Below, piece after piece: positions 1 through 64,000 of a stretch of DNA of 64,000 nucleotides. The notes beneath the pieces were generated by a model. The model had not been told where the DNA came from and did not search any database. It worked only from the letters and a program-made list of their open reading frames with translations. The stretch is taken from NCBI GenBank assembly GCA_014801075.1, contig JAAVEW010000020.1, positions 94,037 to 158,036 of the forward strand, written 5' to 3'. The DNA comes from Barnesiella sp. (GTDB lineage Bacteria; Bacteroidota; Bacteroidia; Bacteroidales; Muribaculaceae). The translations under genes were made by a program, and so were the position numbers. Position 1 is the first letter of the stretch. Every line of letters begins with the position of its first letter.

Positions 1-408
1 ATTCTTGATTTTGACCATGTGGAATTTATCGTCAACGGCGTCAAAGTATCATTCTATGCCAACCCCAATCATTCGCCTGTGCAGCAGGTAGTTCAATATA
101 TGAATAATATCAGATTGGCAGATATGCTGTCGATTGGTGCAATGAAGATGGAAGTAATGCTGCGCAGAAGTAAATTCAGGGACTACTATGATATATATTC
201 TCTTATAGAGGCCGGAATAAATATATCGGATATGGTAAATCTCGCGCTGAAGTATTCCGGTCATAAGTTGAAGTCCAAGAATTTATTGGCTATGCTGACG
301 CGATCAGAAAGATTCCAGCCCGATAGTAATTTTGCGGCCCTGGAGCCGATCTATGATATAACCCCCAAAGATATAGAAGAGAGAATCAAAAGAGCACTCG
401 CTGATTGA
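1..408 (+). CDS. AbiEii-family nucleotidyltransferase (type IV TA/Abi toxin), C-terminal part, 5'-truncated by window
   Basis: Frame is open from base 1 (ILDFDHVEF...). The motif IGAMKMEVMLRRSKFRDYYDIYSL matches the K...R...RDxYD signature of the AbiEii family. Confidence 0.7.
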   Translation: MLDFDHVEFIVNGVKVSFYANPNHSPVQQVVQYMNNIRLADMLSIGAMKMEVMLRRSKFRDYYDIYSLIEAGINISDMVNLALKYSGHKLKSKNLLAMLTRSERFQPDSNFAALEPIYDITPKDIEERIKRALAD

Positions 409-634
409 TAAACTCGCAGCTGAGTCGATGGTTTTTCGTGCGGTTTCGGTGTGAGGAAGTTGGTCAGGCCTGTTGGGTATGGTGAGCTGTTGGCGAGGAT
501 GGGTCTGCTATTATAGAAATCAGTGAGGGTGAGTTTTGGTGTGGGGTGAGGGTTTGTCGTGGGGTTTTTCGGGAATTGGTGAATTGTTGTGAAGATTGTT
601 TGGGGGGGGAGGGGTGAATTATTGTGGGAATATT

Positions 635-666
635 TTTGTTTTTTTGGGGAATTGCTTTTAATTTTG
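635..666 (+). promoter_or_regulatory. Bacteroidetes sigma-70 promoter upstream of the structured leader
   Basis: TTTG (635-638), 20 nt, then TAATTTTG (659-666). Confidence 0.5.
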
Positions 667-669
667 TGG

Positions 670-1160
670 CGCATCTATGTACGCGGAAGCCCTTTAGAGG
701 TGGGAATGCGGACGGGATGCATTGAAATTTTATGTAAAAGGCGTTTATCCAACGCTACGTTCTTCGCGATTCAGAACTTCGCAACTTCATGTATCCGATT
801 GAAGGACATAGCAACGATAGATGTCCCGTGGATATGATTATCGTAATCATAGCCGGTAGTTTACGTAATGGTACACTCCCACAGCGGGGGTGGCATGTTG
901 CGTAATCGTGCGTATCCCGGAAACAGGATGCGGACCGATTCATACTACCACGCTATGATGGTCAGTTCTTTGTTCTATACAAAGAATTATCATATTCGGG
1001 CGTGGGCTTCTGCGTTGCTCGTTCACTAATCGGAAACGGCAATGCGAAGGCCATGAATCGCAGTGGGCGAGCAATAGATAGAGTTTCCCACGTCTTTTTG
1101 TATTCCTGAATTAATAATCCATGCGTCCGCACAGGGGAACTGCGGGGGCGCTTTTATTGT
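670..1160 (+). ncRNA. Candidate long structured RNA / 5' leader of the GTPase cluster
   Basis: No credible ORF. At least 7 stems: 804-809/821-826, 833-840/844-851, 855-860/944-949, 911-917/926-932, 966-973/979-986, 999-1006/1087-1094, 1015-1027/1062-1074. Several carry G-U pairs on the + strand. Confidence 0.45.
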
Positions 1161-1169
1161 CCAAGGGAT

Positions 1170-2261
1170 ATGAGACAGACCAATTACGTAAAGATTTTCT
1201 CTTTTCTTGCATTCTTGCTTTTCGGTGGCGTAAGTTGCTGGGCTACTGCCGAGTCACTTCACATGCTTTTGGCCTCGTGGCCTAAAATTTTCTGTTACCT
1301 CGTTGCGATAGGTTTCTTTGTAGTGGCCTCAATCGGCACGAAACTTATTGTTGACTCGCTCAATCAGAAAATCTATATCGAGGGGCGCACCGGCAAACTT
1401 ATCGGCGGCATCATACTGGTGCTGATATTCTGGCTTGCCACTTCGATGCCCACCAATACACATACCTTTATCTACCGCAATGTCATATCGGAGCGCGTCA
1501 ACAATGACGTGGACGTGACGATGGGCTACCTCGAAGATGTGGTTAAAAACACTGTTAATGAGGAAAACTGCGCGGCCATGATTGCCGAACGTGTAGCTAT
1601 AGTCAAAGGGTATCAGAACCGACTGATGACGGAAGTGAACCAGCCCAACGACCCCGGAAGCGGACCCCGCGCCGAAAATATCCTCAAAGAACTCGAAACG
1701 AAATACGGCTACCGCATAGAGCGTTATCGTCCCGGCGGAAAGAATGAGGGACTGCGCGAAGTCAATCAGGCTATCGACTTCTATAATGCTCAGTTCAATA
1801 ACCTTATCAACAATATCATCCCCAACTATTATCAGGAGAAGATGGTAAGACCTAACGAAACGAATCTCGATCAGGCTATGGCAGCTTACGAAGGGCTTGC
1901 TGACCTGAAAGATAAGATTGAGGCAGGAAGAAAGGCAAAGGGTTCGGCAAAGGGTAACGCCATCAGCCTTAACAGTGCCGAGGATATGCATGACATAGTG
2001 ATACCCCGTATCAACACCGGTTATCAGGCAGTCAGCAGCAATCATGGACTGGTAAGATTCCGTTCAGGCGATGAAGCCAAGTACAGAGCCGACCCCGTGG
2101 TTACCGAAACCCAGCGTATGACAAGTATTTTTGAAGTGTGGGGCGACTACATGGCCGGCAAGTTCAACGGTCACGGTTTCTTCTGGTGGATACTGCTCGC
2201 AGTTCTCATAGACATCGCCGCCTTCATATTCTTTGATATAGCATTTAAAAAGAGCTACTGA
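1170..2261 (+). CDS. Membrane protein (3 N-terminal TM helices, helical soluble region, C-terminal TM; DUF4407-like topology)
   Basis: 363 aa ORF with hydrophobic segments at the N-terminus and FFWWILLAVLIDIAAFIFF at the C-terminus. The family name is inferred from topology only. Confidence 0.7.
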   Translation: MRQTNYVKIFSFLAFLLFGGVSCWATAESLHMLLASWPKIFCYLVAIGFFVVASIGTKLIVDSLNQKIYIEGRTGKLIGGIILVLIFWLATSMPTNTHTFIYRNVISERVNNDVDVTMGYLEDVVKNTVNEENCAAMIAERVAIVKGYQNRLMTEVNQPNDPGSGPRAENILKELETKYGYRIERYRPGGKNEGLREVNQAIDFYNAQFNNLINNIIPNYYQEKMVRPNETNLDQAMAAYEGLADLKDKIEAGRKAKGSAKGNAISLNSAEDMHDIVIPRINTGYQAVSSNHGLVRFRSGDEAKYRADPVVTETQRMTSIFEVWGDYMAGKFNGHGFFWWILLAVLIDIAAFIFFDIAFKKSY

Positions 2262-2368
2262 TACATCAACTGATACATTAAGTTATATATAGCGTAAAAA
2301 TTTTTCAATTAGCAGAATTGATAAAACCAATCTTATTTTAATCGCAAATCATTAATCAATAATATATT

Positions 2369-3313
2369 ATGGCAAAATTTGAATTTGACGAAATGAATCG
2401 TCCTGACGATAATACCACTTCCGCCCCCGTAAGCGAGCCCGCGCAGCCTTCGGCATCCGCTCAGCCTGCCCCCAACACTTCCATACAGGGTCTCACCCAG
2501 AATGAACTTAACGACCCCAACGCAATACAGATAGTGTTGCAGAATCCCGATATACCCATTGTGGTGTTTTTCGGACCGCCTACCTGCGGCAAGACCATGA
2601 CACTGATACGCCTGTCGCGCTATCTGTTGCAGAACGGCTACTCCGTGACACCCGTGCGCTCGTTCCGCCCCGGTTACGATGAGCATTATAAGAAAATGTG
2701 CGACGACTTCAATATTATGATAAACAGTAATATAGCGCAGGAGGGTACCAACTTCATCAGCTTCATGCTCGTGGAGGTGTCATACAATGGCCGTCCGCTC
2801 TGTCAGATACTTGAAGCGCCCGGCGAGCATTATTTCAAACCGAGCAATCCCAATGCACCCTTCCCCGCTTATATAAATACTATCAGCTCGTCGTCCAACC
2901 GCAAGCTGTGGGGATTTTTCATCGAGCCTGACCACACCAACAGCCAGCTGGAGAACTCTGATCGACTCAACTATGTGAACCGCATAGGTCGTTTCAAGTC
3001 CTACATGCATCCGCGCGACAGAGTGGCCGTCATTTTCAACAAGATTGACCAGACCAACACTGTACTCAACATCGGTACGGCCAACAACTCGCTGGCCTTT
3101 CAGCTCGCCAACTACACCTATCCCGGCCTGTTCAAGCTTTTTGCCAACGAGAACCCCATCACGAAGTTTTTCAAACCTACGCGTGCGGCGTTCGTGCCCT
3201 ATATGAACGGTTACTTCACCGACCTCCAGAGTGGAGGCAGGTCTTTCCAGATCGGGCATGACAACTATCCCCGCAATCTTTGGGGCATAATTACCAAATC
3301 AATAAAGGGTTAA
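2369..3313 (+). CDS. TRAFAC-class GTPase-domain protein
   Basis: G1 GPPTCGKT, G3-like EAPGE, G4 NKID. Confidence 0.75.
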   Translation: MAKFEFDEMNRPDDNTTSAPVSEPAQPSASAQPAPNTSIQGLTQNELNDPNAIQIVLQNPDIPIVVFFGPPTCGKTMTLIRLSRYLLQNGYSVTPVRSFRPGYDEHYKKMCDDFNIMINSNIAQEGTNFISFMLVEVSYNGRPLCQILEAPGEHYFKPSNPNAPFPAYINTISSSSNRKLWGFFIEPDHTNSQLENSDRLNYVNRIGRFKSYMHPRDRVAVIFNKIDQTNTVLNIGTANNSLAFQLANYTYPGLFKLFANENPITKFFKPTRAAFVPYMNGYFTDLQSGGRSFQIGHDNYPRNLWGIITKSIKG

Positions 3314-3315
3314 GT

Positions 3316-5076
3316 ATGGCAATAAATATTATAGTCCACGGCGTTACCACCGGGTTTGACACCAACGAGAGTAATTACCCGCCATTCATTCAGAGTTTCT
3401 ATAACCGACCGAACGGTGAGTCATACTTCATAGCCGAGATACTGCGCGATGCAACGGGAGTGAAAAGTTGCTACACGCTCTATATGTCGAACAATGTGTC
3501 AAATTATAGCAACCGCGCCGGTTCATACTTCGGTATATCGGTGATAATCGACAACAATGCTTGTCTCGATGTCAAGGCACTCTACAGTGCTTTGTTATCG
3601 ACATTCAGTAACTCCATAGTGGGCACGGTGCTCGAAAAGCAGGGGAGCGGCTACCGCTACAAGGTGGGTAGCTTTGCCGCGGCCGCCGATATTATTAATA
3701 CTGCTGTAGAGAAGCTCTTCGGCCAGATACAGAACACATTGAAGACTTCGCATGCACCGATTGACAGTACCTATCACCTGAGTTCGGGCAATCTGTCGGA
3801 CTGGAATCCCGCCGACCTGACCGACAGCGATGTCAACAAGATTATAAAAAGAGACGGAGGTATCAAGCTGTCAAACGAATATCCCATGCAGGCGCAGAAG
3901 AAACTGCTTGACGAGGAGCGTCGCAAGCGACAGCAGGATGCTGAGGCTGCCCATGCCGAAATGGAGCGGCAGAAAGCCCTCGCCGAGAAGCGACTGGCCG
4001 AGGAACGCGAACGCGCCGCGCGGCAGGCAAAGCAATTGACCGATGAGGTAAAGGCTACGGCCGACCGCATCACGCGTGAGAGCCGCGAGAAAGTGCGTGC
4101 CGTAGAAAACAGGTTTGGCGCTGAAATCGCTGACCTTCGTGACCAATTGGCCAAGAAGGATGACGTAATACGCAGCTACAATGACGAGTACGTGAAATTG
4201 GCCACATCCATTGAGCAGCTCAACAAACGTATCGCCGACCATCAGGCTGACGGCTATAAGGGCTACGGCTCAGAGATGAAACGCCTTGCCGACGGTTACA
4301 GCGGCCTTAGCGAAAGAATTGCAACGCTCGAGACAAAGGGCGTGGGCCGCACTACAGCTGCTCCCGTCGACGGAGGCGGACAGCCCCCGGTCCCTAAACC
4401 CAATCCTCACCGCGGCGGCGACAGTAAGAAACTATATCTGATTCTTGGAGGCGTCATACTGGTGATACTGATAGCTCTTATTGTGATTTTCGCAAGTGGC
4501 GAGTCATCTGACAACTCGAATGAGAATCCCGCTGAACAAGAGCAAATCAAGCCCTCGGACGACAACCGTAAAGTCGATAATGGCGGTAAAATAGACAAAG
4601 ACGACAAGGACGACAAAGGCGGCAGTACCGGCGACTTAGGTAACATTTGGGGCAATTCGCAGGATCAGTTGCCGGTTGACCAGGATGGAAGCAATGGATA
4701 TGAGGCGTTGGAGGACCCGGGAAGTCTGTATGACGGTGCATATCCGTTGCCCATTGAGATGCTGAATGAAATAAAAATTACCATCAGTGACAAACTTTAC
4801 GGTGGAAATAGAAAAATCTCTTTAAGAAAGGCCTCCATTCAGGAGCTGATTAAGGAGGCTTTGCCTAATAAGAGATGCGAAGTTGTAGTGTCATATCCTG
4901 ATGGCACGGCTGTTTATTCGGAAGATATCCGGGGATATGAATTTCAGTGTGATTTTAAACCTGAAGGGTTAATGAGTCATTCCCATGGAGGCACCTATAA
5001 TGATTATCAGGTGAGAATGATTTATGACTTCGGAACATTCGAGCGTAAGAATAATGAGACCACCTTTATCCCCTGA
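3316..5076 (+). CDS. GTPase-associated membrane protein (globular N-domain, coiled coil, single TM, acidic C-domain)
   Basis: Start taken at MAINII (3316), just after the GTPase stop. Charged coiled coil, then TM LYLILGGVILVILIALIVIFA. Confidence 0.65.
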   Translation: MAINIIVHGVTTGFDTNESNYPPFIQSFYNRPNGESYFIAEILRDATGVKSCYTLYMSNNVSNYSNRAGSYFGISVIIDNNACLDVKALYSALLSTFSNSIVGTVLEKQGSGYRYKVGSFAAAADIINTAVEKLFGQIQNTLKTSHAPIDSTYHLSSGNLSDWNPADLTDSDVNKIIKRDGGIKLSNEYPMQAQKKLLDEERRKRQQDAEAAHAEMERQKALAEKRLAEERERAARQAKQLTDEVKATADRITRESREKVRAVENRFGAEIADLRDQLAKKDDVIRSYNDEYVKLATSIEQLNKRIADHQADGYKGYGSEMKRLADGYSGLSERIATLETKGVGRTTAAPVDGGGQPPVPKPNPHRGGDSKKLYLILGGVILVILIALIVIFASGESSDNSNENPAEQEQIKPSDDNRKVDNGGKIDKDDKDDKGGSTGDLGNIWGNSQDQLPVDQDGSNGYEALEDPGSLYDGAYPLPIEMLNEIKITISDKLYGGNRKISLRKASIQELIKEALPNKRCEVVVSYPDGTAVYSEDIRGYEFQCDFKPEGLMSHSHGGTYNDYQVRMIYDFGTFERKNNETTFIP

Positions 5077-5089
5077 CACCGTAGATTGT

Positions 5090-6553
5090 ATGAATATTTC
5101 AGTATATGTATTTAAGAAGGTCGGGAGGGAAACGGGAGCTAAAGTGGAATCCTTCCCGACCGCTCTTGACAAGGGGACGCAGAAGGTTGTCGGCGATATC
5201 AGAATCGAGGGCGAGAGGAACGCCGCCCTCGTGGTGAGGCGCAATGGCAATCTGATGTATTATATCTATGCAGTCAATGTTGACGATGATATATTCGGGT
5301 TTATATTTATAGTGAATAATGCCTATCTTGCGCATGTGGATTCGTTGAGTCGCTTCTGCAGCGATATGATAGGCACGATAGCCGCCCGACACTTGCTTCT
5401 GAAATGGTCGTCGGCGGGTCAGCTGTGCTTTACCGACTCTCGATTCGTGAAGTGTAGCGACGAGGCGAGTCAGGTGTTGATGCGTCTTGAAGAGATACGC
5501 AACGTGTCGGTGTTCAACAAGGCAATCGCGCTCCCTCTGCTCGACTATGGTGCTGAGACCAAGCACGTTGTTATGAATTGTTGGAATTCACAAGAGCTGC
5601 CTGCCATACCGCAGAGCCACCGTCAGGTGGAGGTTGTGGAGATGCGGCTGCCGAAAGTCGATTTCCACGTGGCGGACGTGATACACTCGCTGCACGATAC
5701 CAACCTCTCGTGGGAAAAACAGTATGATGAACTGACGGAGAAATATACCAGACTCAGTAATCAGAAGAAGAGGATGAAATGGGTGATAATCCTCGGTTTG
5801 TGCATGGTGGCCGGCGGTGTGGTGCTGTTTGCCGTGAACAAGAATCTGAAACGTACGCAGTCAAATCTGAGCGAAGCACATACAGCTATCGACAGCCTGT
5901 CGGTGGAGAAAGCTGTTTTAATCTCCGACGTGGATAAACTGTATAATGTCTCCGAAATATACAGTAATGAAATAAAGTCATTGAAATCGGACTATATTAC
6001 GGCCATTGACAGGATATCATATCTGGAGTCAAAAATGCCGGTTGAGGTGACTTCAATGAGGTTGATTTATATTTGTGACGGTTATTCTTATTCCGGAGGG
6101 ACGCCGGTCAAGGATCAGGTAAGCGCCATCAGTTTTGATGTCAAATACAAGGTCAGCCGATTCAAGGGAGTCGATATTTCGAAATACCCTTCGGTGGAAC
6201 TCTACCGTCCGGCCCGGTATGACCTTAAGGAGCAGGAAGCAAATGCCAATCTTATTGAAGAAGAGCAGCCGGAAATACAGGCAGAAGCTGAGTCTGCAGA
6301 TTGCTCTCGACCTAAACAATTGTATCTTGCTTTGAGATGTTATTACAAACCGTATTCTTCAGGTTCATTGGATTATGTTCTGAAAGGGGTATACGGTTTT
6401 ACACTTAATATCTCTTCCAGCAGTAGCGGGTCTGTCAGTACGCCGTCGTTCAGCATGGGCTTCACTAAATTCCCCGCAGGGGCTTATCGCATAGAACTAT
6501 GGGATACGTGGGAGAACAAGTGTATGTATTATACTGTTTTCACTATAAGTTAA
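5090..6553 (+). CDS. Second GTPase-associated membrane protein (N-domain, coiled coil, TM, C-domain)
   Basis: Start taken at MNISVYVF (5090). TM WVIILGLCMVAGGVVLFAV is flanked by coiled coils; same layout as 3316-5076. Confidence 0.65.
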   Translation: MNISVYVFKKVGRETGAKVESFPTALDKGTQKVVGDIRIEGERNAALVVRRNGNLMYYIYAVNVDDDIFGFIFIVNNAYLAHVDSLSRFCSDMIGTIAARHLLLKWSSAGQLCFTDSRFVKCSDEASQVLMRLEEIRNVSVFNKAIALPLLDYGAETKHVVMNCWNSQELPAIPQSHRQVEVVEMRLPKVDFHVADVIHSLHDTNLSWEKQYDELTEKYTRLSNQKKRMKWVIILGLCMVAGGVVLFAVNKNLKRTQSNLSEAHTAIDSLSVEKAVLISDVDKLYNVSEIYSNEIKSLKSDYITAIDRISYLESKMPVEVTSMRLIYICDGYSYSGGTPVKDQVSAISFDVKYKVSRFKGVDISKYPSVELYRPARYDLKEQEANANLIEEEQPEIQAEAESADCSRPKQLYLALRCYYKPYSSGSLDYVLKGVYGFTLNISSSSSGSVSTPSFSMGFTKFPAGAYRIELWDTWENKCMYYTVFTIS

Positions 6554-6592
6554 TTATTAGGCTGTATATAAGATAGTTAAGCGGTGGTGTTG

Positions 6593-6619
6593 GAGCGCGG
6601 GTCAGGAGACCCCCGCCAC
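6593..6619 (+). repeat. REP-like GC-rich repeat, single copy
   Basis: GAGCGCGGGTCAGGAGACCCCCGCCAC is identical to the core at 19266-19292. Confidence 0.8.
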
Positions 6620-6826
6620 ATGGTGTTATCCCTGCTATGTGGTATAAAAGTGAGAGTGCGCTGTAAACATTAATTACGACACTGCCCTCTTTTTCTTTTT
6701 CAATGTGTAAAAAAATCGGGGTGGGTGGCGTAAACGTGAATAAAAAACGGGGGCGGGGTGGCGTATTGTCGAAGATATTTGCTATATTCGCGTTATAAAC
6801 CGTTTTTTTGATAATTTGATATTACC

Positions 6827-7507
6827 ATGACAATAGCAATAATTGTGGCGATGGACAAGGAGTTGCAGCTTTTGCTGCCGCTGCTGTCGGAGCCGCGCAC
6901 CACTGTGATTGACGGCATTACGTTCTATCTGGGCGATGCCGGTAACAACTCGCTTGTGATAATGAAATCGGGCATAGGCAAGGTGAATGCCGCGCTTGCC
7001 ACGATGCAGATGATACGCCAGTTTGCGCCTGACCTTGTGATAAATACGGGTGTGGCCGGCGGCACGGGTTCCGATGCCCGTATTCTCGACATCGTTGTGG
7101 GCGAGCGTATAGCGTATCACGACGTGTGGTGCGGTCCTGACACCGTTGAGGGTCAGGCGGCACGCTGTCCCCGCTTCTTTGAGTCGGACGGCAAGGTGGC
7201 GTCGCTCCCCGTGCTGCGCGACAATCCCCGTGTGCGTCACGGACTTATAGCGTCGGGCGATATCTTCGTGGCCGACCCTGCGGTCGTGGCCCGTATCAAG
7301 GAGCTCTATCCCGATGTGCTTGCCGTGGACATGGAGTCGGCGGCGATAGCCCACACCTGCTTCCTGCTCAACACGCCGTTCTTCTGCATCCGCGTGGTCA
7401 GCGACACCCCCGGGGCGGCCGACAACGTGGCGCAGTATGACGACTTCTGGGAGGCTGCTCCGCGACAGTCGTTTGAAATCATCTCATCGATACTCAATGC
7501 GCTCTAA
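6827..7507 (+). CDS. mtnN: 5'-methylthioadenosine/S-adenosylhomocysteine nucleosidase
   Basis: IAIIVAMDKE, SGIGKVNAA, INTGVAGG, AVDMESAAIA and IRVVSD motifs. Confidence 0.93.
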   Translation: MTIAIIVAMDKELQLLLPLLSEPRTTVIDGITFYLGDAGNNSLVIMKSGIGKVNAALATMQMIRQFAPDLVINTGVAGGTGSDARILDIVVGERIAYHDVWCGPDTVEGQAARCPRFFESDGKVASLPVLRDNPRVRHGLIASGDIFVADPAVVARIKELYPDVLAVDMESAAIAHTCFLLNTPFFCIRVVSDTPGAADNVAQYDDFWEAAPRQSFEIISSILNAL

Positions 7508-7553
7508 GGGTGTGCTTAATAGTTTAATCCGAATCAAAACACTCTGAGCCACG

Positions 7554-8036
7554 ATGAAAAAGATTGCAAGTTTTACCATCGACCACACGCGCCTTGAGCC
7601 GGGCATATTCCTTTCGCGCCGCGACACCACCCCCTTGGGCGACGTTATCTCTACATTTGACATACGCCTTACGCGCCCCAACCGCGAGTCTGCGGTCGAT
7701 GGCGCTGCGCTCCACACGATAGAACACCTTGCCGCCACCTTCCTGCGCAACCACGCGCAGTGGGCCGACCGCGTAATCTACTGGGGCCCTATGGGTTGCC
7801 TCACGGGCAGCTACCTGTTGCTGTCGGGCGAACTCACCTCGGAGGATATATTGCCTCTCGTGCGCGAGACATTTGCCTTTATCGCTGACTTCGAGGGGGA
7901 TATACCCGGAGCTACGGCGCGCGACTGCGGCAACTGGACCTACAACAACCTGCCGGAGGCACGCCGCGTGGCACGCCGATTCCTCGACGAGACGCTCGCC
8001 TCGCCGTCGGCCGACAATCTTAACTATCCCGACTGA
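7554..8036 (+). CDS. luxS: S-ribosylhomocysteine lyase (AI-2 synthase)
   Basis: IASFTIDH, HTIEHLAATFLR, GPMGCLTG and CGN motifs; adjacent to mtnN. Confidence 0.95.
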   Translation: MKKIASFTIDHTRLEPGIFLSRRDTTPLGDVISTFDIRLTRPNRESAVDGAALHTIEHLAATFLRNHAQWADRVIYWGPMGCLTGSYLLLSGELTSEDILPLVRETFAFIADFEGDIPGATARDCGNWTYNNLPEARRVARRFLDETLASPSADNLNYPD

Positions 8037-8149
8037 TTGCGCCGCAGCCCGTGGCCGTGCGCCCCGCTGCAGCAATCCGTCACGAGCGCCCGCTACGGGC
8101 GCTGACTATTTAATAATGACCTACACAACTGACCTACCATACTTTAGCT

Positions 8150-8800
8150 ATGAAAGATCTGACAGCCATCAAAGGCCGTTACTACATTCATTCGCTCATC
8201 GAAGAGGGTGAGCACGAGCAGCAGGACTTTAAGTTTGCCATCACGGACGCGCGTAAGATAGCGCGTTCGATATCGGCGTTTGCCAACCATTCGGGGGGCC
8301 GTCTGCTCATCGGGGTGAAGGACAACGGCGTGGTGGCGGGCGTGCGCAACGAGGAGGATGTCTACATGATAGAGACGGCGGCCGAGATGTATTGCCGTCC
8401 GGCAGTGGAGGTGACGATGACGGCGTTTAAGGTTGACCCGGGCACGGTGGTGATACGCGCCGAGATACCGAAGGCGTTGCATCCGCCTGTGCATGTGGTG
8501 GAGAAGGGCGACATGCTGCGCGCCTATTACCGTGTGAATGACGAGAATATCGTGGCCCACCCGCTGTTGCTGAGTGCGTGGAGGCATTATGCGTCGGATG
8601 AGGGTGCGCTGGTGGCTTTTGACGAGAACCACCGTTTGCTGATTGATATGATTAACGCCGCGGGCTTCACCACGCTTGAGGAGTTTGTGCGGCAGTCCCA
8701 CTTGTCGACGCCCACTGCGATAGAGCTTATCGGTAGGCTGGCCGCTTCGTCGGTGGTCAATCTCGTGTATCAGCGCGGTCAACTGGTGATTACGGTATAG
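8150..8800 (+). CDS. AlbA_2/Schlafen-like putative DNA-binding domain protein
   Basis: EGEHEQQDFK...ISAFANHSGGRLLIGVKDNG signature. Confidence 0.8.
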   Translation: MKDLTAIKGRYYIHSLIEEGEHEQQDFKFAITDARKIARSISAFANHSGGRLLIGVKDNGVVAGVRNEEDVYMIETAAEMYCRPAVEVTMTAFKVDPGTVVIRAEIPKALHPPVHVVEKGDMLRAYYRVNDENIVAHPLLLSAWRHYASDEGALVAFDENHRLLIDMINAAGFTTLEEFVRQSHLSTPTAIELIGRLAASSVVNLVYQRGQLVITV

Positions 8801-9647
8801 TAGCATAGCTGACGGGGCGGTTTTTGAGCCATGTCAGCTGTTTTTTTGCGTAGACGCGGGTGTTGCGTGCTATTTTGGCTATGGCTTCGTCGAGGGTTGT
8901 GAGACCGTCGATGTAGGGCCATAATTCCTTGTATCCTACGGTGTTGAGTGAGTTGAGGTGGCGCAGGTGGCTTACGGCGCGCGCTTCCTCCACGAGGCCG
9001 TTGTCAATCATTACGTTGACGCGGCGGTTGATGCGGTCGAAGAGCTCGGGGCGCGGCATGTCGATAGCGTGCATCTCGATGTCGAAATCGCGGGGCTTGA
9101 TGCGGCCGGTGCGCAGCGAGGAGTAGGGGACGCCCGCCTGACGGCATATCTCGATGGCGTGGACGAGGCGTTTGTGGTTGTTGAGGTCGACCTGACGGTA
9201 GTAGACGGGGTCGAGTTCGAGCAGCGTGAGGCGCAGTTGCTGCAGGCCGCCACGCTCGTAGAGTGCCCACGCTTCGGCGCGAATCTCGTCGGAGATGGTG
9301 GGTAGCTCGTCGATGCCGCGGGTCACGGCGTCGATATACATCATTGAGCCGCCGCAAAGTATCTGCACGGGCGATTTCTCCCATAGCGAGGGGAGCAGCG
9401 CCATGACATCCTCCTCGTATTGGGCGGCCGAGTAGTAGTCGCCGAGCGAGAGGTTGCCTATGAAGTGGTGGTTGACGCGGGCGAGGTCGTCGGCCGTGGG
9501 GGCAGCGGTGCCGACGGGTATTTCGCGGAACATCTGCCGGGAGTCGGCCGAGATGATGTCGCAGCCGTAGCGCTCGGCCAGTTGCATGGCGAGCTCGCTT
9601 TTGCCCGAGCCGGTGGGGCCCGTTATGACTATCAGCCGATTGCGCAT
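8790..9647 (-). CDS. miaA: tRNA dimethylallyltransferase
   Basis: GPTGSGKS, IISADSRQ, GGSMMY, TVGYKE and TRVYAKKQLTW motifs. Confidence 0.95.
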   Translation of the reverse strand: MRNRLIVITGPTGSGKSELAMQLAERYGCDIISADSRQMFREIPVGTAAPTADDLARVNHHFIGNLSLGDYYSAAQYEEDVMALLPSLWEKSPVQILCGGSMMYIDAVTRGIDELPTISDEIRAEAWALYERGGLQQLRLTLLELDPVYYRQVDLNNHKRLVHAIEICRQAGVPYSSLRTGRIKPRDFDIEMHAIDMPRPELFDRINRRVNVMIDNGLVEEARAVSHLRHLNSLNTVGYKELWPYIDGLTTLDEAIAKIARNTRVYAKKQLTWLKNRPVSYATIP

Positions 9648-9796
9648 AGTGGGGAGACGTGGTTTTGTGGTAATGAAATCGCGTCCGCATGTGGGGTACG
9701 TTATACCGTCGGGGAGGACGGCGACCGGCGATGCGGACGCGATGTATCGCGTCCCTGCTGCTACAGTCAGATGGCAGCAGGGGGTGGGATGCTTGA

Positions 9797-11026
9797 TTAT
9801 GCTTTCTGAGCTACGAGGCGGGCGATGTTGACGATAACCTCTACGGCCTTTTCCATGGAGCGGACGGGCACGTACTCGTAGCGGCCGTGGAAGTTGAGAC
9901 CGCCTGCAAAGATGTTGGGGCAGGGGAGGCCTTTGAATGAGAGCTGGGCGCCGTCAGTGCCGCCGCGTATGGGCACTACCTTGGGCACTACGCCGCTTTC
10001 GCGCATCGCTTCCTGAGCAATGTCGATGATGTGCATAACGGGCTCTATCTTCTCGCGCATGTTGAAATACTGGTCCTTGATTTCGATGTCGCACACGCCG
10101 GGGAACTCGTTGTTGATTTTGCGGGCGAGGTGCTGCAGTTCCTTCTTGCGGCGCTCGAAGCGGTCGCGGTCGTGGTCGCGGATGATGTAGGTGAGCACGG
10201 TTTTCTCCACAGAGCCTTCGAAGGAGATGAGGTGGTAGAAGCCTTCGTAGCCTTCGGTGTGTTCGGGAGTCTCCCATCGGGGGAGCATGATGACGAACTG
10301 GTTGGCGATGCGGATAGAGTTGATCATCTTGTGGTAGGCGTATCCGGGGTGAACGTTGCGGCCGTGGAAGGTGACCTTGGCAACGGCGGCGTTGAAGTTT
10401 TCGAACTCAAGTTCGCCTATCTCTCCGCCGTCCATAGTGTAGGCCCAGTCGGCGCCAAATCGTTCAACGTCAAATTTATGAGCGCCCTGGCCTATCTCCT
10501 CGTCGGGGTTGAAGGCGATGGCTATGTCGCCGTGCTCCACTTCGGGGTGGGCCTGCAGCCAGGCGATGGCGGTGATGATTTCGGCTACGCCGGCTTTGTC
10601 GTCGGCGCCGAGCAGTGTGTTGCCGTCGGTGACGATGAGGTCCTGACCTTCGTAGTGGTCGAGCTCGGGGAAGTCGGAGGGGGAGAGGATGATATTCTTG
10701 TCGGCGTTGAGCACGATGTCCTTGCCGTCATAGTTGCTTACTATGCGGGGGTTGACGTTGTGGCCCGACATGTCGGGCGACGTGTCGAGGTGGGCGATGA
10801 AGCCGACGGTGGGGAGCTTCTTGGAGGAGTTGGAGGGGAGGCGGGCCATCAGGTAGCCGTTATCGTCGAGGTAAATGTCGGCGAGGTTCATGTCGCGGAG
10901 CTCCTGCTCGAGGTGCTGCGCGAATATCATCTGCCCCGGAGTGGAGGGGGTGAGGTTGGTGAGTTCGTCACTCTGGGTGTCGAACTTCACGTATTTCAGA
11001 AATCTATCAACGACAGAGGTATTCAT
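9797..11026 (-). CDS. pepT: Peptidase T (M20 tripeptide aminopeptidase)
   Basis: [23 protein letters not shown] and IRGGTDG motifs. Start set at [12 protein letters not shown] (11026). Confidence 0.95.
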
Positions 11027-11559
11027 GGAATTATTAGTAAAATGAGTTATATAATGATGCAAAGTTAACAAAAATGTGGGAACTGCTCTATTTTTCCGAC
11101 ATTTTATTTGCAATTTCGGGCCAACGGGGAGCAAGAGGGCGCAACTTTATCGGGGCGATTGTGAAATATTTTTTAGAAAAATGTTTAAAATATGAAAAAT
11201 TTTACTTTAATTTGTAGAATAATCCCTAAAAGGATAGGGAGAAGTAAATTAAGTCAAAGGAGCAAATTAACTAAGATGTATATCTGACCTTAACGCACCA
11301 TGAAACTGTAATACGAGCGTAAAGAGTTAGCTATTAAAGGATTAAAGTGTAAACTGGCCATAGTTCCCGGCTATTTGCGGGAATTGCGTGCGGGAAGATG
11401 TACTCTTATGCCGAGATGCCCCATTGATTACATAATTTAACAGAATGTCGTTTCGCAGTGATTATTCAGCGAATAGTTGTTACGACCGACATCCCGAAAC
11501 AGAAAATTGAGATTATATATATTTATTGTAAAACCCAAATTAACTAAAAATTTTCTTGC

Positions 11560-14500
11560 ATGAAGAACATTTGTTTTCAAATGACTCGGAAAGCGTGGCT
11601 TACCATCGTAATGGTGTTGTGCCTTTCTTTCCCTGCTTTAGCGCAGAAAACTACAGTCACAGGTACTGTAGTTGATTACGAGGGCGAACCCGCCATCGGT
11701 GCAAGTGTCATCGCTGAAGGTACAAGCAACGGCGTTGCCACTGACTTCGATGGTAACTACAGCATCGACGTTGCCCCCAACGCCGTCCTCGTAGTATCTT
11801 ATGTGGGTTGCGAGACTCAACGTATTCCCGTTGACGGCCGCACTCATATAGATGTAACCCTTAAATCCAATGCGGTAGTCCTCAACGAGGTCGTAGCCAT
11901 CGGTTACGGTACGGTGAAGAAATCCGATGCCACAGGATCGGTAGCCGTAATCAAGCCCGACGAAATCGAAGCCGGTCTTGCCACTTCGGCCCAGGACATG
12001 CTCGTGGGCGCAACCCCCGGTGTTGTTGTAACCACTACCGGTAACCCCTCGGAAGGCGGTACAATCCGTATCCGTGGCGGCTCCTCACTGTCAGCATCCA
12101 ATGACCCGTTGATTATTGTCGACGGTGTGCCCATGGACGGCGGTTCGGTGAAAGGTTCTTCCAACCCTCTGGCGCTCATCTCGCCCGAGAACATCGAGTC
12201 AATGACCGTGCTCAAGGATGCATCGGCAACCGCTATCTACGGTTCGCGCGCATCAAACGGTGTCATCATCGTTACTACCAAGAAAGGTCAGGCAGGCAAG
12301 CCCCAGGTTAACTTCTCGGCCAACCTTTACGTAGCCACTTCACGCAAGAAAGTTGATATGATGGACGGCAACCAGTTCCGTGCCTACGTTCTCGACCACT
12401 ACGGCGAAGAGTCAAGCCAGGCTACAGGTCTCGGTACCTACAACACCAACTGGCAGGACGAAGTGCTCCGCACATCCGTTTCTTCAGACTATAACCTCTC
12501 GGTAGGCGGTACCGTAGGTATCCTTCCCTACCGCGTAGCAGTAAGCTATACTTCTAACGAAGGTATCATCAAAAAGACCGGTATGGACCGCGCGACTGCC
12601 AGCATCAACCTGTCGCCCAAGTTCTTCGACGGTCTCCTTCAGGTCAACGCCAACGTCAAGGGCGCTTACGTGCGCAACGAATATGAGCAGGGTGTGCTCG
12701 GCGGAGCTATCAGCTTCAACCCGACTCTCCCCGTCAAGAACCCTGACGGCAACGTGTTCAACAACTGGACTACTTACACCTCGTCAGGCCAGACAGCAGG
12801 CCCCGACACCCCCGGATCGGCCATCAACACCATCGAGGCCATCAACCCCATCTCACGTCTGCAGGACTACGAGTCAAAATCTGACGTGTACCAGTCGGTA
12901 GGTAACCTCCAGCTTGACCTGCGCATGCCCTTCCTCCGCGACCTGCGTGCCAACCTCAACCTCGGCTACGACTACAGCCACGGTTCGGTAACAAGCTACA
13001 ACTATCCCTTCTCACCCGAGGCATGGAAAGCGGGCCACCGCTCACCCGGCGTAGAGGATGCAGTGAAGGACGGTTACTCAACCATCAACTACGAGAAACA
13101 GCGTATCTACAACCTCCTTCTCGAGTTCTACCTCAACTACAACAAGGACCTCGCAGCCATCCAGTCATCAATCGACGTGACCGCCGGTTACTCTTGGCAG
13201 AAATTCTACAACAAGGGTTGCAACTGGAGCCCCGTTTACGCTCCCGGCCAGGAATTTGACGGCTACCTCTACAATCCCCGCACTGACTACAGCAAGCCCT
13301 ATCAGCTCGTATCGTTCTTCGGTCGTCTGCAGTATGGCTTCATGGACAAATATCTGTTGACAGTAACTGTACGTCGCGACGGTTCGTCACGCTTCAGCAA
13401 GGACAACCGTTGGGGCACATTCCCCTCAGTGGCTCTCGCATGGCGCATGATCGACGAGTCGTTCATGGAAGGCGCCCGCGGCTGGCTCTCTGACCTTAAG
13501 ATTCGCGGTACATGGGGTATCACCGGTCAGCAGAACCTCGGTGACGACTTCTCACGCCTCTTCCCCTACCTCCCCATCTACAACGTGTGGACCGGTTCGG
13601 AAAACATGGGCTTCAACCCCATTACCGGCGCTTACCTCCCCATCGTAGCTCCCAGCAGCTATAACGCCGACCTCAAATGGGAGGAAACAACTACATGGAA
13701 CCTCGGTGTTGACTTCGGTTTCCTCAACAACCGCATCAACGGTAGCATCGATGCTTACTACCGCAAGACCAAGGACCTCCTTACCAGCACCACTTACGCT
13801 GCAGGTTCTAACCTCGGCCCTGACGGTCCCATGAATATCGGTGACCTTACCAACAAAGGTATCGAGTTCAACTTGATCACCCGTCCTATCGTGACCCGTG
13901 ACTTCACATGGAACTCAAGCCTCAACGTCTCTTACAACAAGAACGAAATCACTCACCTCGCGCAGGGTGCCGACATCCCCACCGGTGACATCGGCAACTC
14001 GCTCAACGTGCAGCTCCAGCGCGAAGGCTACGCAGCCAACTCATTCTTCGTTTACGAGCAGGTGTACAACCCCGACGGCACTCCCGCTGAAGGCGTTTAC
14101 GTTGACCGCAACGGCGACGGCCAGCTCACTGATGCCGACAAGTACATGTTCCACAGCCCCGATCCCAAGTGGACTCTCAACTGGCAGAACACCTTCAACG
14201 TGAAGAACTGGGACTTCGGTATCAGCCTGCGCGCCAACTTCGGCAACTGGGTGTTCAACAAGACCCAGCAGGACAACTCGTTCACTTCAGTAACCGACGC
14301 CCTCCCCTTGAGCAACCTTATGAACGATACCTATCTGTTCACCTCAACCCGCTCGACTTCACTGCTCGCCAGCGACTACTGGGTCCAGAACGCATCGTTC
14401 CTGCGCTGCGACAACATCACAGCCGGTTACACATTTGACAACCTCCTGAACAACGCCCTCCGTCTGCGCCTCTTCGCAGCCGTTCAGAATCCCTTCGTAA

Positions 14501-14604
14501 TCACCAAGTACAAAGGTATCGACCCGGAAGTGTTCGGTGGTATCGACTCTAACGTATATCCCAAGCCTGTCACTTTCACCTTCGGTCTTGTGGCTACATT
14601 CTAA
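11560..14604 (+). CDS. SusC/RagA-family TonB-dependent transporter
   Basis: Carboxypeptidase-like N-domain, IRIRGGSS, LKDASATAIYGSRASNGVIIVTTKKG, C-terminal F. Confidence 0.95.
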   Translation: MKNICFQMTRKAWLTIVMVLCLSFPALAQKTTVTGTVVDYEGEPAIGASVIAEGTSNGVATDFDGNYSIDVAPNAVLVVSYVGCETQRIPVDGRTHIDVTLKSNAVVLNEVVAIGYGTVKKSDATGSVAVIKPDEIEAGLATSAQDMLVGATPGVVVTTTGNPSEGGTIRIRGGSSLSASNDPLIIVDGVPMDGGSVKGSSNPLALISPENIESMTVLKDASATAIYGSRASNGVIIVTTKKGQAGKPQVNFSANLYVATSRKKVDMMDGNQFRAYVLDHYGEESSQATGLGTYNTNWQDEVLRTSVSSDYNLSVGGTVGILPYRVAVSYTSNEGIIKKTGMDRATASINLSPKFFDGLLQVNANVKGAYVRNEYEQGVLGGAISFNPTLPVKNPDGNVFNNWTTYTSSGQTAGPDTPGSAINTIEAINPISRLQDYESKSDVYQSVGNLQLDLRMPFLRDLRANLNLGYDYSHGSVTSYNYPFSPEAWKAGHRSPGVEDAVKDGYSTINYEKQRIYNLLLEFYLNYNKDLAAIQSSIDVTAGYSWQKFYNKGCNWSPVYAPGQEFDGYLYNPRTDYSKPYQLVSFFGRLQYGFMDKYLLTVTVRRDGSSRFSKDNRWGTFPSVALAWRMIDESFMEGARGWLSDLKIRGTWGITGQQNLGDDFSRLFPYLPIYNVWTGSENMGFNPITGAYLPIVAPSSYNADLKWEETTTWNLGVDFGFLNNRINGSIDAYYRKTKDLLTSTTYAAGSNLGPDGPMNIGDLTNKGIEFNLITRPIVTRDFTWNSSLNVSYNKNEITHLAQGADIPTGDIGNSLNVQLQREGYAANSFFVYEQVYNPDGTPAEGVYVDRNGDGQLTDADKYMFHSPDPKWTLNWQNTFNVKNWDFGISLRANFGNWVFNKTQQDNSFTSVTDALPLSNLMNDTYLFTSTRSTSLLASDYWVQNASFLRCDNITAGYTFDNLLNNALRLRLFAAVQNPFVITKYKGIDPEVFGGIDSNVYPKPVTFTFGLVATF

Positions 14605-14638
14605 AAATAATTGTTCAATCAATTCATAAAACGATAAT

Positions 14639-16225
14639 ATGAAATTTTTCAAATATATAGCACTCGGTTCAATGGCTTTGTCGCTTGGCGTGGGCGCTTC
14701 ATCATGCGTCGATGACCTTGATGTCACCCCCGATGACCCCGACAAAAAGACCGAGCTTACCACACCCGAAGAGTGGTATGGCTACTTCAGCTCGCTTTAC
14801 GGCAACCTCCGCTATGAAGGCGGACTGACACCCAACGGTGTCGACGGCGGTGCCGGTACATGGATGCGTTGCCACTGGAACCTCCAGACCATCACTGCCG
14901 ACGAGGCAATCATCCTCTCCAAATGGAACGACCCCGGTTACAACGACCTCAAGTTCAACACCTGGATGACCGACAACACCTGGATGTTCATGGCCTACCA
15001 GCGTGAAGCTACTTCGGCAAAACTCTGCTCGGAGTTCATCTCGAAAATTGACGGCGCTGCCGCTGCCGGCGTTGATGCCGACCTTATCGCGCAGATGAAG
15101 TCAGAAGCCCGCGTGCTCCGCGCTTACAGCTACTACTATATGATTGACCTCTTCGGTAAAGGCCCCTGGATTACTAACGAGGCTGTAGGTGTCAACGCTC
15201 CCGTGCTTGAGCGTGCCGACCTCTTCAATGCCGTTACCGCAGAGCTTGAGGATGTCATCGCTAACGGCAATCTCGTAGTCAGCACCAGCCAGACTTATGG
15301 CCGACTCTCCAAAGAGGCTGCCCACATGCTTCTTGCCAAGCTTTACCTCAATGCCGAGGTTTACGCCGGCACTCCGATGTACGACAAGTGTGCAGCTCAC
15401 TGTAAGGAAATCCTCAAGACCACCAACACTCTTGCCGATGATTACCGCTACCTCTTCTGCGCCGACAACGACCGGTACGTAGGTAAAGGCCAGGAAATCA
15501 TCTGGGCTATCGAGCAGGATGCCAACTACATGACTACCTGGGGCGGTACCACCTACCTCACCGCAGGTGCTTACATTGAATCAGTTCCCGATGAAGTGCT
15601 CAACCGCCTCGGCGCTCTCGGTCAGACTCCCTGGACAGGTCTTAAAGTTCGCCCCGAACTTCCCCAGGTGTTTGACAAGGACGGCAGCAGCCGCACAAGC
15701 GACAAGCGCTACCTCTTCTACGAGGGTGAGTTCCAGGAAGGTGTAGAGAACCTCGATGACATCTCTGAGACTTCTGACGGTTTCATGTGTGTCAAGTACA
15801 CTTACACCAACTCAACCGACTACACCAACGAAGCCAACATAGCTCTTACCAACCAGGTATGTAACACTGACTATCCCTTGTTCCGCCTCGCCGACACTTA
15901 TCTGATGCTCGGAGAGTGCCAGAAACGTGGTGTAAACGATGCCGACCCCGGCTTCACTTACTTCAACAAGGTGCGTGACCGCGCAGGTCTTGCCCCGATT
16001 ACCAACCCCACACTCGACGAAATTCTCAACGAGCGCCAGCGTGAGCTCTACTGGGAAGGCCACCGTCGCAGCGACCTTATCCGCTTCGGCAAGTACACCG
16101 GCGGTACTTACAACTGGTCATGGAAGGGCGGTATCTACGAAGGCAAGTCAATCGACTCTTACCGCAATCTGTTTGCAATCCCCTACCAGTACGTAAGCAC
16201 TGTAGGTCAGAACCCCGGTTATTAA
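14639..16225 (+). CDS. SusD/RagB-family glycan-binding lipoprotein
   Basis: Lipobox ASSC; EARVLRAYSYY; FRLADTYLMLGE; ERQRELYWEGHRRSDLIRFG. Confidence 0.93.
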   Translation: MKFFKYIALGSMALSLGVGASSCVDDLDVTPDDPDKKTELTTPEEWYGYFSSLYGNLRYEGGLTPNGVDGGAGTWMRCHWNLQTITADEAIILSKWNDPGYNDLKFNTWMTDNTWMFMAYQREATSAKLCSEFISKIDGAAAAGVDADLIAQMKSEARVLRAYSYYYMIDLFGKGPWITNEAVGVNAPVLERADLFNAVTAELEDVIANGNLVVSTSQTYGRLSKEAAHMLLAKLYLNAEVYAGTPMYDKCAAHCKEILKTTNTLADDYRYLFCADNDRYVGKGQEIIWAIEQDANYMTTWGGTTYLTAGAYIESVPDEVLNRLGALGQTPWTGLKVRPELPQVFDKDGSSRTSDKRYLFYEGEFQEGVENLDDISETSDGFMCVKYTYTNSTDYTNEANIALTNQVCNTDYPLFRLADTYLMLGECQKRGVNDADPGFTYFNKVRDRAGLAPITNPTLDEILNERQRELYWEGHRRSDLIRFGKYTGGTYNWSWKGGIYEGKSIDSYRNLFAIPYQYVSTVGQNPGY

Positions 16226-16267
16226 TCGGGACGCCTGACGGCTTTTAACAAAAGTTTTTAGTAACAA

Positions 16268-17497
16268 ATGTTGAAATTATCTCAAATGAAAAAAATATTA
16301 TTATTCGCCGCTTTGGCGTCCACAATGGCTTTCACAAGCTGTGACGAGTCAAAGGATGACCATCCTACACTCTACCCCAACGATGGAGTGATTGTGGAAA
16401 ACTTCCTCAACACCCCGGAGATGAGCAACATGTCGGTAGAATTTACCCCCGACAATGCAGCCAACGTTGTGCACATGACTTGCTCTCAGCCCTCCTACGG
16501 CTATGCAGCCACCGTGCGCTACAATGTGGAAGTATCATACAGCGAGGACTTCACTACTCCCACTGTTGAAGGTCTTCCCGCCTACGCAACACTCGACACT
16601 CCGTTCTACGACTGTAGCGAAGTAAACCCCACTTATGGTGAACTCGCTACCGCAATGTGCGACCTTCTCGGACTTAAGAGCGAGAAGGAAGTGCCCACCG
16701 GCTACCGCGACCTCTATGCCCGTCTCGTAGCCAACGTGGAAATCGCAGGCGGTGCCAACCTCTATCCCAACACTACCTACATGTCAAATGTAGTGAAACT
16801 CACCCGCGCCAACTGTACCTATCTCGCGGTTATTGTACCCGGCGAACCTACCGGTATCTACCTCCGTGGCGGTATGAACGATTGGGGCGCTCCCGCTGAA
16901 TGGGAATTCCTCACCACTGACGTGGCAGGCGTTTACGCTATCGACGACGCTACTATCGAAGAAGGTGTTGAATTCAAGGTCGCTGATGCCAACTGGGCCG
17001 CTATCAACTACGGTTACAACGGTACCGACATCGAGTTCAACAAGAGCTATGAACTCGCCGGTCCCGACAACCCCGGTAACCTCACAATGCCCCAGAAGTT
17101 CACAGGTCGTATCCAGCTCACTGTCAAAGCCGGTACATACACCCTCCTCTTTGAGCCTGCCGAGCCCGAAACTCCCGGTCTGCAGTCAGGTATCTACCTC
17201 AAAGGCGACATGAACGGCTGGGCCAACGAAGGTGCGTGGGAATTCATCACTACCGAGGTCAAGAACGTATGGCTCGTACAGGGCGTTACCATCGGTGCCG
17301 GCGACGGCTTCAAAGTGGCTGATGCCGACTGGGGTCCCATCAACCTCGGCGGTGCCGCAGGTGAGGTCCTCGCAATTGGCAAGGCGTTCACCCTCGCTTC
17401 AGGCGGTGAGAACATCACCTGTCCCGAGGCATTCACCGGTGACGTAGAGCTGAAAATACAGGGTGGTGCTTACAAACTCACTTTGATTGCCCTCTAA
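16268..17497 (+). CDS. SusE/SusF-like surface glycan-binding lipoprotein
   Basis: Lipobox FTSC; two repeated modules YLRGGMNDWG...FKVADANW and YLKGDMNGWA...FKVADADW. Alternative start at 16286. Confidence 0.8.
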   Translation: MLKLSQMKKILLFAALASTMAFTSCDESKDDHPTLYPNDGVIVENFLNTPEMSNMSVEFTPDNAANVVHMTCSQPSYGYAATVRYNVEVSYSEDFTTPTVEGLPAYATLDTPFYDCSEVNPTYGELATAMCDLLGLKSEKEVPTGYRDLYARLVANVEIAGGANLYPNTTYMSNVVKLTRANCTYLAVIVPGEPTGIYLRGGMNDWGAPAEWEFLTTDVAGVYAIDDATIEEGVEFKVADANWAAINYGYNGTDIEFNKSYELAGPDNPGNLTMPQKFTGRIQLTVKAGTYTLLFEPAEPETPGLQSGIYLKGDMNGWANEGAWEFITTEVKNVWLVQGVTIGAGDGFKVADADWGPINLGGAAGEVLAIGKAFTLASGGENITCPEAFTGDVELKIQGGAYKLTLIAL

Positions 17498-17588
17498 TCA
17501 ACACTGAATATCAAGGACACCGGCCCCTCCCCGCCGCGGGAGGGGAACGGTTTCCGATAATCCAATACAAAAATCAGATTAATCAGAT

Positions 17589-19073
17589 ATGAAAAAATTA
17601 AGCATATTTTTGCTTGGCGCATTGGCCTTTGCCGCCACTTCGTGTGAGGACGGCCCTTCAGTGCCCCCCATTCAGTCCAACCCCCAGGGTCCGGTGTATG
17701 AGATAGAAGGCGTCACTGTTGAAGAGCCCTCTGAGATTACTATAGACCTGCAGGACTATGCCGATGCTGAACGCAATATTCCCGTGGGACACTTCCTCGT
17801 GAGCGATTTTCCCGCAGGATGCGATATGAAGGTCGTGACCTATATAGCAAAGGATGAGACATTTGCCGGTGCTCGTGAAGTAGAGGCTACTCTCACCGAC
17901 AACACCGTGTTCGTCACTCCCGATGACTTCGAGAACGCTTACATCGCAGCTATCAGCAAGAGCCCCGCAGCCAAGGACGTGTATGTGCGTTTCGCCGTAT
18001 ATGCAGTGAACGGCAATTATGAATACCGTATCGGTACTGAAAACAGCTACCTCGGCGGTTACTTCCTCAACGTTACTCCCTATCCCTCTGACCTCGTGCT
18101 CGAGCAGAACTACTACCTCGTAGGTACAGTCAACGGTTGGGACGTAGCTACAGCTCTCAAATTTGACCACTCGGGTGCAAGCCCCTACGATGATCCTATC
18201 TTCACTATCGTAGTTGATATCACTCAGGATCAGGCCGCCAATGGCTGGTGGTGGAAGATTGTTCCCCAGTCAACCTACGAGGCCGGCACTTGGGTAAGTG
18301 CAGCCAACTCGTCATTCGGTCCTGAAGAGAACGGCAGCGAGGATATGGAAGGCATGCTCTTCGCGTCAAAGATGGAAGATGGCGAATATGTTGACTCACA
18401 GGCCGGCTGTCTCTACGACTACGGTACTTACATGCTGACAATCAACATGGTTGAGGGTACTTACAAGTTCTCACTCGCAGTTCCCCATCTTTATATCATG
18501 GGCGACGCTGCAGGCTGGGACTGGAACTCACCCCTCGTGGCCGAGATGCAGACTTCTGACTACACCAACTACTACGCGTTCGCACGTCTGTCGGTAGGCG
18601 GTTACAAGTTCACCTCGGAAAAGGATTGGTCAGCAACCTTCAATCTCGGTATTGACGGTACTCCCGAAATCACTGACAACAATATCAGTGGCAAGCTCGT
18701 CAACGGCGGTAACAACAACGTTATGCCCGAGGAGACCGGTCTCTACTGGAACCACGTTAACCTCGCTACGTTCGACTTCCAGTCGTTCTACATCTCTACA
18801 CTCGGTGTAATCGGCGACTGTACCCCCGCAGGTTGGGACGCTTCAACAGCTCTCACTCCCTCGGCCGACGGTCTCGTATGGGAAGGTGACATCGAGTTCG
18901 GCGCTACCGGCGAGTTCAAGATTCGTGCCAACGACGCCTGGGATATCAGCCTCGGCGGCGACATGGACAACCTCGGCTGGGATAACGCTCCCAACATGCC
19001 CACCCCCGGTGCCGGCGTGAAACACGTTGTCCTCAACCTCTCTCAGTATCCCTACACTCTGACTATCCAGTAA
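17589..19073 (+). CDS. SusE/SusF-like surface glycan-binding lipoprotein
   Basis: Lipobox ATSC; YYLVGTVNGW, LGVIGDCTPAGWD and EFKIRANDAW modules. Confidence 0.8.
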   Translation: MKKLSIFLLGALAFAATSCEDGPSVPPIQSNPQGPVYEIEGVTVEEPSEITIDLQDYADAERNIPVGHFLVSDFPAGCDMKVVTYIAKDETFAGAREVEATLTDNTVFVTPDDFENAYIAAISKSPAAKDVYVRFAVYAVNGNYEYRIGTENSYLGGYFLNVTPYPSDLVLEQNYYLVGTVNGWDVATALKFDHSGASPYDDPIFTIVVDITQDQAANGWWWKIVPQSTYEAGTWVSAANSSFGPEENGSEDMEGMLFASKMEDGEYVDSQAGCLYDYGTYMLTINMVEGTYKFSLAVPHLYIMGDAAGWDWNSPLVAEMQTSDYTNYYAFARLSVGGYKFTSEKDWSATFNLGIDGTPEITDNNISGKLVNGGNNNVMPEETGLYWNHVNLATFDFQSFYISTLGVIGDCTPAGWDASTALTPSADGLVWEGDIEFGATGEFKIRANDAWDISLGGDMDNLGWDNAPNMPTPGAGVKHVVLNLSQYPYTLTIQ

Positions 19074-19150
19074 TAACTGACCTCAGCAATACCAAGCGCG
19101 GACTCCGATGCGGAGCCCGCGCTTCGTGTATTTGGGGGTGGGGGCGTGGC

Positions 19151-19350
19151 GGGGCCGTCCTCGGCCGCGCTTCGTGGCGCTTCGTGGCGGGGGTCTCCTG
19201 ACCCGCGCTCTGCCACTTTTGGAATTATACAAGGAGTGGGTGAGTGTCGAATTGTGTAAGTGGGTGAGCGCGGGTCAGGAGACCCCCGCCACGAGGCGTT
19301 ACGAGGCGTCAAATTGCGTAGGGTGGTGTAGTGCGGCCGAGGACGGCCCC
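19151..19350. repeat. Nested inverted REP-like repeat cluster
   Basis: Perfect 29-bp IR 19182-19210/19266-19294 inside a perfect 18-bp IR 19151-19168/19333-19350. Confidence 0.8.
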
Positions 19351-19545
19351 ACCACGAGGCCCACGAGGTGACACGGGGCGTTGCTGCGTGGTTTCCTCCC
19401 TTTTTTATATTAATTGCAACGGGAGTTGCTTTGGGTTATGGAATTTTTTGGTTTATTTGCGGGTGTTAAACTTGTCAATTATTTTGGGTGACAATCTTGT
19501 CAAATTTGAGGTTGTCAATCTTGAGATATAATACTTAATAGTATC

Positions 19546-21141
19546 ATGAAAAAAATTGCTGTATCTTTAGTTTTTGCTGTGGGCAGTATTGCGGTAGCGA
19601 ATGCTGCCAATCCGTATCTGCCTTTGTGGGAATATATACCTGACGGGGAGCCGCACGTGTTCGACGACCCTGATGTGCCGGGAGAGAAGAGGGTCTATAT
19701 CTACGGGTCGCACGACTCGCGCGTGACCGATTTCTGCGGCCGCGAGCAGGTGGTGTGGTCGGCGCCGGTCGACAGTCTCGACCGCTGGCGCTACGACGGG
19801 GTGATATTTGCCGCCGTCACTGACCGCGACGGCAATCAGCTCAACGACGATGGTCTCGGCGACATACTCTACGCCCCCGATGTGGCCGTGGTGCATGACG
19901 AGGCGGGAGTGCCCACATACTACCTCTTCCCCAACGACCAGGCTGACGGCCGCAAGGGACTTATCGCCCGAAGCAGCCGTCCCGACGGCCCGTTTGAGGT
20001 GTGCAACTGGAGCGAGGATAATCCCAAGGAAACGTATGGCGTATTCGGCTTCGACCCCTCGGTGCTGGTCGATGACGATGGCCGCATATATGGCTACTGG
20101 GGCTTCGAGGAGAGTTTCATGGCCGAGCTCGACCCCGCCACGATGTCGACCGTGAAGCCGGGCACCGAGCTGAAGGTACGCGCCGTGCCGGGATTCTCGC
20201 AGGATGATGTGGCCCGTTTCTTCGAGGCCTCGTCGATGCGTAAAATAGGCGACAAATATGTATTTGTGTACAGCCGCTCGACGGCCGACGGTGATTTCGG
20301 TCTCGGTTCAAGCAACTACACGCTGGCCTACGCCTACGGTGACACGCCGCTCGGCCCGTGGACCTACGGGGGTACAATCATCGACGGCCGCGGCCGCACC
20401 GTGCTGCCCGACGGCACCACCATCTACACCGCCCATCCCAACGGCAACACCCACGGTGGTCTCTGTCAGCTCGGCGGACAGTGGTACATATTCTATCACC
20501 GACAGTGCGGCCTCGACGAGTTCTCGCGTCAGGCCATGGTGGCCCCGGTGGAGGTGACAGTGGAGTCCGGTCCCGGCGGAAAGGTCACTATCAGCGAGGC
20601 CGAGTACACGTCGGAGGGATTTGAAATCAACGGTCTCAATCCGCTCAACACCTATCCCGCAGGCATAGCGTGTCACTACACCGGCCACCAGCCCGCCATA
20701 GAGACCGGATGGCCCCACAAGCGATTCTACGGCTCTTACATACAGCCGGGACGACACGACGGCGACCCCGCCTCGGTGCCCGCCGATGTCAATCTGAGGG
20801 TCAACCCCGTGGTCAATAACGTTGACGGCGCCGTGACCGGCTACAAGTATTTCAACTTCGACCTGCTCGACTCTTCGCGCCCCGCCGAACTGCTGCTTAC
20901 CATGCGCCCCACGGGAGTGAAAGGCACGATTGAAATCCTTGCCGGCGACATATACCGCGACCCCGTGAAGCTCGGCGAGACAGCGCTCGGCGACGCGGCC
21001 GGCGACGCGGAGACCACGCTGCGCGTGCCGCTCGATAAGATTGACCGCCTGCATGGTAAGATGCCCCTCTATTTCCGCGTCAGCTCCCCGGAGCAGGATG
21101 CCTCGGTGGGTGATATGCTCTATTTCCGATTCAATCAGTGA
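19546..21141 (+). CDS. Glycoside hydrolase family 43 protein with signal peptide
   Basis: NPYLPLWEYIPDGEPHVF, YAPDV, FDPSVLVDDDGRIYGYWG, FFEASSMRK and GNTHGG motifs. Confidence 0.85.
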   Translation: MKKIAVSLVFAVGSIAVANAANPYLPLWEYIPDGEPHVFDDPDVPGEKRVYIYGSHDSRVTDFCGREQVVWSAPVDSLDRWRYDGVIFAAVTDRDGNQLNDDGLGDILYAPDVAVVHDEAGVPTYYLFPNDQADGRKGLIARSSRPDGPFEVCNWSEDNPKETYGVFGFDPSVLVDDDGRIYGYWGFEESFMAELDPATMSTVKPGTELKVRAVPGFSQDDVARFFEASSMRKIGDKYVFVYSRSTADGDFGLGSSNYTLAYAYGDTPLGPWTYGGTIIDGRGRTVLPDGTTIYTAHPNGNTHGGLCQLGGQWYIFYHRQCGLDEFSRQAMVAPVEVTVESGPGGKVTISEAEYTSEGFEINGLNPLNTYPAGIACHYTGHQPAIETGWPHKRFYGSYIQPGRHDGDPASVPADVNLRVNPVVNNVDGAVTGYKYFNFDLLDSSRPAELLLTMRPTGVKGTIEILAGDIYRDPVKLGETALGDAAGDAETTLRVPLDKIDRLHGKMPLYFRVSSPEQDASVGDMLYFRFNQ

Positions 21142-21374
21142 GGGCAACCGTCGTCAATTGCCGCAGGCTGCTGTCAGACTCCGTTCCCCCGATATTTGTT
21201 AATGCTTAACCCCCACAGCGTTAACAAATATTGGGGAACGGTGTGTTAATTAATTTAGTTAAAGATGTTATTTTTGGAAATAAATCTGTAAATTTGCAAT
21301 GTTAATAATCAGGTGAACGCGACCGAGGGTCGCGGACCGAACGAATATATAAACATACTTAATATATTACAATT

Positions 21375-22310
21375 ATGTCAAAGGTAACAGTTGTAGGCGC
21401 CGGTAATGTAGGCGCAACTTGTGCAAACGTGTTGGTGACTTGTCAGATCGCCGACGAAGTAGTTCTTCTCGACATCAAGGAAGGTGTATCGGAAGGTAAG
21501 GCTATGGATATCATGCAGACAGCAAATATCCTCGGTCTGCAGAGCCGTCTCAGCGGTGTGACCAACGACTACGAAAAGACAGCCGACAGCGACGTAGTGG
21601 TTATCACTTCAGGTATTCCCCGCAAGCCCGGTATGACCCGCGAAGAACTCATCGGTGTGAACGCAGGTATCGTTAAGTCAGTAACAGAGAACGTACTCAA
21701 ATACTCTCCCAACGCCGTTATCCTCTGCGTTTCCAACCCCATGGACACCATGACCTATCTTATCCACAAGACTTCAGGTCTGCCCAAAAACCGTATCATC
21801 GGTATGGGTGGCGCGCTCGACTCAGCCCGTTTCAAATATTTCCTGAGCAACGCCCTCGGTGCCAACGCTACTGAAGTAGAAGGTATCGTAATCGGCGGCC
21901 ACGGTGACACTACCATGATTCCTTTGACCCGCTACGCTGCTTACCGCGGTGTGCCCGCTTCAGAGTATCTCTCTGAGGAGAAACTCGGCGAAGTAGCTGC
22001 CAACACTATGGTAGGCGGTGCTACCCTTACCAAGCTCCTCGGCACTTCGGCATGGTATGCTCCCGGTGCTGCATCGGCTCAGGTAGTAGGCGCAGTGCTC
22101 CACGACCAGAAGAAACTCATCTCTTGCTCTGCACTTCTCGACGGCGAGTACGGCGAAAGCGACCTCTGCATCGGTGTTCCCTGTATCATCGGCAAGAACG
22201 GTATCGAGAAAATCGTTGAATTTGACCTCAACGACGCTGAGAAAGACCTCTTCAAGAAGAGCGCAGAAGCTGTTCACAAAACCAACGCTGCCCTCGCAGG
22301 CGCTCTCTAA
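21375..22310 (+). CDS. mdh: Malate dehydrogenase
   Basis: VVGAGNVG, PRKPGMTREEL, VSNPMD, LDSARF and GGHGD motifs. Confidence 0.95.
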   Translation: MSKVTVVGAGNVGATCANVLVTCQIADEVVLLDIKEGVSEGKAMDIMQTANILGLQSRLSGVTNDYEKTADSDVVVITSGIPRKPGMTREELIGVNAGIVKSVTENVLKYSPNAVILCVSNPMDTMTYLIHKTSGLPKNRIIGMGGALDSARFKYFLSNALGANATEVEGIVIGGHGDTTMIPLTRYAAYRGVPASEYLSEEKLGEVAANTMVGGATLTKLLGTSAWYAPGAASAQVVGAVLHDQKKLISCSALLDGEYGESDLCIGVPCIIGKNGIEKIVEFDLNDAEKDLFKKSAEAVHKTNAALAGAL

Positions 22311-22323
22311 TCAGTCATAGATT

Positions 22324-22767
22324 ATGAAGATGCTCAAATCATTGCTCATGGCGATGGTTGCCGTAGCCGGCCTCTCGATGGCTTCGTGCGGCGGCAATGC
22401 CGACAGCAAGGATAATGCCGAGGCTAAGACCGAAGCTCAGGCCGAAGAGACTTCGACCGACAAGGCTCCCCTTGATCTCGACAATCTGAAGGCTGACCTT
22501 ACGGTTGTTGACTTCAACGCCGTGTGGTGTGGTCCCTGCAAGCAGTTTGCACCCATCTTCGAGGCTGCCGCCGAGAAGTATGCCGGAAAGATTGACTTCG
22601 TTGAAGTTGATATTGACAACTATCCCGAGCTCGCCGAGCATTTCGGCGTTGAGGCTATCCCTATGGTAGTGCTTCTCGATAGCAATGGTAATGTTGTAAA
22701 TCAGAATGTCGGCTTCATGGATGCTGACCAGTTTGAGATGTTCCTTAGCGGCAAAATAGAAGAATAA
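22324..22767 (+). CDS. Thioredoxin-family lipoprotein
   Basis: Lipobox MASC; WCGPC active site. Confidence 0.9.
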   Translation: MKMLKSLLMAMVAVAGLSMASCGGNADSKDNAEAKTEAQAEETSTDKAPLDLDNLKADLTVVDFNAVWCGPCKQFAPIFEAAAEKYAGKIDFVEVDIDNYPELAEHFGVEAIPMVVLLDSNGNVVNQNVGFMDADQFEMFLSGKIEE

Positions 22768-22791
22768 GATACTGCCACAGTATATTATACC

Positions 22792-22827
22792 GAGCGCGGA
22801 CCGTCAACGGCCCGCGTTCATTTTTTT
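22792..22827 (+). terminator. Intrinsic terminator after thioredoxin
   Basis: GAGCGCGG...CCGCGTTC hairpin followed by T7. Confidence 0.55.
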
Positions 22828-23008
22828 ATCGGACAGCAATAACTCTTTTGCAGTGGCGGGGTGTCGCGGCCGTACTGCCGGGTGGGATGTATTTGGCTTT
22901 TTTGCGGGAGAGCGTGAACAATGGCGGGGGTGGGGGCGTTTTATTGGGGAAGAGTGCCTGAGAGGCCTCTTCGCAGGATTAAAGAATTAAAAGGAGATTT
23001 GTGTAACT

Positions 23009-23176
23009 ATGAAAACTGACAAACACACAGCCGTTAAGGTTGAAACCGTAAAGGATCAGATTGTGATCGATAGCGACGATGTGCGCTATGCCGAAGAGTT
23101 GGCTGTGCGCCGTGGTCACGGTATGGAAAATGAGGGTGAAATCGTCATCGAGACACCTCAGTCCGGCAACCGTTAA
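23009..23176 (+). CDS. Small hypothetical protein, 55 aa (MKTDKHTAVKVETVKDQ...), below the ORF-track cutoff
   Basis: ATG after an A-rich leader, host-like codon use, stop at 23174-23176 followed by a strong hairpin. Confidence 0.5.
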   Translation: MKTDKHTAVKVETVKDQIVIDSDDVRYAEELAVRRGHGMENEGEIVIETPQSGNR

Positions 23177-23193
23177 AACGGGATTATTAACAG

Positions 23194-23231
23194 CGACAGC
23201 GCCGCAAGCCATCAGGCTTGCGGCGCTGTCG
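23194..23231. terminator. Hairpin between convergent genes
   Basis: Perfect 17-bp IR CGACAGCGCCGCAAGCC/GGCTTGCGGCGCTGTCG. Confidence 0.7.
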
Positions 23232-23268
23232 TGTATGGGTGTTACACAGATTGTTTCTTGGGGGCGCG

Positions 23269-23736
23269 TTATTTCTTGGGGGCGCGCTTGTTATGGTGGT
23301 AGCGGAGCAGCTGCATGTTGAAGTCGCGCTCTACCTTGCGCAGTTCAAAGAGTTGTTTCTTTGAAAGGATGTCGTTGAGCTTCTCGTAGTATTCCTGCTC
23401 GATGGCTGCTTCCTTGCTTTTGACTTCGAGGAGGGTGCGGGTAGCCATCTCGTACTCTATGTCGGTGATTGACCCTGCGGGTGCGTCGTAGATTTTGGTT
23501 TCGACGGCGCGGGCTTCGTCGTTGAGAGCGGTGACGGCGTCGTCCATATTGTCGTAGACGTCGAAGAATGATGCCGCTTGCTCGCGCGAGAGGTCAAGGC
23601 GCTTGCGGAAGAAGTTGTGCTTGTACTCGCGTATGTCGTCGCGATACTGCTTCAGGTTGTTCTTCTGGGCCGAAGCCGGGAGCGAGCAGAAGCATATGGC
23701 TGCGAGGAGCAGCAGTATGGTTGAAATGCGTTTCAT
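23269..23736 (-). CDS. Secreted helical protein of the ECF sigma cassette (Spy/CpxP-like)
   Basis: Signal peptide MKRISTILLLLAAICFCSLPASA; LDLSREQAASFF; start set at 23736. Confidence 0.65.
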   Translation of the reverse strand: MKRISTILLLLAAICFCSLPASAQKNNLKQYRDDIREYKHNFFRKRLDLSREQAASFFDVYDNMDDAVTALNDEARAVETKIYDAPAGSITDIEYEMATRTLLEVKSKEAAIEQEYYEKLNDILSKKQLFELRKVERDFNMQLLRYHHNKRAPKK

Positions 23737-23779
23737 CGGATAGTTGTTTTTTGAAGCCGGTATTGTTTTTTTGTTATCG

Positions 23780-24241
23780 TCAGATGGAGTCGTCGTTGAG
23801 GTCGAAGTCAACGCTGTAGTCAAATGCGTCGTCGTCGAGGGTGAACGCTTCATCGCTGTCATCGTCGCCGAAATGGAGCTCTTCGATAAGGTCGTACTGG
23901 TCGACTCCGGGATAGAGGTAATCATCGACAAAGGCAGCGTCGTTGAGCGCTGTCATCACACCGGGGTAGTTGCGGATGTCGGTGAGGTCGGGGCCGGGTC
24001 CGGAAAGGATGCCGAACATCTTCATCATGCACCATATGCCGGCAAACATGGCGGCCATGTAGGCATAGGGGCGCACTTTGTGCCAGAATGAGCGCCGGGG
24101 CTCGGGGGCGAGGATGTCGGCGGGAGCGGCCTCGGGCAGCGATTCCGACATGCGTGAAATGAAGCTGTCGAAATACCCCTCGGGTACCGTCATGCCGTCG
24201 CGGCGTCCGATTTTATCGAGTATGTCGTTGGTTTCTTTCAT
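23780..24241 (-). CDS. Putative anti-sigma-like membrane protein
   Basis: DGMTVPEGYFDSF motif plus a TM segment, directly downstream of the ECF sigma; start set at 24241. Confidence 0.65.
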   Translation of the reverse strand: MKETNDILDKIGRRDGMTVPEGYFDSFISRMSESLPEAAPADILAPEPRRSFWHKVRPYAYMAAMFAGIWCMMKMFGILSGPGPDLTDIRNYPGVMTALNDAAFVDDYLYPGVDQYDLIEELHFGDDDSDEAFTLDDDAFDYSVDFDLNDDSI

Positions 24242-24362
24242 AGAGAGATTGTGTTTTGTTTTTGAAGCTGTGGCACGCATCGGCTGCTTGGCGCAGAGCG
24301 CTGCCGGGGGGTGCCTGTTTTATTATTGTTGTTACGTTTAGACTGCGGGGTGTGAAAAAAGT

Positions 24363-24923
24363 TTAATCGATGTCGGCAAAATGTTGCTCTATTTTTTTTA
24401 CCGCGAGGTGGTAGGAGCTTTTGAGAGCGCCTACCGAGGTGCCGAGTATCTCCGACATCTGCTCGTATTTCATCTCGTCGTAGTAGCGCATGTTGAATAC
24501 GAGGCGCTGCTTCTCGGGGAGCGACGCGATGGCTTTGCGCAGCTCCAGGGCGAGGGAGTCGCCGTCGATGTTGGTGTCGGCCTCGATGGCGTTGATGAGC
24601 AGGGAGGCTTCGTCGTCGATGGAGATGTTGTTGCGGCGGCGTTCGCGGGCAAGGAATGTAAGGCTCTCGTTGATGGCTATCTTGTAGAGCCATGTCGAGA
24701 GCTTGGCATCGCCGCGGAAGTTGGAGAGCGATGTCCAGGCTTTGATGAATGTTTCCTGAAGAATGTCGTTGGCGTCGTCGTGGCTCTCGATCATGCGCCT
24801 TATCTGCCAGTATAGCGGCTCGGTGTATGCGGCAATCACTTCGGTGAATGCGTCGCGGGCTGTCGAGGCGTCGCGCAGACGCTCGATGAGCTCGGGAGAG
24901 TCTTTTACCGGTTGTTTTGACAT
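24363..24923 (-). CDS. ECF RNA polymerase sigma-70 factor
   Basis: DANDILQETFIKAW, STWLYKIAIN, LPEKQRLVF and SVGALKSSYH motifs. Confidence 0.92.
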   Translation of the reverse strand: MSKQPVKDSPELIERLRDASTARDAFTEVIAAYTEPLYWQIRRMIESHDDANDILQETFIKAWTSLSNFRGDAKLSTWLYKIAINESLTFLARERRRNNISIDDEASLLINAIEADTNIDGDSLALELRKAIASLPEKQRLVFNMRYYDEMKYEQMSEILGTSVGALKSSYHLAVKKIEQHFADID

Positions 24924-25052
24924 CGTGGGATTGTTTTTTGTGGAGTGTAAAGTTAATCAAATTTTTTTTATTACGCAATAATAACTAATTTTGTAAGTCG
25001 AATAATCAACTTAAAAAATGGCTTGGACGGGTGAACCGGGCTGTAACTGTTT

Positions 25053-27308
25053 TTGCGTGTGAAAAAGATTGCAATATGCACGGGCCTTGCATTGGCGGTT
25101 GTGATAACCGCGAAGGCCGCAGCCGTGCCTGCTCCGTCGGGGGCGGCATCGGAGTATATCGATTCGGTTGTAGGACTTGACGAGGTGTCGGTGTCGGTGA
25201 TAAAGTCGACATCGGGGGCCGCGTTCCCCTCTACGGTGACTACCGTAGGACCGGAGATGATAGAACGCTTCGATATTGACGGTGTGAAGGGGGTCAGCGA
25301 GATTGCGCCCAACTTCTACATGCCTCAGTATGGCTCGCGCATGACATCATCAATCTACGTGCGCGGTCTCGGCACGCGTATCGACCAGCCCGTGGTCGCG
25401 CTCAATGTCGACAACGTGCCCATGCTCAATAAGGACAGCTACGACTTCACGATGGCCGATCTCGACAGAATAGAGGTGGTGCGTGGTCCGCAGAGTATCC
25501 TTTACGGACGCAACTCGATAGGCGGTGTCATCAACATGTCCACCCTGTCACCGCTCAAGTATCAGGGCATCAAGGCGCTGGCCGAATATGGCTCGGGCAA
25601 CTCGTGGCGCGCCTCACTCTCGGCCTACCGCAAGCTGTCATCCCGGCTGGGTGTCGCTATAGGCGGAGCGTTCAACTCCACTGACGGTTTCTTCCGCAAT
25701 CTCTACACAGGCAAGAAGGTCGACACTGACCGCACGTGGCTCGGCCGCACCAAAGTGGCGTGGCGCCCGTCGTCGCGTTTCCTGCTTGAGAACAGCGCCT
25801 GGGTAAGCTCCACCCGCCAGGGCGGTTACCCCTATCAGTCGCTCGCAACGGGTGAGATAAACCACAACGATACATGTTATTACGACCGCACTACGGTGGT
25901 TGATGGCCTGACGGCACGCTATTTCGGCGACAATATATCGATGTCGTCGATAACCTCGTTCCAGTATATCAACGACAACATGACCCTCGACCAGGACTTC
26001 CTGCCGCAGGATTACTTCACCCTTACCCAGAAGCGCCACGAGTGGACCCTCTCGCAGGACTTCATCGTCAAGGGCGCGGCCGGGTCATACCGTTACCTCG
26101 GCGGTCTCTTCGGATTCTACAAGCGCGGCAACATGTCGGCACCCGTGACGTTCAAGGACTACGGTATCAAGACACTTATCGAGGACAATGCCAACACCCC
26201 CGGCTCGCCGATGCAGATACGCTGGAACGAACGCAGCATGCTGCTTGCGTCAGATTTCATGATGCCCAACTGGGGCGTGGCCCTCTACCACCAGAGCGAA
26301 TATGAGTGGAAGGGGTGGAAGGCGTCGCTCGGCCTGCGTCTGGCCTTCGAGCGCAGCGCCATCGACTACCACAGCTATGTCAACACGGGGCTTACGCTCT
26401 TCATGCAGCAGGGCCCGGTGATGATACCGCTGCGACAGATTGACGTGGACCTCGACCTCGCCGACCGACTGCACCAGACGTCGCTTCAGCTGCTCCCCGA
26501 ATTGAAACTGTCATATAACTTCACCCCCTCCACAGCTGTAGGCTTCGTGATTTCAAAGGGCTACAAGGCGGGAGGCTACAACACCCAGATGTTCTCCGAC
26601 ATCCTGCAGCAGAGCCTTATGGGCATGATGGGCGGCGAGCAGAAATATGATGTTGACGAAATCATCTCCTACAAGCCCGAGATGAGCTGGAACTATGAAC
26701 TCAATGCCACTACATCGCTCTTCGACCATACGCTCGACCTCGACGCGGCTCTCTTCTTTATCGACTGCCGCGACCAGCAGATGACGATGTTTCCCGCCGG
26801 AAGCACCACCGGCCGCGTGATGGCCAATGCAGGCCGCACCCACTCCAAGGGTGTGGAGGTGTCGGCGACGTGGCGTCCCGACAACCATTTCACGGTCAAC
26901 GCTTCCTACGGGCATGCCGACGCGCGCTTCCGCCGCTTCAACAACGGCCTCGTTGACTGCAAGGGCAACCACGTGCCCTATGCGCCTGTCAATACGCTCT
27001 TCGGGTCGGTGACCTACGGCACTGACGTCAACACGTCGTGGCTCCGTCGCGTGGAGGTCAACGCCAACTGCCGCGGTGTGGGCCGCATCTACTGGGACGA
27101 GGAGAACACCGTCAGCCAGCCCTTCTACGCGCTGATGGGCCTCTCGGTCAACTTCCGCCTGCCCGTGGTTGACATGGAGCTGTGGGGCGAGAATATCACC
27201 CGCACCAAGTATTCGACATTCTACTTCGAGTCAATAGGCAACCGGTTCGTGCAGCGCGGCAATCCCCGACGTTTCGGCGTTACGTTCCGCATGGATTTCG
27301 CAATGTAG
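25053..27308 (+). CDS. TonB-dependent receptor
   Basis: LDEVSV TonB-box region, IEVVRGPQSILYGRNSIGGVIN plug motif. Exact start uncertain. Confidence 0.9.
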   Translation: MRVKKIAICTGLALAVVITAKAAAVPAPSGAASEYIDSVVGLDEVSVSVIKSTSGAAFPSTVTTVGPEMIERFDIDGVKGVSEIAPNFYMPQYGSRMTSSIYVRGLGTRIDQPVVALNVDNVPMLNKDSYDFTMADLDRIEVVRGPQSILYGRNSIGGVINMSTLSPLKYQGIKALAEYGSGNSWRASLSAYRKLSSRLGVAIGGAFNSTDGFFRNLYTGKKVDTDRTWLGRTKVAWRPSSRFLLENSAWVSSTRQGGYPYQSLATGEINHNDTCYYDRTTVVDGLTARYFGDNISMSSITSFQYINDNMTLDQDFLPQDYFTLTQKRHEWTLSQDFIVKGAAGSYRYLGGLFGFYKRGNMSAPVTFKDYGIKTLIEDNANTPGSPMQIRWNERSMLLASDFMMPNWGVALYHQSEYEWKGWKASLGLRLAFERSAIDYHSYVNTGLTLFMQQGPVMIPLRQIDVDLDLADRLHQTSLQLLPELKLSYNFTPSTAVGFVISKGYKAGGYNTQMFSDILQQSLMGMMGGEQKYDVDEIISYKPEMSWNYELNATTSLFDHTLDLDAALFFIDCRDQQMTMFPAGSTTGRVMANAGRTHSKGVEVSATWRPDNHFTVNASYGHADARFRRFNNGLVDCKGNHVPYAPVNTLFGSVTYGTDVNTSWLRRVEVNANCRGVGRIYWDEENTVSQPFYALMGLSVNFRLPVVDMELWGENITRTKYSTFYFESIGNRFVQRGNPRRFGVTFRMDFAM

Positions 27309-27479
27309 GCCGGGCGTCAATGAAACAATGGAAGCCACGGCGTCAATAAAATATCGTGAAACGGGGTATAACTCCCTGTCGATACAATATTTGCCGACCG
27401 ACGCCGTTATCTATATTGCATGTACCCGTCATGCGTAATTTCAAAAATTTTAATTTAATACATAAATTTTTTTGTTTTC

Positions 27480-28343
27480 ATGAAAATCCTCAAGACTTCA
27501 TTAGTGGCACTGGCTGCGGCCTTCGCTCTCTCATCATGTGACTCGGACGGCGGCAAGGAAACCAGGCAGTACACCTACCGCAACAATGTCACCTATGTCA
27601 ATGACGTGGCTAACAATACATCGGTTGCGACCGATGCCGCAACCTACGTGGTGGAATATGACTTCGTAAGCGCCAAGGCTAAGGTTGAAATCAAAGACCT
27701 CCGTCTCAGCGAAAACGCCACGCCCATGAATCTCCTGATACAGAACGCATCGTTCGGCTACAGCGGCGAGACAGGTTCTACCATCATCACTCTTCCCAAC
27801 GCAGTGTCGGTGGTTGGTGGCGAGACTCACACCATCTCCAACTTCAAGCTGTCGCAGACAGTTGCCTATCTCAATGCCCTCGGCGGCGAAGTGACCTACT
27901 ACTCCATCTCTTTCCTGCTTGACAATCAGTACACCGTTACGGCTGTGCAGACCGCCGCTGTGCTGCCCGGCACCACCATCGTGGCCAATAACGACGGTAA
28001 CATCCTCGAGACCACTTCGCGTCCGTACTACTCCTACGTGCTTGATTCCGAAAAGAAAACGGCTACGCTTACCGCCTACGGTCTGCGCGTCGAAGGCGTG
28101 ACTTACGCGTCACTCAGCTTTGAAAATCTCCCCTACACTCTGACCCCCGCCGGTATCAGTATCAACATAGAGGACGATGTGACCGCCAAGCAGCTCGCCT
28201 CTAACGGCGAACCCTTCGTGGCCAAAGCCCTCAGCATGGATTCAAAGTATGACGCATCGACCCAGATACGCATTCAGACTGCCAACAACCTTGTGACCGC
28301 GAGCCTCTCATACCGCGTTCAGCAGTCAACCCCCTCCAACTAA
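27480..28343 (+). CDS. Hypothetical lipoprotein
   Basis: Lipobox LSSC; 287 aa with host-like codon use. Confidence 0.75.
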   Translation: MKILKTSLVALAAAFALSSCDSDGGKETRQYTYRNNVTYVNDVANNTSVATDAATYVVEYDFVSAKAKVEIKDLRLSENATPMNLLIQNASFGYSGETGSTIITLPNAVSVVGGETHTISNFKLSQTVAYLNALGGEVTYYSISFLLDNQYTVTAVQTAAVLPGTTIVANNDGNILETTSRPYYSYVLDSEKKTATLTAYGLRVEGVTYASLSFENLPYTLTPAGISINIEDDVTAKQLASNGEPFVAKALSMDSKYDASTQIRIQTANNLVTASLSYRVQQSTPSN

Positions 28344-28389
28344 TCTTCGGAACTGTTCCCCATATCGCTGACATGCGTCAGCGGAAAAC

Positions 28390-28423
28390 GCATCCCGAAA
28401 GCCGGCCAAGGCTTTCGGGATGC
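28390..28423. terminator. Hairpin after the lipoprotein gene
   Basis: Perfect 14-bp IR GCATCCCGAAAGCC/GGCTTTCGGGATGC. Confidence 0.6.
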
Positions 28424-28511
28424 TTCTGTTTTAGGAAAATAGCGCCGAAAAGTTATGATTATGGCGAGGATTTCAGTATATTTGTCGGTATGACGATATT
28501 GATGGACTGGT

Positions 28512-28727
28512 ATGGAGATATGGATTCTGGTATTTGTGGTTGTCATTGTTTTAAAGGCAATTAAAATTCCGACGAAAAGTTCGGGTGGGACAACGATGCG
28601 CAGGCTACGTTCGCGCCGACGTGCAACGGGCTCAAGAGCACATGGATTGCCGTGGATGGACCCCAATTACAAGAAAGCTATGAAACAAAAAGAGAGGATG
28701 CGCAACTCTAATAAGTTCTTAACGTAA
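28512..28727 (+). CDS. Small single-TM Arg-rich protein (paralog of prophage gene 63471-63638)
   Basis: MEIWILVFVVVIVLKAIKIPT...GLPWMDPNYKK; TATATTTG at 28477-28484 upstream. Confidence 0.7.
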   Translation: MEIWILVFVVVIVLKAIKIPTKSSGGTTMRRLRSRRRATGSRAHGLPWMDPNYKKAMKQKERMRNSNKFLT

Positions 28728-28781
28728 ACATGCTCTAAGAGCGGAGTGTGCAAAACCAACTCCGTTTTTGTTGCGGTAAAA

Positions 28782-28832
28782 AAAAGCATCAGGAGGGTGT
28801 AACTTGTTGAGTTACACCCTCCTGATGCTTTT
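28782..28832 (-). terminator. Terminator of the interrupted tRNA locus
   Basis: Perfect 22-bp IR 28782-28803/28811-28832 with an A-run on + (U-tract on -), immediately after the tRNA-like CCA end. Confidence 0.75.
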
Positions 28833-28849
28833 GGTCGGGGTGACAGGAT
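28832..28849 (-). repeat. Prophage att core: duplicated 3' 18 nt of a tRNA-Pro
   Basis: The minus strand reads ATCCTGTCACCCCGACCA (T-stem, acceptor stem and CCA typical of tRNA-Pro). No rest of a tRNA follows; phage genes begin 60 bp away. Confidence 0.75.
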
Positions 28850-28910
28850 AGTTCGCCCCGTTTTGGTGGCATTTTCGAGCTTGTTTTTGAATTGATTTTA
28901 TGTGAGTTTC

Positions 28911-29303
28911 TCAGGTATTCTGTTCCGATTCCGTTCCGATTCTAAGTCCCGATGCAGCCAGTAATACCTGGATTAAGCGTTCCTTTTCCGCAAGCAGGTC
29001 AAGGAGCGCTTGCTTTTCTTTAATTTGGTGCTCTGCTCCTATGGTTACAGTAGCTGAACCGACGGTAGTATGAGCACTGATGTCGGAGTATTTCTTGATT
29101 GTGCCATGTGGTACCTCAAATGCGTCGGCCGGGTTCAGCCCTGATGCTAAACATAGTTTCTCCCATAACTCGCAATCCATTGTGGGCTTGGCAAATATGG
29201 TCGATAAGTAGTTGTAGGATATATGTGCGGCCTCTGCGACCTCTCGTTTTTTTATGTTTTGGGATTCAATGTGTTTTTTGAGTAATTTTCCAAGATGTTT
29301 CAT
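28911..29303 (-). CDS. CI-like XRE HTH repressor
   Basis: N-terminal HTH (KKREVAEAAHISYNYLSTIF), divergent from a Cro-like ORF. Confidence 0.75.
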   Translation of the reverse strand: MKHLGKLLKKHIESQNIKKREVAEAAHISYNYLSTIFAKPTMDCELWEKLCLASGLNPADAFEVPHGTIKKYSDISAHTTVGSATVTIGAEHQIKEKQALLDLLAEKERLIQVLLAASGLRIGTESEQNT

Positions 29304-29335
29304 GTCTCAAAATGTTAAATAAGATTAAACTAATC

Positions 29336-29375
29336 GAGAATAACATTCTCAAATAGTTAAACTTTCAACTATTTG
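29336..29375. promoter_or_regulatory. Candidate repressor operators in the divergent intergenic region
   Basis: IRs GAGAAT-N3-ATTCTC (29336-29350) and CAAATAGTT-N8-AACTATTTG (29350-29375). Confidence 0.45.
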
Positions 29376-29427
29376 TTGTTACTTTGCTTTCGTAAATATA
29401 CGACAACAATTTTACTTTTCCAAGCAT

Positions 29428-29637
29428 ATGACAGCAAATGAGGCTCTTGACCAATACCTAAAATCGCTTGAATCTAAGGAGCGAGCTATCAAATCGCGTG
29501 ATATACGCTACTTATGCCAGAAAACGAGTAGCGTTCTATACGACTGGAAGAAGGGGAGAACTCCTATTCCCAGTGTATATCGCGACAAAATTATTGAAGC
29601 AGTTGGAATAAATATATTTGAAAATGTCGCAAATTGA
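29428..29637 (+). CDS. Cro-like small HTH protein
   Basis: 69 aa, first gene of the rightward operon, VLYDWKKGRTPIP. Confidence 0.6.
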   Translation: MTANEALDQYLKSLESKERAIKSRDIRYLCQKTSSVLYDWKKGRTPIPSVYRDKIIEAVGINIFENVAN

Positions 29638-29647
29638 TTAAATTGAC

Positions 29648-30208
29648 ATGAACAGGCCATTAACGGATATAGAATTTTTTTCATACGAAGGAGAAGTTTG
29701 GTATCGACACCGGGATTCTACTCTTAACCTCCTTCGTGAAGCTGACACCAATATCCTTGACGCGCTCATGGATACTATCTCGACTTTCTACCCCAAAGCT
29801 TATGAAGCGTTGTGTGCAGAATATAAAGGCTGCGCGCTTAATCGGTCGTATTATCGCTTCCGTATAGCCTGTCGATTTATTCGGTGCAACTTTGCACAAT
29901 TGGATAATATCCCGGATGTCGCGGACGGGTGCCAGTGCTCTTTCGAATATGTGCCTTGCCCTCTTCGTGGTGAGTGCCGGCACGAGAGAATTATCTGTCG
30001 CCCCGAGTTCGACCATAAATTATCAGTGGCCGAGATACCGGTCCTTAAGTTATGGTACAATGGACTTTCTGTCGATGAAATCGCAGCGCAGCTGTGTCTC
30101 TCTCCCCATACTATTCATAATCACATTCGCCATGCGTATCAACGGCTCAATATCCACACTAAAAGTGAATTTGTCAGATATGCCTCTCAACACAACTTGT
30201 TCACATGA
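29648..30208 (+). CDS. Transcription regulator with C-terminal LuxR-type HTH and Cys-rich N-domain
   Basis: GLSVDEIAAQLCLSPHTIHNHIRHAYQRLNI; CPLRGEC...C. Confidence 0.8.
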   Translation: MNRPLTDIEFFSYEGEVWYRHRDSTLNLLREADTNILDALMDTISTFYPKAYEALCAEYKGCALNRSYYRFRIACRFIRCNFAQLDNIPDVADGCQCSFEYVPCPLRGECRHERIICRPEFDHKLSVAEIPVLKLWYNGLSVDEIAAQLCLSPHTIHNHIRHAYQRLNIHTKSEFVRYASQHNLFT

Positions 30209-33200
30209 AATCATCCAATCTTAAATATAGCCGTTTTGAGGTGCAGCGCGTGCGTGACCTCGATATTAGACAATTCATTCCCGGGTGTAATCCAAGCAAA
30301 GCATCCCAGAATGTAGAATGCCCTTTCTGTGGGAAGATGAAATTCAGCGTTACCCATAAGAAAGGTTACAACTGTGCCAAGTGTTGGGCTTGCAATGAAG
30401 GCTTCAGTGGCCCTATCGAGGCTGTGGCTTACTATTCCAAGATTAATCTCGATTCCGATTGGCTGCATGCTCTTGAAGAAACTGCACGACAAGGCGGAAT
30501 AGTCCTGGTTCCCGAGGAACAACGTCGTAATGACCTGTTAGCAGCCGAGGTCAAGACCAATCAATCGTCCTTTATTCGGAAACAACTCGATGGGTCGGGA
30601 CTATGCGAGGCGGACATAATGGCTAATATCATCGAGGGGGGACAGGAATTGATGCGTTCTCCCTTCCGCAAGGGTCGAGTTAACGAATCGTTCGTCCCGG
30701 ATGAAACAGGCGATGAAATGCTGATATATTACTACGATCTCAACGGGCGCCCTATGATGTATACGCCCAGAGGGTCGTCTAAACCTCGTCAATACTTACG
30801 CGTTCGCTGGTCTAATCCGGCATTGCATCTCAGCCGAGATGGTAAAGAAATGAAATATCAGACTCCTGCCGGAGCTCCATGCCGCGTATATATCCCGGAG
30901 AAAATACGCCGTCTCTATAAAAGTAAAACTCACATCGATACTCTATTCCTTCAAGAAGGTGAGAAAAAAGCGGAGAAAGCATGTAAACACGGCATGCTTT
31001 CAATCGGAATACAGGGGATTAACAACTTTGGCTCTCAGCAGGAGGGTCTTTTGCAAGACATCCAGGATATTGCCAAAGTTTGCTCTATTGCAAATATAGT
31101 GCTTGTTATGGACTCGGACTGGAACGATTTGCATCGGGAAATAATCGTCGGCGACAGCGCTGATAAACGGCCTAATTCTTTCTCAAAGGCTGTCATCAAG
31201 TATCGGCAATACATGAAGACTTTCAACACCATTGGCCTCTCCGTAAATATCTGGTGGGGCCATGTGAACGAGAACGAGCATGGCGACAAAGGTGTCGATG
31301 ACCTCCTTTGCGGTTCTCTGCTTGGGCGTGAGTCTGAACTTGTCGAGGACATTGAGCGAACGATGAACTCTCACGACGGGCGTGGAACGTGGCTCAATAT
31401 CCACAAAATCACTGAGGAATCAGATACAAAAATTCGTGATTTTTGGTCATTGAATGATGTTCAAGCATTCTATGAAGTCCACAAAGAACGCTTGACCGGA
31501 GTCGATACCTTCAAAATAGGCAATATCCGCTATAGGGTTGAGAACGGAAAACTCATTCCGATGAGCCGATACTCTTCGTCTACGGATATTTACACTGTCA
31601 CTCAGACCTCGAAAGGTGAGGACAAGGTTGAGTTTAACGACCATGAAGCTTTCCGCTTTCTTACAGCCAATGGCTTTCGTCGTCTGCGAAACAGTGACGA
31701 GGCGGCCACCGGATACGAGCTTATTCGCATTGATGACGGTATCATCGACCGTGTGGCGTCTTATGAAGTGCGCGATTTTATACGCGACTATATCAACAAG
31801 AACTGCAAGTCCGATCTTGTCCTGCTGTTCTTTTCAAAGCGACTGTCTACCTTGATGGCGGATAAGCAGCTCGAAAATCTCGACATTATAACTGATGATT
31901 TCAATAATTTTTCATCGGGCGTGCAAAGGACTTATTACAATAACGGTCAGGTAGAGATTACCGCAAATACAATCACACCAAACAAGCCTATCAATCAGGT
32001 GTGGCGAAATCGAATTGTGCCGCGTCGTTTTCGTCGTGTCCCTATCATAAAGGATATTCAAAAGATTGGTGACAATTTTTACATAGAGTACACTCAGGAA
32101 GCTGCTAAATGTGAGTTCCTATCGTTTATCGTCAACACTTCAAACAACTTTTACTCACACTATGCTCCGCGCGACCTTTTAGAATCAGAAGCATTCGAAT
32201 GGATTCATCACATAGTTAATAAAATCACGACAATCGGCTACTTACTGTGTGATTATAAATATGCTGCCGAACGTAAAGCTGTCGTCATTCAGGACCACCT
32301 CATGTCGGAGGTGGGCCAGAGCCACGGAGGAGCCGGTAAGTCGATTGTCGGAAATGCAATCGGGCATGTCGTTTCGCAGTTCTTCATTGATGGTAAGCAG
32401 ATGAAGCGAGATGATGAGTTCCTCCTGTCCGGTGTCACCAAGGTAACACGTAATATATTCATCGATGACGTTAAAACGAACTTTGCCTTTGAGAACCTTT
32501 TCGCTATGGTTACAGGGCCAATGTATGTCAACCCAAAAGGCAAAGACCGTTATTGCATCCCTCTTGAGGACTCCCCGAAAATACTGATTACAACCAATCA
32601 TGCTATTAATAAAGCTAATGAAGCCGCGACGAAACGTCGAATCATATACATGGAGTTTTCAACCTGGTATAATCCAGGCCATACTCTCGTCGACGATTTT
32701 CACCACATGTTCTTCGACGATTGGGACGAGGAGCAATGGAATCTCTTTGATAATTTCATGGCAGAATGTGTGATGTATTATTTTCGCTCATTTGAGAACT
32801 GCTGGGAGAGAGAGGGCGTCGGGGCTGTGGCTCCTCCCATGAAGAATATCGAGCTGCGTACTCTCCGACAGGAAATGTCCGAAGTGCTTTATCAATGGGC
32901 CGAGGAATACTTCGACCCATCAGGAACCCATCTCAACGAGCGAATTAAACGTGCTGACCTCGTGGCCGCGTTCTTCGATTATGCCGGTGGCCCTGCCGGG
33001 CACGGCGTTACTCGAACCAATTTCAAGCTCAAAATCCAAGCATATTGCAAGTTTAAAGGCTACGATTTTAATATCGATCGCCCTAATAGAGACAAAGCTT
33101 ATTACTCCGATTGGAAACCGTTGCATCCGGATGAATCATTTCTCGGCTCTGACGATAAATCCGGCGGCGCAGAATATTTCAAAGTTTACTCGCCGGCTAA

Positions 33201-33225
33201 AGAAAAAGAAGGTAAACCATTTTAA
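30205..33225 (+). CDS. Phage primase-helicase (Zn finger, TOPRIM-like, SF3-like helicase)
   Basis: CPFC...CWAC; LQEGEKKAEKA and MDSDWND; Walker A GGAGKS; Walker B IFIDD. Confidence 0.8.
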   Translation: MKSSNLKYSRFEVQRVRDLDIRQFIPGCNPSKASQNVECPFCGKMKFSVTHKKGYNCAKCWACNEGFSGPIEAVAYYSKINLDSDWLHALEETARQGGIVLVPEEQRRNDLLAAEVKTNQSSFIRKQLDGSGLCEADIMANIIEGGQELMRSPFRKGRVNESFVPDETGDEMLIYYYDLNGRPMMYTPRGSSKPRQYLRVRWSNPALHLSRDGKEMKYQTPAGAPCRVYIPEKIRRLYKSKTHIDTLFLQEGEKKAEKACKHGMLSIGIQGINNFGSQQEGLLQDIQDIAKVCSIANIVLVMDSDWNDLHREIIVGDSADKRPNSFSKAVIKYRQYMKTFNTIGLSVNIWWGHVNENEHGDKGVDDLLCGSLLGRESELVEDIERTMNSHDGRGTWLNIHKITEESDTKIRDFWSLNDVQAFYEVHKERLTGVDTFKIGNIRYRVENGKLIPMSRYSSSTDIYTVTQTSKGEDKVEFNDHEAFRFLTANGFRRLRNSDEAATGYELIRIDDGIIDRVASYEVRDFIRDYINKNCKSDLVLLFFSKRLSTLMADKQLENLDIITDDFNNFSSGVQRTYYNNGQVEITANTITPNKPINQVWRNRIVPRRFRRVPIIKDIQKIGDNFYIEYTQEAAKCEFLSFIVNTSNNFYSHYAPRDLLESEAFEWIHHIVNKITTIGYLLCDYKYAAERKAVVIQDHLMSEVGQSHGGAGKSIVGNAIGHVVSQFFIDGKQMKRDDEFLLSGVTKVTRNIFIDDVKTNFAFENLFAMVTGPMYVNPKGKDRYCIPLEDSPKILITTNHAINKANEAATKRRIIYMEFSTWYNPGHTLVDDFHHMFFDDWDEEQWNLFDNFMAECVMYYFRSFENCWEREGVGAVAPPMKNIELRTLRQEMSEVLYQWAEEYFDPSGTHLNERIKRADLVAAFFDYAGGPAGHGVTRTNFKLKIQAYCKFKGYDFNIDRPNRDKAYYSDWKPLHPDESFLGSDDKSGGAEYFKVYSPAKEKEGKPF

Positions 33226-33236
33226 ATTATATCATT

Positions 33237-33539
33237 ATGGACAACAAAGAAATTGCAATTACCGTAGTCAGTAAAATCACCGGTGTTTCAAGGACAAAAA
33301 TTCTGTCGAAAACTCGTGTGTGGCCGGCAGTGGAAGCCCGGCAGTTTATCATTCTGTTACTCTCGCATGACGGCGCAACTGATGAGCTCATCGCCTGGAC
33401 TCTGAATCGAGGACGTGGCGCAGTGCTTAAATCAAGACATAACGCCAACGATGCTATCAGGTTATCGAAACTTTTTCGAGACAAGTACAATAAAATCAAA
33501 GAAGCCTATGAGCTGCAAAAATCGCTACGAGCATCTTAA
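33237..33539 (+). CDS. DnaA C-terminal (domain IV)-like HTH protein
   Basis: VSKITGVSRTKILSKTR...EARQFIILLL...IAWTLNRGRGAVL follows the DnaA domain IV pattern. Confidence 0.6.
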   Translation: MDNKEIAITVVSKITGVSRTKILSKTRVWPAVEARQFIILLLSHDGATDELIAWTLNRGRGAVLKSRHNANDAIRLSKLFRDKYNKIKEAYELQKSLRAS

Positions 33540-33858
33540 AATTGACTGCCTCGAAGATGTCACCTCGGTTCCTCCTCAGTCTACGTGGTACGTGACTCAC
33601 GGTCGAAAAGAGACAATCGCTATCTACACAACACAGCTTGATGACGGCTTGTGGGTTTATGGATATCAAGTCTATTGGGCCTCCGGTAAAGTTTCCGAGC
33701 AACGCCCCACTGCTGCTCCGGGTAAATTCCGCTCACAGCGCGAGGCTTCGTTATACGCCATCGGCTTCATGCTCCTGTATCTTGACTATTTCCTGGCCGA
33801 AACTCGTGAGGATATCATGAGCGCAGAGGCAACCTTAATGCAACCCGAATTATTTTAA
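33508..33858 (+). CDS. Hypothetical phage protein
   Basis: Start set at MSCKNRYE; co-directional with the early operon. Confidence 0.6.
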   Translation: MSCKNRYEHLKIDCLEDVTSVPPQSTWYVTHGRKETIAIYTTQLDDGLWVYGYQVYWASGKVSEQRPTAAPGKFRSQREASLYAIGFMLLYLDYFLAETREDIMSAEATLMQPELF

Positions 33859-33869
33859 ATCATATCAAA

Positions 33870-34229
33870 ATGTATCGCAAACTATCTATTCTTTTTATCC
33901 TTGCTCTTACAAGCTGCACGGCCTATGAAGAGCGCGAAGAAGTGGCTGAACAGGTTTCGCCTGCAGCCGCGCGTGAAACAATCCCGACAGGGTTTACTGT
34001 CGTCGAGCAATCTCCTGCCGGATATTTTATCAGAATCTCCTCGCCCGAACGAGTTACCTCGGGCGCTATCCACTCACTCTGCCGGGCCTTTGACGGTCGC
34101 TTTGACCGTATCGATCTTTGCCTTGATGACGCCCATGAGCGCGGAGATGAATACGCTTCGATTATCGGTAACAAGGTATTCGACTATGACAATGATACAA
34201 TCTACTCACTTAATTCTACTTCAAAATGA
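33870..34229 (+). CDS. Hypothetical phage lipoprotein
   Basis: Lipobox LTSC. Confidence 0.6.
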   Translation: MYRKLSILFILALTSCTAYEEREEVAEQVSPAAARETIPTGFTVVEQSPAGYFIRISSPERVTSGAIHSLCRAFDGRFDRIDLCLDDAHERGDEYASIIGNKVFDYDNDTIYSLNSTSK

Positions 34230-35065
34230 ACGAAAATAAAACTTTGGCTGCCCGATTCTTTTTCCGGAACTGTACTGTATCGATATATCAACCCGGCGAA
34301 ATGCAAATATCGTATAATCTGAAGCCCGACATCGGAGACGTAGTCTTCGACCGCGATTTCTCCCCGGCAAGCTCTTCTTCGGAATTCATTGGTGGGCAAT
34401 CTGATTTTTATCGTTTCCTTGATGGAACAAGCACCACAAGTCTTTCTCTCGTTAAGAAGCTTCTGACAATAGGATACTTGCTTTGTAATAAATTGCCAAA
34501 GCACATGCCTATGCGCTTTCGTTCTTTTATCTGTGTAAATGAGGATAAAACGGCTATCTGTAACGGCAAATCTCTTTTTTGTAATGCTATTGCTCATTAC
34601 TGTAATACAGTTCAAATTGAAGGACGTGCTTTCCGCTCTCATTTGGGGCTGTCAAATGTAACAAATCAGACTCAACTTCTTATTGTTGAAGGCGTCAGTA
34701 ACAGGTTTGATATTCAACAAATATACCCTCTTTGCTCTGATGATTGGATAATAAATCGCAAGGGCTTAAAACCACTGATTATTCCCTTCAAAAGTAGTCC
34801 TCACATGCTGTTAGTCTCAAATATCGCTATTGCTAATCTCCGCAGCGATGGTGGCTTTCGTCGACGTTTCAGAACCTTGGAATTCTCCTCATTTTTCAGT
34901 GAATCCAACACAGTAGGAGATTTCCTCGGTCACAATATGTTCACTGATTGGAATATTTCACAATGGCATGCGTTCGACAATCTCATGTTCCACTGTGTTC
35001 TCGAATACCTACGAAACTACTCCAAGGGAGAGGACATTTTCAGTCTATACTCATATAAGGATTAA
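34226..35065 (+). CDS. Stand-alone paralog of the primase C-terminal helicase domain
   Basis: Aligns with the 30205-33225 C-terminus (TIGYLLC; GKS; IP..SP; EFS; F.DW...QW..FDN.M..CV..Y.R). Confidence 0.7.
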   Translation: MNENKTLAARFFFRNCTVSIYQPGEMQISYNLKPDIGDVVFDRDFSPASSSSEFIGGQSDFYRFLDGTSTTSLSLVKKLLTIGYLLCNKLPKHMPMRFRSFICVNEDKTAICNGKSLFCNAIAHYCNTVQIEGRAFRSHLGLSNVTNQTQLLIVEGVSNRFDIQQIYPLCSDDWIINRKGLKPLIIPFKSSPHMLLVSNIAIANLRSDGGFRRRFRTLEFSSFFSESNTVGDFLGHNMFTDWNISQWHAFDNLMFHCVLEYLRNYSKGEDIFSLYSYKD

Positions 35066-35099
35066 TCAAAAAACTTAATTAACCATAATAATAATCATT

Positions 35100-35573
35100 A
35101 TGAATTTTAAATTTTTCGGTGGCAGCAAGCCACGTTTAGATGACCGCCTTTATTCCGGTAACAGTCGTAACAACAATGTAGAAGATGTTGACTTTGAAGA
35201 AGTCAAGCCGGAGCCCGAGATGCCTTCTATTGACAAAGCGTTCCGAACGGAACAAATTATAGCTGAGGCATACATTCGTTACCGGGTTCTAATGCCTAAT
35301 GACCCTAAAGGAACACTTCTGATGTCGAGGTTATTTGCCGGGGGCGCGGAGTGGGCCGATGAGCATCCCGTAACAGAATTCGACTCAAAGTCGGCCCGTC
35401 TATTGGCTGCGAAAGATGAAGTATATCTCATTCTAACTCAAGCCATACCAAGAGACACTCCCCCTCCATTTGCACTACTCCTTTATGCACTATTTTTTGA
35501 CGGTATATATTGGGCTGATGAACACCCGGCACCAACGCAGTCCTCCGATTCAAATTCTAAAACTGACAGATGA
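35100..35573 (+). CDS. Hypothetical phage protein with an internal WADEHP repeat
   Basis: 157 aa; GAEWADEHP and GIYWADEHP. Confidence 0.6.
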   Translation: MNFKFFGGSKPRLDDRLYSGNSRNNNVEDVDFEEVKPEPEMPSIDKAFRTEQIIAEAYIRYRVLMPNDPKGTLLMSRLFAGGAEWADEHPVTEFDSKSARLLAAKDEVYLILTQAIPRDTPPPFALLLYALFFDGIYWADEHPAPTQSSDSNSKTDR

Positions 35574-35574
35574 T

Positions 35575-35889
35575 ATGGAAGATAAAAACTTACGTGTTTG
35601 CACAACCTGCAATCGCGCGCTGCCACTGACAGCCTTCTGCAAAACCAGGATGGGAAGGCTTGCAACGGTTTGTAATGCATGTCGAGCTTCAAAGTCAGCT
35701 CAAACTCGAAACAAGCGCCGTGCCGCTATTGAGGGAATGACGTTCCCCGAATTTGACGGCAAGTCGCCGCAAGAAGTGATAACCATGATGGCACGGGCCA
35801 AAGCATGGCTATCTAAACAAGGCTTCGATGTTAAGCTTTCAGGCGAGTTTCGAGAAGTAAAAGTCAGACCAATTAAGTTTGAGCTGTGA
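35575..35889 (+). CDS. Hypothetical Cys4 zinc-finger protein
   Basis: CTTC...CNAC; start set at MEDKNL. Confidence 0.6.
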   Translation: MEDKNLRVCTTCNRALPLTAFCKTRMGRLATVCNACRASKSAQTRNKRRAAIEGMTFPEFDGKSPQEVITMMARAKAWLSKQGFDVKLSGEFREVKVRPIKFEL

Positions 35890-36073
35890 CGCCGGCATAG
35901 TCAGCGACATGTTAAACGAAATCCCAACTGCAAAGAAAGCTGATGCATTCATCGTTATGCTGCATCATACTATGTTCGCTGAGGGCGCCCAATGGGCCAT
36001 CGAAACACCTGCCCAACCATCTAAGAAATCGAGCGCACGCCCTTTGTGGTGTGCGCTCATACTCCAATCCTAA
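35879..36073 (+). CDS. Small hypothetical phage protein
   Basis: FAEGAQWA motif similar to 35100-35573. Start uncertain. Confidence 0.35.
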   Translation: MSCDAGIVSDMLNEIPTAKKADAFIVMLHHTMFAEGAQWAIETPAQPSKKSSARPLWCALILQS

Positions 36074-36090
36074 ACAATAACACCTTCCCT

Positions 36091-36321
36091 ATGAGTAAAA
36101 GTAAATCACCCATTTTCGTCGCCGTGTTCCTCGTGGCATGGCTTCTTTCAACAGCAGCCTTCATCGTGCTCAAATGCCTCGGAGTTCTCTCCTGGTCTTG
36201 GTGGTGGCTGCTCGTGCCAATCCTTGGCATACCTGTCCTCGCTATCCTTGCAGTCGGCACAGTGGCCTTCTGCGTCATATTCCTCACAATGGTCTCAAAA
36301 GTACGTCACACAATTCCATGA
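36091..36321 (+). CDS. Small 2-TM membrane protein
   Basis: Hydrophobic, WSWWWLLVPI; start set at MSKSKS. Confidence 0.6.
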   Translation: MSKSKSPIFVAVFLVAWLLSTAAFIVLKCLGVLSWSWWWLLVPILGIPVLAILAVGTVAFCVIFLTMVSKVRHTIP

Positions 36322-36722
36322 CTCGGCGTTTCTCCAAATCATTACTTGCACGGCGCTACTGTCAGATTGCACTTTCTATTAACGCAAACAGTCGGAATGA
36401 CATACAACAAGCCTTTGCAGTGATAGTTGATGAATTCCGCTTAATGGCCGTTAGCGTAGCTGAGGCTGAGGCTGTTCTGAAACGTATCGGTTCGCCACCT
36501 TGTATGCCGCCTACCATCCTTCCCAACTCTAAATTTCCAATTCACAATCTCCAACTTAACTATTATCAATGTTTGCAGGAGTTTGAAACCGTAAGGCGTC
36601 CTACTTGTGACGCTTGCTGTCATTATCAGTCCCACCCACCCCGATGTCAGCTTTCAAAACGAGCCATCTCCCCTAATCAATTCTCTTGTAAGAAATATTC
36701 CTCAAAATTCAATCGACGATAA
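36318..36722 (+). CDS. Hypothetical protein with C-terminal Cys cluster
   Basis: ATGA overlap with the previous gene; CDACCHY...C...C. Confidence 0.5.
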   Translation: MTRRFSKSLLARRYCQIALSINANSRNDIQQAFAVIVDEFRLMAVSVAEAEAVLKRIGSPPCMPPTILPNSKFPIHNLQLNYYQCLQEFETVRRPTCDACCHYQSHPPRCQLSKRAISPNQFSCKKYSSKFNRR

Positions 36723-36964
36723 TGACTAACCATATCCCAATAAAGTGGTATAAACCATCTGAACGCCTTCCTGAAAATGGTCAGGTCGTTATTATACGCG
36801 AATATTATAGAAGCGCAAAGACGGGAAAATTCCGCACCGATTATGCGGTTTTCTATTATTTCGAGGACTATGGCTTTAAGATTGAGGAACGCATACATCG
36901 TCAATTAGAGTTAAAAGTTACTCACTGGCTACCTATCCCCCCACTTAATTATGAAGAAGTTTAA
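36722..36964 (+). CDS. DUF551-like phage protein
   Basis: WYKPSERLPE...VTHWLPIP. Confidence 0.7.
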   Translation: MTNHIPIKWYKPSERLPENGQVVIIREYYRSAKTGKFRTDYAVFYYFEDYGFKIEERIHRQLELKVTHWLPIPPLNYEEV

Positions 36965-37115
36965 CCACCTTGTCCGCGAATGGGAGCGCTCATGCTGTCG
37001 TGAAGTGCCTGATTCGTATTGTACCGAATCAGTTCGTCTCCGGCTTGAATTTCTCCGTTTAAGGCGAGAAATTCTCCGTCAGATATTCCGAAAATACTAC
37101 TATTTACTAAATTAA
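36951..37115 (+). CDS. Small hypothetical protein, 54 aa (MKKFNHLVREW...)
   Basis: Overlapping start fills the gap in the operon; below the ORF-track cutoff. Confidence 0.4.
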   Translation: MKKFNHLVREWERSCCREVPDSYCTESVRLRLEFLRLRREILRQIFRKYYYLLN

Positions 37116-37128
37116 AACATATCCTAAA

Positions 37129-37581
37129 ATGATTAGTATTGGATTTATTATGGGGTGCACTGGCGCACTCCTTATTGGCCTTGTCTTAGGCGATTCACTT
37201 GGCGAGCGCCGTGGCCGTCGAATCGGCGAAGCCTCAGGCTTTGAACGAGGGCTTCGAGCGAAAAATCGACAAAACGAGGCATTCCTTTTTGAGTATCGTT
37301 CAAAGTTTAAACGATACCAGTGTTCAAGAAAGCTGCTCGTCCGGCGGTCTTGGGACGTTGAGACCCTTGAACTCGCTGCTACTACCCATGTCGAGATGAT
37401 GGGTAACTCATTACTTGACTTACTTCTTGAGAATAAGGTTTTGAAACCTTATATAGTTTCAAAAGAACCGCATCAAGAGGGCGAAATCTGGACTGTGGGG
37501 TTGTCGATATATTGTGCCGTTGACCCTGTTGGCATAGAGTTTGACAGCCTCCCGTATATCCGAAAAGGGTGCCCAAAATAA
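37129..37581 (+). CDS. Hypothetical protein with N-terminal TM
   Basis: 150 aa; last gene of the early operon. Confidence 0.6.
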   Translation: MISIGFIMGCTGALLIGLVLGDSLGERRGRRIGEASGFERGLRAKNRQNEAFLFEYRSKFKRYQCSRKLLVRRSWDVETLELAATTHVEMMGNSLLDLLLENKVLKPYIVSKEPHQEGEIWTVGLSIYCAVDPVGIEFDSLPYIRKGCPK

Positions 37582-37618
37582 AAAAATATAACATTTTCGT
37601 TATTTTTACGCCCAAAAA

Positions 37619-37650
37619 TTTGGTAGTATAACGAAAATGTTATACCTTTG
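37619..37650 (+). promoter_or_regulatory. hicAB promoter with overlapping palindromic operator
   Basis: TTTG (37619-37622)-N20-TACCTTTG (37643-37650); GTATAAC-N6-GTTATAC at 37626-37645. Confidence 0.7.
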
Positions 37651-37681
37651 TAGTGCTAAATCAAACGAGATATTTGACACA

Positions 37682-37861
37682 ATGAAATGGAAAGAGTTAA
37701 TTAAAATCGCCACCGAAAAGGGCTACAGATTTTACGCCCACGGTAAGAAACACGACATCTACGTCAATGACAACGGCGACCGTCTGATAGTCGAAAGACA
37801 CGGCTCGCAGGAAATCCGAAAAGGCCTGATGAACGCTCTAAAAAAGCAAATCGGCTTCTAA
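37682..37861 (+). CDS. hicA: HicA-family mRNA interferase toxin
   Basis: 59 aa; GYRFYAHGKKHDIY...VERHGSQEIRKGLMNALKKQIG. Confidence 0.85.
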   Translation: MKWKELIKIATEKGYRFYAHGKKHDIYVNDNGDRLIVERHGSQEIRKGLMNALKKQIGF

Positions 37862-37931
37862 TCAAAGAGGGGGGAGGGCGCTCCCCTCCCTCTCTAAAAA
37901 ATAGAGTATTAACCCATAACACCCACTCGAT

Positions 37932-38330
37932 ATGAAAGTAAGCATAGAAAAACAATCTGACGGCTCGTATATAGCCTACAACACCACCGGCGAAAAGGTG
38001 CAGCTCATCGGCACCGGCAACACCGTCAAGGAAGCAAAAGAGGATTTCTTTAATTCACTTGACGAAATCCTTCAGACGTACAATGAAATCGGTGATGATA
38101 TTCCCGAATTCTTGAATGAAGATATAGAATTTCGCTTTGACATCACATCTCTGTTCGAGTATTACTCGATGTTCAACGTCAGCGCACTCGCTCGCTATCT
38201 CGGAATCAATGACAGCCTCATGCGTCAATACCGCTCCGGCGTCGCTCAGATTTCCGACAAGCAGCTCGAAAAGATTGAGGCAGGTATCCACCGCCTCGGC
38301 TCAGAACTTGCCGCTCTTCGTCTTGTTTGA
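37932..38330 (+). CDS. hicB: HicB-family antitoxin with C-terminal HTH
   Basis: GTGNTVKEAKEDF; NVSALARYLGINDSLMRQYRSG. Confidence 0.85.
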   Translation: MKVSIEKQSDGSYIAYNTTGEKVQLIGTGNTVKEAKEDFFNSLDEILQTYNEIGDDIPEFLNEDIEFRFDITSLFEYYSMFNVSALARYLGINDSLMRQYRSGVAQISDKQLEKIEAGIHRLGSELAALRLV

Positions 38331-38447
38331 TTTAGCACTCCATTTCATTTCAAGAGTGGCCACACCCTCGCCCATCACGGCGGGGGTGTTTTGCATTGTT
38401 GCCTTTTTATCGTATATTTGTCGGCAGTTTAACCAAATACTACAACA

Positions 38448-39083
38448 ATGCAAAAGTTATTTATCCCCATTCTCATGTTAGCATTCTGCATGATGATAGC
38501 GTGCTCCCATTCAAGTTCATTCAGCGACATTGAAGAACAGGCCCTATCCGCAGCACAACAATTCGTCCAGTCTGAATATGCTCCTGACGCAGACTTTATA
38601 CAAGACGGAACTGTTATTGAACCAACTTCTGTCGCCGACCGATATAAGATTCTACAGCGTTTTGACAGCGACTCTCACTATGGACATAAATTCGTTTATA
38701 GGATATGGGTACAGAAATTTTCTACAGGTTGGGAATTTGGAAATCTTGCTATTGATCGAGTTGGAGGAGGAAACGTCCTCACAACTGATGGCCGCATGAA
38801 GGATATGGAACGTCAAAATATGACCCGTCAAGAATCATCTTCAGCCGGCGGCGTAGATTTTACTATCATCAAGCGAAACGCTCCAAATTACGTCCGTGTA
38901 TATACTGAGAAACGTCTTAATCGAGACGACGTCCTCGCAGTATATAACCAGTTGAAAACTGACTATGAAATCGTTCAATTCAGCATTTCACCCAATCCTG
39001 AAGACGATGACTACATGGCTATTCAGTACGGCAGTGTCTACGAATATGACAAGGATAAAATCACGAAGTTAGTAGACTATTGA
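38448..39083 (+). CDS. Moron lipoprotein of unknown function
   Basis: Lipobox IAC; own promoter TTTG (38390)-N19-TATATTTG (38413-38420). Confidence 0.7.
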   Translation: MQKLFIPILMLAFCMMIACSHSSSFSDIEEQALSAAQQFVQSEYAPDADFIQDGTVIEPTSVADRYKILQRFDSDSHYGHKFVYRIWVQKFSTGWEFGNLAIDRVGGGNVLTTDGRMKDMERQNMTRQESSSAGGVDFTIIKRNAPNYVRVYTEKRLNRDDVLAVYNQLKTDYEIVQFSISPNPEDDDYMAIQYGSVYEYDKDKITKLVDY

Positions 39084-39100
39084 TTTTTCTTCCACGAAAA

Positions 39101-39371
39101 TTTGGCACTGTTAGTATATTGTCGTATATTTGCAGTGCTACAAATCACGATAGTAAGTCTATCCCGCCGGGCTCGGTTAATGCTCGACATGTTCCTCGGG
39201 CTTTTTTTATGCCCTTACTTAACGAAGTTTGCTTCGTTAAGTTTACATACCCAGCCTTACGGCTGCCATTCCGATAATCTTGCACTCGGCAACGGGATTG
39301 CATCGTGATTTGTAGCAACGGAATCGGCAGCCGTTTTTTTGTCTGCCTGCTACAAATCACGATGCAATATG
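39101..39371 (+). ncRNA. c4/CI-like antisense-switch leader, copy 1
   Basis: Promoter 39101-39132. A1 (39136-39151) and A2 (39348-39367) are both complementary to A' (39298-39317). Closing stem ACGGCTGCC/GGCAGCCGT followed by a T-run. ATG at 39369. Confidence 0.65.
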
Positions 39372-39644
39372 CAAACAACAGCTCTTACCGCGCCGGCTAC
39401 ACTGGCGCAAGTTCCAAACCTCCGCGCTATGGCTATGCGTGCCATCAGCGCCGCCTTCTCGTCGAAGGCTTTCATTATCGTCGCCGGCTTAGTGGCCGCG
39501 ATGATGTATTTCCACTTCATTACCATAGTCGACACCATCGCGATGCAGCGTGCCCTCGCCACTGACTGTCTCTGCGCTGCGCCCTGGGCCCTCGCCCGGC
39601 TTATACGCTCAATCAGGAAAGGAGGTAGCTATGCACGGATTTAA
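39369..39644 (+). CDS. Small hydrophobic protein, first gene under leader copy 1
   Basis: MQTTALTAP...; TM-like stretch FIIVAGLVAAMMYFHFI. Confidence 0.6.
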   Translation: MQTTALTAPATLAQVPNLRAMAMRAISAAFSSKAFIIVAGLVAAMMYFHFITIVDTIAMQRALATDCLCAAPWALARLIRSIRKGGSYARI

Positions 39645-39861
39645 GGAAGACCTTCTCAATGTAGTTGCCCGGTGCGTCGTCGAGGACTGGGAGTTATCAG
39701 AAGGAAATGTCGAATATTGTGCCGACAGAGTACGTAAATCCGGCCTCTCAACCGCCGACCTGGCCGACTACCTTTTCGAGCGTAAGCATGTTGCCCCCGT
39801 GTGCGTTATCACCGTATTCGACCACATCGTAAATCCTATCGAGGAAGGAGGTGAGTCATGA
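39631..39861 (+). CDS. Hypothetical phage protein
   Basis: MHGFKEDLL; AAGGAGGT upstream. Confidence 0.6.
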   Translation: MHGFKEDLLNVVARCVVEDWELSEGNVEYCADRVRKSGLSTADLADYLFERKHVAPVCVITVFDHIVNPIEEGGES

Positions 39862-40100
39862 ATGAATATCTTAGAGCCTATTGGGAAGAAAAGACTTCTA
39901 CGTTATGCAAGACTCTCAAAGTAGCGAAGAAGGCTCACAAGTTCCCTTACATCTACCGTGTGTGGTTAAATTCTAAACTCGAAATAATAGGCCAAGAGCC
40001 TGTGTGGTGTTATGGCATATCAGTCTGCACTATCAAACGGGCAGACTCCATTATTGCAGATCGTCTAACCGCTAAATCTCATGAAGGAGGTGAGCAATGA
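39858..40100 (+). CDS. Hypothetical phage protein
   Basis: ATGA overlap with AAGGAGGT upstream. Confidence 0.6.
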   Translation: MNEYLRAYWEEKTSTLCKTLKVAKKAHKFPYIYRVWLNSKLEIIGQEPVWCYGISVCTIKRADSIIADRLTAKSHEGGEQ

Positions 40101-40609
40101 ACCGTGCAACTCCGATTCCCAACGTTGTAATCACCCCTACCGTAGCAGCTGACAGCGAAGAAGGGTGCAAGGTCGTTAACATCGTTATCGATGTGCAGGC
40201 AACCCCGGAAATATCAAACGGCTTCGTCGTGCTCGATGAGCCCGAGGACCTTCACATCCTCCGACGTGCCATCGATAAGTATATTAAATTGCATAACATT
40301 CCTAATACGAATCATATGAATACAGAAGAAGACAAAAAGAGTGCGGCCGCCGACACTGAGAGTGAAAGCCGGCCGAGGTTCCTCGATGTAATCGAGGGTG
40401 TGATTAACGCTGAGTGGAGGCCCACGAGAGGGTTTAATCCTGATGACAGACATCGATTCAGGATTCTGTCGTCACAGGACATCGTTCTACAGCTGGCCGA
40501 CATGGTCGACATGGAGCTTAACGATGTGGCTGAGGCGATGCTATTCCTGGGCTATCGTACCATAGTGTATGATGACAGTGTCGGGTGGCTCCTCGAGCGC
40601 CGCCCGTAG
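40097..40609 (+). CDS. Hypothetical phage protein; C-terminal half is a paralog of 63189-63443
   Basis: ATGA overlap; internal in-frame ATG at 40316. Confidence 0.6.
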   Translation: MNRATPIPNVVITPTVAADSEEGCKVVNIVIDVQATPEISNGFVVLDEPEDLHILRRAIDKYIKLHNIPNTNHMNTEEDKKSAAADTESESRPRFLDVIEGVINAEWRPTRGFNPDDRHRFRILSSQDIVLQLADMVDMELNDVAEAMLFLGYRTIVYDDSVGWLLERRP

Positions 40610-40634
40610 TTGGTATCATTCTTATAAAAGGCAA

Positions 40635-40666
40635 GCGGCACCACGTTTCACAACGTGGTGCCGCTC
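40635..40666. terminator. Hairpin ending the leader-1 operon
   Basis: GCGGCACCACGTT/AACGTGGTGCCGC 13-bp IR. Confidence 0.55.
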
Positions 40667-41522
40667 CGGTTTGAATAATGAATCCAGTAGTCGGTGGTAT
40701 CGCAAACCTATACAATATTTGGATTTGGTTGGTATCTTTATATACGCACACATATACGTTTCTGCCTTACACATGACGATAATGTGCGCCCAATATAACG
40801 CAAAGCTACACATTCTTTATCAGATTAACAAACATTCTGCAATCGAGTTAGTGACACCGTTTTCGGTATCGTTGGCGGCTCCCCCGCGCCCCCTCCATTG
40901 CATGAGAATTGGACGCTTGTGCCTGCGTGCGATGGCCGGATGCACTCTGCCCGGTACGAGCAAACGGGAGGGGAGGAGGGGAGGCCATCGCTGCCTCCCT
41001 CCCGGCTCGATATTACGTATCGGAGGTAAGTTGTTGATATATAGCGTAAAAGTAAAATGCAACAACTCTTAATATATTTTTTTATCTCCTGCGTAATAAA
41101 TAAGAAAAAAAGAGTACATTTGGACAGAATGGCAATTTACAATTGTAAATCAATGGGTTACGCCTGCACGAATTTTGCACTATTGCGCACAAATGTCCCG
41201 ATGTCCAAATCTGACCGTAGAACGTACTGTTTTCGGCCCTTTCGCGCACGAATTGTGTGCGCCCTTAATGTCCTTATACATAGCGTTTTATAGCTATGTG
41301 CACGAATGTCCACTAAAAGTGTACAAAGTTGACCTCCATCGCAGAATTTTTTTATGTCGAGGATTCTTTTTTTTGTATTAATTGAATTGAGAAGTGGTTA
41401 ATCTATTGCAGAATTTTATTATCTTTGCACTATAATCACACATCAAATCGCGGGAGACGGTAACGTGACTTTACCTATACCCGGCCAACCTATAAATCAA
41501 TCATCTCATTCTCCTCTCTCTC

Positions 41523-41993
41523 ATGTCTCAATTTTCCGTTTACATCAATCCGCCCGAATACCTCGGCCAGTGGTTGCGCCATGACTACTGGGATACCGAG
41601 AAAGGCAGAGTTTCTTTTCCGCGCGGTTCTGCTCCGCGTGCCATCCTCAAATCATTGCTGCGTAAAGCTCCGGCTACATATGTAGAATGTGGCCGCGAGG
41701 AAATGATTCCTGTTGAAGTCCCCTCATTCAAGGGGCTCAACCCCGCGTCATTCAACTACCTGTCGCCAACAGGAAAGAAAGCTCTTATCTCCGCTTGCAG
41801 AGATTTGTTTCAGGCAACTCTCGTCGATGAGTTGCATGAGCTCTTTTTCCATGATATTAAAATCACCGATATTATTTATGACTTCATGGACCGGCACGGT
41901 ATCGAACGAACCGAACAGAACTGGGAAGCCATCCGACAGATGTATTATAGAGTGCGCAAAAGGAACAAATCGCCTAAGGTTAAATTATGTTAA
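41523..41993 (+). CDS. Hypothetical phage protein preceding the head genes
   Basis: 156 aa; TATCTTTG at 41420-41427 upstream. Confidence 0.7.
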   Translation: MSQFSVYINPPEYLGQWLRHDYWDTEKGRVSFPRGSAPRAILKSLLRKAPATYVECGREEMIPVEVPSFKGLNPASFNYLSPTGKKALISACRDLFQATLVDELHELFFHDIKITDIIYDFMDRHGIERTEQNWEAIRQMYYRVRKRNKSPKVKLC

Positions 41994-42075
41994 ATGCGCG
42001 TTGACTTCAACGCGCATAATTACCAAGCCGCACAATTAACACAATACGCACAAACGACACAAGCAAAACACTGCC

Positions 42076-42495
42076 ATGACGCACTTATCACTCCCCGGCA
42101 TCAAAAAAATCCAGGTCATTCGTTGCAATCAGCTTCCACCCGGCCTGATGCTGCATTCGATATGCGGTTGTATGGTCGCACTCTCGCTGCCATCTCATTC
42201 TGTGGCTTTCAACGGCAGGCCGTTGCTTACCTGGGAGGGAACAATGGTTAACGGGGGGCGGCAGGAAAAATCCACGTTGGAATTCACTACCGCCGAGCCT
42301 CTGCCTGAGGGCGAGAATCTGGCTTTCGTCGTAACCGGGGCCGGAGGAAAGCAATATCTTATCGGCACCCGTGAGGGACGTTTCCCTATTGTCGCCTACT
42401 CCGAAACTACCGGCTCACCTAACGGCGACGCCGCCGTCCGAACCTATAAAATCACACATATAGCCCGGAAATCCGTGCTCCCATGCGTTTTATAG
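42076..42495 (+). CDS. Hypothetical phage protein
   Basis: 139 aa beta-rich ORF. Confidence 0.65.
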   Translation: MTHLSLPGIKKIQVIRCNQLPPGLMLHSICGCMVALSLPSHSVAFNGRPLLTWEGTMVNGGRQEKSTLEFTTAEPLPEGENLAFVVTGAGGKQYLIGTREGRFPIVAYSETTGSPNGDAAVRTYKITHIARKSVLPCVL

Positions 42496-42529
42496 TCTTT
42501 TAACGCGGCTTCCGTACTACCTATTTTTG
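42495..42529 (+). promoter_or_regulatory. Putative phage late promoter 1
   Basis: GTCTTT-N21-TATTTTTG. Confidence 0.6.
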
Positions 42530-42550
42530 AGGCATATTCAATTCAGAACT

Positions 42551-43576
42551 ATGCCTAAATATTACAATCTCTTTCTCAAAGGCACTGTCGGCTATTGGAA
42601 CTTCAATGCCGACATGGTCTCTGTTGTTCTTGACAAGCACAAGAACTCCAGGGTAGATGTCCTGATTGACTCACTCGGTGGCGATACAGCTACCGCTCTA
42701 TCTATCTCCTCTCTCTTCCGTTTGCATGGCGATGTTCACTGCCACTATGTAGGTATGAACGCGTCGGCTGCTACAATCGCTTCAATGGGAGCTAAGCATA
42801 TCTCCATTGATGCCGATGCCCTTTTCCTCGTTCACAAATGTATGGCGCCCGTATTTGAATGGGACTACATGAACGCTGATGAACTCGACGCTCATATCGA
42901 GGAACTGAAAAAAACGAAGAAAGATAATGAGACCATAGACGGTTGTATTGCCGGAATGTATGCAAAGCGATGCAAGAAGACCAAGGAGGAACTCCTCGAT
43001 CTGATGAAAGAAGGTGCATGGCTTACAGCCGGGCAAGCCCTCGAATGGGGCTTCGTCGATGAAATCACCAACGAAGCCGAGGACCCCGCTCCTGTGCTCA
43101 CTGACTCCGTTGCTTCTGTTATTGCAGATGCAGGCATCCCGATGCCACCGATTGACGTTAAAAAGGGCTCTTTTTTAGAACGCCTGTTCAAGGCGTTTTC
43201 GCCAAGTTTCCAATCCGCAGACGAGGCTAAAAAGCCAGAAGCTGCAAAATCAACTGTTCAAATGCCGAAAAAATTCACAGCTGTTGGTGCCCTTCTGGGT
43301 ACTGCCGTCTCGGTCTCCGATGGTAAGCTCACTATTACCGAACAGCAGGCCGACACTCTGGAGGCCGCTGTCGCAGCTCATGACACCACCGTCAATGACC
43401 TCAATTCTAAAATCGCAGAGAAGGACAGTAAAATTGCCGAACTCAATGCTAAAATCGCTGACCTCGTCAAAGAGCCTGCCGACGACACCAAAACCATAAA
43501 TCAGACTCCCGGTGAGGTGACGCAGGACTCTATCGACATCGATAAGATGTGCGATGCCATTCTCTCCAACTTCTAA
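42551..43576 (+). CDS. ClpP-like head maturation protease / scaffold
   Basis: IDSLGGD, NASAATIA, FLVHKC, AWLTAGQALEWGFVDEI; coiled-coil C-terminus; start set at MPKYY. Confidence 0.88.
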   Translation: MPKYYNLFLKGTVGYWNFNADMVSVVLDKHKNSRVDVLIDSLGGDTATALSISSLFRLHGDVHCHYVGMNASAATIASMGAKHISIDADALFLVHKCMAPVFEWDYMNADELDAHIEELKKTKKDNETIDGCIAGMYAKRCKKTKEELLDLMKEGAWLTAGQALEWGFVDEITNEAEDPAPVLTDSVASVIADAGIPMPPIDVKKGSFLERLFKAFSPSFQSADEAKKPEAAKSTVQMPKKFTAVGALLGTAVSVSDGKLTITEQQADTLEAAVAAHDTTVNDLNSKIAEKDSKIAELNAKIADLVKEPADDTKTINQTPGEVTQDSIDIDKMCDAILSNF

Positions 43577-43597
43577 TCCAATTCAAATCTCTCTCCA

Positions 43598-44572
43598 ATG
43601 GAAATCAAACCTCTCATCACAGATGAAGTGCTGCAGCAATACAAGGACACCTGCATTAAGTGGGATAAAGTATTTCAGCAGCTCCCCATGCGTGCCGCTG
43701 ACGATGTCCTGAAGTATTTTACCAAGGTAACGAAGCTCCGCGGTAAAAAACGCTTAGGCTACATCAACGGCAAATCACAGTATGCTCCCTTCAAGAAGAC
43801 CCGCGATTCAAAATCCGAGGTCAACTTCGACTTCCGCGAGATTGAAACTTTCCACGGTAATGTTATCGACCCCTTCTCGCCCGTGGATTTTATCGATCTT
43901 CCGTTTGTCTACGATGACCCCGTTATAGGTGAAGCCATCAAGAAAGCAGGTATTACCTTCAAGGTCCTTGCCCTGCTTGCCATCGCCCGCGGTGCCGGCA
44001 TCGCCCAGACCGCCTTTACAGGTAAACGAAATGCTGATGGCGACACTACTGAGGATATCTGCGATGGTCTCCTCACTATTGCCGATAAGGAAGTCGAAGA
44101 TGGTAACATCTCAGCCGAGAAAGGTAATTACATCAAGTTTACCGATGCGGTAACCAACGACAATGCTGTGGATATCGCCAAAGAAATCGTGTTTACAAAC
44201 AACCCGTTTCTGCAGCGACAGCATTCTCTCATGTTCTGCTCGCCTGAGTTCAAGAATAAATATAACGAGGCCTACCTGCTCACTCATCATTCTGTTAACT
44301 ACAATAAGCAGTATAATCAGCCCTTTGTGGAGGGTTCGGATGACCGCCTTACTCTTGTTTCTCTCCCCGAGCTTGCCGGCCAGAACCGCGCTATTATCAC
44401 TAATAAGGCCAACCTCCTCTGCGGTGTCTACAACGATACCGATTTCACGTCGGTTGATATCATCCGTGAAGGTCACTATGACCTCTCGATGGCTTCCGAT
44501 ATCTGGCTCGGATTCCAGTTCCACACCATTGATCCTCGCGTATTCCGTTACGTCGAATTTGCCGGGGAATAA
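43598..44572 (+). CDS. Putative major capsid protein
   Basis: 324 aa directly after the Clp protease, with high-expression codon bias. Function is inferred from position. Confidence 0.65.
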   Translation: MEIKPLITDEVLQQYKDTCIKWDKVFQQLPMRAADDVLKYFTKVTKLRGKKRLGYINGKSQYAPFKKTRDSKSEVNFDFREIETFHGNVIDPFSPVDFIDLPFVYDDPVIGEAIKKAGITFKVLALLAIARGAGIAQTAFTGKRNADGDTTEDICDGLLTIADKEVEDGNISAEKGNYIKFTDAVTNDNAVDIAKEIVFTNNPFLQRQHSLMFCSPEFKNKYNEAYLLTHHSVNYNKQYNQPFVEGSDDRLTLVSLPELAGQNRAIITNKANLLCGVYNDTDFTSVDIIREGHYDLSMASDIWLGFQFHTIDPRVFRYVEFAGE

Positions 44573-44589
44573 CCATTAAAATTTGAATT

Positions 44590-45171
44590 ATGCCTGATAC
44601 CAATGTAAATAAATGCTTTTCTACCCTGCACGATATGAAATATTGCCAGGGTACTCCCGTCACTCCCGGTATCAAACGCCGTGCGTGGTACACGTCCGTC
44701 GACTCCATCCTGAAGTGGCCCGTTATCCCCGTCGATGAGCTCGGCCGTCCCACCTCGGCTATCTATGAGGGCAATTTCGTCCTTGCCGAGGGTATTAAAT
44801 GGCGACCCCTCGACCATCTTCCCGGTAAAGCCGAGTTTAAGTCCGAAACGCAAGGTGACGAACCCTCGCGCACCTTTAAAGTGACCGGCTCATTCCTTCA
44901 CCCGAAAATTGATGAAGATGCCGCTACAGCTTCGACCGCCTTGCTCAACACGCGCATCGTTGTTCTTGTCGAGGACATGAAAGGTCGATACCGTGTGATT
45001 GGCTGCGAGCAGTATGACGGCGCACTCGTGTCGCCATCCCGCGATAACGGCCAGGGTGCCACCGGTTCGGCGGGCACCACCATCCTTGTCGAGGCTGATG
45101 ACCCCGTGGAAACTCCCTTCTATACGGGACCCATCGACACCGTGGACGGTATCATCAATGAAGCTGCCTGA
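44590..45171 (+). CDS. Putative virion protein (tail-tube-like)
   Basis: 193 aa after the capsid; beta-rich. Confidence 0.5.
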   Translation: MPDTNVNKCFSTLHDMKYCQGTPVTPGIKRRAWYTSVDSILKWPVIPVDELGRPTSAIYEGNFVLAEGIKWRPLDHLPGKAEFKSETQGDEPSRTFKVTGSFLHPKIDEDAATASTALLNTRIVVLVEDMKGRYRVIGCEQYDGALVSPSRDNGQGATGSAGTTILVEADDPVETPFYTGPIDTVDGIINEAA

Positions 45172-45820
45172 TACTGCCGGGGATAATGCCGGAAGCCTGT
45201 TGGCCGACGTCACCTCTATTCTTTCCGATTTTGAGGTGACGGACGGCTCGCCGGCTCTCGATAATCTTCCCTCCGAAGGAAAGGACCTCTTCGCCGGATC
45301 GAACCGCAAGGCATGGGATAAATCCACAGAGGCCCGTTGTAATTTTGACTATCGGCCAAGGTTAGTTCCGCGTGCCGGCCTTTGGTTCCTTTCGCTGTGG
45401 CAAAAGTCTATCATGGGCAGAACTCTCTCCGAGATTAAGTCCGACCCGGCTGAAATTCCGCATTTCGCTGATGCCGTGTCGGACTTTCTTGTTCAATACC
45501 TCGGGCCTTCCATATCTTCGGGCCATTGGTGCATCTGCACCTCACCTAAACGGCGCCATAAAGAACGGAATTTCGCATCGCTTATTTGCGAGCTTATTCA
45601 CGAACGATTGCAGATTCCTTTTTATGAGGATGTTGCTTTTTGCTCTTCTCGCCAGCGTATAGGTGCGGTGTTCACTCTCAACCTACTGCCGGAAGAACCT
45701 AATATCATAGTTTTCGATGACTTCGTCACCACCGGTTCCACACTCAAAGGGATGCATGAACTCTTACTTAAATATGGCAAAAACACCCTGTTTGTCGCCG
45801 GTATAAATAATAAGTTATGA
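45158..45820 (+). CDS. Phosphoribosyltransferase-domain (ComF-like) protein
   Basis: PRPP-binding loop IIVFDDFVTTGSTL; start set at 45158. Confidence 0.75.
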   Translation: MKLPDTAGDNAGSLLADVTSILSDFEVTDGSPALDNLPSEGKDLFAGSNRKAWDKSTEARCNFDYRPRLVPRAGLWFLSLWQKSIMGRTLSEIKSDPAEIPHFADAVSDFLVQYLGPSISSGHWCICTSPKRRHKERNFASLICELIHERLQIPFYEDVAFCSSRQRIGAVFTLNLLPEEPNIIVFDDFVTTGSTLKGMHELLLKYGKNTLFVAGINNKL

Positions 45821-46557
45821 TTGACTTAGAACTCACCCCAATTATAAAAAAATGGCTTGATACAGAGCCTTCCCAACGCGACCTTCAGCAAGGCGCCGAC
45901 CTGCTGCTGCGTGTTACAAAAAATAAAATCCTCTATGCCAATGTCACCCGTAATATAGAGCAACGAGCTTCCTCGATTGAATATCACTTGAAGAAGATTT
46001 ATTCAAGCCGCCTTAACGATATAACACATGCCGAAGTTAAGGCTATGATGGTGACTGTCGATTCCATAGCCAAGGCTCGTGGCCTCGGTAATCCGGAAGG
46101 ATCGTCTAAAAAAACAGAACTGCAGCGCGGTAAACGCGCCGACCATGACGAGCTTCCCGACGAAATCAAGCAGCTCTATGTCGATAACGCCGACGTGCTG
46201 CGTAAAATGCGTGAGTGTCATGTAAGGCTGAGAATGATTTCTTCGGAAAATTCTACATGCCCCGATTCCGACCGTTACCCCTGGGCGAAAGAACTCATCG
46301 CCCTTGATACTCTTTACCGGGAGAACTGGAATAGATACGACCATTACGTGAAAGGAACTGCTCCCGCCTCGGTTAAGCTTGTTACTGACGCTCGCTCCGA
46401 GTCGCGCAACGCTTCAAGGGTCATTCATCTGCTCCTCGGCAAGTATGCCGCCAATCCCGACGAAGCTCTGGCGGCCCGCATTCGTGACACTTATGCTAAA
46501 ATTTCATCTCCTACCGTGGCAATACGGAAGAAGATGTCAGAAGCCGGGTTGTTATGA
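45817..46557 (+). CDS. Hypothetical phage protein
   Basis: 246 aa; ATGA overlap. Confidence 0.7.
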   Translation: MIDLELTPIIKKWLDTEPSQRDLQQGADLLLRVTKNKILYANVTRNIEQRASSIEYHLKKIYSSRLNDITHAEVKAMMVTVDSIAKARGLGNPEGSSKKTELQRGKRADHDELPDEIKQLYVDNADVLRKMRECHVRLRMISSENSTCPDSDRYPWAKELIALDTLYRENWNRYDHYVKGTAPASVKLVTDARSESRNASRVIHLLLGKYAANPDEALAARIRDTYAKISSPTVAIRKKMSEAGLL

Positions 46558-47075
46558 TGAATCGCTGCACTGCCGTTGATGACACACTCTCTCCTCTTTG
46601 CGAGAAAGAGTCGCAGGCTTATCTAAGTAATGCCCTCCAGGTTGCCGATATTCTCAAATGGGTTCTCCTGCAGACCGGGCCGGCAAGTGTCATGATGTCC
46701 TCCTTCTCTATCTCGGAAGAGTTCCTCCGACGGATATTCTTCATCAGGAAGGAGGGCCTCGTCAGATCTCTTGATATTCTGCTCGATTTCAAAGCTACTA
46801 ATAAAACCCTCAAATTATGGCCTTTCATTGCTCAGACGGTGGAGAACTGTTACCTGTCGGACAATCACTCGAAGATACTGCTCGTGGAAAACGACTCGCA
46901 TAAGGTGAGCGTGGTTATGTCGCAGAACCTCACAAGAGGCAATCGGTACGAGTCAGGTTTCATTTCAACCGACGCCGATGTCTTTAATCGTCTCCATCAG
47001 CAACTCAATTACGTTATAACCCGTCAATCCGTGCCTTTCCATGATATATTCAGACGAACAGTTGACAACAATTAA
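46554..47075 (+). CDS. Phospholipase D-like (HKD) nuclease-domain protein
   Basis: NHSKILL...SQNLT = HxK...SxN single PLD motif. Confidence 0.7.
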   Translation: MMNRCTAVDDTLSPLCEKESQAYLSNALQVADILKWVLLQTGPASVMMSSFSISEEFLRRIFFIRKEGLVRSLDILLDFKATNKTLKLWPFIAQTVENCYLSDNHSKILLVENDSHKVSVVMSQNLTRGNRYESGFISTDADVFNRLHQQLNYVITRQSVPFHDIFRRTVDNN

Positions 47076-47316
47076 TCAGTTGGCAGCTCTTTATATCACA
47101 CCAACTGAAATCGCTGTCACCATCGATATTCCCGAAGAGGAATTCAAGAGTGATATTGCGATGGCCGACTCTCCGGCCAGGAAAGCATACCTCAAAGGAA
47201 AGCTTTCTCAAAAAATTCAAACTCGCAAGCAGATGGCTATGCTTGCCCGTGTCGGCTCTCCCGCAGCTCTGGAGATGTCAGAGCGGGCTCTGCTCGATAT
47301 GGAAGATGACGAATAA
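47041..47316 (+). CDS. Small hypothetical protein (possible terminase-small-like HTH)
   Basis: 91 aa upstream of the terminase. Confidence 0.55.
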   Translation: MIYSDEQLTTINQLAALYITPTEIAVTIDIPEEEFKSDIAMADSPARKAYLKGKLSQKIQTRKQMAMLARVGSPAALEMSERALLDMEDDE

Positions 47317-47326
47317 TCACTGACTC

Positions 47327-47959
47327 ATGCCGAAACTCCTCTCTCCCCTTGAAGCATGTAAGGTTGACCTCTTTGCATCGGAGGCCGAACTGCACGAGAA
47401 ATATCCTGTCGCTCTCGCTGAGCGCGTCATGCGTATTCGTGAGATGTACAATTATTGGCTCGCCAATCCATCCATGAAGGACCGTCAGTTGCGTGATGCC
47501 ATAATGTCTCGTTATGGCGTATCGCAGTCAACGGCCTACTCCGACATTAGCGTAATTCATCAGCTCGTGCCTCTGCTCTCTCAGAAATCTCGTGATTTCC
47601 ACAGAGCCAGAGCCAATGAGATGCTCTTGGAAACATACGCAATGGCTAAGGCCCGGAAGGACACTAAGTCGATGGAACGCGCGGCGGCCTCTTATGCCAA
47701 ATACAACCGTGTCGATCTGGAGGACGAGATGACAATGCCATACGACGAAATAGTAATTCAGCCGTTCTGTGCTACTCTTGATGTCCGTGTGCTTGGCCTC
47801 GAACCTATCCCCGACGCATACAACTATATCGCTCAACTTACTAAAGAGTTGTCGCGCGATTTCCGTGACATCGAGGACGTGGAGTTTGAAGATGCTGACC
47901 TTGAAGAACAACTACTTTTTGCACCTCTCTCCGATGGAAATGATAAATCCGAAAGCTAA
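47327..47959 (+). CDS. Hypothetical protein, candidate small terminase
   Basis: HTH-like RYGVSQSTAYSDI; overlaps the terminase start. Confidence 0.55.
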   Translation: MPKLLSPLEACKVDLFASEAELHEKYPVALAERVMRIREMYNYWLANPSMKDRQLRDAIMSRYGVSQSTAYSDISVIHQLVPLLSQKSRDFHRARANEMLLETYAMAKARKDTKSMERAAASYAKYNRVDLEDEMTMPYDEIVIQPFCATLDVRVLGLEPIPDAYNYIAQLTKELSRDFRDIEDVEFEDADLEEQLLFAPLSDGNDKSES

Positions 47960-49580
47960 GCCTACATACTTCAACCGCCCGCAGCTCACGGCACAGCTCA
48001 TCGGTGCCCGTACTACCGTAATTGTGGCCGGGCGCCGTACCGGAAAAACCGATTCTATTGCCGCTCCCTACGTGCTGAAAATGATGCAGCGCATGCCCGG
48101 CTCAACAGGCGGAATCGTTGTGCCCACGTTCAAACATGGCCTCACCAATACGCTTCCGGGACTCTTTGCTGCTTGGGAGCGCTGGGGGTTTAAACGAGGC
48201 GTCCATTACGTCGTTGGTCGCCGTCCCCCTAAATCGTTCGCCAAACCTATAACTGAGCCTCATGACTGGGAGCAGGTTATATCTTTCTATAACGGGTCGG
48301 TTGCAATCCTCCTTTCTCAGGACCGCACCGGCGCCGCCAACTCTCTCACGCTCTCATGGCTGCTCATCGACGAGGCTAAATTTATTGACCCCGTGCGTCT
48401 GCATGAGGAAACTTTCCCCGCCAATGGTGGAATCAAGACCCATTTCTCACGCCATTCATTCAATCATGCAGTCCTCATTCTTTCAGATATGCCGCAGAGT
48501 AAAAAGGGCTCATGGTTTCTCGAATACGAGAAAAAGATGAACCCCGAGATTATCCGTGCTATCGAGGCAGGCGTGTACGAAGTATGGAGACAGAAACAGA
48601 AAATCGTTGAACTGAGAAAGAAAGGTGTCGAGCCTCCATCTTATCTCCGCGGTTATCTGCGGCGCCTCGATGCTAACATCAATAAGTTGCGCTCTATCGC
48701 TACTTATTATCGTGAATACTCTTCAGTTGAGAACGTCGAGCTGCTTGGCGAACAGTACCTGCGAGATATGAAACGTGACCTGACGCCGCTTACCTTTCAA
48801 ACATCGATTATGTGTCAGAAAATCGGTATTGCCCGCGATGGTTTCTACTCCTCTATGAAGGAAGGGCATAAATATAATGCCAGTGATTTTGAATATCTTG
48901 ACAATCTCGGTTATGACTTTGTTCCCGAGGCAATGGATTGCCGGGCTGACCGCGACCTCGATCGCTTCCGGCCTATTTGCATAGGTATGGACTACAATGC
49001 TAATATCAACTGGATTGTAGCCGGACAGCCCGATGAATCAATCGGCCGATTAAACATCCTCAAATCCTTCTATGTCAAGTATGAGAGAAAACTCCCTGCC
49101 CTTATAGCCGATTTCTGCCAATATTATGCCCATCATAGGTGTAAGACGGTGGTGTTCTATTATGACACCACGGCTCTCGGCTCTAACTACGCCGTCAACA
49201 ATGTCGACTTCCGATATACCATCATCGAAGAGTTTAAGCGGCACGGTTGGTATGTCGTGGCAATCCCTTTGGGCAATCCGATGCATCATGAGGAAAAATA
49301 TCACCTAATCAATCATGGATTTGCCGGCAGAAACCGCCTTACTCCATATTTTAATCGACAGAATAACGATGACCTTATCCTCGCTATTCAGTCGGCCGGT
49401 GTGACTCGCGGTCGTAAAGGTTTTCACAAGGATAAATCCGGAGAAAAACTTGCCGAGACCGAGGACGATCGCCTTGAACTGCGTACCGATGGCACAGATG
49501 CCTTCGACACGCTGTATATCGGTTGTGAGAAATTCCCGCATTTTGGCGGTTCGTTCGTCGATGTGTCCGGTCTCATGTAG
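47934..49580 (+). CDS. Terminase large subunit
   Basis: Walker A VAGRRTGKT, Walker B LLIDEAK, nuclease IGMDYN and TDGTDAFD. Start at 47934 or 47940. Confidence 0.88.
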   Translation: MEMINPKAKPTYFNRPQLTAQLIGARTTVIVAGRRTGKTDSIAAPYVLKMMQRMPGSTGGIVVPTFKHGLTNTLPGLFAAWERWGFKRGVHYVVGRRPPKSFAKPITEPHDWEQVISFYNGSVAILLSQDRTGAANSLTLSWLLIDEAKFIDPVRLHEETFPANGGIKTHFSRHSFNHAVLILSDMPQSKKGSWFLEYEKKMNPEIIRAIEAGVYEVWRQKQKIVELRKKGVEPPSYLRGYLRRLDANINKLRSIATYYREYSSVENVELLGEQYLRDMKRDLTPLTFQTSIMCQKIGIARDGFYSSMKEGHKYNASDFEYLDNLGYDFVPEAMDCRADRDLDRFRPICIGMDYNANINWIVAGQPDESIGRLNILKSFYVKYERKLPALIADFCQYYAHHRCKTVVFYYDTTALGSNYAVNNVDFRYTIIEEFKRHGWYVVAIPLGNPMHHEEKYHLINHGFAGRNRLTPYFNRQNNDDLILAIQSAGVTRGRKGFHKDKSGEKLAETEDDRLELRTDGTDAFDTLYIGCEKFPHFGGSFVDVSGLM

Positions 49581-49588
49581 CTTTTTCT

Positions 49589-49623
49589 GTCTTTCTTTAA
49601 GCTCTGTCTCATTTATACTTTTG
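49589..49623 (+). promoter_or_regulatory. Putative phage late promoter 2 (lysis cassette)
   Basis: GTCTTT-N21-TACTTTTG. Confidence 0.6.
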
Positions 49624-49648
49624 TCAAAAATCAATATCACTCCTCCCA

Positions 49649-49855
49649 ATGAAAAAGTCCAGCATGCAAACACATCGCCATTTTCTCGGAATCTTTCTGA
49701 TTCTTGTGGCGATGGCTCTCATCCTTTACGATTTCTTTAGTCCGCCTGTTGGCGAACTTAGTAATGTAACTCTGATACTCTTCGCTAAGATAATTGCTCT
49801 CGCCGGTTCGCTGATGAACATAGATCTCAGGAAGAATTCCGACGATTCCATCTAA
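49649..49855 (+). CDS. Putative holin (2 TM)
   Basis: Two hydrophobic helices and a charged C-terminus, upstream of the amidase. Confidence 0.55.
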   Translation: MKKSSMQTHRHFLGIFLILVAMALILYDFFSPPVGELSNVTLILFAKIIALAGSLMNIDLRKNSDDSI

Positions 49856-49873
49856 TATTTCCTGTCTCTCCTT

Positions 49874-50080
49874 ATGAAAAAATTTGAAATACGCCTTGCA
49901 GAACAGCATCGACGCAATGCTCTGCATTTGAAAAATCTTACCGCATTCATTGAGAACCCCGAGCGCTTCAATAAACTCGCTCCTGAGGACCAACAGTTAA
50001 TTCAGACCCAACAGGCTCTTATGGCACGCCTTGATGATGTTCTGGAGCAACGTTTACGCAGACTTAATATTCCCGTATAA
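49874..50080 (+). CDS. Small helical phage protein (crAss001_48-like pattern)
   Basis: L.NL.AFI...F..L...Q.L...Q...M....VL..RL pattern. Confidence 0.55.
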   Translation: MKKFEIRLAEQHRRNALHLKNLTAFIENPERFNKLAPEDQQLIQTQQALMARLDDVLEQRLRRLNIPV

Positions 50081-50670
50081 TGCAGACACTCAAAACAGGC
50101 AGTCGCGGACAGGATGTCCGCACTCTCCAGTCAGCCCTCTCTTTACATGTCGATGGCATTTTCGGGCCTTTAACCGAGGAGGCGGTCAAATACTTCCAGG
50201 CTGAAAAGTCTCTGACCGTTGATGGCATCGTGGGTCCTAAGACATGGGCCGCTCTTGGTGTCAAGTCTCCGGGTCGCAACATATCAAAAATCATTCTTCA
50301 CTGTACCGCCACTCCCGAAGGGCGCGACTTCACAGTGGCCCGAATTAAGGAATGGCATCTGGCTCGAGGTTTCTCGGACATAGGCTATCATTATGTTATA
50401 TATCGTGATGGCTCTGTAAACGTCGGCCGTCCCGAAGCCGTGGCCGGAGCTCATTGCACCGGGCAAAATTCTTGCTCAATAGGTATTGCCTACGTAGGAG
50501 GTTGCGCAGCTGATGGTAAAACACCTAAAGATACGCGTACTTCCGAGCAAAAGTCAGCACTGCATAAGCTCGTCGCCGAGCTGCAGAAAAAATACCCCGG
50601 CGCCTCAATTCACTGTCACTACGAATTTGCCAATAAAGCTTGCCCCTCTTTCAAACTATGCGATTTTTAA
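50080..50670 (+). CDS. Endolysin: peptidoglycan-binding domain + N-acetylmuramoyl-L-alanine amidase (T7-lysozyme type)
   Basis: VDGIFGPLT/VDGIVGPKTW; IILHCTAT; DIGYHYVI; HYEFANKACPSF. Confidence 0.92.
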   Translation: MQTLKTGSRGQDVRTLQSALSLHVDGIFGPLTEEAVKYFQAEKSLTVDGIVGPKTWAALGVKSPGRNISKIILHCTATPEGRDFTVARIKEWHLARGFSDIGYHYVIYRDGSVNVGRPEAVAGAHCTGQNSCSIGIAYVGGCAADGKTPKDTRTSEQKSALHKLVAELQKKYPGASIHCHYEFANKACPSFKLCDF

Positions 50671-51140
50671 TATTCCTCTCTCTCTTGCTGCTGCTCTTAT
50701 CCTGTCGCAGCCATAAGGAGCTGCAGGTCGAATCGGTTGATGATGTCCGTGTCGAAAGGCAGATCCAAAATGACAGAGACTCTGTCTCTTTGATTTTTGA
50801 CCTTCTCCGTTCTTCCTCCGACATTCTCCTTTCCGGGCTTACCATTGACTTCTTTCCTCCTGATTCGCTCCATCCGGACATCCGAGCCGTTCCCAAGTCG
50901 ATACATATCGATAGCGCACGCGTGAGCGAATTGTCTGAACGGGCCACAGCTGCTACTGCCAACGTCTCGGATAAAGGGACTGAAAATCTCAAATCCGACT
51001 CCTCTTCCTCAAAAAAGGAAAATCAGCGTTCCGATATCCGGGCTTTCTCTCCTTCCGGATGGACAATATTCCTCCTTACTGTGGCAGCCATTCTGATAGC
51101 TGGCGTGTTTGTCTATTTAAAATTCTTCCGGAATCATTAA
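50658..51140 (+). CDS. Putative spanin-like lipoprotein (lipobox + C-terminal TM)
   Basis: MRFLIFLSLLLLLLSC and a C-terminal TM; follows the endolysin. Confidence 0.55.
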   Translation: MRFLIFLSLLLLLLSCRSHKELQVESVDDVRVERQIQNDRDSVSLIFDLLRSSSDILLSGLTIDFFPPDSLHPDIRAVPKSIHIDSARVSELSERATAATANVSDKGTENLKSDSSSSKKENQRSDIRAFSPSGWTIFLLTVAAILIAGVFVYLKFFRNH

Positions 51141-51184
51141 TGGCTGAACCTCTTTCTCCTCTCTCTTTGGTTCGCTCCTTACAG

Positions 51185-51217
51185 GTCGCCCCGTAATATT
51201 CGGGACGACCTTTTTTT
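51185..51217 (+). terminator. Terminator after the lysis cassette
   Basis: GGTCGCCCCG...CGGGACGACC hairpin followed by a T-run. Confidence 0.7.
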
Positions 51218-51459
51218 ATCCTAAAATGACTTTTTAGGGTAGTATTGGACCTCATTTAACGCTAAGATGAATCGTTTTTACCCTCAAAAATGACTTTTTT
51301 GGTAGCGGTTGACATATTTTAACAGTCACCCTTCGGGTCGGGCTTTCGTGAACCGAGCCTGTAGTCTCGGCCCTTCGGCTTCAATCCCTGACTCGGTCCC
51401 TCCCGACCTCTTTGTTCAGTGTTTTATTTGTCGTATCTTTGCAGAAATTTTAAGTCCCA

Positions 51460-51975
51460 ATGAAAAAAATATTACTTCTATTCACAATCATCATGTCGGC
51501 GTTTGGCTCACATGCTCAAAACTGCCTTTCCTCTGAAAATGTATCACTGGAAGGCAATCGAATTGTCTTACACGGTATAGTAAAGGTCGATTCCGCCTCG
51601 ATTTCAAATATTCATGACGGAATCGTTAAATGGATTTCATTAAATTACAATAACCCTCAGTCAGTTATAAAATCTGACTTACCGTCAATGGTAGTCATGG
51701 AAGGATTTATCCCTACCACGGGTTTTGAACATATCGCACGTGTCGTTTTTGAGATAAAAGAGAATAGATATCGCTGGTCTATTGATAATATTCTTTTTTA
51801 TAGCGAAACACTTGCAAGGTATGGAGGTCAATTAAAAACAGAGGTTGAAACCCAGCCATGGTATATAAATGCAGAAGGTATGGATAGAATTAACGAAATT
51901 ATTAAGAGATATTCATCGGCACCTTGCTCTATGATTGAGGGTATAAATCAACAGATATTAGATTCGGACTGGTAG
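51460..51975 (+). CDS. Moron secreted protein (DUF4468-like)
   Basis: Signal peptide; WISLNYNNPQSVIKSD and FEIKENRYR; AT-rich; promoter TTTG (51411)-N19-TATCTTTG (51434). Confidence 0.65.
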   Translation: MKKILLLFTIIMSAFGSHAQNCLSSENVSLEGNRIVLHGIVKVDSASISNIHDGIVKWISLNYNNPQSVIKSDLPSMVVMEGFIPTTGFEHIARVVFEIKENRYRWSIDNILFYSETLARYGGQLKTEVETQPWYINAEGMDRINEIIKRYSSAPCSMIEGINQQILDSDW

Positions 51976-51990
51976 AAAATAACCTCAAAG

Positions 51991-52238
51991 TTTGGCCATG
52001 TACTCTTTTTGTAGTATATTTGCAGTGCCAACTAAAACGAGACGCAAGTCTACCGATGAGCCACGGTTAACGGCTCGAACATCCTTCGGGCATTTTTTAT
52101 GCCCTTACATAAACGGCTACGGCTGTCATATCCTTACAATTTTTGCTCTTCGGAGACAAGTCTTGTTTTAGTTTGGCGACGGGATATGGCAGCCGTTTTT
52201 TTCTCTGCCTGTAATGCCAAACTAAAACAAGCACTATG
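51991..52238 (+). ncRNA. c4/CI-like antisense-switch leader, copy 2
   Basis: Promoter 51991-52022; A1 52027-52043, A' 52160-52177, A2 52216-52231; stem 52119-52133/52182-52196 plus T-run; ATG at 52236. Confidence 0.65.
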
Positions 52239-52625
52239 AACGAATTTGAAAAACGAATGAATGCGCTTTGCCGCCAGTACAGAGCCGAGCGCGCCCAAAT
52301 CACCAAGGACACATACCGCCACATCGGACACATCAACAACGCCATCTCGCAGTCCGAGTACCCGGAAGTCCGTGAAGCTCTACGCGCTGAGAAAGAACGC
52401 CTCTACGAGGCAATGCGCACCTCACACAAGTACAACCGCGTCTGCTACCGTCAGCAGCTCGAAATGCTTGAGGAGGAGTACCTGCTCTATCGCGAAAACA
52501 ATCCCTCCGGCCGTCAGCTGCGCCGCATGATGGCGCTCCTGTGCGATTCTGCCGAGACCAAAGGCGAGAAAACGCTGAAAATAGCTTTCGGTGACAACCG
52601 GCACGCAGAGATATCCTTCAGCTGA
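52236..52625 (+). CDS. Helical hypothetical protein under leader copy 2
   Basis: 129 aa; host-like high-GC codon use. Confidence 0.7.
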   Translation: MNEFEKRMNALCRQYRAERAQITKDTYRHIGHINNAISQSEYPEVREALRAEKERLYEAMRTSHKYNRVCYRQQLEMLEEEYLLYRENNPSGRQLRRMMALLCDSAETKGEKTLKIAFGDNRHAEISFS

Positions 52626-52690
52626 GAAATAATTTTGAGCCATTAACCAACTTCAGGAAACAGGGTGCGTCGCGAGGACTCGCCCTGTTT

Positions 52691-52725
52691 GTCTTTTTCT
52701 ATCGCCTTTATATCTGATACTTTTG
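52691..52725 (+). promoter_or_regulatory. Putative phage late promoter 3
   Basis: GTCTTT-N21-TACTTTTG, just after the hairpin at 52658-52690. Confidence 0.6.
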
Positions 52726-52729
52726 TCTT

Positions 52730-53794
52730 ATGGCAACTACGTTTATAAATGCTCCGCTAAATAACCGCCCCGTACTTACTTCGGCGTTTTACTCTCTTCG
52801 CGCTACCACTGACAGCCCCAAAGTGAGGGTGGAGGTGATACGTGACCCCGCCGGGGAGAGCGACGCGATGTTCTCTACGGAACTGTACCCGTCAGGCAAT
52901 ATTGTCGAGTTCTCCGATATAGGCTCCCTGATTGAGACTCATTTTCGAGAGAAAGGCATTATCTGGGATACTGTCGAGATTCGTTTTAACGAAGCATCGA
53001 TAGCTTTCACCGTGCTGTATTGTGATTTTATTCTTGACCCCGATTTCGATGGAACTGAAACATTCCTATGCGCATCGGGTGTCTCTGAGGTACATCGCAA
53101 TTCGGCCATCTCCCTTGCTCACTGGGACCATGACACCGACGAATACCGTATCCAGATTGTTGGCCTTGACAGTCAACATAAAACGGCTGTGGTTGAACGT
53201 ACCGTTCGGCATAAGAAGAATTCTTACGAAATCTCCTTCTCGGTGAACCAAATTATAGCAATGGCTTGTGATGCGGAATATGGAGATTGTCTTGACACAG
53301 TCTCTTACTTCGCCATTTCATACGCGTCGATGCGCAAAATCTTTCACCTCGTCGAACACCCGTTTTTCCTTACGTTCTGCTTCCGTAATATGTTTAATGC
53401 CACGGAATATGTAGATGTGGTGGGTACTGTGATACGTAAAACGGCCGTTGACTCCGAGTCTGCGTTTTGTGGCGGGAATATTCTTCAATACAATCAAGCG
53501 GTGACCCGAACCTACGAAATGTCAACCGCACCGCTGACCGATGACCAGGTCAGAGAACTCGAACAGCTCGTTTGCTCACGAAGCATAAAATTGTGTGCCG
53601 GAGATTACGAATATGATGTTGTGATTTCGGACCTGTCAGCGGAAATTGACAACAACGATGAAGGCCTCAATGCGATGAAATTCACCTTTCGATTCGTAAA
53701 TAAACGCCCGCTTTTGGTCTCTTCGGAGATAAAGGCGTTGATGCCTTCTGACTCTCATATATTCTCAAATCAATTTACGCCTGAGTTCGCATGA
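52730..53794 (+). CDS. Putative virion structural protein
   Basis: 354 aa beta-rich ORF in the late region. Confidence 0.65.
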   Translation: MATTFINAPLNNRPVLTSAFYSLRATTDSPKVRVEVIRDPAGESDAMFSTELYPSGNIVEFSDIGSLIETHFREKGIIWDTVEIRFNEASIAFTVLYCDFILDPDFDGTETFLCASGVSEVHRNSAISLAHWDHDTDEYRIQIVGLDSQHKTAVVERTVRHKKNSYEISFSVNQIIAMACDAEYGDCLDTVSYFAISYASMRKIFHLVEHPFFLTFCFRNMFNATEYVDVVGTVIRKTAVDSESAFCGGNILQYNQAVTRTYEMSTAPLTDDQVRELEQLVCSRSIKLCAGDYEYDVVISDLSAEIDNNDEGLNAMKFTFRFVNKRPLLVSSEIKALMPSDSHIFSNQFTPEFA

Positions 53795-54024
53795 AAAAAG
53801 CTATACATATTTCGCAAGCTCTCGCTATGCTCAATCATGGTGAACGCGTCAACCTTATTGTTGTCTCATCCAAAGGGAAACTGCTGTTCTTTGACGATGT
53901 CATATCGCTGAGTTACGATACTTATAAGGGTACTCGGTCTATCAAATTCGTGCGCTCCGGACAAATACGCACTATCCATGATGTATGTATTGTGGGTATA
54001 AATGATTTCGAGGTCTTTCTCTGA
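53791..54024 (+). CDS. Small hypothetical phage protein
   Basis: ATGA overlap; precedes the portal. Confidence 0.65.
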   Translation: MKKAIHISQALAMLNHGERVNLIVVSSKGKLLFFDDVISLSYDTYKGTRSIKFVRSGQIRTIHDVCIVGINDFEVFL

Positions 54025-54070
54025 TTAATTTTCTCTCCTACGTTTGTCAATTGTTAAACTCTCTCTCCAA

Positions 54071-55459
54071 ATGCCAAAGAAAAAAACAGCTCCGTATTTC
54101 TATTCTCCCTCAAACGCCCTCGATATATTGTCCATTCATGATGTACCAATGTCAAATGTCAGGGCGGCTATTGTCACGAAAACTGAATCCGTCTTTCGTG
54201 AGACTAATACCATATCATGCCTTAAAACGCCCAAAGGCGATATCGCGTATGTTCCGTGGGGCGCCGATGACGAGTTGCCATATAAGCTGATAAATCTTAT
54301 TGAGGAAGACGAAACCCTCTCGACTTGTCAGATATTCAACGCGGAAGTTTGCTATGGAAGCGGCCTTAAGTATTGTACTGAGGGCGCGTCTCTCGTAGTG
54401 AAAAATGAAGTCGACGATTTCCTCATGGACAATCCGATGCCCGACTACTTCCTCGGCGTTTGCCAGGATTTGAAATACTTTAATTTTTCTATCTCGGTAA
54501 TAATCCTCAATGAGGATGGTGATAAAATTGTTGAACTACACCGTAAACCTGCATGTTATTGCCGTTTCTGTCCGGCAGACAAGAAAACAGGCAAGATTAC
54601 CAAGGTCATTTTTGCCCCTTTCCGTTCCCTTACCGCTAATGACTCTGTAGAGGTTATTGACTTGCTTGACCCTCGTTCTCCATGGAAAGACCTTCAGCAG
54701 CGCATGGGCCTGCGTGCCTCCAAAGCTAATCCCGATAAGGGCAATATACCCAAAGTTCGTAAGTTCGCAATATTATCGCGATTCCCGGGCGTCGATTCAA
54801 TGTATTATCCTATTCCTCATTATGCAGCGCTCTTCAAAGGCCACTGGTATAACATAAAGCGGCTTATCGGCGAAGCGAAGATGTCAAAATTGAAGAATGC
54901 TGCTCCCATAAAATATGTCATAGAGGTCTCCCCGCGATACTGGGATAACCTTTTCGCCAGTCGGCATACTGTCTCGCAGGAGGAACGGCAGAAACTGATT
55001 AATGAGAAAAAACAGGAAATGCTGCAGTTCCTTACCAGCGTTGAAAATACCGGTTCGGTCTTGTTCACCCCTAAAAGTATATCACTCGATGGAAAAGGAG
55101 AATCTCCCGACATTACAGTCACATCCATCGATAGCAAGACCAAAGAGGGAGGTGACTGGGAGAGCGATATTGCGGAAGCTGTGAACATGGTATGCTTTAC
55201 AATGCGTGTTCATTCCAACCTCGTTGGCTCGGTGCCCGGAAAAGCTCAGACGAACAACTCCGGCTCAGATAAACGCGAACTGTACACAATCGCCCAGGCT
55301 TTGCAGAAGCCCTATCACGATATACTCTTTCTCGTACATCAAATCATAATCAAGTTCAATAAATGGAATGGCGTACATGTCGATTGTCCTTTCATTCAGC
55401 TGACAACTCTTGACGAACATTCCGATGCAAAAGAAGTATCAACAGAAAATAAAAATTAA
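54071..55459 (+). CDS. Putative portal protein
   Basis: About 460 aa; YVPWGADDELP...YYPIPHY...NNSGSDKRE pattern recalled from Bacteroidales prophage portals; start set at MPKKK. Confidence 0.7.
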   Translation: MPKKKTAPYFYSPSNALDILSIHDVPMSNVRAAIVTKTESVFRETNTISCLKTPKGDIAYVPWGADDELPYKLINLIEEDETLSTCQIFNAEVCYGSGLKYCTEGASLVVKNEVDDFLMDNPMPDYFLGVCQDLKYFNFSISVIILNEDGDKIVELHRKPACYCRFCPADKKTGKITKVIFAPFRSLTANDSVEVIDLLDPRSPWKDLQQRMGLRASKANPDKGNIPKVRKFAILSRFPGVDSMYYPIPHYAALFKGHWYNIKRLIGEAKMSKLKNAAPIKYVIEVSPRYWDNLFASRHTVSQEERQKLINEKKQEMLQFLTSVENTGSVLFTPKSISLDGKGESPDITVTSIDSKTKEGGDWESDIAEAVNMVCFTMRVHSNLVGSVPGKAQTNNSGSDKRELYTIAQALQKPYHDILFLVHQIIIKFNKWNGVHVDCPFIQLTTLDEHSDAKEVSTENKN

Positions 55460-55463
55460 TATA

Positions 55464-56297
55464 ATGGAACTAAACATAGACAATTCCCGACTTTTGGCCT
55501 TGATACCGAATGTCATCCATACTGTGACTAATGAGACAACACTTTACGACAAGTTACAACCATGGTTGTCATCAGCTAAATCATGGTTGGAATCGAATAT
55601 TCTTGGTAGCTATCAACCCGAAGGCCCTCTTGCCTTATTGGCTGAAAAGATTGTAGTGTACCGTGCGTTTGCTGACGCTGCTCCTTCTCTCGATTTATTG
55701 CTCAGTCCTGCCGGATTCTCAGTAATAGATACCGAGGGACGTGCCCCGGCCTCTAAGGAGCGTGTCGAACGTCTTATCAATGCTCTCAACTCTTTCGTCG
55801 ATGCTAACCTCGCAGCTCTTCTCCTTGAACTCCATAAGAAAAAAGAGTGGGCCGATTCATCGGAAGGCTCTTGGTTTCAAGATTCGTTCCTTCCTGATTT
55901 TACACACGTATCCCGATTCCGCGGCGACCGCAATCTCCTGCAAGCATATCGTATCATGCGGGAAGCGGCCAAGCATTTTGAGCAGCTTGTCGCCGAGCGC
56001 TATCTCGGTCATGAGTTCCTTGCATACGTTCGTAATACCTATCCGGCTTTCACGGATAACGGGGCGAGAGAAATCTATGAGATGATTCAGTCGGCCGAAC
56101 TCAAATATATTTCCGCCCGTCTCATTGACAAAAAAAATATGGGGCCGGATTCTCATTTTATTTGGCATCTTGTCCGTCATATTATCGCTCAGCTCAATTA
56201 TTGGCCGGAGTTGAAAAACAGATGGTCGCAGGAAATGAGCGATACATTCAATGTTGAACCTTTCAAAAATACCGTTAAGGGCGGTTTTTACTTCTAA
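55464..56297 (+). CDS. Putative head-tail connector (DUF6712-like)
   Basis: Follows the portal; DLLLSPAGFSVI...APASKERV. Confidence 0.5.
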   Translation: MELNIDNSRLLALIPNVIHTVTNETTLYDKLQPWLSSAKSWLESNILGSYQPEGPLALLAEKIVVYRAFADAAPSLDLLLSPAGFSVIDTEGRAPASKERVERLINALNSFVDANLAALLLELHKKKEWADSSEGSWFQDSFLPDFTHVSRFRGDRNLLQAYRIMREAAKHFEQLVAERYLGHEFLAYVRNTYPAFTDNGAREIYEMIQSAELKYISARLIDKKNMGPDSHFIWHLVRHIIAQLNYWPELKNRWSQEMSDTFNVEPFKNTVKGGFYF

Positions 56298-57091
56298 TGG
56301 CTGACGTTATTAATATATCTCTCCCCAAGACTTGGGGAGAATTGTCTCAGCAGCAGCTGCGGTTCCTCCTGTCTGTTATGGTGGCCGTTAATGCCGCCAA
56401 CCGTAATGTCAGTTTCCGCTCTCGGGAGGACTACGCTGCTCAGACTGCGGCGCAGGTGCAGACAATCTGTTTATTCAAATGGTCGGGCATGACCGTTATT
56501 TGTCCCTACGGTAACGGATACCTCGTAAAATTTGCCGATAAGGAGTTTGAACTGTCTGCAGAGATAATCGCCTCGGCTATTACTCACCTGTCATGGACTG
56601 CGGAACTGCCTCACGAACCTGTCAGACTTGATGTCGTCGATGGCTCGGAGGCTATCCCTGCCGATATTTCTGCCGGCCTTTCTTTTGATGGCTGGCTTGC
56701 CTGCGAAACCCTTTGGCTACGATATCAGCTCAGCCCCGATGATGCCTTACTTCATCAGATGGCCGAAATTCTATATAATAAAGCCGGTATCAAACTGAGA
56801 GAGGACGAAACTCTCGGCGTTTTCTACTGGTGGGCCGGTGTTAAACATCTCGTATCCGAGATGTTCCCAAACTTCTTTAAACCCTCCGGCGATAACTCTG
56901 ATGACAGCACATCTGTTTCTTACGATGATATGCGCCGTAATATTGATGCTCAGATAAGGGCTCTCACCAAAGGTGACGTTACCAAAGAACGTGAAATCCT
57001 CTCGCTCAATGCTATTCGTGCCCTCACTGAGCTTGACGCACAAGCTCGTGAGTATGACGACCTGCAGCGACGGTTCCCATCAAACCACTAA
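56297..57091 (+). CDS. Hypothetical phage neck/tail protein
   Basis: 264 aa; overlapping start. Confidence 0.65.
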   Translation: MADVINISLPKTWGELSQQQLRFLLSVMVAVNAANRNVSFRSREDYAAQTAAQVQTICLFKWSGMTVICPYGNGYLVKFADKEFELSAEIIASAITHLSWTAELPHEPVRLDVVDGSEAIPADISAGLSFDGWLACETLWLRYQLSPDDALLHQMAEILYNKAGIKLREDETLGVFYWWAGVKHLVSEMFPNFFKPSGDNSDDSTSVSYDDMRRNIDAQIRALTKGDVTKEREILSLNAIRALTELDAQAREYDDLQRRFPSNH

Positions 57092-57109
57092 CCTTAACCT
57101 CTCCCTATA

Positions 57110-57622
57110 ATGAATGACTCTAATTTCAATTGGGACGCCTCCTCATTCTTTGAACGCCTCACCAAGAATAATCGCTTCGCCAAAGAAAATGGCTATGTAT
57201 TCGAGAAGGTGTCATCCCTCGAGGGATTTCATGGGGCGTTGGACTCCATGACAACAACGACAGCCATTGTGGCTGTCAGTGACACCTCTAATGGGGGGCT
57301 CGACCTCGAGAACACACCTCACACCCGAAGAGTGAAAACGGTATTTCTTGCCAAACGTCATGCCGTCGACAACATGACGGACCGTGAGGAGTGCATGGAT
57401 AATATGCGTGAACTCTTCCGCCAGTTTATGTCCGTGCTTATCCTCGAGAAAATACGGCTTGAAGAGCACAATATCATTATCGACCCTCGTATCTCATTCA
57501 CGGAAATTGACAGGTATTTCTTTACAGGATGTGCTTGTGCCTACTTCCAGATTGCAATTGACACTTATACTGACCTAACTTATAATCCTGACGAATGGCT
57601 GAACTCGGAACTGATGCAATAG
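57110..57622 (+). CDS. Hypothetical phage tail-completion-like protein
   Basis: 170 aa. Confidence 0.6.
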   Translation: MNDSNFNWDASSFFERLTKNNRFAKENGYVFEKVSSLEGFHGALDSMTTTTAIVAVSDTSNGGLDLENTPHTRRVKTVFLAKRHAVDNMTDREECMDNMRELFRQFMSVLILEKIRLEEHNIIIDPRISFTEIDRYFFTGCACAYFQIAIDTYTDLTYNPDEWLNSELMQ

Positions 57623-58062
57623 ATAAGAGGCAAAAGTTTGTCGAAGCTTGGAATAAAACCATGATTGACATCTGGACCGAACGTATAAGTAAGTTAAAAG
57701 TATTCGACACCGGAACTCTGTGGCGCTCGCCTGTAAAGTTACCCGTAAGAGCTGACGGCAGATTCTATGATATTACTTTAACGCAGAGCTTTTTGGAATA
57801 CGGAATCTGGCAAGATCTCGGAGTCGGGCGCGAACTTCGCCATGGAGAATATGAGCGCAACCAAAATCATATTGAGAAACATGGGCGAAAACGAGAGCCT
57901 CGCCCTTGGTTCTCGACCAAGTATTACTCCTCAGTAATGAATCTTCGCGATTTTATGGCCGACTCGCTGGGCGATGAGTTCAAATCAATGTTCTGCGCGG
58001 CTCTTGATATCGACAACATCCGCGCCAATACGGATTACTATAAGAAACGAAACTACCGATAA
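57595..58062 (+). CDS. Hypothetical phage protein
   Basis: 155 aa; DTGTL and REPRPWF motifs resemble neck/minor-capsid types. Confidence 0.6.
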   Translation: MAELGTDAIDKRQKFVEAWNKTMIDIWTERISKLKVFDTGTLWRSPVKLPVRADGRFYDITLTQSFLEYGIWQDLGVGRELRHGEYERNQNHIEKHGRKREPRPWFSTKYYSSVMNLRDFMADSLGDEFKSMFCAALDIDNIRANTDYYKKRNYR

Positions 58063-58064
58063 CT

Positions 58065-58099
58065 GTCTTTCAACACTGACCCTTAGGTCTGTATTTTCA
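58065..58099 (+). promoter_or_regulatory. Putative phage late promoter 4 (variant -7 box)
   Basis: GTCTTT-N21-TATTTTCA. Confidence 0.45.
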
Positions 58100-58115
58100 C
58101 CGCAAATATTAAACT

Positions 58116-60611
58116 ATGACTGATTATTCCTCTCTCTTTCTTAAGATTGATGCCCTGAAGGCTAAAATAGCCAGGGACTCAATCACTCCTTCATCTCTTG
58201 GCTCTTTACTTGAAGAAATTCTCCTTACTATGGAGTCTATCGACATGACTTCTGAGCGTGAGACTATACGTTCTGCGTTGACAACTGCCTCCTCCGCTCT
58301 TGCTAAGGCTGTAAGCAACGAAAAAGACATCAATACCTTGTTGCATGGTAACGTGTCGGAAGCCATTGACAATCTTAACGAAATTATCGCTTTCCTCGAT
58401 GGGGTCAAGGACGACGAGCGGTTCGCTTCCTACATCTCCGACCTCGACGACCGTAAATATGACATCGACTACCTCGAGCGCCGGATTGCGCCCAAGGTAG
58501 AACGCACCTCGGAGTGGAACGATGGCTACATACGTACCACCTCCGATGGCTCCCGGCCCGTCGAGCACGTTAGCTTCACACCGGTAATCCAATCGCCCTA
58601 CCGTCATCGAATCATCAAATGCAAGGAGGGCGACCGCTTCAAACTCAACTATAAGGGTGGCACCTTCCTCGGCCGTGCCTGGAACTTCCTCGCAGCTGAC
58701 AAATCCGTCATCGCTCAGTCATCCCTCGAGACTATCGACGAAGAGCTCGTCGCCCCCGCCGGCGCCCGTTACCTCGTCATGAACGCTACAATTAGCTACG
58801 GCACATTTGAGTTCCTTAACGGGTCAGCTATGAAAAAGACCCTGAATCTGCTTTGCTTCGGCAACTCATTTACTGAGGACTCCATGGGCTACGTACCCAT
58901 GATATTGAAGCGTATTGCCCCCGAAGTTGAAGTCACTATCGGTATCGCATACCTCGGAGGCTGCTCCCTTCAGCAGCACCTCGCCAACTTCTGCGGCCGG
59001 GCTCTTACCGACGCCGGCACTGAGTACACACCGAAACGCTACACCTACTATCTCAATCAGCAAGGTACGCCATGGGCTACCCAATACGATAAAAGCCTCG
59101 ACGACATTCTCGCTGATAAAGAATGGGATGTCGTCACCTTTCAGCAAAACGGTTCGCAGTCTTACCTCGAGTGGACGGACGTTATCTGGCCCTTTATAAG
59201 CGAACTCGTCAAGCTGCTCGCCGAGAAGGTAACCAAGCCCGTTAAATGCGGATGGCTGCTCACTCATGGCGCCTACGGTGCCAGCGATGCCGGATTTGAA
59301 AAATACTGGAGAGGAACCGCCGACAACGCCGAAAAAACTGAAAATGCCCTCGGCTGCATCGTATTTCCCTACGGAACGGCCGTTCAGAATATGCGACGTA
59401 CCGAATTGCGGACACTCGGCGACGGTTCCGCCCACAACCTGACTATCGATAACGGCCATCTTCAGGAAGGCATAGGCTGCTACGGCGCGGCTCTCGCCAA
59501 TGCAATGAAAATATTGCAGCTCGTCGGCGTGGATAAGACCGGCATCCTCGGTGATACTACCGACATCACTGAGGCGTCCATCACAGCAATGAATGTTCCC
59601 GGGCGTCACCTCGGCACCGGCATAATCGGCATGACTCCCGAGAACCGCATCATAGCTCAGCGGGCAGCCGTCGCCGCCATACGAAATCCCTACTGCCTGA
59701 CTGACATCTCTACCGGTGAACTCACTCCCGATACAAACAAGAAAGAGCATGAAGCCATAACACAGGCAATTAACCGTGTCGCTGAGGACATCGCCAAGGC
59801 CAAAATTGCCCTCTTCGACGACATGTGGGCCTCCATCGACGGCACCAAGCTCGACAACGGCAACTACCGCAAGACAGCAGCGGGCAAAGAACTGACCCTC
59901 GCCGAAGCCATCGTCCGCTACGAGCGCAACGGGTTTATCGAGGAATGGAACCACAAGTTTAAATTCTATGGGTGGAATTACTATCAGCGCCCCTACGTAA
60001 CTGAAAATGGCGGCTACAACGAGTTTACCCTCTTCTATGAGGGTAACGGATTGAACAACATAACGCACGAGCAAGCTGTCAATATCCTAAGAACCCCGCT
60101 CCCCGGTACGCCCAAAATCCCTGCCATGTGGTTTGCCGGTTATGATATACGCACGAATGTGCCGAGGCTGCGTGCCGGCACTCTCGAATATTGCCCATTT
60201 TTCGCCCAGTATCGCATTGAGGTTATCGCTCTTGCCGACAATACTGAAATCCCGAGCGGCTTATGTTATCAGTGTTTCTGCCTCCATACCATTAAAGGAG
60301 TCTTGAAGTTGTCAGGGCAGACGTTTGCCAGCCAGACATGGAATCTGGAAAACGTTACGGTTTATTGTACTAAGGCTAATATCTCATACCAATTTAAGGA
60401 TAACCGCAAACTGTCCTACGACTCAGTCAAATACACCATAGAGCATACAGCTGTAGTATGTACGCTAATTTATCACCCCGACGTCTATGCCAAGCTGACA
60501 GGCGACACTACCAACGAAGCTGCTGCGGCGCTGACCGAGGAAGAGCTCGCACAGTGGCAGGACCTACTGGCAACCGCCGTCTCAAAAAACATAGCCATCG
60601 CAACCGTTTAA
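58116..60611 (+). CDS. Tail fibre / receptor-binding protein with central SGNH-like (DUF4886-like) domain
   Basis: LCFGNSFTEDS...WDVVTFQQ...DNGHL; C-terminal domain is paralogous to 60728-61432. Confidence 0.7.
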   Translation: MTDYSSLFLKIDALKAKIARDSITPSSLGSLLEEILLTMESIDMTSERETIRSALTTASSALAKAVSNEKDINTLLHGNVSEAIDNLNEIIAFLDGVKDDERFASYISDLDDRKYDIDYLERRIAPKVERTSEWNDGYIRTTSDGSRPVEHVSFTPVIQSPYRHRIIKCKEGDRFKLNYKGGTFLGRAWNFLAADKSVIAQSSLETIDEELVAPAGARYLVMNATISYGTFEFLNGSAMKKTLNLLCFGNSFTEDSMGYVPMILKRIAPEVEVTIGIAYLGGCSLQQHLANFCGRALTDAGTEYTPKRYTYYLNQQGTPWATQYDKSLDDILADKEWDVVTFQQNGSQSYLEWTDVIWPFISELVKLLAEKVTKPVKCGWLLTHGAYGASDAGFEKYWRGTADNAEKTENALGCIVFPYGTAVQNMRRTELRTLGDGSAHNLTIDNGHLQEGIGCYGAALANAMKILQLVGVDKTGILGDTTDITEASITAMNVPGRHLGTGIIGMTPENRIIAQRAAVAAIRNPYCLTDISTGELTPDTNKKEHEAITQAINRVAEDIAKAKIALFDDMWASIDGTKLDNGNYRKTAAGKELTLAEAIVRYERNGFIEEWNHKFKFYGWNYYQRPYVTENGGYNEFTLFYEGNGLNNITHEQAVNILRTPLPGTPKIPAMWFAGYDIRTNVPRLRAGTLEYCPFFAQYRIEVIALADNTEIPSGLCYQCFCLHTIKGVLKLSGQTFASQTWNLENVTVYCTKANISYQFKDNRKLSYDSVKYTIEHTAVVCTLIYHPDVYAKLTGDTTNEAAAALTEEELAQWQDLLATAVSKNIAIATV

Positions 60612-60623
60612 ATCCTTAAAGCT

Positions 60624-61432
60624 ATGATAGAAAGCAGAATCGTAAATAATTCATTTACAGAGATATACGTGAGGGGGGGGTAAATACCTACCTTACAGAA
60701 AGTTACCCGACCAACTTTCATACGTTCGTGCCCCGTAGGATACTCACCGATGGTGACAGCATCGACAACTACCGGGAAGTTACAGCCGCCGAGCGTGCCG
60801 CCATCGAGGCCGAGGCCGCTAAATGGGTTCTACCCCCGCAACTGTTCATCGACATGTGGGACATCGCCTGCGGGAAATATGGACGGTATAACAGAGCGAC
60901 CGGTTACTTTGAGCTTAACGGCCTGACCGATATAACTTACGAGCAGGCGATAGCTATTTACCAGGCGTGGAGACCGAAGAATGCTGCCGATACGTTGCAG
61001 ATTTATGCCCGCATGAATATCCGTACCAACATCCCCTGGGTGCAGTCAATCAATTCGGGTTGCGGTGAGGCATTCTTTGCAAACTCAACTATCGAAGTTG
61101 CCCATTTATCAGAGCCATCTACTACTATCACCGGGTTATACTGTTTCTACATGTGCTCAAAGCTGCATACGATAATCGGTGATATAAGATTTGGCCTGAG
61201 CAATGAGTTCAAACAGTGCTCCAAGCTTGTCTCTGTGACGGCGAGGATGAATGTGTCAGGAGGCCAATTGTCATTCATTGGCAGCCCATTGCTCAGCCTT
61301 GACTCCATCAGATACTCAATCGAGAAGTCCCAACCGTGTACCATCTTACTGCACCCCAACGCCTACGCACGCGTCACAGACGAACTGTTCACGCTTGCCG
61401 AAGAGAGAAATATCACTTTAGCAGCCGCTTAA
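60624..61432 (+). CDS. Second receptor-binding-like protein, split by a G8-TAA frameshift (19-aa ORF 60624-60683 plus -1 frame to 61432)
   Basis: ATG 60624...AGG GGG GGG TAA. The -1 frame from 60680 is open (VNTYLTESYPTNFHTF) into ORF 60728-61432. Confidence 0.6.
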
Positions 61433-61457
61433 AAAACATCAACCAATATCAACCGAC

Positions 61458-61889
61458 ATGAAAAAAGAATACATCGAGAGCGTAGACCGCTACGCCATAG
61501 CATGCGACAACGACCACTACCTGCACCGCATAGGCTCGCAGGAATACCCCAAGATACGCCACACCCGCGTCGCCCCCGACGACATCGACAACTGGGAGGA
61601 AATCCCCGTGGCCGACTTCCCCGCCTACACCGTCGACCAGTACAAGGCAAAAGTCGTAGAGCTTATCCGTGAGCGCTACGACATCAACAAGGAGTTTGAG
61701 ATACAGCGCGAGATGTGGCGCGTCATGCTCCCCGCCCTTGCGACCCTCGACGACGAGGACGGCGCCGGCCACACCGCGCCCGTTGACCCCGACGCCGCCA
61801 TCGCCGCCTTCCGCACCTACAACGCCTACGTAGACAACTGCAAGCTCCGCGCGGTAGAGGAGTTGGAGACGAAAGGAGGTGAGGTATAG
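61458..61889 (+). CDS. Hypothetical tail-associated protein
   Basis: 143 aa; high-GC host-like codon use. Confidence 0.75.
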   Translation: MKKEYIESVDRYAIACDNDHYLHRIGSQEYPKIRHTRVAPDDIDNWEEIPVADFPAYTVDQYKAKVVELIRERYDINKEFEIQREMWRVMLPALATLDDEDGAGHTAPVDPDAAIAAFRTYNAYVDNCKLRAVEELETKGGEV

Positions 61890-62790
61890 AACTTAATCCG
61901 GCGCACGTCGTTGCCCTTGACTTGTCCCACTGCAGACAGGGCCCAAACAAAGGACTTAACGAGTGGGGCATGCCCCGGTCGATAGTCGGGGCGTTCCTTA
62001 AATAGAATGTTGAATTCTCTGCTCTACATGAGGAGATGAGACTGACATGGTGTCAGTTCTCATCTCCTCATTTCGTTTCGTTCATTCACCATACTATTGT
62101 CAGTCACTTAAACCCGCCTGACTCCCTTTCACTCAATCAGTCCTTTGTTTGGGCCGTGCCCGCCATGGGAGTTTGCGCAGCAACAACATGAGCGCCGGAA
62201 GCCCACCCCAGGCCCCTCGTTAGGGCGCTAAGTTCGCACATCGCTCATCAGTCATAGTTTCTTCATCTCGTCGAGGATAAAGTATTGCCGTAGTCCTTCG
62301 GACATCGGCACGAAGCATTGCGCTCGCATTCGTCGTCGGCCCCACCCATTGCCGCTGACTCATTCCGGGCGCCGATGGTGGTTGTTCCAATCACCACCCG
62401 CACCCTCCATCAGTCCAAGGCGCGGAAAAGGGCAGGCCTGACGGCGAGGCGGTACTGTGTACACGCAGCAATGCCCCGGCTACTTACTCCTCTCCTCTAT
62501 ATCATCACTACGCCTTATTCGCTAAGCACTCACTTACGACCCTAACGAGCCGAATACCGCTCCATCGGAGCAGAGCGGTCGCCAATGCCTACACCGCACC
62601 ATCTTACAGATGACAGCGGTGTAGGCGTTGGCCTCATTACCGTGCATCTGTCGCCGTGCCTCGGTTTCGCTCCCATCTGCACGCTTGCCCCACTCGCATA
62701 TTCCGCTTCTTTGAAAGGCTTAGGCGGCATCGCTCCGTAGGGCGGGCGGGGGTCGTTTGACGGAAAAAGGGGAAAAATTCCCCTTTTGAC
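61890..62790 (+). ncRNA. Candidate large structured non-coding RNA/DNA element
   Basis: No credible long ORF. Perfect long-range complements of 17, 11 and 10 bp plus several hairpins with G-U pairs on the + strand. Confidence 0.4.
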
Positions 62791-62944
62791 CCCTTTAAAT
62801 CCTTAGAAATTACGACTTTAATTTTTGAACCCCTGGAAAAATTAAAATAATCGTAAAATTTCACGGAAAACTCTAAGGAAATATCCCTTGCAAACCAGAC
62901 ATTTACGTGTGCTGTAAATTCTCCAAAAAAATATTCATTGTTGC

Positions 62945-63191
62945 TTTGTTTTCGTATTATTTTTTTGTATATTTGCAATGCCAACGTAACATGAGCGTTT
63001 GTCGTTCCCGTAGAGCCACGGTCATCGGCTCGAACATTCTTCGGGCATTTTTTATGCCCTTACAGTCATTTACGGCTGCTGTCCTCTCACAACTTTTGCT
63101 CTTCGGAGACGAAGCTCGTGTTACGTTTGGCGACGGAGGATGGCAGCCGTCTTTTACTACTGCCTGTAACGCCAAATGTAACACAAAAATG
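62945..63191 (+). ncRNA. c4/CI-like antisense-switch leader, copy 3
   Basis: Promoter 62945-62975; A1 62980-62996, A' 63114-63131, A2 63171-63184; stem 63072-63086/63136-63150; ATG at 63189. Confidence 0.65.
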
Positions 63192-63443
63192 GAAGAATTA
63201 AGACAATTGACCATAGGTCAAAAAGCCATCGTAGACGGCTATCTCGAGAATTATGAACCCGCTGAAACTTACGACCACGACATGCATGTGCTCATCGACA
63301 CGCAAACGATGATATTTCAGATGAATACAATGGGGTTCTTCGATGAAAACATGCTATCCGACTACCTCGCAGAAAAAGGTTACCGCGCCCACTTCGAGCC
63401 TGATGACGCGCTAAGTGGCTGGATAATGAAAGAGATTAGATAA
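63189..63443 (+). CDS. Small acidic protein under leader copy 3
   Basis: MEELRQLTIG..., 84 aa. The ORF-track extension to 62907 runs through the promoter and leader. Confidence 0.7.
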   Translation: MEELRQLTIGQKAIVDGYLENYEPAETYDHDMHVLIDTQTMIFQMNTMGFFDENMLSDYLAEKGYRAHFEPDDALSGWIMKEIR

Positions 63444-63470
63444 CACTGACCATAATATAAATTTACGACT

Positions 63471-63638
63471 ATGGAAGTATGGATTTTAGTATTTGTAGTG
63501 GTCCTTATTCTCAAAGGGATTAAAGTCCCGACGAACGTGTCGGATGGCTCGCCCTCTTGTCGACGACGTTCACGTAGAACGAGACCCCGCCACAAATCAC
63601 GGGGATTGCCTTGGATGGACCCTAACTACCGTAAATAG
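63471..63638 (+). CDS. Small single-TM Arg-rich protein, 55 aa (paralog of 28512-28727)
   Basis: MEVWILVFVVVLILKGIKVPT...GLPWMDPNYRK*. Confidence 0.7.
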   Translation: MEVWILVFVVVLILKGIKVPTNVSDGSPSCRRRSRRTRPRHKSRGLPWMDPNYRK

Positions 63639-63666
63639 GTATTGTATTTATTAGAAAATAAATCGA

Positions 63667-63703
63667 CGCCACGCTGTATTTAATTTCAGCGTGGCGTTTT
63701 TTT
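63667..63703 (+). terminator. Terminator of the leader-3 operon
   Basis: ACGCCACGCTG/CAGCGTGGCGT followed by a T-run. Confidence 0.75.
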
Positions 63704-63705
63704 GT

Positions 63706-63740
63706 GTCTTTTAATAAAGATTACTCATGCGATAGCTTTG
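63706..63740 (+). promoter_or_regulatory. Putative phage late promoter 5
   Basis: GTCTTT-N21-TAGCTTTG. Confidence 0.6.
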
Positions 63741-63763
63741 CCTTAAATCAATCTCTCCAAAAA

Positions 63764-64000
63764 ATGAGTGGCATAAAAGATACCGCAACCGTAACCTTAA
63801 ATGTCAATGGCGCGCAGGCAAAGCAGATGATGGGCGAAGTGTCTCAGAAGATTCTCGAGACAAGGGCTAAAATCATTTCGATGCAGGAAAGCATGGCCGA
63901 CCCTAAAGCCATAGAAAAGACTCGCAAGGAACTAAAAAAATACGAAAAACAACTTGAAGAAATGAAGTCAGCTACCGAGGGCGTAAAATCAGCTCTCGGT
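63764..64000 (+). CDS. Probable tape measure protein, N-terminus (3'-truncated)
   Basis: MSGIKDTATVTLNVNGAQAKQMM followed by coiled coil; frame open to the window end. Confidence 0.65.
   Translation, partial: MSGIKDTATVTLNVNGAQAKQMMGEVSQKILETRAKIISMQESMADPKAIEKTRKELKKYEKQLEEMKSATEGVKSALG

What the first reader, a model, noticed from the sequence alone, without database searches (positions are those of the whole stretch)
62945..63191. Antisense-switch module copy 3, upstream of the tape measure gene
Seen: A1 GCCAACGTAACATGAGC (62980-62996), A' GCTCGTGTTACGTTTGGC (63114-63131), A2 GCCAAATGTAACAC (63171-63184). The stem ACGGCTGCTGTCCTC/GAGGATGGCAGCCGT pairs at 15/15 with two G-U. Relative to copy 2 the scaffold is close, but the A core changed (CTAAAA to CGTAAC) together in all three boxes, and the stem changed with compensation (ATATCC/GGATAT to GTCCTC/GAGGAT). 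This is direct within-genome covariation. It drives 63189-63443 and the small TM gene 63471-63638.
Basis: partly seen in the sequence, partly recalled or inferred. Interest (0 to 1): 0.7.

Follow-up and report, generated by a model that had tools for sequence, protein, structure and literature searches.

The report
Phage leader RNA three-box switch
A roughly 210-base structured RNA leader, present three times in this gut-bacterial prophage and conserved in related Bacteroidales phages, can fold in mutually exclusive ways that would either allow or block transcription and translation of the genes behind it. It is a real regulatory RNA family that I could not find described, and what flips it is unknown.

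Summary
Window 62945-63191 holds a Bacteroides-type promoter and a ~210-nt leader with three boxes: A1 at the RNA 5' end, the complementary A', and A2, which ends 4 nt before the ATG at 63189. It also holds a 15-bp stem with a U-tract.

Paralogous copies lie at 39.1 and 52.0 kb. I recovered 44 distinct homologues in Muribaculaceae phages and 15 in BT-TP2-like Bacteroides phages.

- **Pairing:** cognate boxes pair at about -24 kcal/mol and non-cognate boxes at about -12. A':A2 is 95% paired, with 12 of 16 positions covarying.
- **Strand:** 75 G-U pairs against 0 A-C mismatches places the pairing in the plus-strand RNA.
- **Longer 5' helix:** A1:A' is the outer part of a ~31-bp rod.
- **Competing folds:** the rod, the terminator stem, and a downstream hairpin (A':A2 plus GRCAG:CUGYC) exclude one another. 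Rod and downstream hairpin are isoenergetic.

Best reading is a cis-acting leader switch that couples attenuation to masking of the first ORF's initiation region. The trigger is unknown.

There are no Rfam hits and I found no literature description. The closest analogues are P4 seqA/CI/seqC, P1 c4 and IsrK. The orthogonality idea is not supported. No experimental evidence exists for switching.

The parts
62945..62975 (+). Promoter of copy 3: TTTG (62945-62948), 19 nt, TATATTTG (62968-62975). The predicted transcript start is about 62978-62980, so A1 is the 5' end of the RNA.
   Evidence: Matches TTTG-N17-23-TAnnTTTG; 12 matches in the window against 0.95 expected. The consensus itself is from my own knowledge of Bacteroides sigma-A promoters. 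The start site is inferred, not mapped.
62980..62996 (+). A1 box, the outer part of the rod's 5' strand. It is a near-copy of A2.
62993..63007 (+). Local hairpin P2 (GAGCG-TTTGT-CGTTC). Its arms can instead extend the long-range rod.
   Evidence: Read from the sequences; rod pairing
63008..63016 (+). CCGTAGAGC, the inner part of the rod's 5' strand. It pairs with 63098-63106, or locally with CGG 63019-63021 and GGCTC 63027-63031 as a small pseudoknot.
   Evidence: Long-range helix 90.6% paired; the two variable positions covary (12 and 8 double changes), 0 of 500 shuffles. Local pairs.
63027..63059 (+). Conserved core GGCTCGAACATTCTTCGGGCATTTTTTATGCCC. It forms either hairpin GGGCAT/ATGCCC, or hairpin GCTCGAA/TTCGGGC followed by a U-run.
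63072..63086 (+). T5', the 5' arm of the terminator-like stem
63098..63110 (+). Hairpin h (GCTC-TTCG-GAGA) and the inner part of the rod's 3' strand
63114..63131 (+). A' box, G/U-rich, complementary to both A1 and A2
63135..63159 (+). T3' arm (63135-63150) plus U-tract CTTTTACTA (63151-63159). Together they look like an intrinsic terminator.
   Evidence: Stem 98% paired with 7 covarying pairs; 4-8 U among the next 9 nt in all 44 homologues
63160..63164 (+). T2 box CTGCC. It pairs with GGCAG of T3' and forms the tip of the downstream hairpin.
   Evidence: GGCAG/CTGCC changes to GACAG/CTGTC among the homologues, read directly from the sequences. I made no formal count, because MAFFT misaligns this stretch.
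63171..63184 (+). A2 box, inside the translation initiation region of the first ORF
   Evidence: A2 ends 0-8 nt before the ATG in nearly all homologues.
63189..63443 (+). First ORF (84 aa, MEELRQLT...), conserved behind homologous modules
63471..63638 (+). Small membrane ORF (55 aa, ...GLPWMDPNYRK)
63665..63704 (+). Intrinsic-terminator-like hairpin GACGCCACGCTG/CAGCGTGGCGT plus T7, closing the two-gene unit before the tape-measure ORF at 63764
   Evidence: Sequence. Tape measure identity.
51991..52235 (+). Copy 2: promoter 51991-52022, A1 52027-52043, A' 52160-52177, T3' 52181-52196, T2 52205-52209, A2 52216-52231, ATG 52236
39101..39368 (+). Copy 1: promoter 39101-39132, A1 39137-39151, A' 39302-39316, T3' 39319-39334, T2 39343-39347, A2 39349-39364, ORF start 39369. 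It carries an extra inserted hairpin.

Best explanation
The element is a cis-acting, multi-state 5' leader RNA. It is transcribed from its own host-type promoter at the head of a phage late transcription unit.

The first ~38 nt of the transcript (A1, P2, CYGNNGAGC) can pair with the ~36 nt just upstream of T3' (h region and A'). This forms a 28-34-bp rod.

While the rod is closed:
- A' is occupied.
- T5' lies inside the closed loop.
- T3' cannot complete the terminator stem.
- RNA polymerase reads through, and A2 with the start codon stays open. This is the ON state.

If the 5' strand is withheld:
- T5':T3' plus the U-tract forms, and transcription is attenuated.
- Any transcript that escapes folds into the downstream hairpin (A':A2 extended by GRCAG:CUGYC), which buries the initiation region of the first ORF. 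This is the OFF state.
- Loss of first-ORF translation may also silence the rest of the unit through polarity.

Shown: the helices, their covariation, their strand, their mutual exclusivity as nested structures, and the position of A2 at the start codon.

Inferred: that T terminates, that the rod prevents this, that the hairpin blocks translation, and that the default co-transcriptional state is ON. The input that withholds the 5' strand is not identified. It could be a protein, a leader-derived RNA, or a nuclease.
For: - **Three copies, each behind a promoter.** They account for 3 of the only 4 full-consensus plus-strand promoters in 39-64 kb.
- **Box pairing is specific.** In 44 homologues, cognate A1:A' is -23.4 and A':A2 is -25.1 kcal/mol; non-cognate values are -11.5 and -12.8. 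The cognate partner is the best one in 40-41 of 44.
- **Formal covariation.** for the boxes, 38 for the terminator stem and scaffold, 91 for the inner rod.
- **Rod size.** Mean 31 bp and -43 kcal/mol, against -27 for non-cognate pairs.
- **Strand.** 75 G-U pairs and no A-C mismatches.
- **Energies.** Rod state and downstream-hairpin state are isoenergetic (-72.3 and -73.3 kcal/mol; difference -0.9, sd 3.1). The nested terminator-only state is 12.3 kcal/mol weaker than the rod at the moment T3' is complete.
- **Terminator and initiation region.** A U-rich tract follows T in all homologues. A2 ends 0-8 nt before the ATG.
- **Second subfamily.** The same architecture occurs in a diverged subfamily that includes the cultured Bacteroides phage BT-TP2.
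- **RNA evidence.** An RNA-seq contig starts about 35 nt after the predicted start and runs through T into the genes.
Against: - No experiment shows termination, switching or any regulation.
- The only RNA evidence is an assembled contig showing read-through. It says nothing about ends or ratios.
- No trigger is identified.
- Thermodynamics and order of synthesis favour the rod, so the terminator would seldom form without an extra factor. Its conservation is then explained only by assumption.
- The terminator 'loop' is about 50 nt, which is unusual for an efficient intrinsic terminator. The U-tract is weak in some members, for example L013 and L014.
- I argued from geometry that rod and T cannot coexist. 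I did not compute this, since no pseudoknot energy model was available.
- The conserved apical core has no assigned role.
Confidence: 0.5

Rival explanations
1. Trans-acting self-immunity, as in satellite phage P4 or Gifsy-1 IsrK. Terminated or processed leader RNA accumulates and pairs through its exposed A' (or A1) with A1/A2 (or A') of later transcripts from the same module. This enforces termination and translational block, or the reverse. The module would then be a self-propagating, possibly bistable switch.
For: - The box order A1 - A' - A2, in a promoter-proximal leader with a terminator, is the layout described for P4 seqA - CI RNA - seqC.
- IsrK shows that a terminated short form can act on its own read-through form (paper PMC4825925).
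- In the terminator fold, A' lies unpaired in a large loop.
- In one related locus a P22_AR_N antirepressor-like gene lies between two modules, as with c4 and IsrK.
Against: - Every leader carries A1 and A' together, so a free leader should close on itself unless it is processed.
- No Rfam match to C4, IsrK or any other family.
- Modules sit before structural genes, not before replication or antirepressor genes.
- No sign of selection for orthogonality between modules of one genome.
- No short RNA species was seen, although the data could not have shown one.
Confidence: 0.2
2. RNase III-type processing cassette. The 28-34-bp rod, or the long downstream hairpin, is cut by a double-strand-specific nuclease. 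This excises the conserved apical domain as a stable small RNA and gives the mRNA a new 5' end. That end sets the mRNA's stability and frees or destroys the initiation region.
For: - The rod is about three helical turns of imperfect duplex formed by sequences flanking a structured ~90-nt core.
- From my own knowledge, this resembles the processing stems around rRNA and the RNase III sites in T7 and lambda leaders.
- The apical core is conserved in sequence beyond what pairing requires.
- The RNA contig begins inside the leader, not at the predicted start.
Against: - The contig start lies within the usual 5' coverage loss, so it is not evidence of cleavage.
- Processing alone does not explain the terminator stem with its U-tract, or the exact placement of A2 at the start codon.
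- No nuclease data exist.
Confidence: 0.15
3. Processive antitermination RNA, in the manner of HK022 put. The conserved core binds RNA polymerase and makes it resistant to T and to the terminators that follow the first small genes (52663-52700 and 63665-63704). Each module would then drive the long operon behind it.
For: - No full-consensus promoter precedes the 52730-61889 gene block or the tape-measure gene.
- Terminator-like hairpins separate those genes from the modules.
- The core is strongly conserved.
Against: - Nothing ties the core to polymerase.
- The reading leaves the A boxes and the A2-ATG adjacency unexplained.
- -7-type boxes at 52718 and 63733 could serve as activator-dependent promoters.
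Confidence: 0.08
4. DNA-level repeats: recombination or inversion sites, or a function on the opposite strand.
For: A1 and A2 are direct repeats flanking an inverted copy, which resembles invertible or recombining segments.
Against: - 75 G-U against 0 A-C oppositions in the box helices. This asymmetry is expected only for plus-strand RNA.
- Box sequences differ completely between copies, which argues against one site-specific recombinase.
- A1 and A2 often differ from each other while both still pair with A' through wobble.
Confidence: 0.02

Closest known systems
Satellite phage P4 immunity: seqA - CI RNA (seqB) - seqC in the PLE leader
   Same: - One central box complementary to two similar flanking boxes, in a promoter-proximal untranslated leader.
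- Premature termination as the output (as summarised in PMC4825925).
- Box sequences that differ between related elements.
   Different: - In P4 the central box acts as a processed, trans-acting RNA and controls replication genes.
- Here all boxes sit within about 210 nt in front of structural genes.
- A1 is the very 5' end and part of a 31-bp rod.
- A2 overlaps the start region of an ORF.
- No sequence or structure match to Rfam C4.
Gifsy-1 IsrK (short terminated RNA plus read-through mRNA)
   Same: A promoter-proximal RNA with its own terminator. Read-through transcripts adopt alternative inactive and active structures that control translation of a small first ORF (PMC4825925).
   Different: - IsrK activation is by the short form in trans; nothing shows that here.
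- No homology.
- Different host phylum, where initiation regions lack Shine-Dalgarno use (my own knowledge).
P1/P7 c4 antisense RNA with a1 b1 / a2 b2 targets
   Same: An antisense element encoded in the same transcript as its target. It blocks the ribosome-binding region of a small first ORF, with polarity on downstream genes. Specificity is set by covarying boxes (my own knowledge).
   Different: c4 is excised by RNase P and acts in trans on an antirepressor operon. No Rfam C4 match here.
Lambda PR' - 6S RNA - tR' leader with Q antitermination
   Same: A host-type promoter followed at about 200 nt by a terminator, ahead of late genes (my own knowledge).
   Different: - The lambda leader has no three-box pairing.
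- Its read-through depends on a DNA-loaded protein.
- No Q-like protein was identified here.
Classical transcription attenuators and riboswitch expression platforms
   Same: Mutually exclusive upstream and downstream pairings that decide terminator formation and start-site masking.
   Different: - Here the anti-terminator does not share nucleotides with the terminator. It would act by enclosing one arm.
- The switching helices are 16-31 bp, not 4-8 bp.
- No leader peptide and no known aptamer.
RNase III processing stems (rRNA precursors; T7 and lambda N leaders)
   Same: A long imperfect duplex formed by sequences flanking a structured RNA, at the start of a phage message.
   Different: Cleavage is untested. 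Those stems lack a built-in terminator and a duplicated initiation-region box.

Membership tests
Rfam C4 antisense RNA family (P1 c4 / P4 CI RNA) | Match to the family covariance model | tested here: not met
   No hit at gathering score in the whole window. No hit up to E = 10 in 62880-63260.
Rfam C4 antisense RNA family (P1 c4 / P4 CI RNA) | A central box complementary to one upstream and one downstream box in the same leader | tested here: met
Rfam C4 antisense RNA family (P1 c4 / P4 CI RNA) | The central box is released as a stable small RNA that acts in trans | not testable with these tools
   Only assembled RNA contigs were available.
IsrK-type dual small/messenger RNA | Match to the Rfam IsrK model | tested here: not met
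IsrK-type dual small/messenger RNA | A terminated short isoform and a read-through isoform come from one promoter | tested here: inconclusive
   A read-through transcript is seen. The short form is neither seen nor excluded.
Intrinsic-terminator attenuator | G+C-rich stem followed directly by a U-tract, inside a 5' leader | tested here: met
   15-bp stem 98% paired; 4-8 U in the next 9 nt in 44 of 44. The enclosed loop is unusually large, about 50 nt.
Intrinsic-terminator attenuator | An alternative structure that excludes the terminator | tested here: met
   Rod and terminator pairs cross, and the rod is 12.3 kcal/mol more stable. Exclusion of a pseudoknotted coexistence is argued from linker lengths, not computed.
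Intrinsic-terminator attenuator | Termination efficiency changes with a signal | not testable with these tools
   Needs in vitro transcription or Term-seq.
Translational riboregulator (initiation-region masking) | A conserved helix covers the region just upstream of the start codon | tested here: met
   A':A2 is 95.1% paired. A2 ends 0-8 nt from the ATG.
Known riboswitch classes | Match to a known aptamer model | tested here: not met
RNase III substrate | About two or more turns of near-continuous duplex | tested here: met
   Rod of 28-34 bp
RNase III substrate | Cleavage by the enzyme | not testable with these tools
   No read-level end data.

The most novel reading that the evidence does not exclude
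The leader is an autonomous RNA memory device with two parts to its mechanism.

- A 5'-terminal rod prevents termination by enclosing one arm of the terminator. It does not compete for the terminator's nucleotides.
- Terminated leaders, whose A' is exposed, capture the 5' end of the next nascent leader. The OFF state would therefore propagate itself, and the ON state would too.

This would be a protein-free bistable switch, present in several copies with different 'addresses' in one phage genome.
Probability: 0.12. Interest if true: 0.9.

Novelty: new variant of a known kind. Interest (0 to 1): 0.65.

Why it matters
- **Little-known territory.** Almost nothing is known about how temperate phages of gut Bacteroidales time their late genes, and RNA-based control in this phylum is poorly charted.
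- **A testable family.** This leader has unusually clear covariation. It occurs in mouse-gut Muribaculaceae phages and in BT-TP2-like phages of human-gut Bacteroides. One of these is cultured on B. thetaiotaomicron, so the model can be tested directly.
- **Unusual design.** Every key segment exists as an upstream and a downstream copy competing for one central partner: the A boxes, the terminator arm, and probably the core hairpin. If it works as proposed, one element couples attenuation with masking of the translation start.
- **Possible tool.** The freely variable 'address' boxes could make it a programmable part for Bacteroides genetics.

Tried and rejected
- **Rfam.** The whole window at gathering score, and copy 3 up to E = 10, gave only noise (AgvB E 7.3, DicF E 6.1).
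- **RNA evidence for the window itself.** No RNA runs hold it. For a BT-TP2-like relative only assembled contigs were available. They show read-through but no ends.
- **Orthogonality between modules of one genome.** No signal.
- **Protein-anchored retrieval of loci with single proteins.** Almost no yield.
- **Genome-wide scan with the pseudoknot pattern.** Swamped by chance hits in high-GC genomes. The same pattern in viral contigs was productive.
- **GU-tolerant three-box scan.** Noisy, but it recovered exactly the three window modules and one in BT-TP2 as clean hits.
- **Candidate cognate regulator.**
  - A 156-aa protein family (window 41523-41993; BT-TP2 gp8) co-occurs with modules.
  - It has no Pfam or PHROG match.
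  - The structure model is confident (pLDDT 89.6) but matches nothing in PDB.
  - The only viral match is an uncharacterised Polaribacter phage protein. No functional lead.
- **LuxR-type regulator 29648-30208.** Not homologous to BT-TP2 gp8.
- **Hankyphage literature.** I checked it on the wrong assumption that BT-TP2 is a hankyphage. BT-TP2 carries a tyrosine integrase, and the hankyphage paper does not mention such a leader.
- **Leader peptide.** Reading frames from the 5' end are not conserved between copies.
- **Promoter inside A'.** The A' box of copy 3 matches TAnnTTTG, but most homologues do not.

Full report
**What is at the coordinates.**
The window from about 28.5 kb onward is a prophage. 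It encodes:
- a CI-like HTH protein and a LuxR-type regulator;
- a 1006-aa primase-like protein;
- a ClpP-type prohead protease;
- a terminase and an amidase endolysin.

Homologues of the element come from Muribaculaceae and Sangeribacter MAGs, so the host is a Bacteroidales bacterium.

At 62945-62975 lies TTTG-N19-TATATTTG. This is the Bacteroides sigma-A promoter pattern (my own knowledge of the consensus). The window holds 12 matches to it against 0.95 expected. The RNA should therefore start at about 62978-62980, which is at A1.

Each pairing in copy 3 is far stronger than shuffled controls, with z between -6.5 and -7.9 and 0 of 2000 shuffles reaching it.

**Three paralogues and a family.**
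Repeat finding and alignment show three modules, at about 39.10-39.37, 51.99-52.24 and 62.94-63.19 kb. They share a scaffold (57-nt block 91% identical between copies 2 and 3), carry unrelated A boxes, and have compensated inner stem pairs.

Three independent anchors were scanned against public collections:
- the core hairpin;
- the 3' stem arm;
- the small pseudoknot.

These returned 44 distinct full modules plus one truncated remnant from Muribaculaceae-type phages. They also returned 15 members of a diverged subfamily from human-gut, wastewater and pig-gut viral contigs.

The diverged subfamily includes the cultured Bacteroides phage BT-TP2 (PQ571279.1, 16036-16368). There a single module heads the operon gp19 to portal and beyond.

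Rfam has nothing comparable, and my literature searches found no description.

**The pairings are real and are RNA.**
- **Box energies.** Cognate A1:A' averages -23.4 and A':A2 averages -25.1 kcal/mol. Non-cognate combinations give -11.5 and -12.8. The cognate partner is the best of 44 in 40-41 cases.
- **A':A2 on a gapless box alignment.** 95.1% paired, 12 of 16 pairs change on both sides, covariation score 0.618 against 0.145 in shuffles.
- **A1:A'.** It uses two registers, with or without a bulged U, in roughly equal numbers. It is 95.5% paired when each sequence takes its better register.
- **Terminator-like stem.** 98% paired with 7 covarying pairs.
- **Strand.** The box helices contain 75 G-U pairs and no A-C oppositions. 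This fixes the active strand as the plus-strand transcript and dismisses DNA-level readings.
- **Buffering by wobble.** A' is G/U-rich. A1 and A2 can therefore differ from each other by transitions and still both pair with it.

The nine bases CYGNNGAGC downstream of A1 pair with GCUCNNCRG of the small hairpin upstream of A'. The two 'N' positions covary, with 12 and 8 double changes and 0 of 500 shuffles.

Together with the arms of a local hairpin, this makes the first ~38 nt of the RNA pair with the ~36 nt immediately before the 3' stem arm. The result is a rod of 28-34 bp at -43 kcal/mol, against -27 for non-cognate pairs.

The same nine bases can also pair locally as a small pseudoknot. CCG:CGG changes to CUG:CAG in two members.

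Downstream of the U-tract, a CUGYC box duplicates part of the 5' stem arm and pairs with GRCAG of the 3' arm. Among the homologues GGCAG/CUGCC changes to GACAG/CUGUC; I read this from the sequences and did not count it formally. As a result, A':A2 and GRCAG:CUGYC form one long nested hairpin with the U-tract in its loop.

The core shows the same pattern again. GCUCG, CGGGC and GCYCG allow either of two hairpins.

**Three mutually exclusive states.**
1. Rod.
2. Terminator stem.
3. Downstream hairpin.

As nested structures, the rod and the downstream hairpin are isoenergetic across the family: -72.3 and -73.3 kcal/mol, difference -0.9, sd 3.1. When the 3' arm has just been made, the terminator-only fold is 12.3 kcal/mol weaker than the rod.

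Rod and terminator pairs cross. With the full rod closed, only about 11 nt link the 5' stem arm to the inner end of a ~100 Å helix, while the 3' arm leaves from its outer end. I therefore infer that they cannot coexist. This is geometry, not a computation.

**What it controls.**
A2 ends 0-8 nt before the start codon of the first ORF in nearly all members. From my own knowledge, Bacteroidota ribosomes rely on an open, A-rich region there.

The first ORFs fall into a few conserved small-protein types:
- an 84-aa MEEL... protein, followed by a small membrane protein and then the tape measure;
- a 129-aa MNEF... protein;
- a 62-aa MNNKTQSRR... protein;
- a small membrane protein heading a long operon of overlapping genes (copy 1 and BT-TP2 gp19).

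Copies 2 and 3 are followed, after one or two small genes, by terminator-like hairpins at 52663-52700 and 63665-63704. In 39-64 kb the only full-consensus plus-strand promoters are the three modules and one at 51411. The modules are thus the obvious entry points for late transcription.

An RNA-seq contig from a BT-TP2-like phage begins about 35 nt after the predicted start. It runs through the terminator into the genes. This supports a promoter at the module and shows that read-through transcripts exist.

**Mechanism and its limits.**
I propose a cis switch.
- **ON:** rod closed, giving read-through and an open start region.
- **OFF:** 5' strand withheld, giving attenuation at the stem. Any escapers then fold into the downstream hairpin that masks the start.

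Order of synthesis and energies predict ON by default. A factor that withholds the 5' strand must therefore exist if the terminator is ever used, and I could not identify one.

Rival readings:
- a P4- or IsrK-like action of leader RNA in trans (PMC4825925);
- RNase III-type processing of the rod;
- a put-like polymerase-modifying core.

**Verdict.**
This is a genuine, conserved and apparently undescribed leader RNA family, with exceptionally clear covariation and a layered alternative-pairing design. Its kind, a leader attenuator combined with a translational switch, is known. This architecture, its host phylum and its phage context are new. Its function rests on inference.

Noticed in passing
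window 28505-28730 and 63471-63638: Two paralogous small membrane proteins (MEIWILVFVVV... / MEVWILVFVVV..., both with GLPWMDPNY). One lies at the left edge of the prophage with its own promoter-like box. The other lies behind module 3. Similar small proteins with LPWM motifs follow modules in other phages.
   Followed up: partly
window 39600-40110; also L051-L076 and BT-TP2 gp19-gp22: Genes behind copy 1 overlap. They are preceded by strong GGAGG motifs embedded in the end of the previous gene (proteins ending ...KGG(A/S)E). This Shine-Dalgarno-like coupling is unusual for Bacteroidota.
   Followed up: no
window 61890-62900: About 1 kb without a convincing ORF. The first ~850 nt are GC-rich, followed by an AT-rich stretch just upstream of module 3. 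There are no Rfam matches beyond noise.
   Followed up: partly
L039 (CAMWVQ010000071.1), module remnant around 6200-6431: A truncated module that keeps the core hairpin remnant, T5', h, A' and T3'. It lacks A1, the U-tract, T2 and A2. It is probably a decayed or recombined copy.
   Followed up: no
window 63028-63055, 52073-52100, 39182-39210: Inside each module, GCTCGAA...TTCGGGC followed by ATTTTTTAT scores as a terminator-like site. It competes with the conserved GGGCAT/ATGCCC hairpin. This may be an earlier decision point or a second three-box set.
   Followed up: partly
window 41523-41993; BT-TP2 5501-5989: A conserved 150-160-aa protein family with a basic C-terminal tail. It sits just upstream of the prohead protease in both phage groups. 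The predicted fold is confident (pLDDT 89.6) but matches nothing in PDB. BT-TP2 annotates it as 'transcriptional regulator' without visible support.
   Followed up: yes
L028 5675-6115: A P22_AR_N antirepressor-like gene lies between two tandem modules in a related Muribaculaceae phage.
   Followed up: partly
window 28786-28828: A perfect 20-bp hairpin with T-runs on both sides, which looks like a bidirectional terminator. It lies between the small membrane gene and the CI-like repressor gene, probably near the prophage boundary.
   Followed up: no
window 6593-6628 and 19266-19301: A 36-nt repeat, 92% identical (GAGCGCGGGTCAGGAGACCCCCGCCAC...), in the host part of the window.
   Followed up: no
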